Shown piece by piece: positions 1-64,000 of a DNA stretch of 64,000 nucleotides. The position numbers were made by a program, and so were the translations under genes. Source of the DNA: Isurus oxyrinchus (Eukaryota); contig JANJGN010000042.1 in assembly GCA_026770705.1 (NCBI GenBank), positions 3,720,001-3,784,000 on the forward strand, given 5' to 3'. The notes beneath the pieces are model-generated. The model did no database searches and was not told the origin of the DNA. It saw only the letters and a list, made by a program, of their open reading frames with translations. Positions within the stretch are counted from its first letter, which is position 1. The number at the start of each line of letters is the position of its first letter.

Positions 1-70
1 CAATACAGCTAAATTAAAGAAGTGATAGAAAAATGATTCTGGTAACTGGTAACTAACCCTAATACTTTAC

Positions 71-140
71 CTGGAATACCGATAGCTGCAAGAACGGGAT
101 AGTAAATGGCAAACACCAGACCTTCTGGTATCCCATGCAT
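71..140 (-). CDS. GPR139/GPR142-like orphan GPCR, coding exon 1 (gene A); exon 2 lies left of the window
   Basis: Minus strand reads ATG CAT GGG ATA CCA...GGT ATT CCA G|GTAAAG = MHGIPEGLVFAIYYPVLAAIGIP. It is 70 nt with a phase-1 GT donor, and is clearly paralogous to the exon at 16901-16970, which splices to a 7TM exon. Confidence 0.85.
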
Positions 141-191
141 TTCTCTCAAAAGCTCCGAGTGTGCTCTGTGCTACACCGAAAGACTGTTACA

Positions 192-253
192 TTTATACAT
201 GATGTCGGCCTCTAGGGAGACAAAGGGAAGGTTTGGCCTTTTACATTAATTAC
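192..253 (-). promoter_or_regulatory. Putative proximal promoter of gene A: TATA box, O/E(EBF)-like site, homeodomain site
   Basis: Minus strand: TATAAA at 197-192, TCCCTAGAG at 218-210, GTAATTAATG at 253-244. The same arrangement precedes the paralog at 16901. Confidence 0.55.
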
Positions 254-659
254 ACTAACTGAAAAAAAAACATTTTAGTGCAGCTGCTGCCGCGCTCACA
301 TTTATGTTTTTGATGGAATAGAATCTGTTTTCAAGCACACTGGCGCGGCTCCAAATTGAAATAATCTGATAGGAGAGTACGGTCCAAGTTGCATTTTTTC
401 CTAAAATTTAAATAACAAGCCAAACAAGCCATTGTAATTGTGAAAGTGAGCACTGTGCACGAGCATCCATGGCTTTAAACTCCGCAGGAAAACATTACAA
501 TGTTCTCACTCTTGATCATTTTTCAGGCCGTGTGAACACGGATCACGTGTAATGTGGCTCCCTTTCCCTTCTGGAATGAGGAACCAATCAGTAGCCATCC
601 ATCATCAGCCTCTCTGCCTGCTTGGACGTCAACTCACGACGAAAAGCGTCTCAATTAAC

Positions 660-2130
660 TCTGTAAATGAAACTCCAATGCTATGGGTGTTGGCATGTGT
701 CCTATTTCTGTTTGGCTTTTAGATGGATTTGCAGCAGAATCATTGTTCCAGGCCCACTCAGGCACCTCCATCACACTTCTTCCTGGTATATTCATGACCA
801 GATCAGTGTTGATCTCGTTCAACCCCTGAACTGGAAAATGAGGTTACGTTTGCTTTGGAATGTAACCCTCCCCATGCCCTTATTTGTTCCATGTTTGAAA
901 TTTATATTTCCTTCTGCAGCTTTGATGTGGACACATCGGGGAATTGGCTATGGCCCAATATTCAACAGAAGCTCACCAACACCCAGTTATCTTGAATACA
1001 CATCCATGCACATCTCTTACTGGAAAGGAACTTTTCTGTTCTCTCAGAATCTCAGTTTCTGCTGAATATGTTCGATTATCCCTTCTAGCTTTCTCCAATA
1101 GAGCTTCCAATTACTTCAGCTGAGTATTTCCAGCGCACCGTGGTTGACAGAACACAGCGCCGTGCATGTATCATGTCTCACACTTCTGCTTTCACACCTT
1201 CTCCCCCTCCAAGATCCACAATAGGCTTCTCCTTGCCCTTGCCTACCATTCAACACACCTCCAGTATCATTTGGTCCACCTCTGCATTTTCAAACACATC
1301 CGGCATGTTGTCACTGCCCAATATGTCCAAATCACCTCTACACCTTAATATTGAGAATGGGTCATTTGCTCCACTCCGCACTTGTCTCCTCCTCAAGCAA
1401 TCCAACCCTTCCTTTTCTGAAGAACGTTCCCATGCACGCAATGAACATGCAACGCCAGCCCCTGTCTCCCTGCCCTTCTCTCTGTCCTACGTCCCAAACA
1501 ATGCTTCCAAATGGAAAATCGAATTGTTTGAACTTCTGTCCATTGAGTATACCCTGTTCACTGCTCAATATGCAGCCTGCTCTACATTCTGGAGGTTAAG
1601 TGTAGATTGGTGATCATTTCTCAGATACATCCGTTCAGTCCACAAGTGTGATCTTCTGGTCACTTGTCACCCTAATTATCTGTTCTGCTCTCACTTTAAC
1701 ATGGAGCATATGCTCCAGGAGTAAAATTTCATAGTTCCTTAAGGCACTTTCTAGGCTTTTGTATTTTCCATAAATTTCAACAATCGTGATCACAACCACT
1801 GCATTCTTCTTCCTTCTTTGCTCTTTGTTGTTCCGTTGGGAAAACATTTGTTGATTTCGATTCTGTTATAGACAGTTTGCCGTCTTTTAGACATTCTGCT
1901 TCTGCTTTTCCTTGTTCCACTTTGACCTCCACCATCACTGCTTTTGTCATTTGAATTCTGCTGTTTTCCCCTTTGCCAGAAGCATCTCCTTTTGATCTTG
2001 CTTCCCCACATTCGTTTTTTGCCTCTATACTTGCATGAAAACTGTTCCGTCTGTTACTTTTGCCTGCTCTGATAAAAGGTCACATGCTGCCGGATATCTT
2101 GAGTATTTCCATCGTTTCCTGTTTAATTCC
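660..2130 (+). mobile_element. Decayed Penelope-like retroelement (RT fragment, GIY-YIG endonuclease fragment, terminal repeat)
   Basis: Frameshifted remnants resembling the RT YIDD region (~780-810), 'SYLEYTS.H...LFSQ.L' (~980-1070) and 'CSICSLLYI..VKCRL.DHFS..IRSV' (~1560-1640). Ends in a gatgctgc...gagtatttcc tail at ~2085-2125. Confidence 0.7.
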
Positions 2131-3120
2131 ATTTAGGGTATTTATATTCAGTGTAGAAATGTGCAGCTCGGCATGGTTATATTCACAGTGTGCACACCTA
2201 GTTTGGCATGGTTACTTCCATTTGGACTAGTTCAATTCAGTTAGTGTAGCCATGTCAATCCCGGCAATAACGAATGTGCACAGGTGTCTGAATGTACATT
2301 TTGTGTGGCAACATCCAGTTCAGGACGTGTGTGCTTCGTGCTTTCAGGCTAAGCTCAGTGCACTCACATTCAGAGAAGATAACCTCCTGTTGAGCATGAT
2401 TAAATTAATGGTGGAGCACTCCAGATTGACATGGTTATGTGCCATGTAAAGAGTCCCGTCCAGCCCGCTTGCAATCACTGTTTAGTGGAAAACCAGTTTA
2501 GGGGTAAATCACGCTATTGTGACTGTCCAGTTCAGTAAATTGCATTAACTGAATTCAGGTTAATTTGCGCACAGCTGCACTCAGTACGAACAGGCCAATT
2601 TCTATCTTGTTACACTGAATGTACATAGATGACCATTAGCCCTGTTATTGTCAAGTTTGTCCGGTGGAACACAACAATGTACGATGTGCACAGCCCCGGC
2701 TGTGAACAGTTTCTTTCTTGCTGTGGAAAATTTCACTTCAGCATGATTACTTTCCATGTAGAATACTCAATTTCATTACTGCTGTATTCGATAGAGAGAG
2801 GACCGGCTGGGCATGGTTATGTTTTGTGTAGACGTATTGAAGTCTGCTTGGTGCTAATGAATGTGTACATGGACATTTGCATTCAGAATGGATTGGTTTA
2901 GTTCTGCATTCTTACTTTTAATATGAGCTTCTGTGGTGGACAGTCCCAACTGGTCATTGTTACTGTCAGCGTGAACATTTTAACTTCCTAGTGGCTATGC
3001 TTCGTGTGAAGATGGCTTGATCAATGAGCTTACATTCAATTTGCACAATTACAGTTCTGCAGCATGATTTTCAGTGCAGACTGATCTGGGCCGGAGAGAT
3101 TTTATTTATTGTGATTTTCC
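2130..3120. repeat. Degenerate ~34-bp tandem repeat region upstream of gene A
   Basis: Recurring cag(c/t)t..gcatggtta(t/c)attca..gtg units, e.g. ggcatggtta at ~2170 and ~2204. An inverted homolog lies at 13080-13420 and 15880-16440. Confidence 0.5.
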
Positions 3121-3139
3121 ATGACAAAATCCAGGTCTA

Positions 3140-3420
3140 TTTTTAATGATAAAGGAAGGCTCTTAGGCAAAGTACTAGGGGATGAGGAGGTTCTGGAGAC
3201 TTTGGAATTGTCTTCTCCAGAAAACAAGACACGGCAGGGGCACTAAATATATTTAAGGCATAGTTATACAAATTATTGATCGACAAGAGATCCAATGGTT
3301 ACTCAGTCTGGCAGGAAAATGGAGTTAAGGCCAGGATCACATCAGTCATGAACTTACTGTATGTTGGAGCTGGATTGTTGGGTCGAAACGCTTACAACGA
3401 CTTTCATCTCTTTTGATCTC
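3140..3420 (+). mobile_element. CR1-type LINE 3' end fragment
   Basis: aaatatatttaaggca...ggcaggaaaatggagttaagg...atcagtcatga...ggagc...gggtcgaa tail, as in the other CR1 copies in the window. Confidence 0.6.
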
Positions 3421-3449
3421 AATGACTTCAAATAAATATCCAGCCATTG

Positions 3450-4350
3450 TCACTGTTTATGCCTTTTGGCAATAGATTGAAAGAGTATTTAAACGCCCTT
3501 TTCAGCTCCGCTTTGTATTTAGTCTGGGTCCCTGCATATATAAATGTATTCTTACAGGATCTAAGGAGTTAAAAACACTGTCGGATTTGCTGCAGAATAA
3601 ATTTTGTGTCAATGGAAATGGAACTGATAGATCAGCTATTTCCCATACTTTGTGCAAACAGGAAACGTACAATATGCGTCAAGGCCAGCTGGAGGAAACT
3701 GCCTGAAATGGAGAAGAGTACAAAAATAGACTTGCTGTGGCTCTTCATCTCTGAGTCACTCTGATTCTCTCCATTCCTGTGGGATCAGAGTCTGCTGCAG
3801 GATTTACTTACCAGTAGAATATTTCAGGATGTCTCAATATCGAGCAGCAAAGTCAGGAGAAAGGAGAGACAAGGGGTTAGAATACAGTCCAGCCAGTCAA
3901 ACATTCTCCATGGAAATAAAATATAAAATGCATCATCTATGATAGAGTTACGTTGTTAACGATATAAATAAGTTCATACATGAAATAAAAAGGGGTGGCT
4001 ATCAAAGAGGACTGCACACAGATCATTCTTAAATTTCCAGCTGCTGTTTTCTAACTGCAGTATTTCATTTTCAGCTCCTGGTGACAAATGGCTAGGGAAC
4101 AGTAAAAGGTGAACTTGAGGGTTGACCAGAGAGTACAACCTTTCGAACCAGAGTTTAAAGCAACAAGGACGACATAGAGGAATGGTGGACAGAAAACTGA
4201 CTGGAAAATAAACAGCCGGAAATGGGCTTAATGTCACGGTAATGCTAATGACAAGGAGATCTGTCACCACCATGGATACCAGATACTGCGTGATACATCA
4301 GGAGAAACCACAAATTGCTCGGGAGAAGATCACAATCATTAGAAAGTTAG
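3450..4350 (-). pseudogene. GPR139-like GPCR pseudogene, exon 2 (gene B)
   Basis: CT-rich acceptor CTTACAG|CT AAC TTT, then ANFLMIVIFSRAICGFS*CITQYLVSMVVTDLLVI... LAICHQELKMKYCS*KTAA... NTFIYAGTQTKYKAELKRAFKY. Multiple stops and frameshifts; no exon 1 found. Confidence 0.85.
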
Positions 4351-4984
4351 CTGTAAGGCAGAGAGCGAGAGAGAGAAAGAGGAGAGAGAGAGGAACAGAA
4401 TTAGTGCTGAAACTCTCAGCTACACCTGCAGTTTGGTGGGAGAGGGTATGGAATTTATATCATGAATACTTGATTCAACGCTGGAACTGATTAATTTAGT
4501 AACGTAGTGTGTTTTTTTTTATTAATATTGTCCCAAATACATTGGAAATTGGAACATGAAATAACACAAAACACTTATTTTCTGATTTCTGTAAAGTTTA
4601 TGCAATCTAGAAGTAGCAGGAATTGAACAGGATTAACGTATTAAATAGACAAAAGGACAGCCTGAAGATGGCATAACGGACAGATAATAAATCAATACAT
4701 TTAGTCGTTTAAATTCCGGTAAATAATAACGTTATGAAATGTTAAACCGCTATAATACTTAGAGCAATCGAATGACAGGTAATAAGATATGGGTAATAAC
4801 TTATTCCTAAGAAATAAATGAGGGAACCACGGGACGATGGAAAATAAAGTTGAACGAACGCCATTGATTCAATTCGGGTTTAGTTCCTGTGGAAACAGGT
4901 CAAACAGCATCAGCGGGTTTTTTTGCAGCTCAATGATTGCTGTAGTGGGAGATTAGGTCTCGTATTTTAGTGAAGATTTGTAAT

Positions 4985-5120
4985 TGAAGAAGCAGAAAGT
5001 CCTCCGTTTAGAGTCTCATCAAACGAGCGACAGAGCAGGTAGTGCTGTCCTTCCTCAGGAGTATGCAGCTAGGTTAGGGACTCGAGATCGGGAGTAGGGC
5101 TCAAACCCAGGGCTTGAACA
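4985..5120 (-). mobile_element. tRNA-derived SINE (SacSINE/DeuSINE-like) fragment; duplicated copy at ~6885-7030
   Basis: Reverse complement contains gggtttgagccctactcccg (B-box-like) followed by ctgagg..agcact...tttgatgagactctaaac. A similar plus-strand copy lies at ~50790-51000. Confidence 0.5.
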
Positions 5121-6094
5121 CTGATATTTCAAAATGTAGATCCCCGAAATAAAGTGGCTGTGAGCATAATACATACTGGTTCCGATGAGTATCACACAGC
5201 CTTGACAACAAAATGCATCTTAGGAGAATTGAATGGGGCAGTTAACATTAGCAACAGAGTTAAAAAAAAAGTCTTCGTAACTGTTCATCGATTGCAACTA
5301 TTTGATAAATTTACGAATAAACATGTGGAGGGTAAACAAAAATATGGAAAAATACATACCACTATCATTTATAGTTTCGCGCCAATTAGAACATATGCTG
5401 ATCTGTAATGGTTAAGCTCAAAGCACCACAAAAAAAAACTCCCTCCCACAAATTATATTCCTTCTTCCACAGTTTGCTCATTCAGTTATGCAACAACAAC
5501 CCTTCGCAATGTCCTCTTCTTATCTAAAATATTTACTGTGCCACATGGCTTATTTTCAGCAGCAATTTGGATACGAAACTTACTATTGCTTCATTTCGAA
5601 CCTTTAAATGCGGTGAAAAGCTGAGACCCAAATACAAATCTTGCGAATCAGCTGTCACACCCTGTCAATTGAAATGAATTCACTTTATCCATCAACAAAT
5701 TAAATGAGCTTTGTACACACCACAGCCATCGCTATTTAAATTTATGTCGATATCAATATAAATTAACATCTAGGCATGTAAAATAAACGACCTGTTTGAC
5801 TAAGAAATTCAGGTGTTAATGACATTATTGAAGTAACAATTAAACTACATTTTGCAGCATTTGTATCATTGCCAAAAATTCCTTGAATACAAGACACAGA
5901 AATCGTGGGAACACATAAAGCAACCTTGAATTCTTTGCTGTTGGAGGACAGCCAAACATCCGGAGAAGCTAAACAGTAGACATTTGACCCTCAAGGCTTC
6001 ACAGTTAAAAAAAAGATGGAAAAGATTTAATTCCGGAAAAATTACGTAGAATACAATGAATTCAGATTCAGAATGTTTCTGTTTCCTATTTTGA

Positions 6095-6248
6095 GTGATT
6101 CAGAAAACTGACTGTAAAAAAACAGCCGTAAACCGGCTTAATACCATTGTAATGAAAATACAAAGGAAATCTATCACCGCCATGGACACTGCGTATCTAG
6201 AAAGACCACATCTTCCTCGGGAACGTTTCACGATAGTCAGAAAGTTAG
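6095..6248 (-). pseudogene. Truncated GPR139-like exon-2 fragment created by the tandem duplication
   Basis: (CT)n acceptor then ANFLTIVKRSRGRCGLS-RYAVSMAVIDFLCIFITMVLSRFTAVF. It stops at the duplication junction. Confidence 0.8.
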
Positions 6249-8559
6249 CTCTAAGCTAGAGAGAGAGAGAGAGAGAGAGGAGAGAGTAGGGAAGAATTAG
6301 TGTTGAATTTCCCAGCTCCAACATCCGTTTTGCGGAAGAATGGTATGGCATCTGGACCATCAATACTTTATTCAACGCTGGAACTGATTAGTTTACCAAT
6401 GTATAAATGCTGGTCCATTTTTTATTTATATTGTCCCAGATAAAGTGGAAGTCGGAATATAAAATGACACAAAGCACTTACTTTCCGATTCCTGTAAATT
6501 TTATGTAATCTAGAAGTAGAAGGAATTGATCTTCACTAACGTATTAAATTGACAAAAGGACAACCTGAAAATGGCATAAAATACATATAAAATCTCAATT
6601 CATTTATTCATTTAAAAATAAGTAAATAATAACGTTATGAAACTTTAAACCACTATAATAATGAAACCAATCTAATGACAGGAAATAAGGTATGGGTAAT
6701 AACGAATTCCTAATAAGTATCAGAAGGAACCAAGGTACGATGAAAAAAAAAAATGAGCGAACACCTTTGACTAAATTTGGGTTTTGCCCCCGTGGAAACA
6801 AGTCAAAGCGCATCAAGGTCTTTTTTTTTCAGTTCAGTGACTGCTGTAGTGGGAGATGAGGTCTCGCAGCTGTAGTGAGGATTTTCAACTGATAAAGCAG
6901 AAAGACCTCGGTTTACAGCCTCGTCAGAAGGACGACAGAGTAGAAAGTGCTGGACTATCTCAGCGGCATGGAGCTGGGCTACAGACACGCGATCGGAAGT
7001 AGGGAACAAACCCAGGGCTTTCCGAACGAACACTGAAATTTCAAAATTTAGCTCAGTTAAATAAAATGGCTACGAGTATAATGAATTCCGGCTCCGAAGC
7101 GTATCACACAGGCTGGACAACGAAGTGCACTACTAAGGAGAATTGAATGCAGCTGTTAACCGCAGCAACGGAGTTAAAAATGATCATCACAGTTCAGCGA
7201 CTGCAATGATTGATGTTAAATTTACGCATTGTTAGTCAAACACCAATAAACATGTGGCGGGTAAACAAAAACATGGAAAATACTTACCACTATCATTTAT
7301 AGTTTCACCCTAATTAGAAAATATGGTGACGTGCAATGGTTAAGCTTAAAGCGCCAGAGAAAAACAGCCTTCCCCAAATGGTATTCCTTCTCCTACAGTT
7401 TGCTCATTCAGTTATCCAACGACAGCCCTTCGCAATGTTCTGTTCTTCTCTAAACTATTTAGTGTACCACATGGCTTATTTTCGGCAGCAATTTGGATAC
7501 GAAACTTACTGCTGCTTCATTTTGATCCTTCTAAATGCGATGAAAAACAGGCCCACATACAAATCCTGTGAATCAGCTGGCACCGCCTGTCAATTGCACT
7601 GTATTCACATTATCCATCAACAAATTAGATGAGCTTTGTACACACCGCAGGCATCGTGACTTAAATTTACATCGATATCAATGTAAATTAACATCTATGC
7701 ATGTAAAATAAATGACCCGTTTAATGAAACAATTGAGGTGTAAATTACAATATTGAAGTACAAATTAAACTATATTATACATCATCTGTATCATTGTCAA
7801 AATTCCTGTCAACACAAGAAACAGCGCGCCTTGGAACATATAAATCAATCTTGAATGTCTTGCCCTTGGAGCGCAGCCAAAAACCGGTAGAAGCTAATAG
7901 TAAACATCTGACCCTCAAGGATTCACAGTTAAGCAAATGTTGATAAGAACTAGTTTTGGAAAAAAATATAGAATACAATGAACAATGCCAGATAGTACAG
8001 TAAGCTACAGAGACAAGACGCATGTCCCTGTAAAAGCCATTACCCAGACACATAACTACAGAGACATAGCTCAGCCATCTTTAGGATACAAAGGATTGAG
8101 TTATGAGAGAATTCCGTTGAAAAGGTAAGACAAATGTACACTCTACGATTAAGAAATTATACTGGATTTTAAGAATAACTTCTTCAAATCAATATTTGTT
8201 TGACTATCCAGATTGTTGAATAAAGTGGATTTATAATCTTATGCTTTCTTGCATAGCATTGCTAGGTTATATTCGGTGATATAGTAGTGATATACATATG
8301 AGTTGTAGCCTCATACTGAAAACCTCACGAACCCACATATAAGTAACAATATCGTAGAAATCGTAAGTTTGCTTTCTAAGTGCGGATAGTGGTAAACTGT
8401 TAAAGAGTTTTTTCTTACTGTAGTATACCTGTAGTAATATTCTACCCTGGCAGAATTTTGCTGGTTCGACAACTCCGAGTAGCTGTCTGAGTTGTTTTGA
8501 ATTCGTACAGAGCAGTTGTTGGGGGCGGGGAGTGGCGGTGGGGGAGTAAAGCAGTCGGA

Positions 8560-9170
8560 TCAATGTTACATTTCGAAAAGGCCATAGGGAGTAATAATTG
8601 ATTAGGATCGATACATGGATTTAATGAGAGAGCAGGGTCATGGGAATATTTTTGAATGAATACTGTGCTGCAATGCGAATGACGGGCAGTGCCAATTATT
8701 TTGGATTGATATTAGCCTATAGTAAGAAGAAAGAAAATGGTGAACTATTTTGGATTGGTACAGTCTTATTGTGAGGAAAAAAAAAGATCAGTGTGAGATA
8801 TTTCGGATTGCCGGAGGCTTACACTTAGAAAAAAGGGTAGAGTGAATTGTTCCAGGTTCGTACCATGTTGAAGCGAATTGCTAGGCAATGTGAAATGTTT
8901 TGATCTGAGACAGGCATGTAATTAGAGAGCTGAGCTGTATGAATGCCCGTTGGATTTATACAGGGCTGGAGTGAAAAGGCAGCAATGTGTGAATTTCAAG
9001 GATTCTTTTACCATAGGGACATGAACGAAACAGTGAATGATTTTCGATGCATTCAGGCCTGTAGTGAGAGGGCAGGGCCGACAAAATTGTTTTGGGATGA
9101 TACAGGGCCACGGTGATAGAGTAACGCACTGTGAACAATTTGGCTATCTGCATTCGTATGTTCACATTGG
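8560..9170. repeat. Degenerate ~48-50-bp minisatellite
   Basis: Recurring ttttggattg.taca.gc..gtagtgagag..agg..gtgaa units, with ttt(t/c)ggattg at ~8699, ~8747 and ~8800. Confidence 0.55.
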
Positions 9171-9239
9171 GTAATCATATCATAACGTTACCAAGACATT
9201 TGGAGACAGAAGGAATTCATTCAATCCTTCACAAACATT

Positions 9240-10060
9240 CAGGATCTCTGAAGCACAATTCAGTCAGTCTCCTCCTCCCCATTTTATCTCAGTGGCCCTT
9301 CACGTTTATTTCCGTTAAGTAGCTATCACATTACCATTTGAAATCACGAGTCATCTCCGTTTCCACCACAATTGTAGGCAGCACTTTGAGGTCGTGACCA
9401 CTCGCTGCATAAACACTTTTGTTCATCACGTGCTGCCAGCACATTTTGCACTGTCCTTAAAACGTTGCACCCAAGCAACTTTACGATCGGTAACTGGGAA
9501 CATATTTTCTGCTATCTACCTTATCTCAACCCGTTTAATCTAGGAAGTTTCTACCAAACAGCTCGTCAATTCCCTTTCCTCCGATGAAAACAACCCAAGC
9601 TCCACTCACTGAACATTGCTGCCAAGGCGCCGCATCCCTGTTAACATTCGAGTAAATCTCCTCTACACTGCATAAAGTACACACACATTTTATCTGGTGC
9701 ATGGTGACCAGAAACGGACACAGCAATTTAATTGTGGTCTAACCAGAGTGTAAATTGTTTCAGCACAGCTTCCTCGTATTTATGCTCAATTTCTCGATTT
9801 ATGTACTCGAAAATTCCAAAGCCTGTTGTAACAATACTTTCAACATGTCAGGGCACCTTCGAATATCAATTCACATGGACCGTCAGGTCCCTCTGTCCTT
9901 GCGCACTGTTTAGAACCTTAACATTAACTGGATATTGTTCCTCACTGGCCATTTTACTAAATCTAGCATTTCCTGGGTTAGGTCCCATCTGCCACTTTGA
10001 TTCAGCTGCTGTAGACTTTTGAAATTGGAACTCCTCTTCCTACCTCTTTCCAACATTCTG
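9240..10060 (-). mobile_element. Old CR1-type LINE 3' portion
   Basis: Reverse-complement CR1 ORF2 C-terminal signature (accagaaacggacacagcaa...tgtggtctaaccag = 'LVRPQL..CV.FW') plus 3' UTR. Confidence 0.6.
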
Positions 10061-10329
10061 GTATGTCAGTGTCCTCGTAGCATTGCCTATGAAATAGGTT
10101 AAATGTTGCGTTTCTAGTTTGATCTAAAACTAGCATTGCCTTCTTCATGTTGTTTCTCGCTTTTATTCCAGTAATTGGGTGAGCACAGGCTTGGCCAATT
10201 TAGTTTAAATTATTCGCAACTACACTAGCTGTGCAACAATACTGGTCACAGCTCTGTTGTTTTGCATATCGTCCCTACTGAACAAGTGCCTAAAACTGAT
10301 TCGCCCACCACCCCCCCACCCCCCACCCC

Positions 10330-11530
10330 ACATGACCACCCGCTCCGCTTTCCACACTTGTCTGATGAATCTGTACTGCTCCATGTTGAGCGCCACTTGT
10401 AAGAAAGACTAAGAGTTGCAAGGTCCCAGATTGAACTCAGGGGGCTTCAGTGTCCATCACCAAGTGTTTCTCCGAAGCAGCAATATATATTGACCTGGCT
10501 GCATGCCCAAGGGAACACCTACCAGATTTTGCCTGTAGTAGGTGGTGAGGGAGCCAAAAATAGGGAAGAACACATGTTACCTGATCATAAGTAAACTACC
10601 TGTAGCAGATGCACCTGTCCACCATAGTATTGGGAGAAGCCTCCAGTACACATCTGTATAAACATGAAAACCATCACATTGTCGTGCTGTGTGGCGCTAC
10701 CATTGTGCTAAATCAAATCAAGAAAATCAAAGCCAGATTTCCGTTAGGTGCAGTGAGCCATCAGCAGCAGTAGCATTGTATCAATTCTTAGTTTGTAAAC
10801 TCATGGCCCGTTATATCCCTCACTTTGACATTACCAACAGATGAAGGGATCAATTCTGACAAAGTGAAGGGTGTAGAACAGCATGCCAGGGGCACAAGGG
10901 ACATAAAAACGAGGTGTCGACCTGGTGAAGTAAAAAAAAAACCAGAAACCTTGGCATGCCAAGCAACTGAAAAAGCATGTGATTGACAGCACTAAAATAT
11001 CCCACCAACAATTGGTCAAACCAAAGATCTGCAATCCTTCCACATCCAATCATGAATAGCGGTGGGCAATAGAAGAATAAAGAGAAACAGGATATTCCAC
11101 AAATATCCCTAACCCTAAAGATGGGTGAGTCCAGCATATCGGGGCAGAAAGAGATGGCTGAAGGACTTTAATTAACTTTCAGCCAGAACTCCCGAGTGGA
11201 AGATCCATCTCAGACTCCACCTGAGGTCTCCATCGTCCTCACCGAATTCGATTGATTCCAGTTAATATTACTGGCAATTGAGTACAACAAATGCCACAAA
11301 GGCAATGGGCCCGATAAAGGAGCCGGCTGTAGAATTGAAGATTAGTGCTTCAGAACAAGCCGACTCAATTTCCGACTTCAGTACATCTTAGAAAGCTGGC
11401 AATGACTCAAATAATTGGAAGCTGCCCAAATATGACCTGTCCAGAGAAGGAAGGAAAAATCCAGTCCGGTCAACTATCGCCACATTAGTCTACATTGCAT
11501 TACAAGAAAAGTGATGGAAAGTCTCGCCAT
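10330..11530 (+). mobile_element. Decayed LINE ORF2 (CR1/L2 group, second family): endonuclease to start of RT
   Basis: Remnants such as SDESVLLHVERHL...GFSVHHQ (~10360-10465), NIPNPKDG..QHIGAERDG (~11100) and KSSPVNYRHISL (~11460). Confidence 0.6.
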
Positions 11531-12294
11531 TTTTGTTAATGGTTGGTCGAAAGTCATTCATGTGAAAGGCGCTGTGCTTCAAGAAGCGCTTCGTGGTATC
11601 TTTGTAACGTTTTCCCTGTCCTTCCCTGAAACGTTGGCTACTTAAGTGGTGGAAAATTTAGAGAACGTGGTGTGGGGTCGATTTCCTTGAGGCATGAGCA
11701 TAAATTTGAAATGAATAATAGTTCATTGCAGTATTAATGGAGAGATGCGCTGATTGAAGTTCAGCCAGTCGGGTGGCATCTAAAACTTAAGCAATTTTCA
11801 CGATCCCAGGTGGATGCAACAAACATCATGTGGAGCAATTTGGCTTGGAGGCGCTTTATATAAATTAAAAATATTCTATTTTTGCCCATAGCTTCGGTCG
11901 CATTGAGCAAAACCATGTTGCCATGGACTGTGCATTGACCAAGTAATCTATTAATACTGAAACATACACAAAAGTATCGGAGTGCATGTGTGTAAAAGTA
12001 CAAAGATTGGTCAGAGGGGAATATGATATTCTAACGATAATAGAAATCTACCACAATATGTGGCGTGACTGACAGTTTCATATTCCTGTTTGCAATGCAT
12101 TTTGAATCATTCTTTTTAACTCTTTGCAAAGTAAACTCCTCTCACCTTCCCACTGTTCTGCGAGTGATGGAACATCCCAGGTAGTGTGGCAGCTCAAGTA
12201 TGATTTATCAGCTCCCAGCAGTTGGGTTATGTGTTTGTTATGAGGAGGAAATTCTTACTAGGACTGAAATATTGTCTCCACTCAATACTGATAC

Positions 12295-13060
12295 CACCAT
12301 TTTTTATTTATCCCTGCGATATAGCCCTGGGTGGCAAGGTCAATCTTTATTGCGAATTGCTAATTTTCTTTAGAATTTCGTGGTGAGCTGCCTTCTTGAG
12401 CCCCTTCAGTCCATGTGCGCTATCTTCATCCATAATGCTAGAAGGCAGGAATTTTCACAGTTTGACCAATTGATGAAAACTATTTCAAGTTTCGAGCGTG
12501 AGTGAGATGCAGCTGCTGGTGTTTCCACGTGCCTGTTACCTTTGTTTCCCAAGACAGTAAAACCCGAAGTTTCGAAGGTGTAGTTACAGAATACCTGATA
12601 AGTTGATTCTTTTTTTCTTGGAATGTGGGCATCGTGCAGAAGGCCACATTTGTTGTCAATTTGAGCACAGTAAAGAGGCAGACATTTTACTGTGGGTCTG
12701 CAGCCACATATAGGTCAGATCGGGTAAGGACGGCACATTGTCTTCCCTACAGGACATTAGTGAAGCCAATAGGTGTTCGCAACAATCGAAGACCGTTTTC
12801 GTGGGCACAGTTACCGAGACGAGCTTGATACTCCAATCGCATTATTTTAATTAGCTGCCATGTTATGATTTAAAACAATGTCACAAAGGTATGTGCCTCG
12901 GCCTCAGGATCACCCTATCACACTGCCCCTAATGTTGATGTAGGGTGTTCGACTATCGCAATTACATTAAATTCCAAGGGGAAGATGTTTGACGTCCTCA
13001 TCCTGGAATTGGTAAAATTCTGCTGTATCCTTCCTGAATACATTCTGCACACCTGGATCC
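12295..13060 (-). mobile_element. 3' end of the second LINE family, interrupted by a tRNA-SINE (~12660-12930)
   Basis: Reverse complement of the tail of the 38915-40140 copy (ggtgagctgccttcttga...cagtccatg). The internal SINE matches the copies at 24140-24500 and 51750-52130. Confidence 0.6.
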
Positions 13061-13479
13061 CTTGTTACAGGTTAGAATCACAAAATACTGTTCATTGTCG
13101 CTATAAACATATAATACTGCTGAAAAAGACCAGTCCAGAGTGGTAGATATTGCGCACAACTGGACCTGCACACACTGAATGTAACCGTACTGAAGTAGCA
13201 ATGTGCACTCTAAACCTAACTACGATGATTTTAAGGTGGTCTCATTGCTTGCAATACTGATGAATTGGGATTGTTAACATTGAATCTAATGAGTTTGAAC
13301 TGGAGTAGCCCACGCCGGCAGTAACTGTGTATAACTGAACCAGTCCCCTTTGAAAATCGGTGTCGAGAAATGACATTTGCACATTGAGAATTACTGTGCA
13401 GACCTGAGTCATTTCACACTCATTATAGACCAGCAGGCCCCGTCTTTGTGGAAAACAATCATACATAAATTGAGCATTT

Positions 13480-15840
13480 CACACTTGAATGAAACCATGT
13501 CGATGAAATCAGTGCGAGAGTGAGAGAGGGATATTGGCTCAGAAAATCTAGATGTAGATGCAACCTGGGTGGAGCTAAGAAGCAACAATGAGTGGAAAAG
13601 ATCACTTATCTTTAGACATCCAGACAGCAGTGTCGACATAGGGGACGGCATAAAACAGGAACTTGGACTTGCATGTAACAAGGGTGCTACAGAAATCATG
13701 AGTGACTTTTAACTACATTTTGAGTGTGCAAACCAAATTAGCAATAATAAAATTGCGAATGGATTCCTGTAGTGTGTACGAAATGTTTTTTTCCGGACTC
13801 GTATGTCGAGGAACGGACTGGGGATCAGGCTAACCTAGATTTGGTATAGTGAAATGAGATGCATTAAATTAATAATCTTGTTGTGTGGGGTCTTTTGGGG
13901 AACATTGACCATAACATGATAGAATTCTTCATTGGAATGGAAAGTGAAGTAGTCTGGTCTGAAACGAGGGTGCTAAATCTTACAAAGGAATCGACAAATT
14001 TAGGAGATTTGAGTTGGCTAAGATCGATTGGAGTACTTTATTAAAAGGAAAGATGGTGTGTAGACAAAGTCCAATGATTAAGGAACGAGTACATACATTT
14101 CAAATGTTATACTTTCTTTTCTGGCCCAAAAGAGCAAGACAGTAAAAGCGGCCCAACCATGGGTAAAAAAAATAAATTAAGGATAGCTTTAGATCCAAAG
14201 AGGAGTCGTATGAAGTTGCTAGAAAATTTAACAAGCCTAACGATTGGGGACAGTTTAGAACTCAGCAAAGGACGACCAAGAATTCGAATAAGGGGGGAAA
14301 ATATTGGATGAGGATAAATTTGCAAATAACATAAAAACTGTCATTAACAGCATCTATAAATATTTTTAAAAAAACCTTACAGTCTGAAACGGGAGACTTT
14401 ATAACAGAACAATTACTTTTGCTCGGTCTTCACGTAGGGAGACATAAATAGCTTCACAGAAATACGATGGAATCTCGGGTCCATTGAGAAGCAAGAATTC
14501 AACGAAATTAATGTTACTAACACAATTGTGCTGGAGAAATTAATCGGACTGGAAGCCAATCAATCCGCATGCCTGATAATATACGTCTTGGGGTACTAAA
14601 GGAGGTGGCCATGTAAATAGTGAGTGTAGTGGTTGTCATCTTCCAAAATTATGTAGATTCTGCAACAGTCCCTGCAGATTGCAGGGTGTTAAATATAACC
14701 CCGCTATTTTGAAAAGGAGTGAGGGAGAAAACAACGAATTGCAGACCTGTTAGCCGAACTTCAATAGTAGGGAAAATGCTAGAGTCTATTGTAGAGTATG
14801 TGATAACAGGACTCTTTAAACTTATCAATGGGTTGAGACAAAGCTAACATGTATCTATCAAAGGAAATCATGTTTAACAAACCTACTGGAGTTTTAAAGG
14901 ACGTAATCTGCAAAAAGGATAAGGGAGAACCAATGGCTGTGCTGTAGTTGGATTATCAGAAAGCCTTTGACAAAGACCCAAAGTTAGCGTGTAAAATTAA
15001 AGACAGGAAAGAAAGCAGGAATAATTCGGTCTTCTTTGGAGGGGCAGGCAGTGACGAGTGGACTAACAGGGATCAATGCNNNNNNNNNNNNNNNNNNNNN
15101 NNNNNNNNNNNNNNNNNNNNNNNNNNNNNNNNNNNNNNNNNNNNNNNNNNNNNNNNNNNNNNNNNNNNNNNNNNNNNNNNNNNNNNNNNNNNNNNNNNNN
15201 NNNNNNNNNNNNNNNNNNNNNCGAGAGGATTTGAGTGCAGGAGCAACGATGTCTTACTGCAGCTGTGCATGGTCATTGTGAGATCACACCTGGAGTAGTG
15301 TTTGCAGTTCTGGTCCCCTTACCTAAGAAAGGATATACCTACCGTAAAGGGAGTTCAGCCAAGGTTCATCAGGCTGTTTTCTGGCCTGGCAGAATTATAG
15401 TATGAGGAGAGCTTGGGCCGGCTAGGCCTTTATTCATTGGAGAACAGAAGAATGAGAGGCGATCGCATTGAAACATATGAAACTCTGACAGGAATGTACA
15501 GACTGGATGCGGGGATGATAATTCCTCTGGCTCGGGCGTCTAGAACAAGGGGTCACAGACTCAGGATACGGGTTAGACCATTTAGGACTGAGATGAGGAG
15601 AAACGTCTTCAATCAGAAGGTGGCGAGCATTTGGAATTCTCTAGCACAGAAGGCTTTGGAGGTCAAGTCACTGGATATATTTAAGAAGTAAATAAGTAGA
15701 CCACTAGCCTTCAAACGCATCAAGGGGTGTGGGGAGAGAGCCGGTCTAAGGCGTTCAGATAGAGGATCAGCCATCATCAAACTGAATGGCGGAGCAAGCT
15801 CGAAGGGCTCGAACAAGTAATCATACTCCTATTTTCAATA
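13480..15840 (+). mobile_element. CR1-type LINE (HER1-like), long decayed copy spanning the assembly gap
   Basis: Endonuclease remnant (IMSDF.LHFECANQI ~13695), RT remnants (NCRPVSRTSIVGKMLES ~14735, LDYQKAFDK 14948), C-terminal LGLYSLENRRMRGDRIETYE...FRTEMRRNVFNQKV (15413-15691) and 3' UTR. Confidence 0.9.
15080..15221. other. Assembly gap (142 N)
   Basis: Run of n characters inside the CR1 copy. Confidence 1.
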
Positions 15841-16788
15841 TTTTGGTGGACATTTTTTTCCAGACACTGAAAGTAAGCATGAGGAATTAACTACCTGCAC
15901 AAGGTTTGTAACACTGCTTCACATGTGCACATTGAAGATAGCAGTTAAAATGGGGCCTGTCCATATTCAATGCAAGATGACTGAACTGGGCCTTTGCAGA
16001 CTTAGTGCAGCCGTGCATAATCTCGCCTGGCGCCACGGAAAGCAATTTACGGGAAATGGATGTGCACACTTACCCTTCCTTATCCGTCATGAATGAATGT
16101 AACGTGGCAGAAATGGAGCCTCGACACATCACATAACCATTCCGAACTGGAGCGGTCCACATTAACTAGAATCGTGCTCAACTGGACCTCCGTTTACGGA
16201 GTTTAAGCGTACTCTCTATAATTATGCATAATTAACGCATAAGCGCTTGATTGCATCTGACCAAATAAAACGTAGCCGTTCACAGCTACACAGCTATGCG
16301 CACTCACTAGAGTTGGATTTGACATGTCTGCAATGAACCTAACTGAAGTGGAATAATCCACACTGCAAGAAGCCGTACAGAAGAGGATTTGAGTACTTTA
16401 AAGCTAAAGGTGATGAGTTGAACATTTCCACACCAAATGCAAACAAGCTTATGTGAATGAGACAGAAAATGCTGGAAATACGCAATAGACCATTCAGCAT
16501 CTGTGGAGAGAAAACGGTAAAAGTTCAGATCCATGACTTTACATCGAAGTTGGGGAATAGGGAGCAATGGAAGAATTCTTGTTTTCACTATAGCGGCGGG
16601 AAACGGTTGTGATAAAGGGCAGATGATAAAGAAACATCAATGTAGGTTTGTGTTAATGTGGAAGACAGAAGGGCACTTTGTGAGGATGTTCCGTCAGAAC
16701 AATGTCAGTGACCTTGAAGAGCTTTCTACTCTGTCAAAATAAAAACAATTTCCTGACAGCTGCAGCACGAGCATCTTTGTTTCAATTT

Positions 16789-16850
16789 CAATTATTGCAA
16801 AAGATCAAAGCGTCTAATTGTCTCCCTGGAGGCTGGCCTGACATATATAT
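16789..16850 (+). promoter_or_regulatory. Putative proximal promoter of gene C: homeodomain sites, O/E-like site, TATA
   Basis: CAATTA 16789-16794, TAATTG 16815-16820, TCCCTGGAG 16823-16831, and TATATA within 16841-16850. Collinear with the region upstream of gene A. Confidence 0.55.
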
Positions 16851-16900
16851 GTGACTGTCTTTAGTTGTGGTGCAGAACACACTCGCAGCTGGTGACAGAA

Positions 16901-16970
16901 ATGCATGGATTGCCAAAATGTCTGATTTTCATCATATACTATCCCATCCTTGCAGCGATCAGGATTCCAG
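16901..16970 (+). pseudogene. GPR139-like GPCR exon 1 (gene C)
   Basis: ATG CAT GGA TTG CCA...ATT CCA G|GTTAAG = MHGLPKCLIFIIYYPILAAIRIP. It is 70 nt, with a phase-1 donor matching the acceptor at 18351. Confidence 0.85.
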
Positions 16971-18351
16971 GTTAAGGATTTTGGTTTGCTATGTTATTGA
17001 AATCATTGTTTAATCACTTTTCTTTGGTTTGCTTTCATTTTAGTGAATCGTTGTTCGTATTTAGCAGCTTTGCTTCTGCATGGTACGATATTCTTTCTCC
17101 CATTAAACAGAACAATCTATCAACATTACGCGACATCTTTCCACTTTAACAGCTCGACAATGTCACTTTTTTCCACTTCAAGGGAAATGTTTAATTTAAT
17201 TCTCCATTTTAGCAACAAAATTGTTTTCTTTTACTGACATGATTAGTCGTCATCACATGTCGAGTCGCTCAAGTTTTTCCGTGTCATTTCTTCCCTTGTA
17301 CATAATTTCTCCCCAACGCCAGAATAATAGTTCAGCAGTAACAATGCACTATCTTCCCTGAGCTAGTAATATTTAGTCAGTTTAATTGGACACTTTCATC
17401 TGTTTACCTCCACCGTTCGAGGTTTCAGATGTTATTTTATTTTATGCTTGGTGTTTTTAAAAAAGGTTATGTATAACGCTGTTACCACTGAGGAAATGTT
17501 TTTCTGTTGTGTCAATGGCATTCTCATCGTGTGTGAATTATTACAGAGGAACTGTATCTGTATTATCTCATGCATTTCCCTTTCACCTATCGCTCCGATA
17601 TGAACAGTATTTATCTGATAAATTTGTGCAGAATATTAAATGACTGGCCGAGAGTTTATTGTCTTAGCGGAAACCTGGCACCCTGGGCGGTGAAGACTTC
17701 TCAGGGAGCTGAAGTTGGTCTTGAATCCAGGATCTTTTGACTCCAAAGCTAGACGACTTTCAACTTAGCAGCAATTGAACCTTTAACTGTGTGTGGATTT
17801 CCTCACTGCTGTGAAGGACAGTTGTGTTCGCTGCAGGTCATCATAACTCAGGAGTTGTAGTTACCCTTTATTTCCATCCAAAGGAGTTTTTTTTCCCATT
17901 TTAGCTGTTTTCATTTGCTGGATTATGCCCACAGCAGCATCACTTTGTATTTAATTCCATTCGAAGCCATCTACTGAGTTTCTATCAAATTATTCGGTCG
18001 ATTTAACATTGTGTCCCTTCTGTTTTCCAATGTTCTATCCTGTTCTTCTCTAAACAGCAAGCAAGAGGATACTTGATCGTTTTTCAATGAACTGAGTAAA
18101 AATTCTGCAATTTGAATATTCACTATAGGGCCGAGCCCGCATTCTTCCTGTAAATCAGCACAGTATTGACGATTTGCTGTATTTTGGAATGAGTCTTTTT
18201 TTCTCCATTGGAGCATATAAGTCATAGGACTGAAATGGGAACATTGCTCTCTTTTCATGACCGATGCTGTATTTGTGAGTTTCTCAATATTTTCTGTTCT
18301 ATATTCATTTGTCCCCACCGCAAATTTACTGGTTATATTCCTCTGTCACAG

Positions 18352-19260
18352 CTAATTTGGCAGTAATTGTGATCCTGTCTCGAGGAAGATGCGGTCTCAC
18401 TGGATGTATCACATACTATCTGATGTCGTTGGCCATGACGGATCTCCTGATCATGATACTTGCTGTGATGTTAAACCGGATTGTAGGTACATATTTCCCA
18501 TTTAGTTTCCTTTCCATCACTCTGGCCTTTGCTCTCAGTCTTTTGTTCATATATGGCGTCAAGGATTCTTCTGTCTGGGTGACAGTTGCTTTCACCTTTG
18601 ATTGATTTGTAGCCATTTGTTGCCAGAAGCTGAAAACCAAATATTGCACCAAGAAATCGGCAGCTGTGGTCATAGGAACTGTCTGCGTTGTGCATTGTGC
18701 TAAAAAAAATAACCTTGTACTTTGCTTGTGAACCTTCTGTTATCACAGACAATACACCCTAGTACTGCAAACTAAAGCCAATATATTATTCATCACCCGG
18801 ATGGGTGGTACATGACAGCATAAATGCCGTTTTAACCCCTTGTCTCCTATTTGTTCTTATTTTGCTGCTCAATGTTCTGACGGTCAGGCACATTGTTGTG
18901 GCCAGTCGAGCCCGCAGAAGACTCCGAGCCCACAGCAAGAGTGAGAACCAAAGCGACCCAGAGATGGAGAAGAGGAGAAAGTCCATCGTTTTACTCTTTG
19001 CCATCTCGGGAAGTTTTATCCTGTTATATTTCCTCGCTCTTATAACTTTCCTTTATGCACGAATTGCCAGCGTTAGTTATTTCGATGGCTCGAATTTCAA
19101 TCAATCAAATGTTATACTGGAGGAGTGCAGACTTATGCTGCAGCTTTTAAGTTCCTGCATCAACCTGTTTATTTGTGCAGGTACCCAGAGTAAATTCAGA
19201 GAGGAGTTAAAGAATGGCTTGAACTATCCATTGAGTCTGATTGTTAATTTATTTAAATGA
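18352..19260 (+). pseudogene. GPR139-like GPCR exon 2 (gene C), disrupted
   Basis: CACAG|CT AAT TTG gives ANLAVIVILSRGRCGL...SVWVTVAFTFD* (DRF motif CGA>TGA at 18603-18605). A frameshift follows at the A-run ~18702 and a TAG at ~18760. TM5-TM7 follow (LLNVLTVRHI...RRKSIVLLFAISG...QLLSSCINLFICAGTQSKFREELK) to TGA at 19260. Confidence 0.92.
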
Positions 19261-20234
19261 TGAAAGCAGTGAAATCCAACATGAATTCTACACAATACCG
19301 AACAATTGTTGTTGTTTGTACATGTTCCATATGGCTTCCAGCCGCAGAAAAAGAGTTACCTCCTGCCTGACGTGTGAATTCAGAATAATATAACTAACTC
19401 TGCATTTTTCCAGTTAGTTTTTATTTTTTGTCCCCTTTCCAGAACGGGCCTGGTACATTCCCAACTGCCCCTAAGGTCTCGGGGTGTCTCGATTTTCATG
19501 CAGGAGACAAAGTGTCCGACAAAAATGTATAACTTGGCAACAAAGTTTCACCATTAAATGTAGGAACCTCGCTATCCCTCCTTCCTATGTTTTGGATCTT
19601 GATGGTAGATGGCGCCCTGAAATGGAAAGGAACACTGTCCCCATCCATTGTTCTACATTGAGCAGGCTCCGCTTCACACTTGAACTCGTTTTCCCATAAA
19701 CATGGGAACAGGGAACTGAAGTGTTACAGACACAGATAAAGTAAACATTTTGTTCACCACTTCCATTTGTCAATGGAGGCGAAATCCGCAGGGTCATCAT
19801 ACAGTACAAGTCACATTGGCAACAATCTCCCCTTTTAAATGATTACTAATCGCAACTGGCCAGAACAAATAAAAAATGCCAAATTTAATGGAAACATTAT
19901 CTTCACCATCCACAATGCACTATAAGAGCTTATTGCCATCCTGATACAGAAACAGTAATTAGAATGAAATTGTGGGTTATGCTTCGCAATGACCCCATAT
20001 CCCAATCGTGGGTAAATACTACACACTTACTATTATTTGAACTTTCCCGTGTCGTGACTTACAACCGCACAGAAAGTCTTAAGATTGAGCATTGCTCTCA
20101 GCAGAAAACCCAATCCAAGGCATTCATGCTGTGTACATATTATCACTCGTTATGTCTTCCAGTGATAGTTGAAACAGACCGATTGCCCTACACTTTATAA
20201 GAGCTTTGCAGAAAGAATTATGTAGCCGAAAAAT

Positions 20235-20620
20235 GCACATGTTGTAGAAACTTATGGTCTAGCACTCATCAGGACAATTTGCAAGAGTTGTGCCTATTTC
20301 AACTGATCAAAAGACGGGAGAACCAGTCTCTGGCTCATGCCCTCATGAAATGTCTTGACCAATCAGAGTCAACATACTTGATTTGAATGTAAACAATGGT
20401 TGACAGTTAACTTCCATTCATCAAGTCACTATCGCATTCTCTATTGCAATGCCACAAGTGATCCGTTTTCACTCGCCAATCAATCATCACACTCTTCTTA
20501 TGACGTTAAAAGTGTTGTTCCATTTGACTTTTTTCTTACTCTTGCGAATTGTCCTGATGAGTCCAAGATGAAAAGCTTCGAAAGCATGTGTATTTGATCA
20601 GCACTCTCACATTCTGTTCT
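20235..20620. mobile_element. Penelope-like terminal repeat in inverted (hairpin) arrangement with hammerhead-like motifs
   Basis: TTGTC-CTGATGA-GT..A(T/C)-GAAA-AGCT-TC on + at 20549-20580 and a degenerate inverted copy at ~20245-20285. The same repeat abuts the GIY-YIG fragment at 27780-28210. Confidence 0.65.
20549..20584 (+). ncRNA. Minimal type I hammerhead ribozyme motif (partly degenerate)
   Basis: Stem I TTGTC, core CTGATGA, short stem II GT-CCAAG-AT, GAAA, palindromic AGCT, then UC cleavage site. The 3' arm of stem I is weakened (GAAAG instead of GACAA). Confidence 0.55.
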
Positions 20621-20629
20621 ACCAAACAA

Positions 20630-22030
20630 CGAGTGAGTCTCACGTCAGTGGTCGGGAAACTATTGGAGAAAATTCTGAAGGAAAGAATCTATCTTAACTT
20701 GGAGAGAGAAGGTTTGATACGAAATATTCAGCATGGATTTTTCAGAGGTAGGTCAAGCCAAAAAAATTTTACTGAGTTTTTGAGGAGATGACCAGGTGTG
20801 TAGATGATGGTAGTGCAGTTGATGTAGTTTATATGGATTTCAGAAAAGCCTTTGACAAGGTCCCAAATGGCAGCCTTATAAATAAGGCAAATGTGCATGG
20901 GATACAGGGTAATTTGATAAAATGGATTATAAATTGGCTTAGTTGTAGGAGACAGAGTGTGATGACAGAAGGCTGCTTTAGTGACTGAAAACTCGAGACC
21001 AGTGGTTTACCATAGGGATCTGTGCTGGGTCCCCTATTGTTCGTTATTTATATAAATGACATAGATGACTATGTGAGGAGTATGATTAGTAAGTTTGCGG
21101 ATGACACAAAGATTGGTTGGTTGGTTTACAGTGAGGTTGAGAGTCTTGGGCTGGAGGAAGATATTGGCGTGGTGGTCAAATGGGCAGATAAGTGGCAGAT
21201 GGAATTTAACCCTGGAAAGCGTGAGGTTATACACTTTGGAAGGAGTAATTTGACAAGGAAGTATTCAATGAACAGCATGGCATCAGGAAGATCTGACGAA
21301 CAAAGGGACCTTAGTGCCTGTGTCCATAAGTCTCTGAAGGCAGAGCGGCGTGTTAATGGGGTGGTGAAGAAGGCATTTGGGACACTTGCCTTTATCAGTC
21401 GAGGCACATATTGCAAAAGTAGAGGGGCCATGTTGGAGTTGTACAGAACCTTGGTGAGACCACAGTGGGAGTGCTGTGTGCAGTTTTGATCGCCAAATGA
21501 TAGGAAAGATGTGATTGCGCTAGAAGTGGTGTAGAGGAGGTACACCTGGATGCTGCCTGGGCTGAAACATTTAAGTTATAAAGAGAAGTTGCATAGACTT
21601 GGGTTATTTTCAGCATAGCAGAGAAGACTGAGGGGCGACCAGTTCAAGGTGTACAAGACTGTGAGGCGTATGGACGGGGTGGATAGGGAGCAGCTGTTCC
21701 CCTTAGATGAAGGCTCAGTCACGATGGAACACAAGTTCAAGGTGAGGGGCAGGAGGTTTCGGGAGGATGTGAGGGAAAACCTTTTTTACCCAGGTGTTGG
21801 TGACTGTCTGGAATACACTGCCTGAGAGGGTAATGGAGGCTGGTTGCCTCACATCCTTTATAAAGTGCCTGGATGAATACTTGGCACGTCCTTACATTCA
21901 TGGTTGTGGACCAAGTGCTGGTCAATGGAATTAGTTAGGTAGGTCAGATGTTTCTCACGTGTCAGTGCAGACTCGATGAGCAGAGGGGCCTCTTCTGCAC
22001 TGTGCGAACCTGTGATTCTCTGATTCTGTG
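20630..22030 (+). mobile_element. CR1-type LINE, 5'-truncated RT and 3' UTR
   Basis: VSLTSVVGKLLEKIL...QHGF, VDVVYMDFRKAFDKVP, LGPLLFVIYINDID...KFADDTKIG, LYRTLVRPQ, ending in ctgtgattct repeats. Confidence 0.95.
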
Positions 22031-22059
22031 ACTACATATTCAACTCTCCATGAAGTGAT

Positions 22060-22720
22060 TGTCATGATTATAAACAGCAGAATCAAATCTCTAAATTCGC
22101 TGACCTATCAACAATTAAAGTGAATGAGCAACTCTCTTCTCACCCAAACATTGTTTTAATCATTTGCTTATATGGGTGAATGTACTTGAATTTGAAAGAA
22201 TGGGACAACTGGCAATATGCTTCCTCGCCAATGGTGCAACTGAACGATTTCTTACCTGTGGAAACATTTCAATAAATCTCCAGCTGGGGTGGGCAAACGA
22301 ATCCCTTTCTATGGTCCAGGTATTTCCAAGGTTTGCTTCTGTAGAGTATGTCCTGTCTCTGCCCAGGTTGGGTAATCCGTTGAAACCTAGTCCACAGACA
22401 GAAGTGTTGCAGGGTCTCTCCCCATTGCAAATGCTGCAACTTCAATTGTAATTCTGTGTAAGTGATTACAGATCATTGGATAGCCATTGCATTGGAACAC
22501 TCTCAGTTGGGTGCCTGTTTTCTTGTGCTTCAAGCAACACCGGCCTTTGAAATAAAATTCCACTGATTGTATTGGCAAACATTGATCCTTTTTTTGTTTT
22601 ACTTTCTGTTCTCCATTCCCGGGATCCACTCTCGCTGTTGTCTGAAAGAATTGCTTTTGGATGGTTTTAGTTTTGCATTTACCCAGTAGCCTTTGAGTTC
22701 CCCTCCTGAAGATATTGACT
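22060..22720 (-). pseudogene. C2H2 zinc-finger (tandem ZNF) pseudogene exon
   Basis: Across frameshifts: TQLRVFQCNGYPMICNHLH, GERPCNTSVCGLGFNGLPNL, KPWKYLDHRKGFVCPPQLEIY*NVSTGKKSFSCTIGEEAYCQLSH. These are decayed TGEKP-linked C2H2 fingers. Confidence 0.65.
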
Positions 22721-24139
22721 CAGAGGAAAAGCAAGATACATACAGCTGCTCTAATATTTCCTACAATTCAATTAGCTCATGGGTAATCTATATATAATTT
22801 GCATCTACCCACCTTAGTTTTATTCTCTTTCAATGGTTTTCCTGAAAGTAGTCAATCTATCTAATTTTCGCATGTTTGATTGACTCCGATTGTCTTTGAA
22901 CCTTTAGGAGAAAATGGTCAAGGGGCATGGTAACATAGTAATTATTTTAATGGAATAAAACACGAAATCTATTTTATTGATTCGGGACATAATTTAAGAT
23001 CCCACAGCGATGGCTAAAATAGTTGAGTTAAGTTCTCTAAATACAGCTGAAATTAAGAAGGCAAAGAAAAAGAAAAATGACGCATCACGAATAATCACCA
23101 TGAAAGTATATTCTTATCAAGAAGGAAGAAAATGCGTTCTGTTTCATTAATGCATCTTAGTGGAAGGATTGTGCTTTAGGTCCCCTGCTTAGTGTACATG
23201 TGATTCCCGACACAAAGAGATGTACTTAAGTGTTAACTGTGGTCTGAAATGGTCGAACAAGCCACTATGAAACAAAAAAAAAAGTAACAGTGTGAGGAAC
23301 ACTCGTGATTTTCCTAGGTGCTGGAAGTTACAAAGGTAAAGCCAGCCCAATCGATCCTGCAAAGCCCTCCTCATTCACATATTGGGACATGACAGCTGAT
23401 CCACAAACTAGCCAATGGAAAGTCTGACATTGTCGGACTCGCCGAATCAAACCATTGAGAAAATGTTCCAAACTCTTCCATCACCAGCTCTGATTATGTG
23501 TTGTCACAATGGCATAATAACAAAATGTATAGTAAAATGTGGCACGCTATTTGGCCACAACAGGATGGAACATTTGTCCTCAAAATCCAAAAGGGCAAAA
23601 TGACAATTAAATTTAAACTATGTTCAGATATCTCTTTGAGTTTTGCGAACAGCAATTAGATCTCTTGGCCTTGAAGGAAAAAGCTTTGTAATCCTGAATA
23701 CAACAATATCATTGCAGTAAAAATACTACAATGTGCATTCGTTGGCTAGTAATTATAAAAACGTCTATCTTTCAAATTTGCGCCTACAGTTTTGGAGCCA
23801 ATGTAGTTTTTAACCGCCAGGCATCAGAAAGGATAAGAAGTAAAGCACACAATTTCAGTTATTGACCTGTTACAGCCATCTTCTTAATTGGGATGATCCA
23901 TATAGAAAAGTCGTTTTCAAAGTGGTCATCATATCAGTAGTTGAATGTTGCAATTGTGATCCATCTTTGAAAGTAATAATACCAGGCATCCAGTGTAGTT
24001 ATACTACAGATAGAATCCCATGTGAAAGTGTTTTCATAATTATATGCCAATTTGAATTTTGTCTAGTTAGCAAATCTCATGTGAATTTTGATTGCTTCCT
24101 ATACTAGGCTGTGCTATTAAAATCAGGGATTTGAATTGT

Positions 24140-24500
24140 TTATTTCTTCTTGATGCTTTCACATGTCCTGGATGTCACTAAGCAGGCCATCATTTGTTGC
24201 CCATCCCTAATGCCTTTGTCCTGAGTGGCTTACTTGGCCATTTCAGAGGGCAGTTAAGAGTCAACCACATTGTTGTGGGACTGGAGTCACAAGTAGACCA
24301 GGCTAATTAAGTGAACCAGATGGGATTTTACAGCAAACTGTGATAGTTCCATGGTCACTATTGCTGGGGCTAGTTTCATAATTTATGATTCATTCAACGA
24401 GTTGAAACTCTATCTGCTGACGTGGTTTGATTTGATCCTCTGTCTCTAAAGTATTAGCCTTGACACCTGGATTATTAGCTTTATGACAGTGCGATGGCGC
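24140..24500 (-). mobile_element. tRNA-derived SINE carrying the 3' tail of the second LINE family; other copies ~22920-23250(+), 51750-52130(-), 60750-61110(+)
   Basis: Shared core cagagggcagttaagagtcaaccacattg...ggagtcaca..tagaccag. The tail ATTAGGGATGGGCAACAAATG resembles the LINE end at ~40075-40130. Confidence 0.6.
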
Positions 24501-24779
24501 CACCATCATCCCAATGAAATGGAGAGAAAAAACATACCGGGAAACAGAGAATTTAAGAAATCACACATACAATTGCGCTGCTTTAGGTTACACTGGGGAT
24601 ACGTATCTCCCTTCAGTTTACTATTGTACTTCAACCAACATATTGGTTTAATTTGTCCAATCCAGATATTTGAAGAAAGTTTATTTCAGTTTTAAACTAT
24701 TTTATCGCAATTAACCAATTATAAGGAACAATAATTCATCGAAATAGATTAAATTATTTGAAAAGCAAGTACACAAAAA

Positions 24780-25360
24780 TATATCTGCAGTCTCTTTGTC
24801 TGCAGTGCTTTAGGCAAACTCGCAAAATGGCCACAGCCTTCCCTTTCGGGCCTGAAAATACCTGGGTATATCTCAAGTTATCCTGGAAGACTCAAGTAGC
24901 CCAAAATTGGAACTCCAGGTTAACAAAAAAAATGTTGTCATGATGCAACAGCGACACGAGTGGTACTGTTCACGAATCAGTTGAAGAGAATAGAACAAAC
25001 CAAGTTTCTACTCATCAGGCAATTGAGTAACGCCGTATATGAATTCCAGCACCAGGCAAGTGAGTCAGAGGTCCCAGCGATTGGTTGGTCGAATCAAACA
25101 AAATGTCCCTCCACCCGGTTCATAATATACAGAACAAAGATCCAACTGAAGCAGCCCGCGCTTGTAAAACTTGAATCAAAACTCCAACAATTAGAGACGA
25201 TTCCACGATTGGTCAGCATTCGTTGAGCAGTCTTGAGCGCGCTAATTGCGGCACAGTAGCAAGAACTTCAAGGTGATCCGTCAAGTTGGTCACGTGGCTC
25301 ATTAAAACTTGTCAGGGGCAACATGCATTCATAAACAAGGACTGGATCTCTGCAAGCTAA
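24780..25360 (+). mobile_element. Penelope-like element, GIY-YIG endonuclease region (decayed)
   Basis: VYLKLSWK, QLSNAVYEFQHQ, SQRLVGRIKQNVP, DSTIGQHSLS, KNFKVIRQ, QGLDLCK remnants typical of Penelope GIY-YIG C-termini. Confidence 0.75.
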
Positions 25361-25399
25361 ATTAATTTTCCGAGGTCTTTCAAAATTTGTGTGCAGAAT

Positions 25400-25790
25400 T
25401 AGGCTTCGCTGGCTAGGTTAACATTTATTGCCAATCACTAATTGTCCTTCGGAAGTTGATGGTGAGCCGCGTTCTTGAACCGCTGCAGTCCATGTAGTGT
25501 ACATACAGGTACAGTGCATTTAGGGAGGAAGTTCAAAGATTTAACCTCCATGACAGTGAAGGAACGATGATCTGATTCAAAGTCTGGATGGTGTGTGGCT
25601 TGGAAGAGAACTTGAAGCCGATGGTGTTCTTATTCATTTCCTGTGCTTGATCTTCCAGGCAGTAGAGATCGTAGGTTGGTAAGATGATGTCTAAGAAGCC
25701 TTGGTAAGATCCTGAAATGCATTATGTAGGTTGTTCACAACTGCTGCCTCTTTGCATCGGTGCTGCAGGGACTGAATGTTTGTCGATGGG
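25400..25790 (-). mobile_element. 3' end of the second LINE family
   Basis: catttattgccaatcactaattgtcc...ggtgagccgcgttcttgaaccgctgcagtccatg, the reverse complement of the 40000-40130 tail. Confidence 0.7.
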
Positions 25791-25799
25791 GTGGTAATA

Positions 25800-27000
25800 G
25801 ACAAGTGATAATAAGAAATTGCAACATCAGTAAGCCATTCGGCCGTTCAACCCTCCCCCCCCCCCATTCAATAACACCATGGCTGATCTGCCCCAGGCCT
25901 CAACTCCTATGTACTGCCAGCTCTCCATGAAGATCAACTCACGATATTTCAATAATCTATCCATCTCTTTTTTAAATACCTTCAGAGATCAAGCCTCCAC
26001 AACTCTCTGGGGTAGAGAATTCCAGTCATTCAATACTCTCAGAGAGAAGATATTCCTTCGCAACTCAGTTTTGTATGAGTGGCCCCTTATTATGTAACTA
26101 TGTCCCCTAGCTCGAGATTCCGCCACGAGATCGAACATTTTCTCAATATCCACCTGCCAACAACCCCTCCCCTCAGGATTCTGTTCATCTCAATAATATA
26201 ATTCCTCATTCCTCTAAACGCTAATAAATAAAGTCCTAGTCTGTTCAGCCATTCCTGATAAGTCAACTCCTTCATCCCAGGAATCAGCCTAACGAATCCG
26301 CTTTGAACTGCATCTGATGCCAATATATCATTTCTTAAATACGGGGACCGAAACTGTACATAGCACTCCAGGTGTGGCCCCACCGAAGCCAGCACATTTG
26401 TAAAAATACCTCCCTATTTTTAAAACTGTAACCCCCTAGCAACACAGGCCAAAATGCCATTTGCCTTCTTAATTACTTGTTACATTTGCATGTTGACGTT
26501 TTGTGTTTCGTACACAAGAACAATCAGATCCTGCATGTTTTTGGGGTCTCTCTCCATTTTAATAATAGTCTGCCTTTTGATTCTTCCTACAAAAGTGAAT
26601 GACCTCACACTTTCTTGCATTAATCTCCATCTGCCAAGTGTTTTTTTTTTTTCCCACTCACTCAACCTATCTACAACCCCTTTTATATTCCTTATGTCCT
26701 TTCACAACATGGCTTCTCACCTATTGTTGTATCTTCAGCAAATTTGGATACATCACACTCTGTCCGCTCCTCCAAGTCATTGCAATAGATAATAAATAGT
26801 TTAGGCGCCAAGACTGATACTTCTGGCACTCCATTTGTTGCGTCTTTCCAATGCGTCTGAAAAGGACCCATTAATCCAGACTCTCTGTCTCCTGTGTGTT
26901 ATCTAATCCTCAGTCCATACTAATACATTTCTCCCAATACTGTGAGCTCTTATCTTGTGCAATAATCTTTTACATGGCACCGTATCGAATGTGCCAGTCA
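25800..27000 (-). mobile_element. CR1-type LINE RT and 3' end
   Basis: ORF 26090-26395 (PHLECYVQFRSPYLRNDILA...RLGLYLLAFRGMR) and SKFAEDTTIG at ~26740. Confidence 0.9.
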
Positions 27001-27779
27001 AGCGCATTGCTTTGTCCTGGATAGTGCTGAGGTTCTAGACGGTAGGTCATCTTTTGAGTTGCCTAAAATCATGGGGAGCTAACGGCTCTCCATTGCATTC
27101 TCCATGGCTGCGCTCGGCCAATCAGCTTCGAGTTCCTTTGATCGTTTGCAATTCGGGATTCATGATGAGTGCAAGACAATAAGCTTCCATAACTTATCCC
27201 TCATTTTCAGCAATACACGTAATTCTGTACTACCAAGTGACAACTTGTGACAGATGTTCCTCATCCCTGTCATCATTTCAAAAGCTATAAAATCCTTGCA
27301 AAATGTTCTTCCCAGAGCTGGACTCAAATGCTCCAGCTGAGCCAAACCGTTCTTGTGTTTTTATCATAGATTGCTACCTATATAATCAAGCTTCCTGTAT
27401 GCCGATTTATAAACATATGGAACATGTATTTTGCTCCTGCAATCCCATTACAATCATATCCTTTATTCGAGTTTTCTTATCCTTATTCTTCATTCGAAGG
27501 TGATTCACTTGACAGATAGCTACGTTAAAGTTAAGCTGCCAACTTGTATGCCCATGTTATAAATCTGTCCATGGTTTTTGGAAGTTCAGCACCCCCGTCA
27601 CATTAGTTTGCAATATTTCCAAGTTTTGTCACATCTGTAAGCTTTGAAATTATGTCACGTACACTCAAGTCAAAGCCATTATATATATCCAGAAAAAGGG
27701 TGCTGACACCAACTCCTGGCGAAATCTTCCTCCAATTTGAAACATTTTTTGACTCGTCAGGTCACTTTTTAAGAATACT

Positions 27780-28210
27780 GATGTAAGAGGAAAACAGCAA
27801 TTTATACTGCATGTGAAGAGAGTGCTGATTGCTTGGCAAGTGGACTCCGGCAGAGGAATTATCATAGAGAATGCACGAATTATGGCGACTGAAAGTTAAC
27901 TCCTAAGCTTTGTTTGAAATTTTAGCTAGGCAGCTTGGCCTTGATTAGTCAATGCATTGCCTTGAGGAATGAGTCAGCGAATGGCTGTCACTTATTGTAT
28001 TTAGCTGAACCAGGCACAATGTGTGTGCATGTCTTTTCTGCTTGCAAAGAACAGGGCCCTGTGTATTGAAATATGCAGCGTCCAAATACATGCAAATGCA
28101 CCACTCTGCAAGCCCAACTGATAATCTGAGTTGGTTGTCAGCGTTATTCCTAGCGCAATTAATTTTATTTAGCAAATGTTCTCGAGTTCCGAATCGCATC
28201 CAATTTTGAA
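27780..28210 (-). mobile_element. Penelope-like element C-terminus plus terminal repeat
   Basis: ORF 27945-28199 (EHLLNKINCARNNADNQ...YFNTQGPVLCKQK) is paralogous to 25200-25360. It is followed by the repeat also seen at 20290-20620 and 49080-49350. Confidence 0.75.
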
Positions 28211-28339
28211 CACTGTAATTTGAGCTTTACCAGCACTGGCTCGTTGGATATGTTCTGTATTTTGTCCGTTTCGAGGTTCAGCCAGCATCAACATTTGCAT
28301 GATTTACGTCATTTAGAAACATTGTGTTTCACTTTCTTA

Positions 28340-28760
28340 CCGCTAAATTGCACGACTTCACATTTCTGCACTTTGTACTCCGATAGAAATTCCACTCCCT
28401 TAACCTTTCGACATCAATTTTCAGCCTCCTTGCGATCTCCTCACAGCTTGCACCCGCACCAAGCCTTGAATCGTCAGCAACTCTGTTATTTTCCAGGTCT
28501 TTTCCTAAGTGATTAAAGCAAATTGTAGCAGAGGCCATCATTGAAAGTTGTGGCACTCCACTAGTGACAGCCTGCCAGCCTGCCACCCTGAAAATGCCCG
28601 GTAGCCATATTATTTGCTTCCTCGACATTGACCGATCTTCTACCCATGCTAATGTATTCGCTTCAAACCCATGATTCATCATCTTGTGAACTAACCTTTG
28701 TGTGGAATCTCAAGGGATTTAAGTTCGAAATCCAAGTGTACGGCATCAACTGGTGTCAAA
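28340..28760 (-). mobile_element. CR1-type RT fragment
   Basis: GWQAVTSGVPQ...VADDSRLG...DVERLREW (ORF 28329-28682). Confidence 0.75.
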
Positions 28761-31700
28761 ATGTGTCAAAAACGATGTCACTATCATAACCCATGAAGAT
28801 TTCCTCCAATCATAGCATAAATATCTTAATGAATTGTTCAGAATTCTAAACAATCGATTCCCACAGTTCCTAGCGACCGAAGAAAGGCTCATTGCAATTC
28901 TGGTCTACATGTGGCATTTATTTTTTACCATTCCTATCTGTTGAAGTGCAAATACTGTCTGTCTCTCCTATTCGAAACATCTTCCTGGAGCTAATCTTTA
29001 TCAGGTTTTGCAGTCGTCCATCTTCAACAGCTTTGTTCCCTCCACAAATTCAGCCATTGTTGTTGTGTCTTTGAGCTTCGGGACATTATCAACTGCATTA
29101 AAAAAATAGGTTCAAATAAGGAGACTCTAGGATATCCACTTTAGGCCAATTCATCTCTGTATCCATGCCGTATAGGCACTATGCATCAACATGCTAGTAA
29201 CACCTTGTGAAATATATCCACCGATTCTAGCAACTGATTCCTAGATGAACTACGTGCAAGGACTGAAAAAGCCAAGTGTATCGCATCCATTAAATGGATC
29301 CTACCTGGTGAAGTTGAATGGCACAGACTCCCTTTCATGGACATATATCCACTATATATTGAGATTACTTTGCATCCATCTGTTCCATGGCTTTATTTGC
29401 AGCAACGGTTGCTCAGGAGTACACACTCTGAACATCAACTCAATACTTTGTACTTTCCTGGATCAAATTGGCATCTGCTTTCCTGGAGAACCAGCCACTC
29501 TTTAATGGTCAGGACTTTCTCTTTAATTTGTGTGCGGCACCCTGCAATGTGCTTACGTATTTGCATAAGGAAGCTCGATTGAAGTTAACTGGCCACTTAG
29601 GTCGACGAATCAGAATTGAATATTGGACAGCTGTTCATTAACCATGTTGATCGCAATGTGACCTGAGTCACAACGATTCTCTGACACACTCTAAAACAAG
29701 TCATTTTTTTATCCATTAAATGCGTGGAGGTGTTTTAAATATCTGCACGAAATTCGCCTATTCCCACGTCTCTATACCTATAAATGTATGTATTTCTGAG
29801 TCCCAATTACTGATCATTGAAAATTTGTCTGTCTCAATATCCCACTCCAATAACATGAAAAAAAATACAATATTAATTTATTGTGCTCCCTTCGGAGACT
29901 GTTTATATATGCGAGAGAAAATGCTGGACACATTTCGTTGACTGGATAACATCTCTGGATTGAGAACAAAAAAACAGGTAACCATTTCAGGTTGATGAGC
30001 TATCAACGGAACTTCAAAAGTGTTAGGGGTGTTTTATGGACGTGCTAATTGGACATCAGTCAACATGCGTGGACTCTTCAGTGGACATATTCGTGAAAAA
30101 TTCTTCTTGAACATTTAATCACTTGAAATTTCCCAATCATCTGCAAATGTTGCGGCATCTATCTCAATGGGCATTCCTTGATTTGTGGAGCATTACCATT
30201 CTGGATGACTCCGAGTCTTAATCTCATTTAAGATCATAATTTCCAACCAATAGTTTGCCTCGGCTTAATCTTCCTACCACATTACAGCACTTCAATCTTG
30301 GTCTGAATTAAGTTACTTTGCCATTTATCCTCATGTTTTTCTGATATTCTTGTATTTGGTCACATTCATCCTTAGCATTAGCAAAACCTCAACCCTTCCT
30401 AAGTTAGCATGGTACGCAACTTTTTTTATACTATACTTCCCAGCACTGAGATCAGCTCATTCAAGTCCACGGTCGAAAATGGGGGCTAAAGTTTCTATCC
30501 CCATGGATTATTACTGCTACTTGGCACCCGTAGTAATAACTATATTCAATTCCTGCTCTCTGTATTTCTTTTCTGTTTGTTTTACTTTGGTAGTAGTGGT
30601 TAAAAAACCAATGGGAATATCTGGACATTTTAAATAAGTTATTCATGGTGACCTGTGTATGCACAAGCTGAACACGTGGTAGAAGCAGACTGGATAATAT
30701 TTCTTCCAAAAATGAATCACTATTCAGAAAGGAAAATAAATTACTATGAGAAAGAGCATTGGAACCGGACAAATGGATTAGCACTTTCAGGAAAAGGAAT
30801 AATTGGTGTACTGGCCTCCATCTGTGCAGTGCAATGCTATGCGTTGTTATCCATTCAGCTACCGCAAAGCTGAAATAAAATGTTAGTAATTTTATCCTCA
30901 AATAAATAAACGGCAATAAAATGGTAGGCAAACGTACACAAGTCAAAAAAGCAACAGCGTAAACGTAACAAAAGACACTGGATGCTGAAGACCTGAATGT
31001 TCTGATGAAATGGCGTCGACGTGACACCTTGGCTTTCCATCTTTCTCCTCGTGAGTGTTATCTGTTTCTATCTAATAACAGATACTTTCATATGGATAAA
31101 TTCCAGCTTCATTCCGACATCGCATGATTTTAAATGTATTACATGATTTGTTGTTGTTATTTTTTTTGCTGAGATTAATTGAGGTTCCCATTGGCCAACC
31201 CCTCGGTAATATCCGTGTAGATTCAATAGACCGCATCTGGATTGAAGGCTATGAGGACGATAACGGGAACATCTGGACAATAGCTCCAACATTCATTGCC
31301 CTGTTCTTCCTGAGAATTTTCGACAGCGCTGCCGTCACTCTGGTAAAGGTGAGAATATTCAATCCTAGTGGATTGAACACTACAATCTGACAGAAGCGGT
31401 TTGAAAACTTTCTAAACATCTCAACAATTAAAAACTATAATATGAATGCACCAGATCATAAACATCTGCTTCATTATTTTCTGCCTCTTTTACAGATCAA
31501 ATGATCGGTTGAATTTGGACCCTGTAGCTTTTCCTCAGCTGTGTATTCCAATATAAAATATGTTGTCTTGGTGATTCTAAAAGTGAAATGTCTTCAATTT
31601 GTGATCCCAAATCTGTAACCGAACCTGTAGCAGTATTTCCTTTTTCATGTATGAAATGTGCGAGATGATAATGGTTGTAATGTAATTGTAGCATCTAATT

Positions 31701-32043
31701 TCCCTAGAGTTAGGATTTCAATTGTAATTAAGTAACGTTTTCATTCGTTATTCATTATTGCCCGCTTCCCTTTCCTTTGAGCCACAGTTTTCTCTTTCTG
31801 ATCTATGTTCCAGTGGTACATACAATTTACCAACTCAGCGTGCATGTGTTCTGTTCCCAACGTGACCTCAGACATTATATTCACTTCTGTTAACTTTAAA
31901 ATAAACTTTCTTGTGAAATATTCTCTTATATTACTAATAAAGTAGAATGAAAAGTGGACTAACTGTGACTTTGCTGGATTCCTTTCTCCAAGGCCCATTC
32001 ACACCGCTCCATTTCCCCTATTACACATTTCTCCCAGTTTTAC

Positions 32044-32213
32044 CAGTCTTGTCTGGGATCTGTTTGCACCGAAGACCCCATTGGGCCACCCATCGTCCCA
32101 TCCGTGTAAGGAGACCTTTACCTCTGCCTGTTTCTGGCAATTGACTGAGGCGGAATGATTGAACAGGGAAGGTCACCTCGGTGATTTCACTCTGGGTGGT
32201 CACAGTCACGTGT
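32044..32213 (-). pseudogene. Isolated exon resembling the N-terminal segment of elasmobranch NACHT-LRR (NLRP3/NLRC3-like) proteins
   Basis: TACCAG|A CAC GTG...ACT G|GTAAAA gives HVTVTTQSEITEVTFPVQSFRLSQLPETGRGKGLLTRMGRWVAQWGLRCKQIPDKT. The family assignment is from recall of shark/ray NLR models and is unverified; no NACHT exon is present in the window. Confidence 0.4.
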
Positions 32214-32894
32214 CTGGTAATTCTAAACTATAGTGTTCGGCTTCATTGGAGGCTGATATAGGACAGGGAATTGGAGCAGAAAACTTCCTTTAAAATACCC
32301 CATCAAACACGCCCACCGTTGGTGCAATCAGGGTCAGAAAAAGGGTAAAGATCCCTCTGCATTGTCCGTTTAAACACTTTGAAGTTGGGATGCCACAAGC
32401 TAGATATATAACACAGGCAGAATATGGAGCACAAACCAAGGGATGTTTCCAGGGACTGGGGCGTGTCTGGCACTGATATATTATTAAGTACACATCCTGC
32501 AAATTATTACAGAGCTTTAGGTCTATTCGACATACTGGGGGTCAAAACCGTGAAAATATTCAAAGGTGGGGTCAAACTTTATGCTGTAAGTAACCATAAA
32601 CATGGGGCTTGTTCACAGATCCTGGGGCCGATCGGATACTGAGACACTGGCTTTGCATTTTCTCTTAAATAAACAAACAGACGTAGCCCGCACCTCGCCC
32701 TGGCCCACCCCTTTCCGTTTAGCATATACATGGTCCTTATTCGGGTAAACACAGGCCGACTCTCCACTTCCACCTTTTCTGTTAAATCCATTAGGGCTGT
32801 CATTCGCCCTTCTGCTGTGATAATGAACTGTATTCCTGATCAGCTCATTCCTACTAATACCATCTCCCTGAACTCGCTGAACATCACCCCAGGG

Positions 32895-33110
32895 GTAAAC
32901 ACAGAAAACGCTGAAATTATCAGCAGGTCTGATAGAATCTGTGGAGACAGAAACAGAGTGGTCTTCTCGAGTCGTTATGACCCTTCTTCAGATGGACTCG
33001 AAACATCAACTCTGTTTCTCTCTCCTCAGATGCTGTTAGGCCTGATGAGTTTTTCCAGCAATTTTTGTTTTTGTTTCAGATTTCCAGCATCCGTGGTATT
33101 TTGCATTTAT
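32895..33110. mobile_element. Palindromic Penelope-derived short element; similar copies ~33485-33690, 59110-59350, 35990-36080
   Basis: Left arm acagaaaacgctgaaa..cagcaggtctg..a.aatctgtggaga.agaaacagag is the reverse complement of right arm ctctgtttctctctcctcagatgctg..aggcctgatgagtttttccagca. Confidence 0.75.
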
Positions 33111-33739
33111 CACCACAGGGATTTCGTTCTACCTGCTTCATCGTTTCGTCAGACGATACTTCAGAGCCTCCCGATCACGGGAATAACAGCAGAAGTTTCT
33201 CTTCATATCCCACTATCTTCCAATGTTTTCCTTCTGAAACAGAGCCACTTTTATCTAATGCCCCAGAGTTCAGGCACGAGGTTCCTTGTTGTTGAATATA
33301 GGAAGGGTTAGGCAGAGAAAAATTACCAACACATCTTCAAGACTCGGAATGATATTTATGAATGAGTGAAGTTAATGCTTAAACCCTTTCTATCTCCAAA
33401 TCTCTCTCCCTTCCTCTACTGCAATGGCATTCAGGGCATCTGAATCAACAACAGAAAAGGTTCCAAAAACTCAAAGGTTCTTAAAGCATCTGTGGAGAAA
33501 AATATAGAGTTAACATTTTGAGCCTGCATGATTCTACTTCAGAGTCTTCTTATCTAAATAAAAGTCGGACAGACTCGAAACGTTAATCCCATCTTTCTCT
33601 CCAAAGGTGCTGTTGGACTTGCTGTGTTTTTCCAGCATTTTCTGTTTTAGTTTTAGATTTCCAGAAACTGAAGCAATATTTTGCTTTTTCCATTCAGGAC
33701 TTCCCTTGTCTGGTGGCTGCATTTTTCTTTCACCGCTGC

Positions 33740-34175
33740 CATTGCACATGGGATTGGGGATGATGTATTGAGATGGATAGAAAACTGGTTGTCAGACAGG
33801 AAATAAAGAGTAGGAAGAAACTGTTCTTTTTCTGAATGGCAGGCAGTGACTAGTGGGCTACCGCAGTGATCGGTGCTGGGACTACAGCTATTCACAATAT
33901 ATATTAATCAATTAGATGCGGAAGCTAAATGTAATATCTCCAAATTTGCAGATGACACAAAGCTGGGTGGGAGGGTGAGCACTGAGGAGGATGCAGACAT
34001 GCTTCAGTGTGATTTGGACAAGCTGAGTGAGTAGGCAAATGCATGGCAGATGCAATATAACGTGGATTATTGTGGGGTTATCCGTTTTGGTAGCAAAAAC
34101 AGTAAGGCGGATTATTTTCTGAATGACTATAAATTGAGAGAGGGGAATGTGCAACGGGACTTGGGTGTCCTTGTT
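33740..34175 (+). mobile_element. CR1-type RT fragment
   Basis: WQAVTSGLPQ*SVLGLQLFTIYIN...ISKFADDTKLGG...DLDKLSE*ANAWQMQYNV. Confidence 0.9.
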
Positions 34176-34520
34176 GTTTCAGCAGAATGGATGTGTGAGT
34201 GAATCACTTGTAGCCACCGGAGCAACTGAACAACTGCTTCACAGTGGGAACAGACAATTAGAGTTTCGGCGGATCCATTCTTTCTTCTGTTGTTCGTCCA
34301 GGGCTGTAAACATCATCCCAGGCATTTTCTGCTATGCCCCCGCCCCCTCCACACCGACAGGGAGATCCTGGTGTATTGGTAATGTCACAATGCGGATAAG
34401 CTAAAAAGACTGAAGAAATGTTCAAACCCCGTTACAGCAACTGGCTGAATTTCCGTCAAAAAATCAGGAGTTGAAACCCTTTCACGAATGGGGATGATTT
34501 TGGTCTAAATATGAAATCTC
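34175..34520 (-). pseudogene. Second decayed C2H2 zinc-finger fragment
   Basis: VPTVKQLFSCSGGYK*FTHTSILLKQQGH. There is also nucleotide similarity to 22225-22270 (gcaactgaac.a.t.ctt..c.gtgg.aaca). Confidence 0.45.
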
Positions 34521-34779
34521 TGGTAATCTGCAAGAATTCCCCACATTCAGGCGGCTCCACGTGATTCCATACTCACAGCAATGTGGCTGGTCCTGAAATA
34601 GTCTGGACACCGTGAGTTATATCAAACCGCTGCAGACAAGCCAAACCAGATGGAGCACTTCTCTTCAAGAACGTCCCCACCAACACCTTCCCCAGGGAAA
34701 TGAGGGATGGCAATAAACACTGGCTTTGTCCACAATGCTCCCTTCAAATAAACAATGCAAAAAAAATCCAAACCTATTG

Positions 34780-35790
34780 CATGGAAACAGAGGAACAGGA
34801 GAATGCCATTCAGCCCATCGAACCTGTCCCACCTTTCATTGTGATCATGGATGATCTTCCACTTCAACATCTTTTTCCCGCACTATCCCCATACCTTTTA
34901 TATCTTTGGTATTTAGAAATCTGCCATTATCTGCTTTAAACATACTCAATGATAGAACTTCCACAGCTCTCTGGGATGCAGAATTCCAAAGGTTTGCAAA
35001 CTTCTGAGTAAAAAAGCAATTCTCCTCATGTCAGTCGTAGTGGCTTTCCACTTATTTTGAAATTGTGTCCCCTGGTTCTAGAATCCCCAACCAGGAGAAA
35101 CATCTGACCTGCGTTTACAATTTCTTCCGTTCAGGTGTTTTGTTTGTGTTGATGAGATGTTTTTGCTCATTTTTCGAAAATCTAGAGAATACAGGTCCAG
35201 TGTCCCCAATCCTTCTTCACAGGATAGTCACACCATCCCTGATGCAAGTCTGGTGAGCCTTCGATTCACTCCCTCAATGACAATTACACCCTTCCGAAGG
35301 TAAGGGGGCCACACCTGCACATTGTACCCGAGGAGTGGCCTAACCAAGATTATATACAAAAGAAACGAGACTTCGCTACTGCTGTATCCAAATCCTCTTG
35401 TGATAAAGACTGACATTCCATTCGCCTTCCTAATTGCTTCATATGTATGTGAGGTTTCAGAGACTTATTGATGAGGGCACCCAGGCCCCCTTGCACAGCT
35501 ACATTTTCTTGGATCTGACGTTTTATGAAATAATCTGCACATCTGTTGATCATACCAAACTGGTTAACCTCACATTCTTCCAGGTTAAATTTAATCTTTT
35601 CTGTTCTGTCCCCATCACTAAGTCAGTCCAAATCGCCTTGAAACTGCTTTTCACCTTCCTCACAACACACGTTCCCATCAAGCTTTGTGTCATCCTCCAA
35701 CTTGGAAATATTACATTTGACGCACACATCCAAATCATTGATATGTTGTGAACAGCTGGCTCTCAAGTGGTGTTCCTTGCAGTACCCCAC
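34780..35790 (-). mobile_element. CR1-type LINE 3' portion
   Basis: LYIILVRPLLGYNVQVWPPYLRKGV (35228-35416), SKLEDDTKL (~35690) and CR1 3' UTR. Confidence 0.85.
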
Positions 35791-36716
35791 TGGCCACATG
35801 CTGACAAAGTTTGATATTTCACTCTAAACACCCCCCCCCACCCCAGCACCACAAACCCCACAACAAAAAAGCCCCCACTTAGGCCGCCAGCCCCCCTCAC
35901 CCCACACCTCACACTTTGAAATGACATGCTTCAGTTACTGCTGCAGCAGGAGGAAGCCTTTGGATCACCTAAGAGTGCCACAACACTGATGGAAGCCCTT
36001 GAAGCATTCGTCTGTTTCTCGCTACACAAAGGTAGCGAGGGCTGCTGATTATTCCCAGCATTTCTGTTTTTTTTTCAGATCCGAGCACATTGCACCCCCC
36101 CCCCCCCCCCCCCCCTCTCTCTCCTCTCCTGAACATCCTTTTTCAGGCTGGGTTCAGAGTGACATTTGAATTGACGAATTTCACTGGAACATAACTTATG
36201 CAGTGGAAATACACCATTATTTGAAACGAGGAGACTTGCCGCTCCGAGGTTCTGTAACTGTTCAGCTCTAAAAACACTGGAATAAAATCACAGAAAGAAT
36301 TTGAAAAGCTAACATCACTGACCTTCGAACCTCTAGAAAACACCGTCCCATCTGCAGATTGGTCCGAAATGTTTTGAACAAGGTTTCCCTGTGATACTGC
36401 AGCATGTCCGCCCCTGGACTGTAACCTGCCTGAGTGGCTTTTTCCTCCAAAACCCCTTTGCGTAATGACATGAAACTCGAGCCTGGTGGGTGGGAATTTC
36501 ACACACCATGCCCAAGGACAACAGGAGAGTTGGAATAGCCTGAAAACCAGCAGGACAAACAGGACTGAGGTAAATTACTTCCCAAATGCACCGTTTCTGT
36601 TAGTCATTGAATCCTGGCGGTGAAAGATGAAAACTGGCCTCACCCTGTGCTCATCACCGAGGTGAAGAGATTGGGAATAAAACAGGGTCAACTCGTATTG
36701 ATAATGGATATTCTTG

Positions 36717-37612
36717 TCACTGTTTAATAAATTTAACAATTACAGAAAAGGGATATTTCACCACATTCTTCAATTGCTGAATTGAGTCTGGGTCACTGCA
36801 TAAATGGCCGTGTTAGTGCAACAACTTAGGAGCTGAATTTAAATCCCAGTTCCTGCACAAACCTAGGAAGGTATACAGGAATAGCATCTAACAAATATAG
36901 TCTATTACAAACAAAATGTATCATAAAAACTACCCACAACAGGATAAAATTCCCCGATAAAGCAAATAGTAAAATGATGGATTTCCTGCGTTTCTCCATC
37001 TGTGGGTCCCTGGGTCTCTCCCCACTGCAGTGAGCCCGGAGTCTCCTGCGGCCTCTGCTCAACACTAAAATATATCTGACAGTTAAAGCGTTCAACATCA
37101 AAATCAAAACAAGTGGCGCAAATGGTGTTAAAATATAATGAAGACATTCGATTGTTGCCCACATTGATGAGAATTCAGCATCCGTCACTAATGTGCAAAA
37201 CCAAGGAGCATTGGAAAGCGAATATTGACCTACATACATAAAGTACCAGAATGTATCCTTCACACAGAATAGCAGACTGACTGTTCCGAGAACCACAGCC
37301 GCCACATGCTCTGTGCAATATTTTTTTTCAACTTCTGGGAACAAATAGCCAGAAATCTATCAAAGGTGAAAGAGACTGTGAACCAGACAGAACAATCTGT
37401 GGCCGCATAAAGCAGGACTGCATGGATATTATACACTTTAAACCTCGACAAGAACTGAAACTGAGCCCAGTAAATAATAGCAATTTGCCTGAATATGAGA
37501 TCAAGGATAACGACCAGTAGATCCGCGGTTGCCATGGACACCAGGTGAAGGGAAAGACATTTTGAGAGACCGCACCTTCCCCGAGACAGTGTCACAATAG
37601 TCAGTATGTTCA
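36717..37612 (-). pseudogene. GPR139-like GPCR exon 2 (gene D), three frameshifts
   Basis: CCTTACAG|TG AAC gives VNILTIVTLSRGRCGLSK...SVWFTVSFTFDRFLAICSQKLK. Frameshifts occur at the A8 run (~37325), at ELGF/QLLSCC (~36838) and at TQF/QLKNVVKYPF (~36778). Stop TGA is at 36719-36717. Confidence 0.93.
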
Positions 37613-38359
37613 CTGTAAGGAAGAGAAAGGCAGGATAGTTATTGTTTAACTTAGAGCAACGGTTACAGACTGATGGAGTGACATTTGAACAGAGTTATCC
37701 AAGGTCAGAATCTAATTACTTTACCAGTGTTTGAGCTTTACGCTGGAGGGAGTGTTTCGAGTTAAACACCATCCTGTTGTAGCAGGAAACCAAATCCTGC
37801 AGCAGGTCCCATCGCCACTTCCCTAAATTATTCATGGAATTCGGAGTGAAAATCATTCACCCCATTACTAGTCCTGCTCAATATCCCATGAACATGCTGC
37901 AAACTGCATCACAACGATATGTAAGATGGGCTGTGATTTGTACTCAAGGAAAATTGTTCATTTATTTTTGAGAAGACATTTGAGTGGAACATTAAGGTTG
38001 TGTAAAGAAGTAAATACAGATTTGAATTCAGAAATTGTATTTCAAATCAGGATGTCCAAATGTGCCTTGCTGATAATTATTGACTTCGCCAAAAGGCACA
38101 ATGAACGCTTAGACTGTATCCCAGTAACAAATAGACTCTCGAAAATAGATAAAGAACAGGGAGATAAATGGATCGCTAGACTGAAGAAAATAAATTAGAG
38201 ATTGAATCAGAGCTGGATATTGGCCAACACTAAGGAACAGCAGAGAGTGGCAGAACCCAAAATCAGGCTGGCTAGCAGGAGAGAATTTACCAATGGATCG
38301 GATATCTGTGTTTTGGGCCAGGAATTAAATGGGCCAGTGGTTGGGAAATGAAGTTGTTA

Positions 38360-38860
38360 CATAAGAATGCAAGAACTAGGAGCAAGAGCAAGCCATATTT
38401 CCCTTTGGCCAACTCTAATGTTCACTAAGCCCATGGCCATTCTTCGACCTCTACTTTCCAAAACTATCCCCATTTATCTTAATGGCCTTAGAGCAGAAAG
38501 ACCTACCGACCAACAGCCCTCGAGAGTTGATAATTCCGAAATTTCTCCACTTTCTGAGTGAAGAAGATTCTCTTCATCTCAATTCCAAATGGCCGACATC
38601 TTATCTCAGGGATCGAGTTCTCGACTCCCCACCTAAGGGAAACATTCTCTCAGCATCCATGCTATGAGGACACTAAATGATTTTCTGTGACACGATGAGA
38701 TAATCACACATCCTTTCAATTTAAGAAGATGCATGTCAAATTTGATTGATGGATTGATTACTTAAGTATATTTTTCCTTAGGCAAGGAGGCCAAAACTGT
38801 ACACATTAATCGATATGTTTTCTCACCAATTACATGCATAATTCTATCAAAAGTTCCTTA
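38360..38860 (-). mobile_element. CR1-type LINE 3' end
   Basis: cataagaa..aagaactaggagca tail and ggaggccaaaactgtacaca ('CVQFWPP') in reverse orientation. Confidence 0.7.
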
Positions 38861-38914
38861 CTCGAATACAGGGAAGACTGCCATTTATTATCCTATTCAC
38901 TTGCTATATTGCTG

Positions 38915-40140
38915 TATCCTAACCTCATTACAGCTTTGTTTCAAACATGGAAAAAAGAGCTGAACTCCCGGGGGAAGGTGAGAGTGGCTCCCCTTGACAT
39001 GAAGGCAACATTTCGCAGAGTGTGGCATCAAGGGCCCCCAGCAAACCTGGAGTCAATGGGAATCAGGGGGGAAATCTCTGCTGCTTCTAACCATACCTAG
39101 CAGAAAGGAAGATGGTTGTGTTTGTTGGGGGTCGATCATCTCAGCGCTAGGACTTCACTGCAGCATTCCTTCAGGGTACTGTCCTCGGCCCAACCATCTT
39201 CAGCTGCTTCATCAATGACCTTCCTTCCATCACACAGTCAGAAGTGGGATGTTCGCTACTGATTTCACAATGTTCAGCACCACTAACGACTGGGGTACTG
39301 AAGTAGCCCATGCTCAAATGCAGCAAGAGCTGGACAATTACCAGGCTTGCACTGACATGTGGCAAGTATCTTGTGCACCGCTCAAGTGTCAGGCAATGAC
39401 CATCTCCAACAAGGGAGAAACCAACCATCGCCCTTTGTCATTCAATGGCATTAACATCACTGAATCCCCCACTATCAAATCCTGGGGTTTACCATTGACC
39501 AGAAACGGAAGTGAACGAGCCATATAAATACTATGGCTACAAGAGCAGATCAGAGGCAAGGAATATTGCGACGTGTAACTCACCTCCTCACCGCCAAAGC
39601 CTGTCCATCATCTGCAAGGCACAAGTCAGGAGTGTAGTGGAATGCTCCTCCCTTGCTTGGATGGGTGCAGCTCCCAGAACGCTCAAGAAGCTTGACACCA
39701 TTCAGAGCAATGCACCTCGCTGGATTGGTAGCACATCCAAAAATATTTACACACTCCACCACTGTTGCATAGTAGCACCAGTGGGTTGCATCTCCAAGAT
39801 GCACTGCAGGAACTCATCAAGGCTCTTTCAGCTGCACGTTCAAACCCCGACCACTACCATCTAGAAGGAGAAGGGGAGCAGACAGATGTGACCGCCACCA
39901 AACGGAAGTTCCCCTTCAAGTCATTCACCATTTTGACTTGGAAATATATCGCCGTTCCTTCACTGTCGCTGGGCCAAAATCCTGGAATTCCCTTCAGAGC
40001 AGCACTCTGGGTGCACCTACACCCCGAAGACTGTAGCAGTTCAAGAAGGCAGCTCAGCACCACCTTCACAAGGGCAACTAGTGATGGGTAATAAATGCTG
40101 GTCCAGCCAACGAAGCACATTTCCCATGAATGGATAATAA
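38915..40140 (+). mobile_element. LINE of the second family (CR1/L2 group): RT and 3' end
   Basis: LDMKATFRRVWHQG, PQGTVLGPTIFSCFINDL, MFATD, ICKAQVRSVVECSSLAWMGA, and 3' tail gggcaactagtgatgggtaataaatgctgg...ataataataa. Confidence 0.9.
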
Positions 40141-41099
40141 TAACACATATTGCATGTTCGCTTTCTCTAGATTGTGTACTCGAGCACCCAAATTATGAAA
40201 ATTTACAATTTTTACCAGTTTCTCGCCTGTTTAAACGCTGGATGAGGATAGAATGAACCTCGTCTGTGTTATTATCTCAGGGAATCTGAAGGTTCTGGTG
40301 CAATATTAACACAGGGCTTTGATGCGTGTGTAAATTAATATGTGAGATAATTCATAAAATTAATGGTCCTGGCCTCCCATTTGGTGGCGATACTCGGATA
40401 ATCAGCACTGATTGTAAATGTTATTAAAGCCCTATCTTTTTCCACCCTTGCAGCTTGTTTTTCTTGCCTACGTAGCGGGGTGGGGGAGATGAGGTGTGTA
40501 TGACATGCGTAGATGGCGGGTGATCAGCAGTTGGGATTGGGATGGGTGAGTAGTTAACCTGCTTTGCAGTCGGTTGGGGGTTGAATGGACGGGCGATGGC
40601 TAGTGAGAGCTGTGCAAGTGGATCGACGGGAAGGCAATCGAGTCAGATTAGATATTCTGGGGTCAGCAGTTGGGGGTGTTGTGGGTTGTTGTGTGTGGGA
40701 TGAATGTGGGAGTTCTGTAGGTGGGGGTTGGGCGTGCATGGGCTTTGCTTGAAAGTTATTCACTGACACATGCTAGAAATTAATAGCGGGAAAATACTAC
40801 GCCAAGCATCTGTCACACAACAGGCACAACAGTCCAAAACTAAAGGCAGTATTGGAGTCATTGTTAGAGGGGCCTGGGCAATACAAATCTGCCCATCTGA
40901 AGTTTAAAGTTCATGGGAAATTACCATGCATGCTCCTGGATCAAGATTTCAGATGGGTCCTGATATGCAGAGCGGCAGACATTGCAATATTCACCACTGT
41001 TGGCATCAGGAGTTCCGGTTAATGATATAGTCAGTATTAATTTCACGGCAATGGACTCCAGACACCAGCTGCAGAAAGAGGGAAATTGCACAAGAGCGA

Positions 41100-41620
41100 A
41101 ATGGAGATCAGGTCAAAGAAGGCTGGCTTAGGGCGAATAACAATAAAGAACACATTTTAAGAATTATCTTAAAGGATGATAAGTTTGTGGCGAGGACAAA
41201 GGATTTAGGAGGAAATTCAGAACATGAAACTCTTAATATTTCATTGTGGTCACCCATGACAAAGGCTGCAGACATGTCGAGAAAAGGGAAGAGAGGCAGC
41301 TCGACATTAGCAGAGTCACATCAGATATAATTTGTGCCTTTGCTAAGGACGGTGTAAGAGTTGTAATAAGGTAGAAAAATGGTTAGAAAGATTTAAGCAT
41401 GGTGTCCCTGGAAGATGGGGCAGAAACGTGGGGGGTAGCAGCAGGGACAAGGAATTTGTAGAGGAAAGAGAGGTTAGAGATGGACTGTTTGCTTACAAGG
41501 ACTGAGGCAACAGGGGTTGCTTATTTACAAGGGCAGGGGTAATGACTACAGAATGGAGCAGCAAAGAACAGTAGCTAAGCAGATGGAACTATTAATTATA
41601 TCAGCAACTGAGGAACATGA
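41100..41620 (-). mobile_element. Old L2-like LINE fragment
   Basis: Purine-rich strand with L2-like 3' features (aatta tcttaaagga..., gtaagagttgtaataagg...gatttaagcatgg). Similar fragments lie at ~59430-60300(+) and ~62820-63240(-). Confidence 0.4.
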
Positions 41621-42882
41621 TGAGGAAGTTCGGTGTTCAGCAGTTTGGTGGGAGTACGGTGAACCAGTCCCCACCAGCAGCCGCCCCTCCGCCCACATCC
41701 TACACCATGCCTCCCATCAACCCAATCAAACGCCTGGAAATCTCGCATCTGAAACATAATGGAACTCTCACTACTCATCAGTATGGTTATCAGAGCAACA
41801 CCCAATAAACAGAATCACGTTCAATAATGGAATAGATTTTCCATCAGTGTCCGTCCATCATTAAACTTGCTATTTCTCCACCTCCACCTCTGTGGATGCA
41901 GGAAGAATGTCTACAGAATCAACTACAACAACACACCGGGGCTACTTCGACAGCACGTACCAGCACAGCAAAATGCAGAAGGTGTGCAATGCCGTGAGAT
42001 TCACCTTCTCTAACGCACCATCCTGACTTGGAACGGTAACCTCTCCCTTCATCAGCGTTCCGGAATTCCCTAACAGCAGGTAGGAGCACAGTCAGCAGAG
42101 GGAATACTTCAGCTCAGCAAGAAGACTCAGCACCAACTTCTCAGCTCACTTCCGGATGGGTAATAAATGGAAGTTTGTCACAAGAATCCATTTCCCAAGG
42201 ACACATTTTGAAAATAAAAAAACTTTGGGAGGGGGATAATGATTTGCAGCTCTAAATAACGTCATGCAGAGACAAGGGAAGGAAATTAAGTCTATGGTCA
42301 GAAATGGGAACGGAGCCAATTTTTGGTGAGGGGAGCAAATATTGTTGAACAATTATTACATTTTGAATTCTCTCCTAAATATCTAAATTTGGTTATTGTT
42401 AGGCAAAGCGGGAGATGGTGGAATGGAATTTGCCTGGAGCTGAATTATTATGTGAGATCTTCCCTCGTTCCTGTCTGCCCTAATTTCCGCAGATCAGGGC
42501 AAATTACTATCTGCATCGCACTGCAAAACCAATACCTGCGCAACATATTCTGCTCAGATATTGGGGTTCAGTTTAAACAGCAGACTGCAGCTGTTCAATA
42601 GATATAATTCATCACTAATATTTATTGCGTAAAATATTACACCAGCCAAATTCTGAAGAAAAAAGTCACTTGAAGCAAGTCTTGAGATGTACAAACGGTC
42701 CAATGAACTGTGAACAGTGAATCAGCAACTGCTGAAATGCTACTTCACAGAAGCACAGGGCATTACATGTCACAGGACACAAAAATTACAGAGAATAAAA
42801 TTAATTAACTCACGTTAAGGGCAAGGACAACAAACATGGTGAAAGATGTTTTATAAAATAAGTTTCCAAAATAATCACTCAC

Positions 42883-42979
42883 CAGGAATGCCAACAGCAG
42901 CGAGGAGCGGAAAGTAAATCCTTTGCAAATCATAAATCACCCAGACAATCCGAAGTGCAGTTGGAATTTCAAAGAACAT
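42883..42979 (-). pseudogene. GPR139-like GPCR exon 1 (gene D)
   Basis: MFFEIPTALRIVWVIYDLQRIYFPLLAAVGIP G|GTGAGT. The phase-1 donor matches the acceptor at 37613, giving an intron of ~5.3 kb. The true start may lie further upstream in the open frame. Confidence 0.85.
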
Positions 42980-43574
42980 GATCTCATTTGCTGTGAGATC
43001 CAATGATCGCTGTTTATACTGGCAACCACACTCTGTCAAACACCCATATACACATTGAAAACATTGCCTAGATATAGGCGGAGGAGAGTCCTGGTGATTC
43101 AATTAAACAATACACTGGCTGGCATTAATTACAGTCACTTAACAAACAAGATGCCTTAACCCTTTCATCCCATCACTTTGTATGGAAAAAATATACTAAA
43201 ATCTGCATGGCATTCCTATTCAAAGCAAGCACGTGACGTCAGCCACTTTTGTGATAAACAGGTTATGGAATTCTGCAGGCTTGCAGCACAGATAAGAAAA
43301 GAAAAACAGACTCAAATCCAGAGCTTTGATTATTCCGGAGATAAAATGCTGCCAAACAATTTCATGGTTTCAATTAATTTCTCAGGGGGTGAACACAAGT
43401 GCCAGAGTATGGACAGAAGCAGTAACTGTCCAAAAGGATGCATAGTTGATCATTGTGTAGTGATCAGAAAGGGAAATAGTAGACTGATGATTTGAAACTG
43501 CTTGGTTTAACAGTAAACGTAAAACTGATGCTATGGATCAACAATTACCATGGAAATGATATGAGAGTTTAACT

Positions 43575-44095
43575 TTAAAGCTGACCTGGAAAATGATGCC
43601 CCGTTGTAACTAAACCCTGTAATTGAAATCCATGGAATATTAGTGTCCATGTGAATGACACTACACAATCTAAAATGACTTTGTACCTGACACCACGGAC
43701 TTACAGTGACCATGCAACTAATACCTGGTCATACAGTGCTCATTTGAATTATGCATAAGTCCATCAGTGGGCTTCCTACAGATACTGTTGTCAAACGGTG
43801 ACCATGGGATTGAAATATGGTATCCTATTCGCCTTGTACCCGAAACTTCGCTGTAACTGATAATCGAGTACAACAGTGACGTTGTAACTGATATCCCGAT
43901 CTTACATTGACCATGTACATGACATTCCAGTCTATCAGTGCTATTCTAACTGATAATTCAGTCTAACAGTGGCTTTGTACCGGATACCCCAATTTGAACG
44001 TGAACATGTACCTGACGCCCCGGTCTAACTGTGACTTTGGAACTGGTATACCAGTTTAATAGTAAATTTGTACCTGATACTGCGGTGAAAAATTC
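43575..44095. repeat. 31-bp minisatellite (degenerate)
   Basis: Consecutive 31-nt units: tgtaactgatatcccgatcttacattgacca / tgtacatgacattccagtctatcagtgctat / tctaactgataattcagtctaacagtggctt. Confidence 0.8.
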
Positions 44096-44699
44096 ACCTT
44101 CTGTTACCCATGGCTAGTGTCATAATTCAGCTGATTTTCAATCCAATTGTTAGTTTTAGGAATTAAAGATTTAACTGTAGGCAGTGGGGATATCTGGTGG
44201 CAAAAACTGGTAAAAGCAGCCGTAAATTAAATGCAATTTAACCAACTTTGAAGTTTATTATTCTTAAAAGTTTGGAACCATGTTGACTTAAGAGGCTCAC
44301 AGCTAAAATTACAAGATCATGATAATGTGGGCGCTTTTAATTAGCTAACGACAAGGAGGCAGGATCTTTGAAGTTATTCCAGTAAATAAAAAGCTTGTTA
44401 GGTCGTTTCCCAAGGTTAAGGTAAGTTTTGGAGCTAACAGGTAGTTAAATTGCATTCCTAAGTGGTAACAGACCTTGTGTACCACTTGAGGATCGGTGAA
44501 GCTCAGTTGAGATTTTAGAACAAGGTGGAGTGAAGGAAACGTATTTGTCATCAGAATTCAGTTCAAATTCTGGGTGTTTGCTTAAAGAATTAAAACTTTT
44601 GTCATCTTCAGGGTTTTTTCAACCCTGATTTAAATGTCTGGTATGGCCAAGCTAAGGGAGCAGAGAAGGAATGATTTATAGATACAACCCTCCATAGTC

Positions 44700-45645
44700 G
44701 GAGATGATCACAGCAAGGGGAGCCCTGGCTGGAGGCCGCTACATCGCCAGAGACAGCGATGTTGAAAGGTGTAGGGGTCCTCCGCCAGTCCGTGGCCTCT
44801 CAGTGTTGTTACGGGCTGCCTTCTCCTGAAAGCACAGAGGAGCATTCATTAGTCCACATCCAACATGCAGCGCCATTACAGCCTGGCGAACCCCAGCATT
44901 GGGGCGCCTTGCAGGCCACATCCATATCATGGCCGGTGATTCGCATGACACTCAGTCAAAGCAGCCAAAGCTCAGCAACTTGGCCAGAGCCGGAGTGATT
45001 GACAGTTAGGACTCAGGTTCTGACACGCTGAACTGCATGGGGAGGGCGGCTTGTTCAAAACAATTCCACACACTGACTGATGCCAACACAGCAATCACCT
45101 TTTCCGAGTGCAGCAGGTCAATCAAACGCCTCTGGCACTGCACCCAGGTGTGCCTTATGGCTGTTCACCAAGGCTGCCTCTTTCTCCCAATGCTTCTTTG
45201 TCAGGTTTGGAGGCGTCCTCCTTCCATCTCTTCAGACAAGGGTGTCCCTTCCGGCAGCCACCCCCTCCATGAGGTCAGCGAGGCACACCTCAGTAAAACT
45301 GGGGGCCGAATGCCCAAACAACATGCCCTCCAGCCTGGTGTGTGCTGCCACACAGGAGTCTATCTTTGCAACAGCAGACAGAGGTCATTCTCCAGCAGCC
45401 TTCCTGGGGCTGCCTGGGCCGTTTTCAAACTGGCGGCCGGATCGCCATTGGACCCGGCGGCCGAGAGGCTCCCATCCCCGCTCGGCCCCTCCAACCTGTC
45501 ACCAGCTGAGTTTCACGCGGGGTGGCCCTTAATTGACCTGCCAGCGTGAAATCGCTTTCTGGCCCTGATCGCGGGCTGGCAGTCGCATTCCGGAAAGCTC
45601 CTGTCCACCTCTCTGTGCCCGCCCGATGAGGACAAAACTCCTCCC
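44700..45645 (-). mobile_element. PIF/Harbinger-type DNA transposon relic with Myb/SANT-like DNA-binding domain
   Basis: GC-rich island. Minus strand ~45330-45098 reads APSFTEVCLADLMEGVAAGRDTLV*RDGRRTPPNLTKKHWEKEAALVN..HTWVQCQRRLIDLLHS (W...W.QC..R..DL pattern). Confidence 0.65.
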
Positions 45646-48600
45646 TTTGACCTAGTGGCCATTGGTAAAATCCCCATCTCTTTCATCATAAACTGCACTC
45701 TCTATAGCGTGATGGAGAATTGAGAGTTTAATTTGAGTCCATTTTACTTTGGAAATAGGTTCAGACTTCGTGACCTGCTGAGAAACCTATAAGTCCACAC
45801 CTGGTCTGTGTAATTAGCCTGCCATGTGTGCAGGAGAGAATGCACCTACTGTCCAACCTGCTGAGTTTCTAGTGGCTCTATGCAGACCAAGCGATGTGGC
45901 TTAATTGGTTAATCACCATTTAGATCCGTTCACTCACACGTTCCACCAATAAAGGCATAATTGCATTCAGATACAGTAAGAGCAAGAAGAGATCTACTGC
46001 CCCTCCTCAATACTGTCTCATACAGACAACCACACCGGTGAGTAGCTGTTACCCACTCCCAATGACTTCAATCTTCCATTTCACTTGGTGACTCATTGAC
46101 ACAGGGATACCAAAGAGTGGACCTGCAACAGTCCGGGCTGTGGCCAGGCGTTACTTTCTGCTTATGCACTAGAGTATTCACATTGATAAGAGGTCAAATA
46201 TCTCTTTGGCGTTTCTGTGGGATTTCAACCAGCAAATATCACTGCGAAAGGGATATCATGCACCTGTTCCAGCTCTGAGAAGGGCTGTGCATAGTTGCCC
46301 TTCACAATGAGACACGAACGTCCTTGAGTAATGGGGGGAGGGCACTGGAATATATAGATATATTTTTTCAGAATATCTCTTAGAGAGAAAAAAATGCCTG
46401 ATCTATAATTTACATCATTATATGACTCTAGAAAAAAGAGGATATAGAACGTTTTGAAAATTGACTCATGGGAATTTGAAGTCGTTCCTGTGCTGTAAGT
46501 TCACTATTGTGTCACATAGTTTGAGCTATCGAAGTCTTAGAGCAATTTCGGGCCTCAATTAGTTGCTTATCGAAAATATTACAATAGCTTCCAGAAAGAA
46601 CCTGAATTGGCATCAAATTTGCAAACACAAAAATAGTTTCAAGCCCCTGGAAGAGTAACGATTGGTGTTTGGAATTAAAATGATTCTAGGATTTATCCAG
46701 TTTACTCTTTTTTTTGAGTGACATGAGTTGAAAGATGCTGTTCAGAGTCCGGAGATTTGCAAGCATTTTTAAATTATGTAAATTGAGGATTTCCTTCACC
46801 ATCCATTGCTCCTTGTTCATGCCTCTACTGGTACCTTCTATTTAACTAACTTAGCCAGCCGTCACGTGTAGCTAATTGTGGACACTGATGTGACTGGTAA
46901 CTGATCAGTCACTGGACCAAAGAGTAATAGATAGTCGTTGAGCATGTGACCTTGATATTCATCACCAAGCGGTGTATAAAAGATCAACTTAACACTGTTG
47001 TGTGATTGCCTTCTGAAATGTTAGGCATAAAAGCCTGTGTTTGGGGATCCTTATGGCCTTGGTAACTGCTTGAATGTAAACGTTTGTTAAGTGAATATGA
47101 ACCTGAACTGTTTGAGGGAACAACTGCAGCGCCACCACTAGCGATACACGGTGGTGGTGGTATCACGGGTGTATGAGCAATGTTTACTCCCCTCCTCCTT
47201 GCACCCTGACAGTGTTGTTGGGTTCTCCATTTTGATAGACTGTGCATTAATAAAATAAGTCAAAATAGCAGCCAATGTTCTTCCAGTTTGTCCGCTTCTA
47301 TTTCCATTTAAAACGACATAAAATATATACAGATACATACGTGTTGATGTCGAAATGCATGTGGTTGTGTGGGTACGTGCGTGTTTGCTTGTGTGCAAGC
47401 GCGCCTATGTGTGTACGCGTGTGTGTTTGTTTGTGTAGCGTCTTTGACAAGTGTCTATGCGCATGCCTGCCTGTGTTATTATAGTTCAGAGCTTCAACAT
47501 TTTTTTTGACCAAGAGTCTGTTTATCTCCGCCTTGATGCCAGGTCATTTAAATCTGGCTCTTTCTATGCAAGGAGGTGGGAATGTGACACATAAGTTTTC
47601 GTTTAACGTTGTGTGGTCTACGGTTAAACTATGTCATCAAATAGCAGATGACAAGATTCACTGGAGCAGGAAGCATGACTTGTGTTGCCTGAGAGTAACT
47701 GAGAGCTGTTAATTACCTTTGATCATAGATCCGTTGGTTTCTCTGACAATAAACTAAGAAGCGGGTATCCAATGACCCCTCCAGCTTGCAGCAGTTATAA
47801 TCATTCAAAGGATTTCATTATAATTGTTTAACTTCCTTAACTTCTCCTTGCGCTTTTAGAACATAAAAAATTAAACATCTTATTGATTGGAGAATGCTTA
47901 GAGGCCTGATTCTTTGTTCCAAATTTCTGTGAATTTCATGCTGTACGAGTGAAATTTTAACAGAGCAGAAGTTGAAAATTCAAAAGACCTTTACATCTCC
48001 TGGATCTTCATCAAGCATCGTAAATACATGGAAAGAAAATATCACGTTTATATCTCTTTCTTAAGATGTTATTTAAACAGATTCTGTATTTTCCTCTAAC
48101 TCTATCACTAGATTAAAGGAGTGACTATTCTTCACTAGATACGCCCTTGTCATTAAGCAACCTGGGACACTCTGAACTATTGAAGGACTTTGTATAAGTT
48201 CAGAAGGTGCTGTCTCCCAGTAACTATGAATGAATAATGAGATGGAATTGTGAAATGAATGTACAGCTTCTTTCCACTAATTGTCAGTTTCTATGCCTTT
48301 TTCCCTTTCCTTTGTCTAGGACTCTCCTTCAATTTATCTCTGTCGATTTGACTCCGTATCTATCCTTAACTCTTTTTTTTCTCATTTGCTCGCCTTGATC
48401 TCTCTGTGTGAAGAATATTCTCGCTCTCGCTCTGGTTAATTAGGCCAGGGTTGTTTCTAGATCGATTATTGCTCTGACATGGAATTCATAGCTGTGCAAT
48501 GGATTAGCTCCGATTCAATACAATGAAGACTAAATCCATCCCTCACTTTTGATTCAGTACTCGGAGGAACATAGTGTTTTTTTGAGTTGCCATTTTGTAT

Positions 48601-49079
48601 CTATAGCTCTCTGTCCGTCTTCGAATTAAATACGTACAGAGAGAAAGGGAAGAGCCAAAAGTATGCAGGAGAACAATGTCTTTATGTTTTTTTTCTCAGT
48701 TCAAACTGGTTAATAACAAAGACTAATCAACAGTGTTTGTGAAGCCGTCGCAAGAGGCTTGGATAAGGAGTGTAACGAAGCTTTGCTGCAAATATATAAG
48801 ATTTTGCTAACAACACATTTGGAGAACTGTGTTCAGTTTTGGTCCACCTAACTGGGGCTGGGTAGATCTGCCATAGATTGGTGCAACCAGATTCACCAGT
48901 CTCATTACAGCACGGAGCCGGAAAGAAGGGGAGGGGGGCGCTGTGGTGGCGGGGTTGGGGGGGGCGGAGTGGTGGGGGCGGGGAGGGAGGCATTCGACAT
49001 ACACAGTCTTTGCCAGACCTCCGGAGAGCAAACCAGTCAGATCAGCAATATCATCTTCATCTTCTTCTTCATCATCATG

Positions 49080-49350
49080 AGAACCGAGTCAGCCTGAACC
49101 TATCAGGGTCAAGCTGTCTGGCTTAAATTTCAAACAATTCTTGGCAGTTAACTGTCCTTCGCCATAGGTGGTGCATTATTCAGGGAAATGCCACTTGCCA
49201 ACCAATCATCATTCTCCTCACATACAGTATAAATTGTGCTCCCCCCTCCCATGTATTTTTATTCTTGTGAGTTTCCTGATGAGTGCAGGGTGATAAGCTG
49301 AGACCTGTCTCTTTTTCAGAAATACTCAAGTTCTGTCCGAACAAAAACCA
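49080..49350 (+). mobile_element. Penelope-like terminal repeat with degenerate hammerhead motif
   Basis: Same repeat as 20290-20620; CCTGATGAGTGCAGGGTGATAAGCT at ~49275-49300. Confidence 0.6.
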
Positions 49351-50363
49351 AAGTGTATTCTTTCTGCATTGAATAACAATGCGCAGTGTTGATTGTTGTA
49401 TGAGTGTCCATGACACCAATGTTATATTGGTGTCCATCACACAACTTGCATCTGGTAAGGAACAGCATTTATTGGAGTCAATGAAATATTAAAGATCAAT
49501 TGTGTCTATTAACTAACAAATGCCATTGATGTACCTCGATATTGAGGCCGGGCTATAGATATGAATTTGGATTTTTTAAAATTTTGATTCGTTGCCTTTG
49601 TTTGTCTGCCCCACCCCTGCCAGCATCGCACCTATCGGCTGGTGGAAGACATCAAACTGAGGAAACTTACATTTGCAATTTTTGTGTTGTTTGTAAATCT
49701 CGGAGTCATACTCATGTGCAGCTAAACGTGGTGGTAGGATGTAACAAATGTCTTGAATATACATCACATACTTCCGTACAGCATGGAATTCTGACACAGG
49801 ATACAACTTCAACATGCCTTCTGATCGCCAGTGTGTCTCCTGGACAAGAATAATATTCGTCAAAGTGTTCCTTTTCCTCATAAATGTTCAACCAAGTAAG
49901 TATTTCATGCGATTGTAACGCCTTTATTTTGTTAACTGTATTGTTATTTTTCCTCCAATTTTTCTTCACTCCACTGATGAGGTCAGCTTCCTCGGCTTCG
50001 CTCACTGGTCAGTGAGTGTTCGTACAGTATCTAAATTAGTCACAAGCTGACCTGTCACTGTCTCAGCGGGCCGGAGAAGGGCTTCTCTATTTCCTGCAGA
50101 AATGGTAGCCTTGGTTGAACACTGCCAGAAGGAAATTACACCGATGATGGCCTGTGATCCGTTAACTGAGGGGTGAAATCGCTGAAGCTCCCTGTTTTTG
50201 TTGTTGTCTTCACACTCGAAATGCAGTCAACCGTTGTATTGAAGGGAATGATTTAACCTGAGCCCGTGTGTGCGCGCGTGTGCGTGTGCATTGGAAAGCC
50301 TATTTCGTCCAAATGAAAAAAATCTAAAAGTTGCATTGATAACATTCTGTTATTGTTTTCCAG

Positions 50364-50671
50364 AATACGGCCAACAGGAGAGACTTTCCCAAACACCCTC
50401 AATTGTAGCAGTGAGTGAAGGTGATACTGCGGTGTTGTCCTGTATCTACCCAGCGACATACACAGCTGCTTACCTATTCTGGTATGTACAGTACTCGGGA
50501 AAAGGCCTTCAGTATATGCTGCTCAGACACACGGCTGGGAATGAAGAGAATGCACCAGCTTTTGCAAAGCGCTTTTCGGCCGTACAGGATAGGAGCAACA
50601 CAAACATCCCTTTGAACATCACAGACACCCAGCTCTCTGACTCAGCCGTGTATTACTGCGCAGCTATGAAG
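50364..50671 (+). CDS. T-cell receptor alpha/delta-like variable gene segment, V exon (V1)
   Basis: TTTTCCAG|AA TAC gives (E)YGQQERLSQTPSIVAVSEGDTAVLSC...YLFWYVQYSGKGLQYML...RFSA...LNITDTQLSDSAVYYCAAMK. Both cysteines and the conserved Trp are present, the frame is open, and a 23-RSS follows. Confidence 0.92.
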
Positions 50672-50710
50672 CACCACGTTACATAAACCCTTACCACTGG
50701 TACAAAAACT
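50672..50710 (+). promoter_or_regulatory. Recombination signal sequence (23-bp spacer) of V1
   Basis: Heptamer CACCACG (50672-50678, non-consensus), 23-nt spacer, nonamer ACAAAAACT (50702-50710). Confidence 0.8.
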
Positions 50711-53277
50711 ATCAGCTCCAGTTGTTGTGAATTCTCTGAATTCCCTGCTTCAGTCAGCCGTCACACTGCTGTTATTCCTTTACAGATTTGTGGATCAGTG
50801 GTGGCACTCTGGCCTCAGAATCAGAAAATGTTATTTTAAGTCCCAGTCCGGAGATTGCGTTTTTAATGTAGACTGGCATTTCGGTGTACAACTGTGGGAG
50901 CTTTCGAATGTATTGTACTGAAGCACGGTTTGCTTTCTCTGTTACACATAAATGATGGCATATTTCAAGAAGGGCATTGCAGGTCTCCCAGTGCCCTGAA
51001 TTAATACTTCATGTCGGCAGAGCAGCAGACTCCATCTGAACATGACTTTAATGGTGGAATGTGTTGTCAACACTGGGAAGGGACAAAGATGAAGAAACTA
51101 CAACCATTTGCATGCGTTTATTCGGACAGCAGGCACGTTCTGTTGAAGAGTCATGCGGACTCGAAACAATAACTGTGTTCCTCCTAGCAGATGCTGTCAG
51201 AAAAGCTAAGGTTTTTAGATGTATTTTTATTTTTGATTTCGTTTAATACAAATGCGGCTCATCCCACCATTTGACAGCGAACACACGGTCTGCAGATTCA
51301 ACATCAATATCTATTGTATAAAATGGCAAACTGCATTTGATATTCACAAGTCTATAACTTGGTACTCCGCGGTATATCTGTGTGTGCAGGAATGGACAGT
51401 GTTAAAGTCACACGGATTCTGCTCAATAACAGAACAGTTGTGGTGTATCAGTTGTGGGCTACAACATTCAGTTGTGACAGTGAAAACTTCACATTACATA
51501 TTGAAGAATTTCGATAGGAGGAATGGAGATAGGAATGCTGGAATGGAAGAACGAAATCAGGAAGGGGAGAGGAAGGATGAAGTTAGGAAGGTGAGTAGGA
51601 TGGAAGGGAGGAAACTATAGATCTGCCTGATCTGTTGGTGAGCATCTATTCTCAACCAATATAATAAAAAGGGGTGATATCGTCAGGATCATATTGCTGC
51701 TTTTTGGGAGCTTGCTGGGCTAAAGTTTCCTGACGTGCTTCCTAAATTTATTTTATTTGTTTCATAGGATGTCGGCATCGCTGGCAAGACCTGCATAAGC
51801 TGTCCATTCCTAAATGTCACTGAGCTGAATGGCTTGTTAGGGTATTTCATCAAAGGGCAGTCATCAATCAATCTGGAGTCACATAGAGGCCAGACCAGGT
51901 AAGGGCGACAGAATTCCTTCCCCGAAAGATATGAGTGAACCACATGGGTTTTGTGACAATCACTGATAATTCACAGACACGATCATTGAAATGAATTCTC
52001 GATTCAGATTTTGTTAAGTTAATTTTACCAGCTTTCCGTGGTGGAATTTGAATATGCATCTTCCAAAGATGAGCCTGAATCTCTGAATAATTACTCTAGT
52101 GACATTGCTAATAAGCCATTGTCTGCTCTCTAAGAGGTGATGTTGCACGGCGTAACTTTACACGTAAAGTACGTAAAGAGCAGCCTTGGTTTCATGTTTT
52201 GCAGGAAAACATTCCCCACCCCCTTGTCTGTTCCAATCCTAATTCATGTCCTTTATTTAAAAAAAAAAAATTCTATAATCAGTTCCCCAGAAATGTACTT
52301 GGAGAGTGAACATGTGGTGTCACCAGCGTTTTCAAATGTTGACTCATTTTCTATGAATATTTTGTCTCATAGAATTGCCCTACTTTCCATTCAGCCTTTT
52401 TCTTCTGTCACCACTCAGTTGGAGATAAGGAGCCGCCGTTAGAGCCGGAAATGCACCTGTTTCGTTCTGTCCCACCTTGTACCGCAACTGTCACTCCCAG
52501 GTTACAGCAGCAGCGAGAAACGTCACCTCACGAGGTGGTTTTAACATAACCTCAACAGTTAAAAATGCCCACTTGTGTTTTACGTCTCATGGAAGCTTTG
52601 CTGTGGCAAAAGCGATATCATTACAATTTCATTGCCTATGCAAATTATTGCACTTGTTAATGTCACAGAAGGAAGTAAAATACAAAGTATCGTTTTGATG
52701 AGCAGTTGGTAACAAATAATGTAACAGAATTGTCCACAGGGGAAACCTTTTATTTATATGTCACTTGATTATTTTTTGTGAAATCCATGCAGGACTCTAA
52801 TATCCTGGTACCTCTAATTGAACTCAAACAAAAAAACAAAGGTTCAATATTTACAAAATATTCCCTGCAAGTTAATGACTACTGCCACGTTCTGTGACAC
52901 GCGACATTATATACAATACGTTGGTGAACTTCAATGTATTTGGTGAAATTCAATCGTAATTTCCAGCTGTTTGTCATTACAACAAGTTCACACTTGCGTC
53001 GAGAGTGAATAATCTAAATTTGATGCTGTAAAAATATATTGCTTCCTTCCCTCTGAATAAACTCGTTATCCTGTTTGGATTTTTGATGCTTGCAGCTTGG
53101 TCGATTGTAACGTTTCCTTTCTCATTGCCTGGAGAATCGTAGCCCTGGTTAACAGCAAAGATTGAACATTACGACATATCAGTGGGGACACAAGAAGGGA
53201 ACATCGATCCTCAATGCGGCTAGTTTCAGAGGTCAATTTGTGCCATTTTCTCTAGGTTACTATGTTAATACACGTTA

Positions 53278-53335
53278 ATGAAAGCGGCAGTGCGCTTACT
53301 CCTTTTCGGTGCCGTGTTTGGAGCACTTATCACGG
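53278..53335 (+). pseudogene. Leader exon of TCR-like V2
   Basis: MKAAVRLLLFGAVFGALIT G|GTAAGT. Hydrophobic, phase 1, with an 85-nt intron to the acceptor at 53420. Confidence 0.88.
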
Positions 53336-53420
53336 GTAAGTATTCTTGGAAGTATTTTTGAACCAAACGTAACAGCACTTTAAAAATGGGTTAGCTTTTG
53401 ATTTTATTCTCCATTTAAAG

Positions 53421-53731
53421 CTAGCCTGACTCAGGAAATCTCGGTGACACAACGCCTCCTGACAGTGGTTTGGACAAAAGGAGGCATTACAACTTCAGAA
53501 TGCTTCTATTTCAGTACCAAGGGTTCCTTCAGCTTATTCTGGGTCCTGCAATACCCGGGCAAAGAATCACAAATTCTACTTCGCAAGATTTTGGCTGGTT
53601 ACCAAATGAGAGCACATTCTGCTCGAAGCCTTTTCTCGTCTGTACTGGTCACTACGAATACCATCATTATCTTAAAATTCTCCAAACTGCGGCTCTCTGA
53701 CGCAGCCTATGTATTACTGCGTATTGACACT
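53421..53731 (+). pseudogene. TCR alpha/delta-like V exon (V2) with +1 frameshift before YYC
   Basis: ASLTQEISVTQ...ECFYFSTKGSFSLFWVLQYPGKESQILLRK...LRLSDAA, then GCC T ATG TAT TAC TGC: an extra T at ~53708 shifts MYYCVLT out of frame. Confidence 0.85.
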
Positions 53732-53770
53732 CACAGCGATTGGAACCAGCCCGACAATCGTACAATAACT
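53732..53770 (+). promoter_or_regulatory. Recombination signal sequence (23-bp spacer) of V2
   Basis: Heptamer CACAGCG (53732-53738), 23-nt spacer, nonamer ACAATAACT (53762-53770). Confidence 0.88.
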
Positions 53771-55859
53771 TGATGGGCCCTTGTGACTTGGAGGTAAGCT
53801 CTCATTGCGACTGTGGAGCCTGATAGTGAGAAGAACAGCACTCGCTATACGGGGTGCTGTCAGGGTCACAGGACAAATATAATATAGCGGTTCAGATAAA
53901 TATTTACAAACGGTACCCAAAGCCTCAAATGTACCAATATGGCTTATAGAGTGCAATAAGTTAGATTCAATTTCCCAGTTATGGATCCAAACATGAAAGT
54001 CATATTTCTCTGGTGCATCTCTAGTGAAATGGTAAAGAAAGACTTCAGCAAGGACTGGACTTACATTATTTAAATTTTTAAAAAAAACTTTGTCGATGAC
54101 GTGAGTTTCAGTGAGTAGCGCATAGTTTCATAGAAAGCATTTCCAAGCGGTTAAGGTAGATCAGTTCAATCAAGGGCAGATTTCCTTGCTTGGGAGGTCA
54201 CTTTGCTTACTATAGATATGTCAGGAATGAGCTAGTCTTCATCTCTCTTGGTTATGTGGTAACCTTCAGCTCCATACGGTATACCCTCAGAAAATGCCTC
54301 CATCGAGGCAGGTGGCTTAAGAAATGCGGGGAGTCCCTGTTGGGCGCTGTAATTGTCTTCCGTTGAATGATTAGATTGGCAGTTCAGCCAAGGGCAAAGT
54401 TTTTTGAGTGATCCTTGCTAAAGCTGATTTTTTTCGCAGCTAAACCGGGAGAAGTAATGTGCTGGAACACGTAACATGTAATAAGAGAGAAAGTAACGGT
54501 CAAAGAGTTGATATTAGGGCAGGTACGCATCAGCTGGTCCTCTTCAACCAGGGAGCTGTAATAGGAATTCCCCAGAAACTTGTGTTTCCCGAAATTCTCT
54601 ATTAAAAGTAAAGGATGAATAAAATCCTTCTGCAATTTCAAACTTACAAAGCGTCAAAACTACACCTGAGCTCAGAAAAGAAAACGTCATTGCCAAACCG
54701 ATGACTAATTTCACAGCAATTCTAAAATTCATACCGTTAACATTGTTAATGATGCGTTTTTGCTCATCAAAACATCAGAAACAACTGGAGACGGATTTCA
54801 ACCAGGTGGAAAATAAAATTTCCATCACAAACAATGGCAATAATATTGAAACCCATAAGTTTAAAATGCATTATGTTAAAACGTCATGACATATGTTTTC
54901 ATACGCAGTTTGTTTATGCTATATCTGCCTTCATAGATATTACATTTTAAACCTGCATGAAATGTTTGAAAATCTATATGAGAAATTGTTATCAATAGTA
55001 TTTTTCTATGCGTGGGTAATAACCACGAATGTGAACATATGGGCTTGAACTTACTAAATTGTCAGATAACTTATAATTTGAACATAGAGGGAGACCATTC
55101 ACTAAAATTACAACACATCGATAAAAGGAAATGTTTGCCATATTTGTCACATGTCTCACAAAGGCATCAGGATGAAACACATACCACATATCACCATCCC
55201 TGTTCTATTCTAGACGACGAAAACGAGCAGAGAATGTTAGAATTAATATTTTTCTATCCTATTCATATGGATAAAATAGATCAGATACAGACGCAAGATG
55301 ACGTTATTTTGAAACTCCAAGCTCCTTTGTCATTCGCTAGAATCATGACTAAAATTATTGACAAATTCATGGCAACATTTATTTGATTCTCTTTGATTTA
55401 TCGATTTCTCTCCTGACTACACCTACAGTCCAATTGCGGTCGAGATTTCCAATGATTCACAATTCTCTGAGTGTGAACATTTATTGCCACCTCAGCTCTA
55501 AATGCCCGATCTCTTACTTAGCACGTAATATATTAATTACACCAAAAACCCTAAATCTAGACTATCACCCAGTATTTGACAAGGGATTAGAGGAAAATCA
55601 CTCCTCTTGAACGTATTCCTCTATTAGGAAATCTATGGTCCTGAGAAACCATCTCTGTTCATCCTGCGACCTACAAATTTTGGTTTCATTTAATCCCAGG
55701 AGCTCTTGTCCCCTGATTAAATCGCGCATTTAATCCATATTACCTTTCCTCACTATACCTACCAAAATGGATAATTTAATACTTCTCCGAGATAAGTGTG
55801 ACCTGTTACGTGTCTGTCTATATCGCCAGAATGTGTCAATTATTTTCCACATCATTAGT

Positions 55860-56255
55860 GGATTGCATAGCTTCATTGTTTTATCGCTGCCTTTTAGCCT
55901 ATTTCGATCCCTTCCCTTTATCCCACTCCACCCCCACTAGGTCTATCTGTACCTTGTTTGTCATGCTTTCTACCCTTAATTAGAACATTCCTTAGATAAT
56001 ATCACCACCTTCAACACCTCTTTGTCCTTTTGTCTGTGACATCATTTGGTTATCTCCAACTATCACTGGCCCTCTATCCAGCTCTACCTGTTCCCCATCC
56101 CCCCGACACCCCACTTAATCCAGCTTATATTTCACCTCTCTTCTATTTTTACTTAGTTCTGTTGAAGAGTCATATGGACTCGAAACGTTAACTATGTTCC
56201 TCTCCGCAGATGCTGCCACACCTGCTGAGTTTTTCCAGGTATTTTTTATTTGTGT
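55860..56255 (+). mobile_element. Penelope-like element 3' terminal repeat (young-looking copy)
   Basis: Pyrimidine-rich 3' region ending in a hammerhead-like motif and the gatgctgcca.acctgctgagtttttccagg tail shared with 32895-33110 and 51135-51240. Confidence 0.7.
56154..56194 (+). ncRNA. Minimal hammerhead-like motif with variant core (CUGUUGA)
   Basis: TAGTT-CTGTTGA-A-GAGTC-ATATG-GACTC-GAAA-CGTT-AACTA. Stems I and II are perfect 5-bp helices and stem III is palindromic AACGTT; A6 of CUGA is U. Confidence 0.55.
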
Positions 56256-56439
56256 TACCTAAATCTGTATTCCTCCTTCCCCTTGCAGTAAGCAACAGCA
56301 ATCCATTTGCCATCCACATCAATTGTTGCTTCTGGATTCCAGCTTTCCTTTTGTTATTCATGTAGCAGAACACAAAGCTCCCTCTGTACAGAAGAATTCT
56401 GCAATATCTTTCAATTTAAATATAATAATGCTTTTTGTT

Positions 56440-57230
56440 CTCCACTATCCTGCCAACGTGGACACCGCAACAGTTTCATGTGCCCTAAATTCCCACTTAA
56501 TTAACAGTCCCTATGTATCCTCACTGACCATTCGTTCATCAGTTCCCATGTTTCTGAAATTTAATTTCATGATTGCTCCAAATGTATCCTTCCTGACCAA
56601 TGCATTAAGAGCCCCATAGGCCTGGGCTGCCGATTCTTTATTAGTCGTCATATATTCTTGCTGACCACGCCATTGTTAGTCCTGGATTTCTGAGTGAACC
56701 CGTTATTATCAGTCTCCATATCTCGGATTTTACCTTGGGATTCTTCGTCTCCATGTAACCTTACTGCCAATTCAATCATCATACAAGTATCCTGACGGAC
56801 CATAGACTTTTCAGTCATCATATACCCTTATTGAAAGTTCAATAGTCTATATTCTTGCATTCACAGAAAACATTTTATTTATGCTCCCCATCTATTCTAC
56901 TGAGCATTTAATTCTCAGTCCCAAAGTATCCTTCAAGACCATTGTATTAACGTTTCCCATCCATCATTCCAGGCCATTCGATTGCTTTGCCCCATGTATC
57001 CATCCTGATCATTCAATTTTTAACACGCGTATTTGATCACTGACTTGCTTTATCAATCACCATGCTTAATTACAGGTCACTTCGTTGACAGTTCCCATGT
57101 TCCCTTACAGACCAATGCATTTTCAAACCTCACGTTTTATTAGCCCCTTTGTGTCCTTAATAATTTACATATTTGCAGTCCCCTTTTATCCATACTAGCC
57201 ATATATTATCAATTCCCGTTTGTCCTTGAT
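56440..57230. repeat. Degenerate ~35-bp minisatellite
   Basis: Recurring cagtccc.atgtatcct.actgaccatt.g.tt.t units. Confidence 0.7.
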
Positions 57231-58139
57231 CTGCCTCTTTCAACTCTGTGAAGTTGTTAGATAATCATTTAATTTGGAAGCCTGATATTGTATGGTAACA
57301 TGATATCACATGGACACTGATTACCATGTATATGAATCTGTTCCATTCAGACCAGTTGCTGTGAGACTGCATTGTTCACCTAATTTGTCTTCCAAAGTTG
57401 CTTTTTTAAAGTTATTTTATTCATTTTGGATAAATTGACTCTGTTTACATGGCACGTTATTTTTGATGTACTATAAAATAGAAAATCATGGGATAAAAGC
57501 ATGAATTCACGTTGTTTGGTCCTTGACTGTAATTAATGTAAACCAGTGTGTAGTTGTATTGCCTCAGTAGGGAGTTCCTATGTATTATAAATAGATATTA
57601 TTTTTGCTGTGAGTACCGGTGTTTAGTTGACTGTTGTTCACGTTACAAACCATAATCTTTGGATACCACAAACAGTCAAATAATTTTCTGGAACCTTCCA
57701 ATTCGAGTCCAGAAACTTTGGACAATTTATGATTTAGAAGAAATTTACTACCCACTCATTGCTACACTAGGTTTGCCAACTGAGTTATCATTTCGGAAGT
57801 TACTTATGGACACTGCACTTCACTACACATAAACTAATTTACATCAGATTATTACATGTTTACTGCATAATCCACGTGCTCTGTTTAAGATGCTTGAGAC
57901 ATGTAATATTTGATCTTTCGCTGATTCTGTCTTGTATTTCAATAAACATTTTCAGTTTCTCATGACCTGCTTCAACTAGCAGTCTCTGAAGTCTTGAACA
58001 AAATCCATTCATAATTCAGGTCCCTTCAGTTTGCTTTCTTTCCACCGTCTCCTGCTCCTTCATGTCATGACTGATTCTGGATTGACAGTGTAGATGAAAA
58101 CCTGTAACACATGTTCTCGTAAAATGTTTATTCGACTGA

Positions 58140-58615
58140 TAGCTGGGACGGGGTGAGAGGCTTATTTTATGAGGACAGTTTGGTCAGGCCTGGGACTGTA
58201 ACCATTGGAGTTTAGAAGATAGAGAGATGAGCTTAGTGAAACATATATGACCCTGAAGGGACTTGACAGGGTGGATGCTGAAATTGTGATTCCCTCTGTG
58301 GGAGGGTCCAGAACTAGGAGAGAGAGTTTAAGAGGGAGATGAGAAGATTTGTTTCCCCTTTTTTTCTCTCGGGGGGCGCTGAATGTTTGAAACTCTTTTC
58401 TGTGGAGAGCGGTTGAAGCAGGATCATTCAATGTTTTTAAGGTAGAGAGAGATGCATTCTTGACTAACCAGCGAGTCAAAGGTTCTCAGGTGGCGGAGAG
58501 AAGTACACAGAATGCGGAGTTGAGGCCAAACTCACATCAGCTGTGACATTATTTAAAGATAGACCAAACCAGAGATGCTGAAGGGGCTACTTGTGCCCCT
58601 AATTCATATGTACGT
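58140..58615 (+). mobile_element. CR1-type LINE 3' end
   Basis: LGLYPLEFRR*RDELSETY...LDRVDAE followed by CR1 3' UTR. Confidence 0.85.
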
Positions 58616-61600
58616 ATTTCCCAAATGAAATTATTTATTTGCACTGTTCAACCACAGTTCAGGAGATATTGATGAGGTGAACACAGGCTAATCAGCATCT
58701 CGAAACTGTTCAAGCTGGTTTAAAAAGGAATACGTTTCTTTAAGTCGTGTTTATCCCATTAACCAACCAGCCATTTGACAGTTTTGAATCATTTGTCAGA
58801 AACAGTTGCGGAGCAGCAATCTAAAATGGCTGCCTCTGCATTTCGGCACTGTAATATTGCCCCGAATAATAAGAAAACACTGCCTTTCTTTCAATATTTC
58901 CTGAATAACTTGAATCCTGGGACATGAAGCATTGAGCCCTCCTACTCTTTGAGCTCGATTTTAACTATTGACACCAGGTAATGTTCTCACTTGGCTATAT
59001 GTGTCCCCAACCTGCTTAATGACCCATTGTACATGTGCAAATATGAACGACAAAGTAAAGTTAGAAATGGTGGTGTTTTCTAAAATCCCCAAAACGCTAT
59101 GCTGTTTCTAATTCTAGCGGGTAAAAAAAAACATGGCCGATCTGGAAACATGCATATTGAAAGCACCAGGGCTAATGTTTCGAGTCCAATGGTTCTACTT
59201 TGGAACTTCATTTCCTATGGTGCAAAAAAGGAGTCATTCAACTCCCAACGTTTATTCAGATTTCTTTCTCCACATTTCTTCTCAGACCTGCTCAGTTTTT
59301 ATTTCCTGCAATTTCTGTTTATATTTCAGATTTTCAGCACCCCGGTATGTTGCTTCCATCTAACTGTCTTCCCCTTCCTGCATACACCTTGATTTATATT
59401 TTCTACTTAATCTAACACGTTGCTCCCCAACCTGTGTCGCATTAGGTTACTCCACAATAGTTATCCTTCCTGCAAAGACAGCGTTCGGCCTTCTGAGTTG
59501 TAACCCATAAACATTGAGCCTTATCCTCCTGCTCTTCAGCTGATCCGAATGTCTCAGGAACCTCAAGCCCTCCCTGCTGCATCATGCTGCAACCGTGTAT
59601 TGATCTGCCTTCTACGCCCATTTCTACTCTCGTTATTGTGTTGCATTAGGAGTACTTGAGGAATTATTCATTTTGAATTGTAACCGCCTCAGTTCCTTAT
59701 ACTCCGACTGAATGGTCTCTGTCATATTTCTCTTTATGTAATTGGTTCTGATATGAACAGCATATTCTTCCCCGACACACAGAGCGTTCTGCACCTTCTC
59801 CATAAGGCCCCTTAAACAGGCATCAGGAAGGAAATATACCACAGATGTCACACGTAGATAGTAGTGAATTGCACTCCTGCATCCTGCATTCTGAGTCCCC
59901 AAATACTACTATGGCCTCACAATTTGCAGTATGGAAGGATTCCCCTGGTTCCTGTACCGTCCTTGATTCGCGTTGTCAGTTTCAGAAAACTATTTTTTTT
60001 CTACATCTTGTCATCCGGATAGAATACATGCACAAAGCATCCTCTGATATATTCATTCCTTTCACCACAGCCACACCACGTATCCACAGCTCCATTTCCC
60101 CATTGCTTCCCCAGGCTGTCAAATACTCAGTCTAGCTTATTCACTCTTTATTCTTGGAGCTTCCTGTGGGCTGACTGCTCTACGTTTATTTATTCAATTC
60201 ATTCATTCATGTTCCTGCTGCTAACCCCTTCACATCTTGCATATTCTAGCCCTTCCTGAAAGACATATTAACGAAAAAATATGTCTCTGATATTCCATCC
60301 AGGAAGCCAACTATCTTAAAATTTGAAACATTTCCCGTTCGTTGGGATTTACAACCCTCTCCAAATATCTGCATCAGCAGTCAACACGTGCAAATTTAAT
60401 AGGGTCACAAGTTAATGAGGAATTAACTTGGCTGTAAATTCTGAGCTGTTTATATAAGTGAAGAAATTACTGAGGTGCTTTCCATAATCGTTCAGTCCTC
60501 CTCAGATAAGGGGAAGGTGGGAGATTTGGAGAATTGTGAAATTCACGCTCTTGTTCAAAGGGACGCTCTGTGCACAATTTAAGGAAACACAAGACAATTT
60601 GATACTCAGTGTTGGTGGGAAATACATAGCAAACGTTGAACTGGAAAAATTAGGAAAGAAAAGATTAAATGACTTAAACCTGGCGGAATCTTTGAATTCA
60701 AATCGTCTTTAATGTCACAATTGAAATAGGGACCAGAAACTTTCAACAGCGGATGATAGCGGTGAACTGGTAATGCCACTTGACTAGTAACCTAGAAGCC
60801 AACGCTAATGCACTGGGGACACGTGTCCATTTCCCACCATTGTAGCTCGTGAAATAAATTCATACATCTGAGCTCTAAAACCAATCCCAGTGATTGTGAT
60901 ATGGAAATTACATTTGTTGTCGTTAGAATATAAATCTGATACACTTATGCCCTTTAGGGAATGGAATTTACCATTCTAACCTGATCTGGTGCAGCCTATA
61001 TGTGACTTCAGACCCACAGCAATCTGGAAGGCTTTCAACTTTCCTCTGAAATATTCAGTTCAAGAGCAATTCTAGACGAGTAGCAAATTCTGCATGTGCC
61101 ACATTTGCCTACAGACCATGAAAGAGCAAAGAAATATGGAACCATGGCTACTTATTAAAACATCTGTAACAATATTGTCTGTTACCCCTACGTGTCCACT
61201 GTTTAACATAGGAAATAGAAGGCTATACAAGTGTCAACTAAGCAAACGTTGAATTCTATCTGTCTTACGCCCTAACATCAAAAATTAAAATGAGTTAAAA
61301 ATGAATTATCAGGTAAATTGATGTCGAAATCAAACTATAATTTCAACATTAAAAGATCAATCTGGAGTGCACTGCCTCAAGATGTGGTAGAGCAAGATTC
61401 AATTATGAGATTGACAAGTGAATTATTAAGCTCCTGACGGGGGGAATGGGGTGGTGGGGGGGGGGGGGGGCGGTGGGGGAAGGGGTCTGGTGAAAGGGCA
61501 GGGCAGTGTTTTGAACTGAGATGTCCTTATAGATTGGAATAGTATATAATTTAGTTGCCTTATGAATTGCCTCAGCAGTTCACTCAGATTGTAGTGATCA

Positions 61601-64000
61601 CTTTCAGCCAGAAGGTCCATCAAGCTCTGTGTTCCACACGAGGAATTTAAGCCCCGTCATTCTAGGAGCAATTTTGATGCGCACCCGACAGCAGAGCACA
61701 ACCAAACTGTGTTTCTGGGTACAGTCTTCATCATAAAACAGACACATATGCAGAATCTTTTCAACTCAGTCTGGATGGTGCAGATAGACCAAAGCTGCCT
61801 CAAAATAACAGAAAAAACTTGAACAGCTAAATATTTGTTTATTCTCAGCTTTTGGATCCAGCCTCCGTCTTCCTCAGCCCTCTCAAGGCTACTGCACCAG
61901 TGGACGCATTCAGCTGCCATTGCTCAGCTCGGACTAATCAGTGCGCTTATATATCTATAAAACAGGTCCAGTGTGACAGAAGGCTTGATTTATGAACCTC
62001 AGCTTGTTTTTCTCTTTCCTAAGGAGCTGAGAAGATCAGTTTCCCTTCTATGCTCGCCTGTTCTGCTTGAACATCTGTTCGTTTTCAGTTTAGTTTCTGT
62101 TTTAGTTAGGGTTTGCCTCAAAAAATAAGTACAACTGAAATAAAAACCACACACACACACTACAGTAAATTGATTGTTTTTTTTTTATGAAGTAAAAGAA
62201 AAAGACTAACGAGGGTAATGCATTGGATCGTGTACATGGGCACCAAAAAGACATTTCATGCATGGTCACATAGTAACCTTTCCAACAGAATTGAAGCCCT
62301 TGGTATAAAGTAAACAATAGATGCATCAGTTGGAGTCTGGTCAAGTGACCGGAAACAGTGAGTAGCGATGAACCGTTGTTTTTTTTTCAGTTGGGGAAAC
62401 AGTATGTACTTTCGATTCCCAAACATTGGTGTTCAGTCTTCTTTTGAAAAATCTATATTGACGACCTGGTCTTGGAGTAAATGATGCAATGTCAAAATTC
62501 GTCAATGACGCATAACTTGGCGGTAGTTTCAAATAGGAGGAGGATAATGATTCACATGAAAAATGACTTGGATAGACATGGAATGGGCGGATCCCTGGCA
62601 GGCCAATGGTGTACGATTTTTAATTCTAAAGGGAGTTTAGGATCGGTAGGAGCTGGGGATATATGAAGATGCTAGGGTGGGTAGAACAAGTCGTCTAGAT
62701 AAAATACTTTACTTATACTCTGCTTTGAGAATAGAGGGACAGACTGAAACAACACTGAAACTGGAGAGCGACTGAGTGCAGAACTGAATTCAACCAAAGT
62801 CATCAACTTCAGGGGAGCAGCGAGAGAGGGCAGAACGTTTGTCTAGAAATTAATGCAGCCAACTTCAAACATTTCAGGGGAAGAAGAAGTGGGAGAATAT
62901 CAATGTAGAAGAAAACACAGCAAGGATAAGCAACTTCAGGAAAAAGAGAGAAGGATAGATTGGCATTGGGAATATAAACAGCAAGAATCAAAAATGGCAG
63001 GAGAGTAACGGGAGATGTAACTGTGCATGACAAATTTAAAACAGCCAGAGCAGCATAGTCAGGATTGAAGAGAGCAAGGACGCATTGAGATGTAAACTGC
63101 ACTAGGCCGAGGTCAGCCGCTTCGGGGCAGCAAAGAGAGAATGGACAGAGAGGGGGAGAGAGTGATGGATAAATAAGTTTAGAACAGGTACCAGCAGGAG
63201 TCAACGCCTTGAAGGCAGGCCATAAAGAGATGTACCAGTGCGTGTAGAATTGAAATCTGTCGAGGCCAGCATCCCATGCTCTTCTATTCCTGTGCCTCCT
63301 TTAGAGTTTATTTCTTTATTTTACATTGTCCCCCTTATTATTCCTGCCAACATCAATCAAATTGCACTTCTTAGCATGGAATTTCATCTGCAGTCTATAT
63401 TTAGATAATTGACGTGCAACATTATAATTACTGTATGATTCTTGCACCTCTCTGTAATTTCTTTGCAAAATTGTTTCTCTGCATCCATTCAACTGGTTAG
63501 TTGTCTAAATACTACACTGCTTAATGTTTTTGCACCTTTTTCACATCTTACATTCAGCCAGTGAGATTGTTTTCATTGACCCCTCTGGAAGATCTCTCTC
63601 TGCAGGACTGTAACATCTTTAATCGCCACTGACACACCCTCCAACCTTCCTTTTCTTCATTTCCAGTTTCTCCAAAGCAGCTTGTATCCAGGAATATTTA
63701 TTGCCCAGCCCTGATCTCTTTGAGCCAAGCTTCTGTTATAGCCAAAATACCATAATTACATTTGTCAACCTGTGCCTGTAGTTCACCAATCTTATTAACC
63801 ACACCCCGTGCATTCACATAAATGCATATTAATCCTGATTTAGGCACTTAACATCTTTCCTCCTACACTGACCTCATCTAACGATTTACCATTACTATCT
63901 CTGACACTATCACACTCTTCAAGTGTTCCATTTCCCGTGACAATACTGCCTGATATATCCTCCTTATCGATTCATGTTTACCTCTTCCTTCTGCTAGTTT

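Follow-up and report, generated by a model that had tools for sequence, protein, structure and literature searches.

The question raised by this locus is in which cells the members of a very large shark family of GPCRs (G protein-coupled receptors) find expression, and whether their promoters hold the answer. The window analysed here is a stretch of 64,000 nt from Isurus oxyrinchus (contig JANJGN010000042.1, positions 3,720,001 to 3,784,000). The initial annotation proposed that the region directly upstream of a receptor gene at its left end is an olfactory-receptor-like promoter combining homeodomain, O/E (EBF) and TATA sites, and that the same arrangement precedes other members of an expanded, pseudogene-rich 'GPR139-like' family.

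Pieces of class A GPCRs are encoded across the window (Pfam 7tm_1 matches). The host is a cartilaginous fish, and the receptors belong to a very large elasmobranch group, in the genes of which a phase-1 intron separates a short exon 1 from a single long exon 2. The following parts of such genes are present:

71..140, minus strand: exon 1 of gene A, 23 codons with a phase-1 GT donor, 77% identity to residues 1-26 of P0001
140, minus strand: ATG start codon of gene A, exon 2 of which lies outside the window
3455..4351, minus strand: exon 2 of pseudogene B, with many stops
6103..6249, minus strand: B', a truncated exon-2 copy inside a 1.9-kb duplication
16901..16970, plus strand: exon 1 of gene C, with its ATG at 16901
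18352..19260, plus strand: exon 2 of gene C, a pseudogene with two stops and one frameshift near 18705
36720..37612, minus strand: exon 2 of gene D, a pseudogene with three frameshifts
42883..42979, minus strand: exon 1 of gene D, 66% identity to residues 1-32 of P0121
57683..57781, plus strand: remnant of exon 1 of gene E, with the start codon and GT donor lost

Neither exon 1 nor a promoter of pseudogene B, and no exon 2 of gene E, was found within the window. The tandem duplication (4190-6060 and 6101-7982, 78% identity) carries the exon-2 start of pseudogene B. Every gene with an exon 2 inside the window (B, B', C and D) is broken. Frames resembling LINE reverse transcriptase were recognized by eye at 14948-15800, 21016-21489, 26090-26413 and 39219-40190, and 142 bases at 15080-15221 are an N gap. 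A 93-nt tandem repeat in two copies (74%) occupies 43854-44027, about 750 nt upstream of the gene D promoter module; no 26-nt satellite is found upstream of the receptor genes in the window. A search of Rfam gave no match.

The description of the family as expanded and rich in pseudogenes holds. The C-terminal half of gene C retrieved 986 proteins at E<=1e-5 and gene D retrieved 324 at the same threshold. All 120 matches listed for gene C come from sharks or a skate; the majority are annotated as 'probable G-protein coupled receptor 139', and the top identity is 75%. By hand count, Heterodontus francisci contributes 77 of the 120 rows listed for gene C and 61 of the 120 listed for gene D, and at least 138 clusters below 90% identity, out of 238 listed, belong to this species. 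More distant relatives (24-34% identity), identified among the 10 of 150 representatives that were looked up, are present in newts, coelacanth and teleosts (P0340, P0341, P0354 and P0376). A quick tree was computed from 36 rows, of which 34 had been hand-picked from the database matches, with species labels copied by hand; it places gene C in a 13-row clade that includes a skate (SH-aLRT 99) and gene D in a 16-row clade that includes a ray (SH-aLRT 100). Because each clade has a skate or ray member, the split between the C and D subfamilies predates the divergence of sharks and rays, which is dated to approximately 270-300 million years ago. Scans of metagenomes for exon-1 ends yielded 0 and 4 matches, and none of the 4 is family-like.

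The affinities of the family are less close than its database label implies. Membership in the olfactory receptor (OR) family was rejected because the receptor frames match Pfam 7tm_1 and, weakly, Srw but no OR model, and have two coding exons instead of an intronless coding region. The name 'GPR139-like' stands insofar as human GPR139 is the best solved-structure match of a full-length family member (E 4.6e-10, 42.5 bits). This similarity is far too low for orthology, which was likewise rejected, and judging by this score the family is only distant kin of human GPR139 despite the label 'probable GPR139'. The closest known systems are GPR139/GPR142 and, as candidate kin, the orphan 'GPR210' clades described beside them in bony fishes (PMC6504862, PMC8557429), yet the family has expanded to well over 100 genes in one shark. 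Sequence entropy averages 1.35-1.51 in the outer segments versus 0.75-1.05 in the inner ones (120 of 238 near-full-length sequences, with approximate segment limits), a roughly twofold difference in variability that suggests one signalling face and many pockets. The family is thus large, clustered, pseudogene-containing and variable on its outer face, all traits of a receptor repertoire. A literature search, which left most subscription papers outside its reach, turned up no account of the expansion or of the promoters that go with it. There is no GPR139 entry in the 8 supplements of one catshark paper, and a whale shark paper describes cartilaginous fishes as poor in GPCRs.

Self-comparison of the window revealed, besides the promoters of genes A, C and D, a fourth copy at 57.5 kb, that of gene E, which is a 64% paralog of D. 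The promoter sample thus comprises four copies in two subfamilies. The elements assigned in them from sequence are:

244..253, minus strand: gene A, upstream homeodomain site (HD1), GTAATTAATG, identical in three ortholog contigs
221..226, minus strand: gene A, second homeodomain slot, degenerate, with two substitutions in related genomes
209..218, minus strand: gene A, EBF/O-E-like site, 6/8 palindrome positions, matching the V$NOLF core
191..197, minus strand: gene A, TATA box, 57 nt ahead of the ATG
16788..16797, plus strand: gene C, HD1 slot, degenerate (6/8 of the core)
16815..16832, plus strand: gene C, TAATTG, 2 nt and EBF-like site, sharing its register with the mouse Lhx2/Ebf composite
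16844..16850, plus strand: gene C, TATA-like box
43123..43132, minus strand: gene D, HD1, GTAATTAATG
43088..43105, minus strand: gene D, TAATTG (43105-43100), 2 nt and EBF-like slot, 5/8 palindrome positions
43070..43076, minus strand: gene D, TATA-like slot, weak
57529..57538, plus strand: gene E, HD1, 10/10 positions kept
57556..57573, plus strand: gene E, EBF-like site, 6/8 with a perfect 3' half, preceded by the second homeodomain slot, degenerate
57586..57592, plus strand: gene E, TATA box

The motifs described for individual genes are all present at the stated positions. Collinearity holds between the regions upstream of A (ATG at 140) and C (ATG at 16901). Both contain TTGTCTCCCT(A/G)GAGGC, and in both a TATA-like box follows 12 nt past the 9-nt site. 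Gene D has GTAATTAATG at 43132-43123, a TAATTG and, as its EBF-like slot, the decayed TCACCAGGA at 43097-43089. The homeodomain sites attributed to both A and C need a correction: each gene has one, but not the same one. In gene A the upstream site is intact and the TAATTG slot is degenerate (3/6 positions shared with C), whereas in gene C the TAATTG is intact and the upstream site is degenerate. Another TATAAA is located at 43018-43013 (minus strand), 39 nt ahead of the ATG of gene D; together with the weakness of the aligned TATA slot, it makes a shifted start possible in this gene.

The order and spacing of elements are the same in 4/4 promoters: the homeodomain site is followed after 26 nt by the TAATTG slot, this slot after 2 nt by the EBF-like site, and the latter after 12-13 nt by TATA. 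With the start of the EBF-like slot as the anchor, HD1 occupies -35 to -26, the TAATTG slot -8 to -3 and the EBF-like 10-mer 0 to 9 in a gapless register, and TATA begins at +21 in A, C and D and at +22 in E; the four promoters align without gaps over approximately 60 nt. Single motifs are far less distinctive. Scored against the consensus EBF palindrome, the slots of A, C, D and E reach 6, 6, 5 and 6 of 8 positions, with mismatches at different positions, and a 6/8 match is present in 38% of random 200-nt windows. TCCCNNGRG, with 11 matches versus 9.6 expected, is not enriched in the window, and TAATT[AG] has 124 matches. With consensus strings taken from PMC3247239, the V$LHXF core is matched 8/8 in A, D and E (there are six such sites in the whole window), and the V$NOLF core is present in A and C and absent in D and E. 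The GTAATTAATG sequence itself occurs three times, exclusively in the A, D and E promoters, versus 0.19 expected, and 1 of 100 shuffles gave three copies. It is the joint layout, not the single motifs, that exceeds chance.

Comparison of paralogs has to separate constraint from shared descent. The alignment of genes A and C spans about 340 nt. Identity is 0.59 in the upstream flank and 0.64 in the spacers of the module, compared with 0.76 for the leader, 0.77 for exon 1 and 0.70 where the intron begins. Because the leader, exon and intron are equally alike, this similarity was rejected as evidence of constraint and is attributed to plain paralogy, and for the same reason the 16-mer shared by A and C says little by itself. 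Within subfamilies, 47/60 bases in the motif slots are identical versus 162/276 other upstream bases (0.78 versus 0.59-0.62, p 0.003-0.007), the slots having been chosen post hoc. Between subfamilies, identity is 0.65-0.70 in HD1, 0.50-0.55 in the composite slot and 0.42-0.50 around TATA, as opposed to mostly 0.10-0.40 outside the elements and 0.15-0.23 in the spacers. C and D, which belong to different subfamilies, both have TAATTG directly before the EBF slot, a feature that is lost in A and E. HD1 is the best cross-subfamily block, with a score of 13.6; in sets of 400 column shuffles, 1, 0 and 0 scored as high. The HD1-anchored columns from -10 to +10 outscore 90/90 shifted registers (column-shuffle p 0.0009) and those from -20 to +30 outscore 89/90 (p 0.007). 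In this sample of four promoters, HD1 and the cross-subfamily register are better conserved than the flanking DNA.

Gene E provides an out-of-sample comparison. HD1 is kept at 10/10 positions (chance 0.006-0.012 at a background identity of approximately 0.6), whereas the TAATTG (4/6) and the EBF 9-mer (6/9) are no better kept than the flank; the simulated chance of its 6/8 palindrome match is 0.04. In contigs of related genomes that carry orthologs of gene A, HD1, the EBF site and TATA are unchanged in the three that are fully listed (X4 record 16, X2 record 4 and X5 record 22), and the lack of any change in 27 motif bases has a chance probability of 0.27. The X4 contig differs at 16 positions over 191-526, two of them within the lost TAATTG slot of gene A. 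Positions 1-600 are also covered, at the exon-1 end, by many paralog pieces in contigs from four sequencing runs, and a presumed RNA run contributed a single contig that continues past the exon-1 splice donor. Of 12 sequencing runs retrieved with the sequence, none contained half of its words, and no informative RNA run was among them. Upstream extensions of database proteins, considered as further promoters, were judged by eye to be false exons and were not used.

The simplest alternative is that there is no special module at all, and that four duplicated TATA promoters retain AT-rich remnants of descent in which sites have been read post hoc. The equal similarity of A and C throughout, the abundance of the single motifs and the sample of four fit this explanation, as does a control with a real duplicated pair, which attained 13.9 versus the observed 13.6 in at least one of 60 trials. 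Cross-subfamily profile searches were not significant (E 4.8 and 7.1). Against it, alignment between the subfamilies persists in the motif columns alone, over the gapless 60 nt, with the spacers at background, and HD1 is intact in E; we consider this alternative unlikely. An old, constrained promoter module common to the family is, on the sequence comparisons, very probable.

The resemblance of this module to olfactory promoters is considerable but incomplete. Among mouse OR promoters, 246/314 have conserved O/E sites, with enrichment of homeodomain and TATA sites (Young et al., 2011; PMC3247239). In the promoters of the shark family, homeodomain and TATA sites and candidate O/E-like sites, the latter of a common kind, likewise lie within 200 nt of the start as presumed, with the published cores partly matched. 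In contrast to mouse OR genes, the shark genes are not ORs, have the ATG in exon 1 after the promoter and a coding region split by an intron, and keep a fixed spacing in four copies; the likeness is one of sequence. O/E-like sites near the start have also been reported for 39/39 mouse V1R genes (Michaloski et al., 2011; PMC3247230), a receptor family unrelated to the shark one. This parallel is relevant given that shark olfactory neurons are microvillous, and because V1R promoters carry such sites too, they do not single out an OR reading. The promoters can be described as OR/V1R-like by sequence, on genes that are neither ORs nor GPR139 orthologs.

A further parallel is the Lhx2/Ebf composite, which is sensitive to spacing and, relative to OR promoters, enriched in enhancers (Monahan et al., 2017; PMC5608512). 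The register of TAATTG, 2 nt and EBF-like 10-mer of the Greek Island composite (PMC5608512; J element, PMC7804114) is matched in C and D and absent from A and E, and in the shark family it lies 12 nt before a promoter TATA instead of in an intergenic enhancer as in mouse. The composite of gene C (16815..16832) is the sole match in the window to the strict composite pattern. Judged against one published probe (Sfaktiria), identity is 9/18 for C and 12/18 for D, and 68 positions in the window reach at least 12. The best match to the mouse probe, 15/18, is at 43620..43637 (plus strand), about 520 nt upstream of the EBF slot of D, in a region still alignable with E, where only the homeodomain half is found at the matching place. 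This sequence may be an enhancer or a chance match (13 of 100 shuffles gave one). Altogether, the initially proposed homeodomain, O/E and TATA reading stands with respect to the partly matched cores and register and the preserved layout, whereas the EBF matches are weak (5-6/8).

The best overall explanation, to which we assign a probability of roughly 0.45, is an old constrained module combined with olfactory-type drive of a chemoreceptor repertoire. Under this model, the stretch upstream of gene A is the proximal promoter of a class A GPCR gene with two exons, HD1 would be bound by a LIM-type or other homeodomain factor and the composite just before TATA by a homeodomain-EBF pair; occupancy of the module by these two classes of factors seems probable. 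Through both sites together, the genes would be transcribed in sensory neurons positive for EBF, with the olfactory epithelium as the most likely place, by analogy with mouse OR and V1R genes. That the family is a chemoreceptor repertoire of sensory neurons is close to an even bet given its sequence traits, and expression specifically in olfactory epithelium is a more tentative proposition. The family would evolve by birth and death and serve water-soluble ligands through a shared G-protein face and diversified pockets; such ligands are proposed because GPR139, the nearest characterized kin, detects aromatic amino acids and peptides (PMC8557429). Several observations weaken the olfactory reading. 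Cartilaginous fishes apparently lack ciliated olfactory neurons, the type that expresses ORs, and the top 50 genes of catshark brain plus nose include no GPCR (PMC10116579, PMC11979771). On the promoter sequences, olfactory expression is still the single most likely reading, although below even odds.

The module could instead be real and serve other EBF- and homeodomain-positive cells, with the receptors forming a chemosensory or metabolite-sensing repertoire in brain, skin or gill chemosensory cells, taste, lateral-line or electrosensory cells, sensory ganglia or gut. Neither EBF nor homeodomain sites are confined to nasal genes, and the respective factors are active in many neurons. Moreover, the conserved HD1 block extends 4 bases past the minimal site, into an octamer-like stretch, so that POU proteins would fit as well. 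The nearest solved relative is GPR139, and most catshark OR, TAAR and ORA genes for which data are given in PMC11979771 have their main expression in tissues other than the nose. Conversely, the register of the composite in C and D is the one described for olfactory enhancers, and expression of this kind is considered rather unlikely. Immune expression is the other option raised by this locus, in which EBF1 and a POU (octamer) factor of B cells or leukocytes would drive chemoattractant or microbe-sensing receptors within a T-cell receptor V locus. This possibility is suggested by features between genes D and E:

49978-49985, plus strand: CRE-like site upstream of the first V segment
50363-50710, plus strand: Ig V-set segment 1, with heptamer, 23-nt spacer and nonamer at 50672-50710
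53402-53770, plus strand: Ig V-set segment 2, with heptamer, 23-nt spacer and nonamer at 53732-53770, and a frameshift near the end

Both segments are likely T-cell receptor alpha/delta V genes. EBF1 has a role in B cells, and measured against the octamer consensus the 8-mer overlapping HD1 matches at 6/8 positions in A, C and E and 5/8 in D. Catshark OR genes, as far as presented in PMC11979771, often peak in spleen. The octamer match is, however, weaker than the homeodomain match, which is 8/8 in three genes, and the adjoining V promoters lack TAATT[AG] and EBF-like sites; in that of the first V segment neither homeodomain nor EBF-like sites were found, and the CRE-like site is present instead. 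Furthermore, the TRAV segments of opossum, human and mouse are intermingled with OR genes (PMC2275272), an arrangement echoed by the V segments lying between receptor genes D and E. Because mammalian TRAV and OR genes interleave, the V-segment neighbourhood is no argument against a chemosensory role, and immune expression appears quite improbable.

The significance of the olfactory-type reading, if it is correct, lies in a puzzle stated for cartilaginous fishes, namely their small olfactory repertoire, with about 10-50 known olfactory receptor genes per genome (PMC10116579). The present family lies outside the V2R/OlfC, OR, TAAR and ORA repertoires described for sharks (PMC10116579, PMC11979771), is several times larger and would fill the same role, which makes it a specific candidate for the missing receptors. 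It may, as a possibility short of even odds, represent a further olfactory receptor family of sharks and rays that arose from the GPR139/142 clade of peptide and amino-acid receptors, with more than 100 genes per genome, and was wired into Lhx2/EBF gene choice by way of a promoter of fixed spacing with a composite of the Greek Island type. This would explain how large-nosed animals manage on 10-50 known smell receptors, and would extend the Lhx2/Ebf composite grammar to the promoters of a non-OR family in animals other than mammals. What is new in the present analysis is the promoter layout of the family and, should the genes be expressed elsewhere, they would still constitute a large uncharacterized receptor repertoire with a defined promoter.
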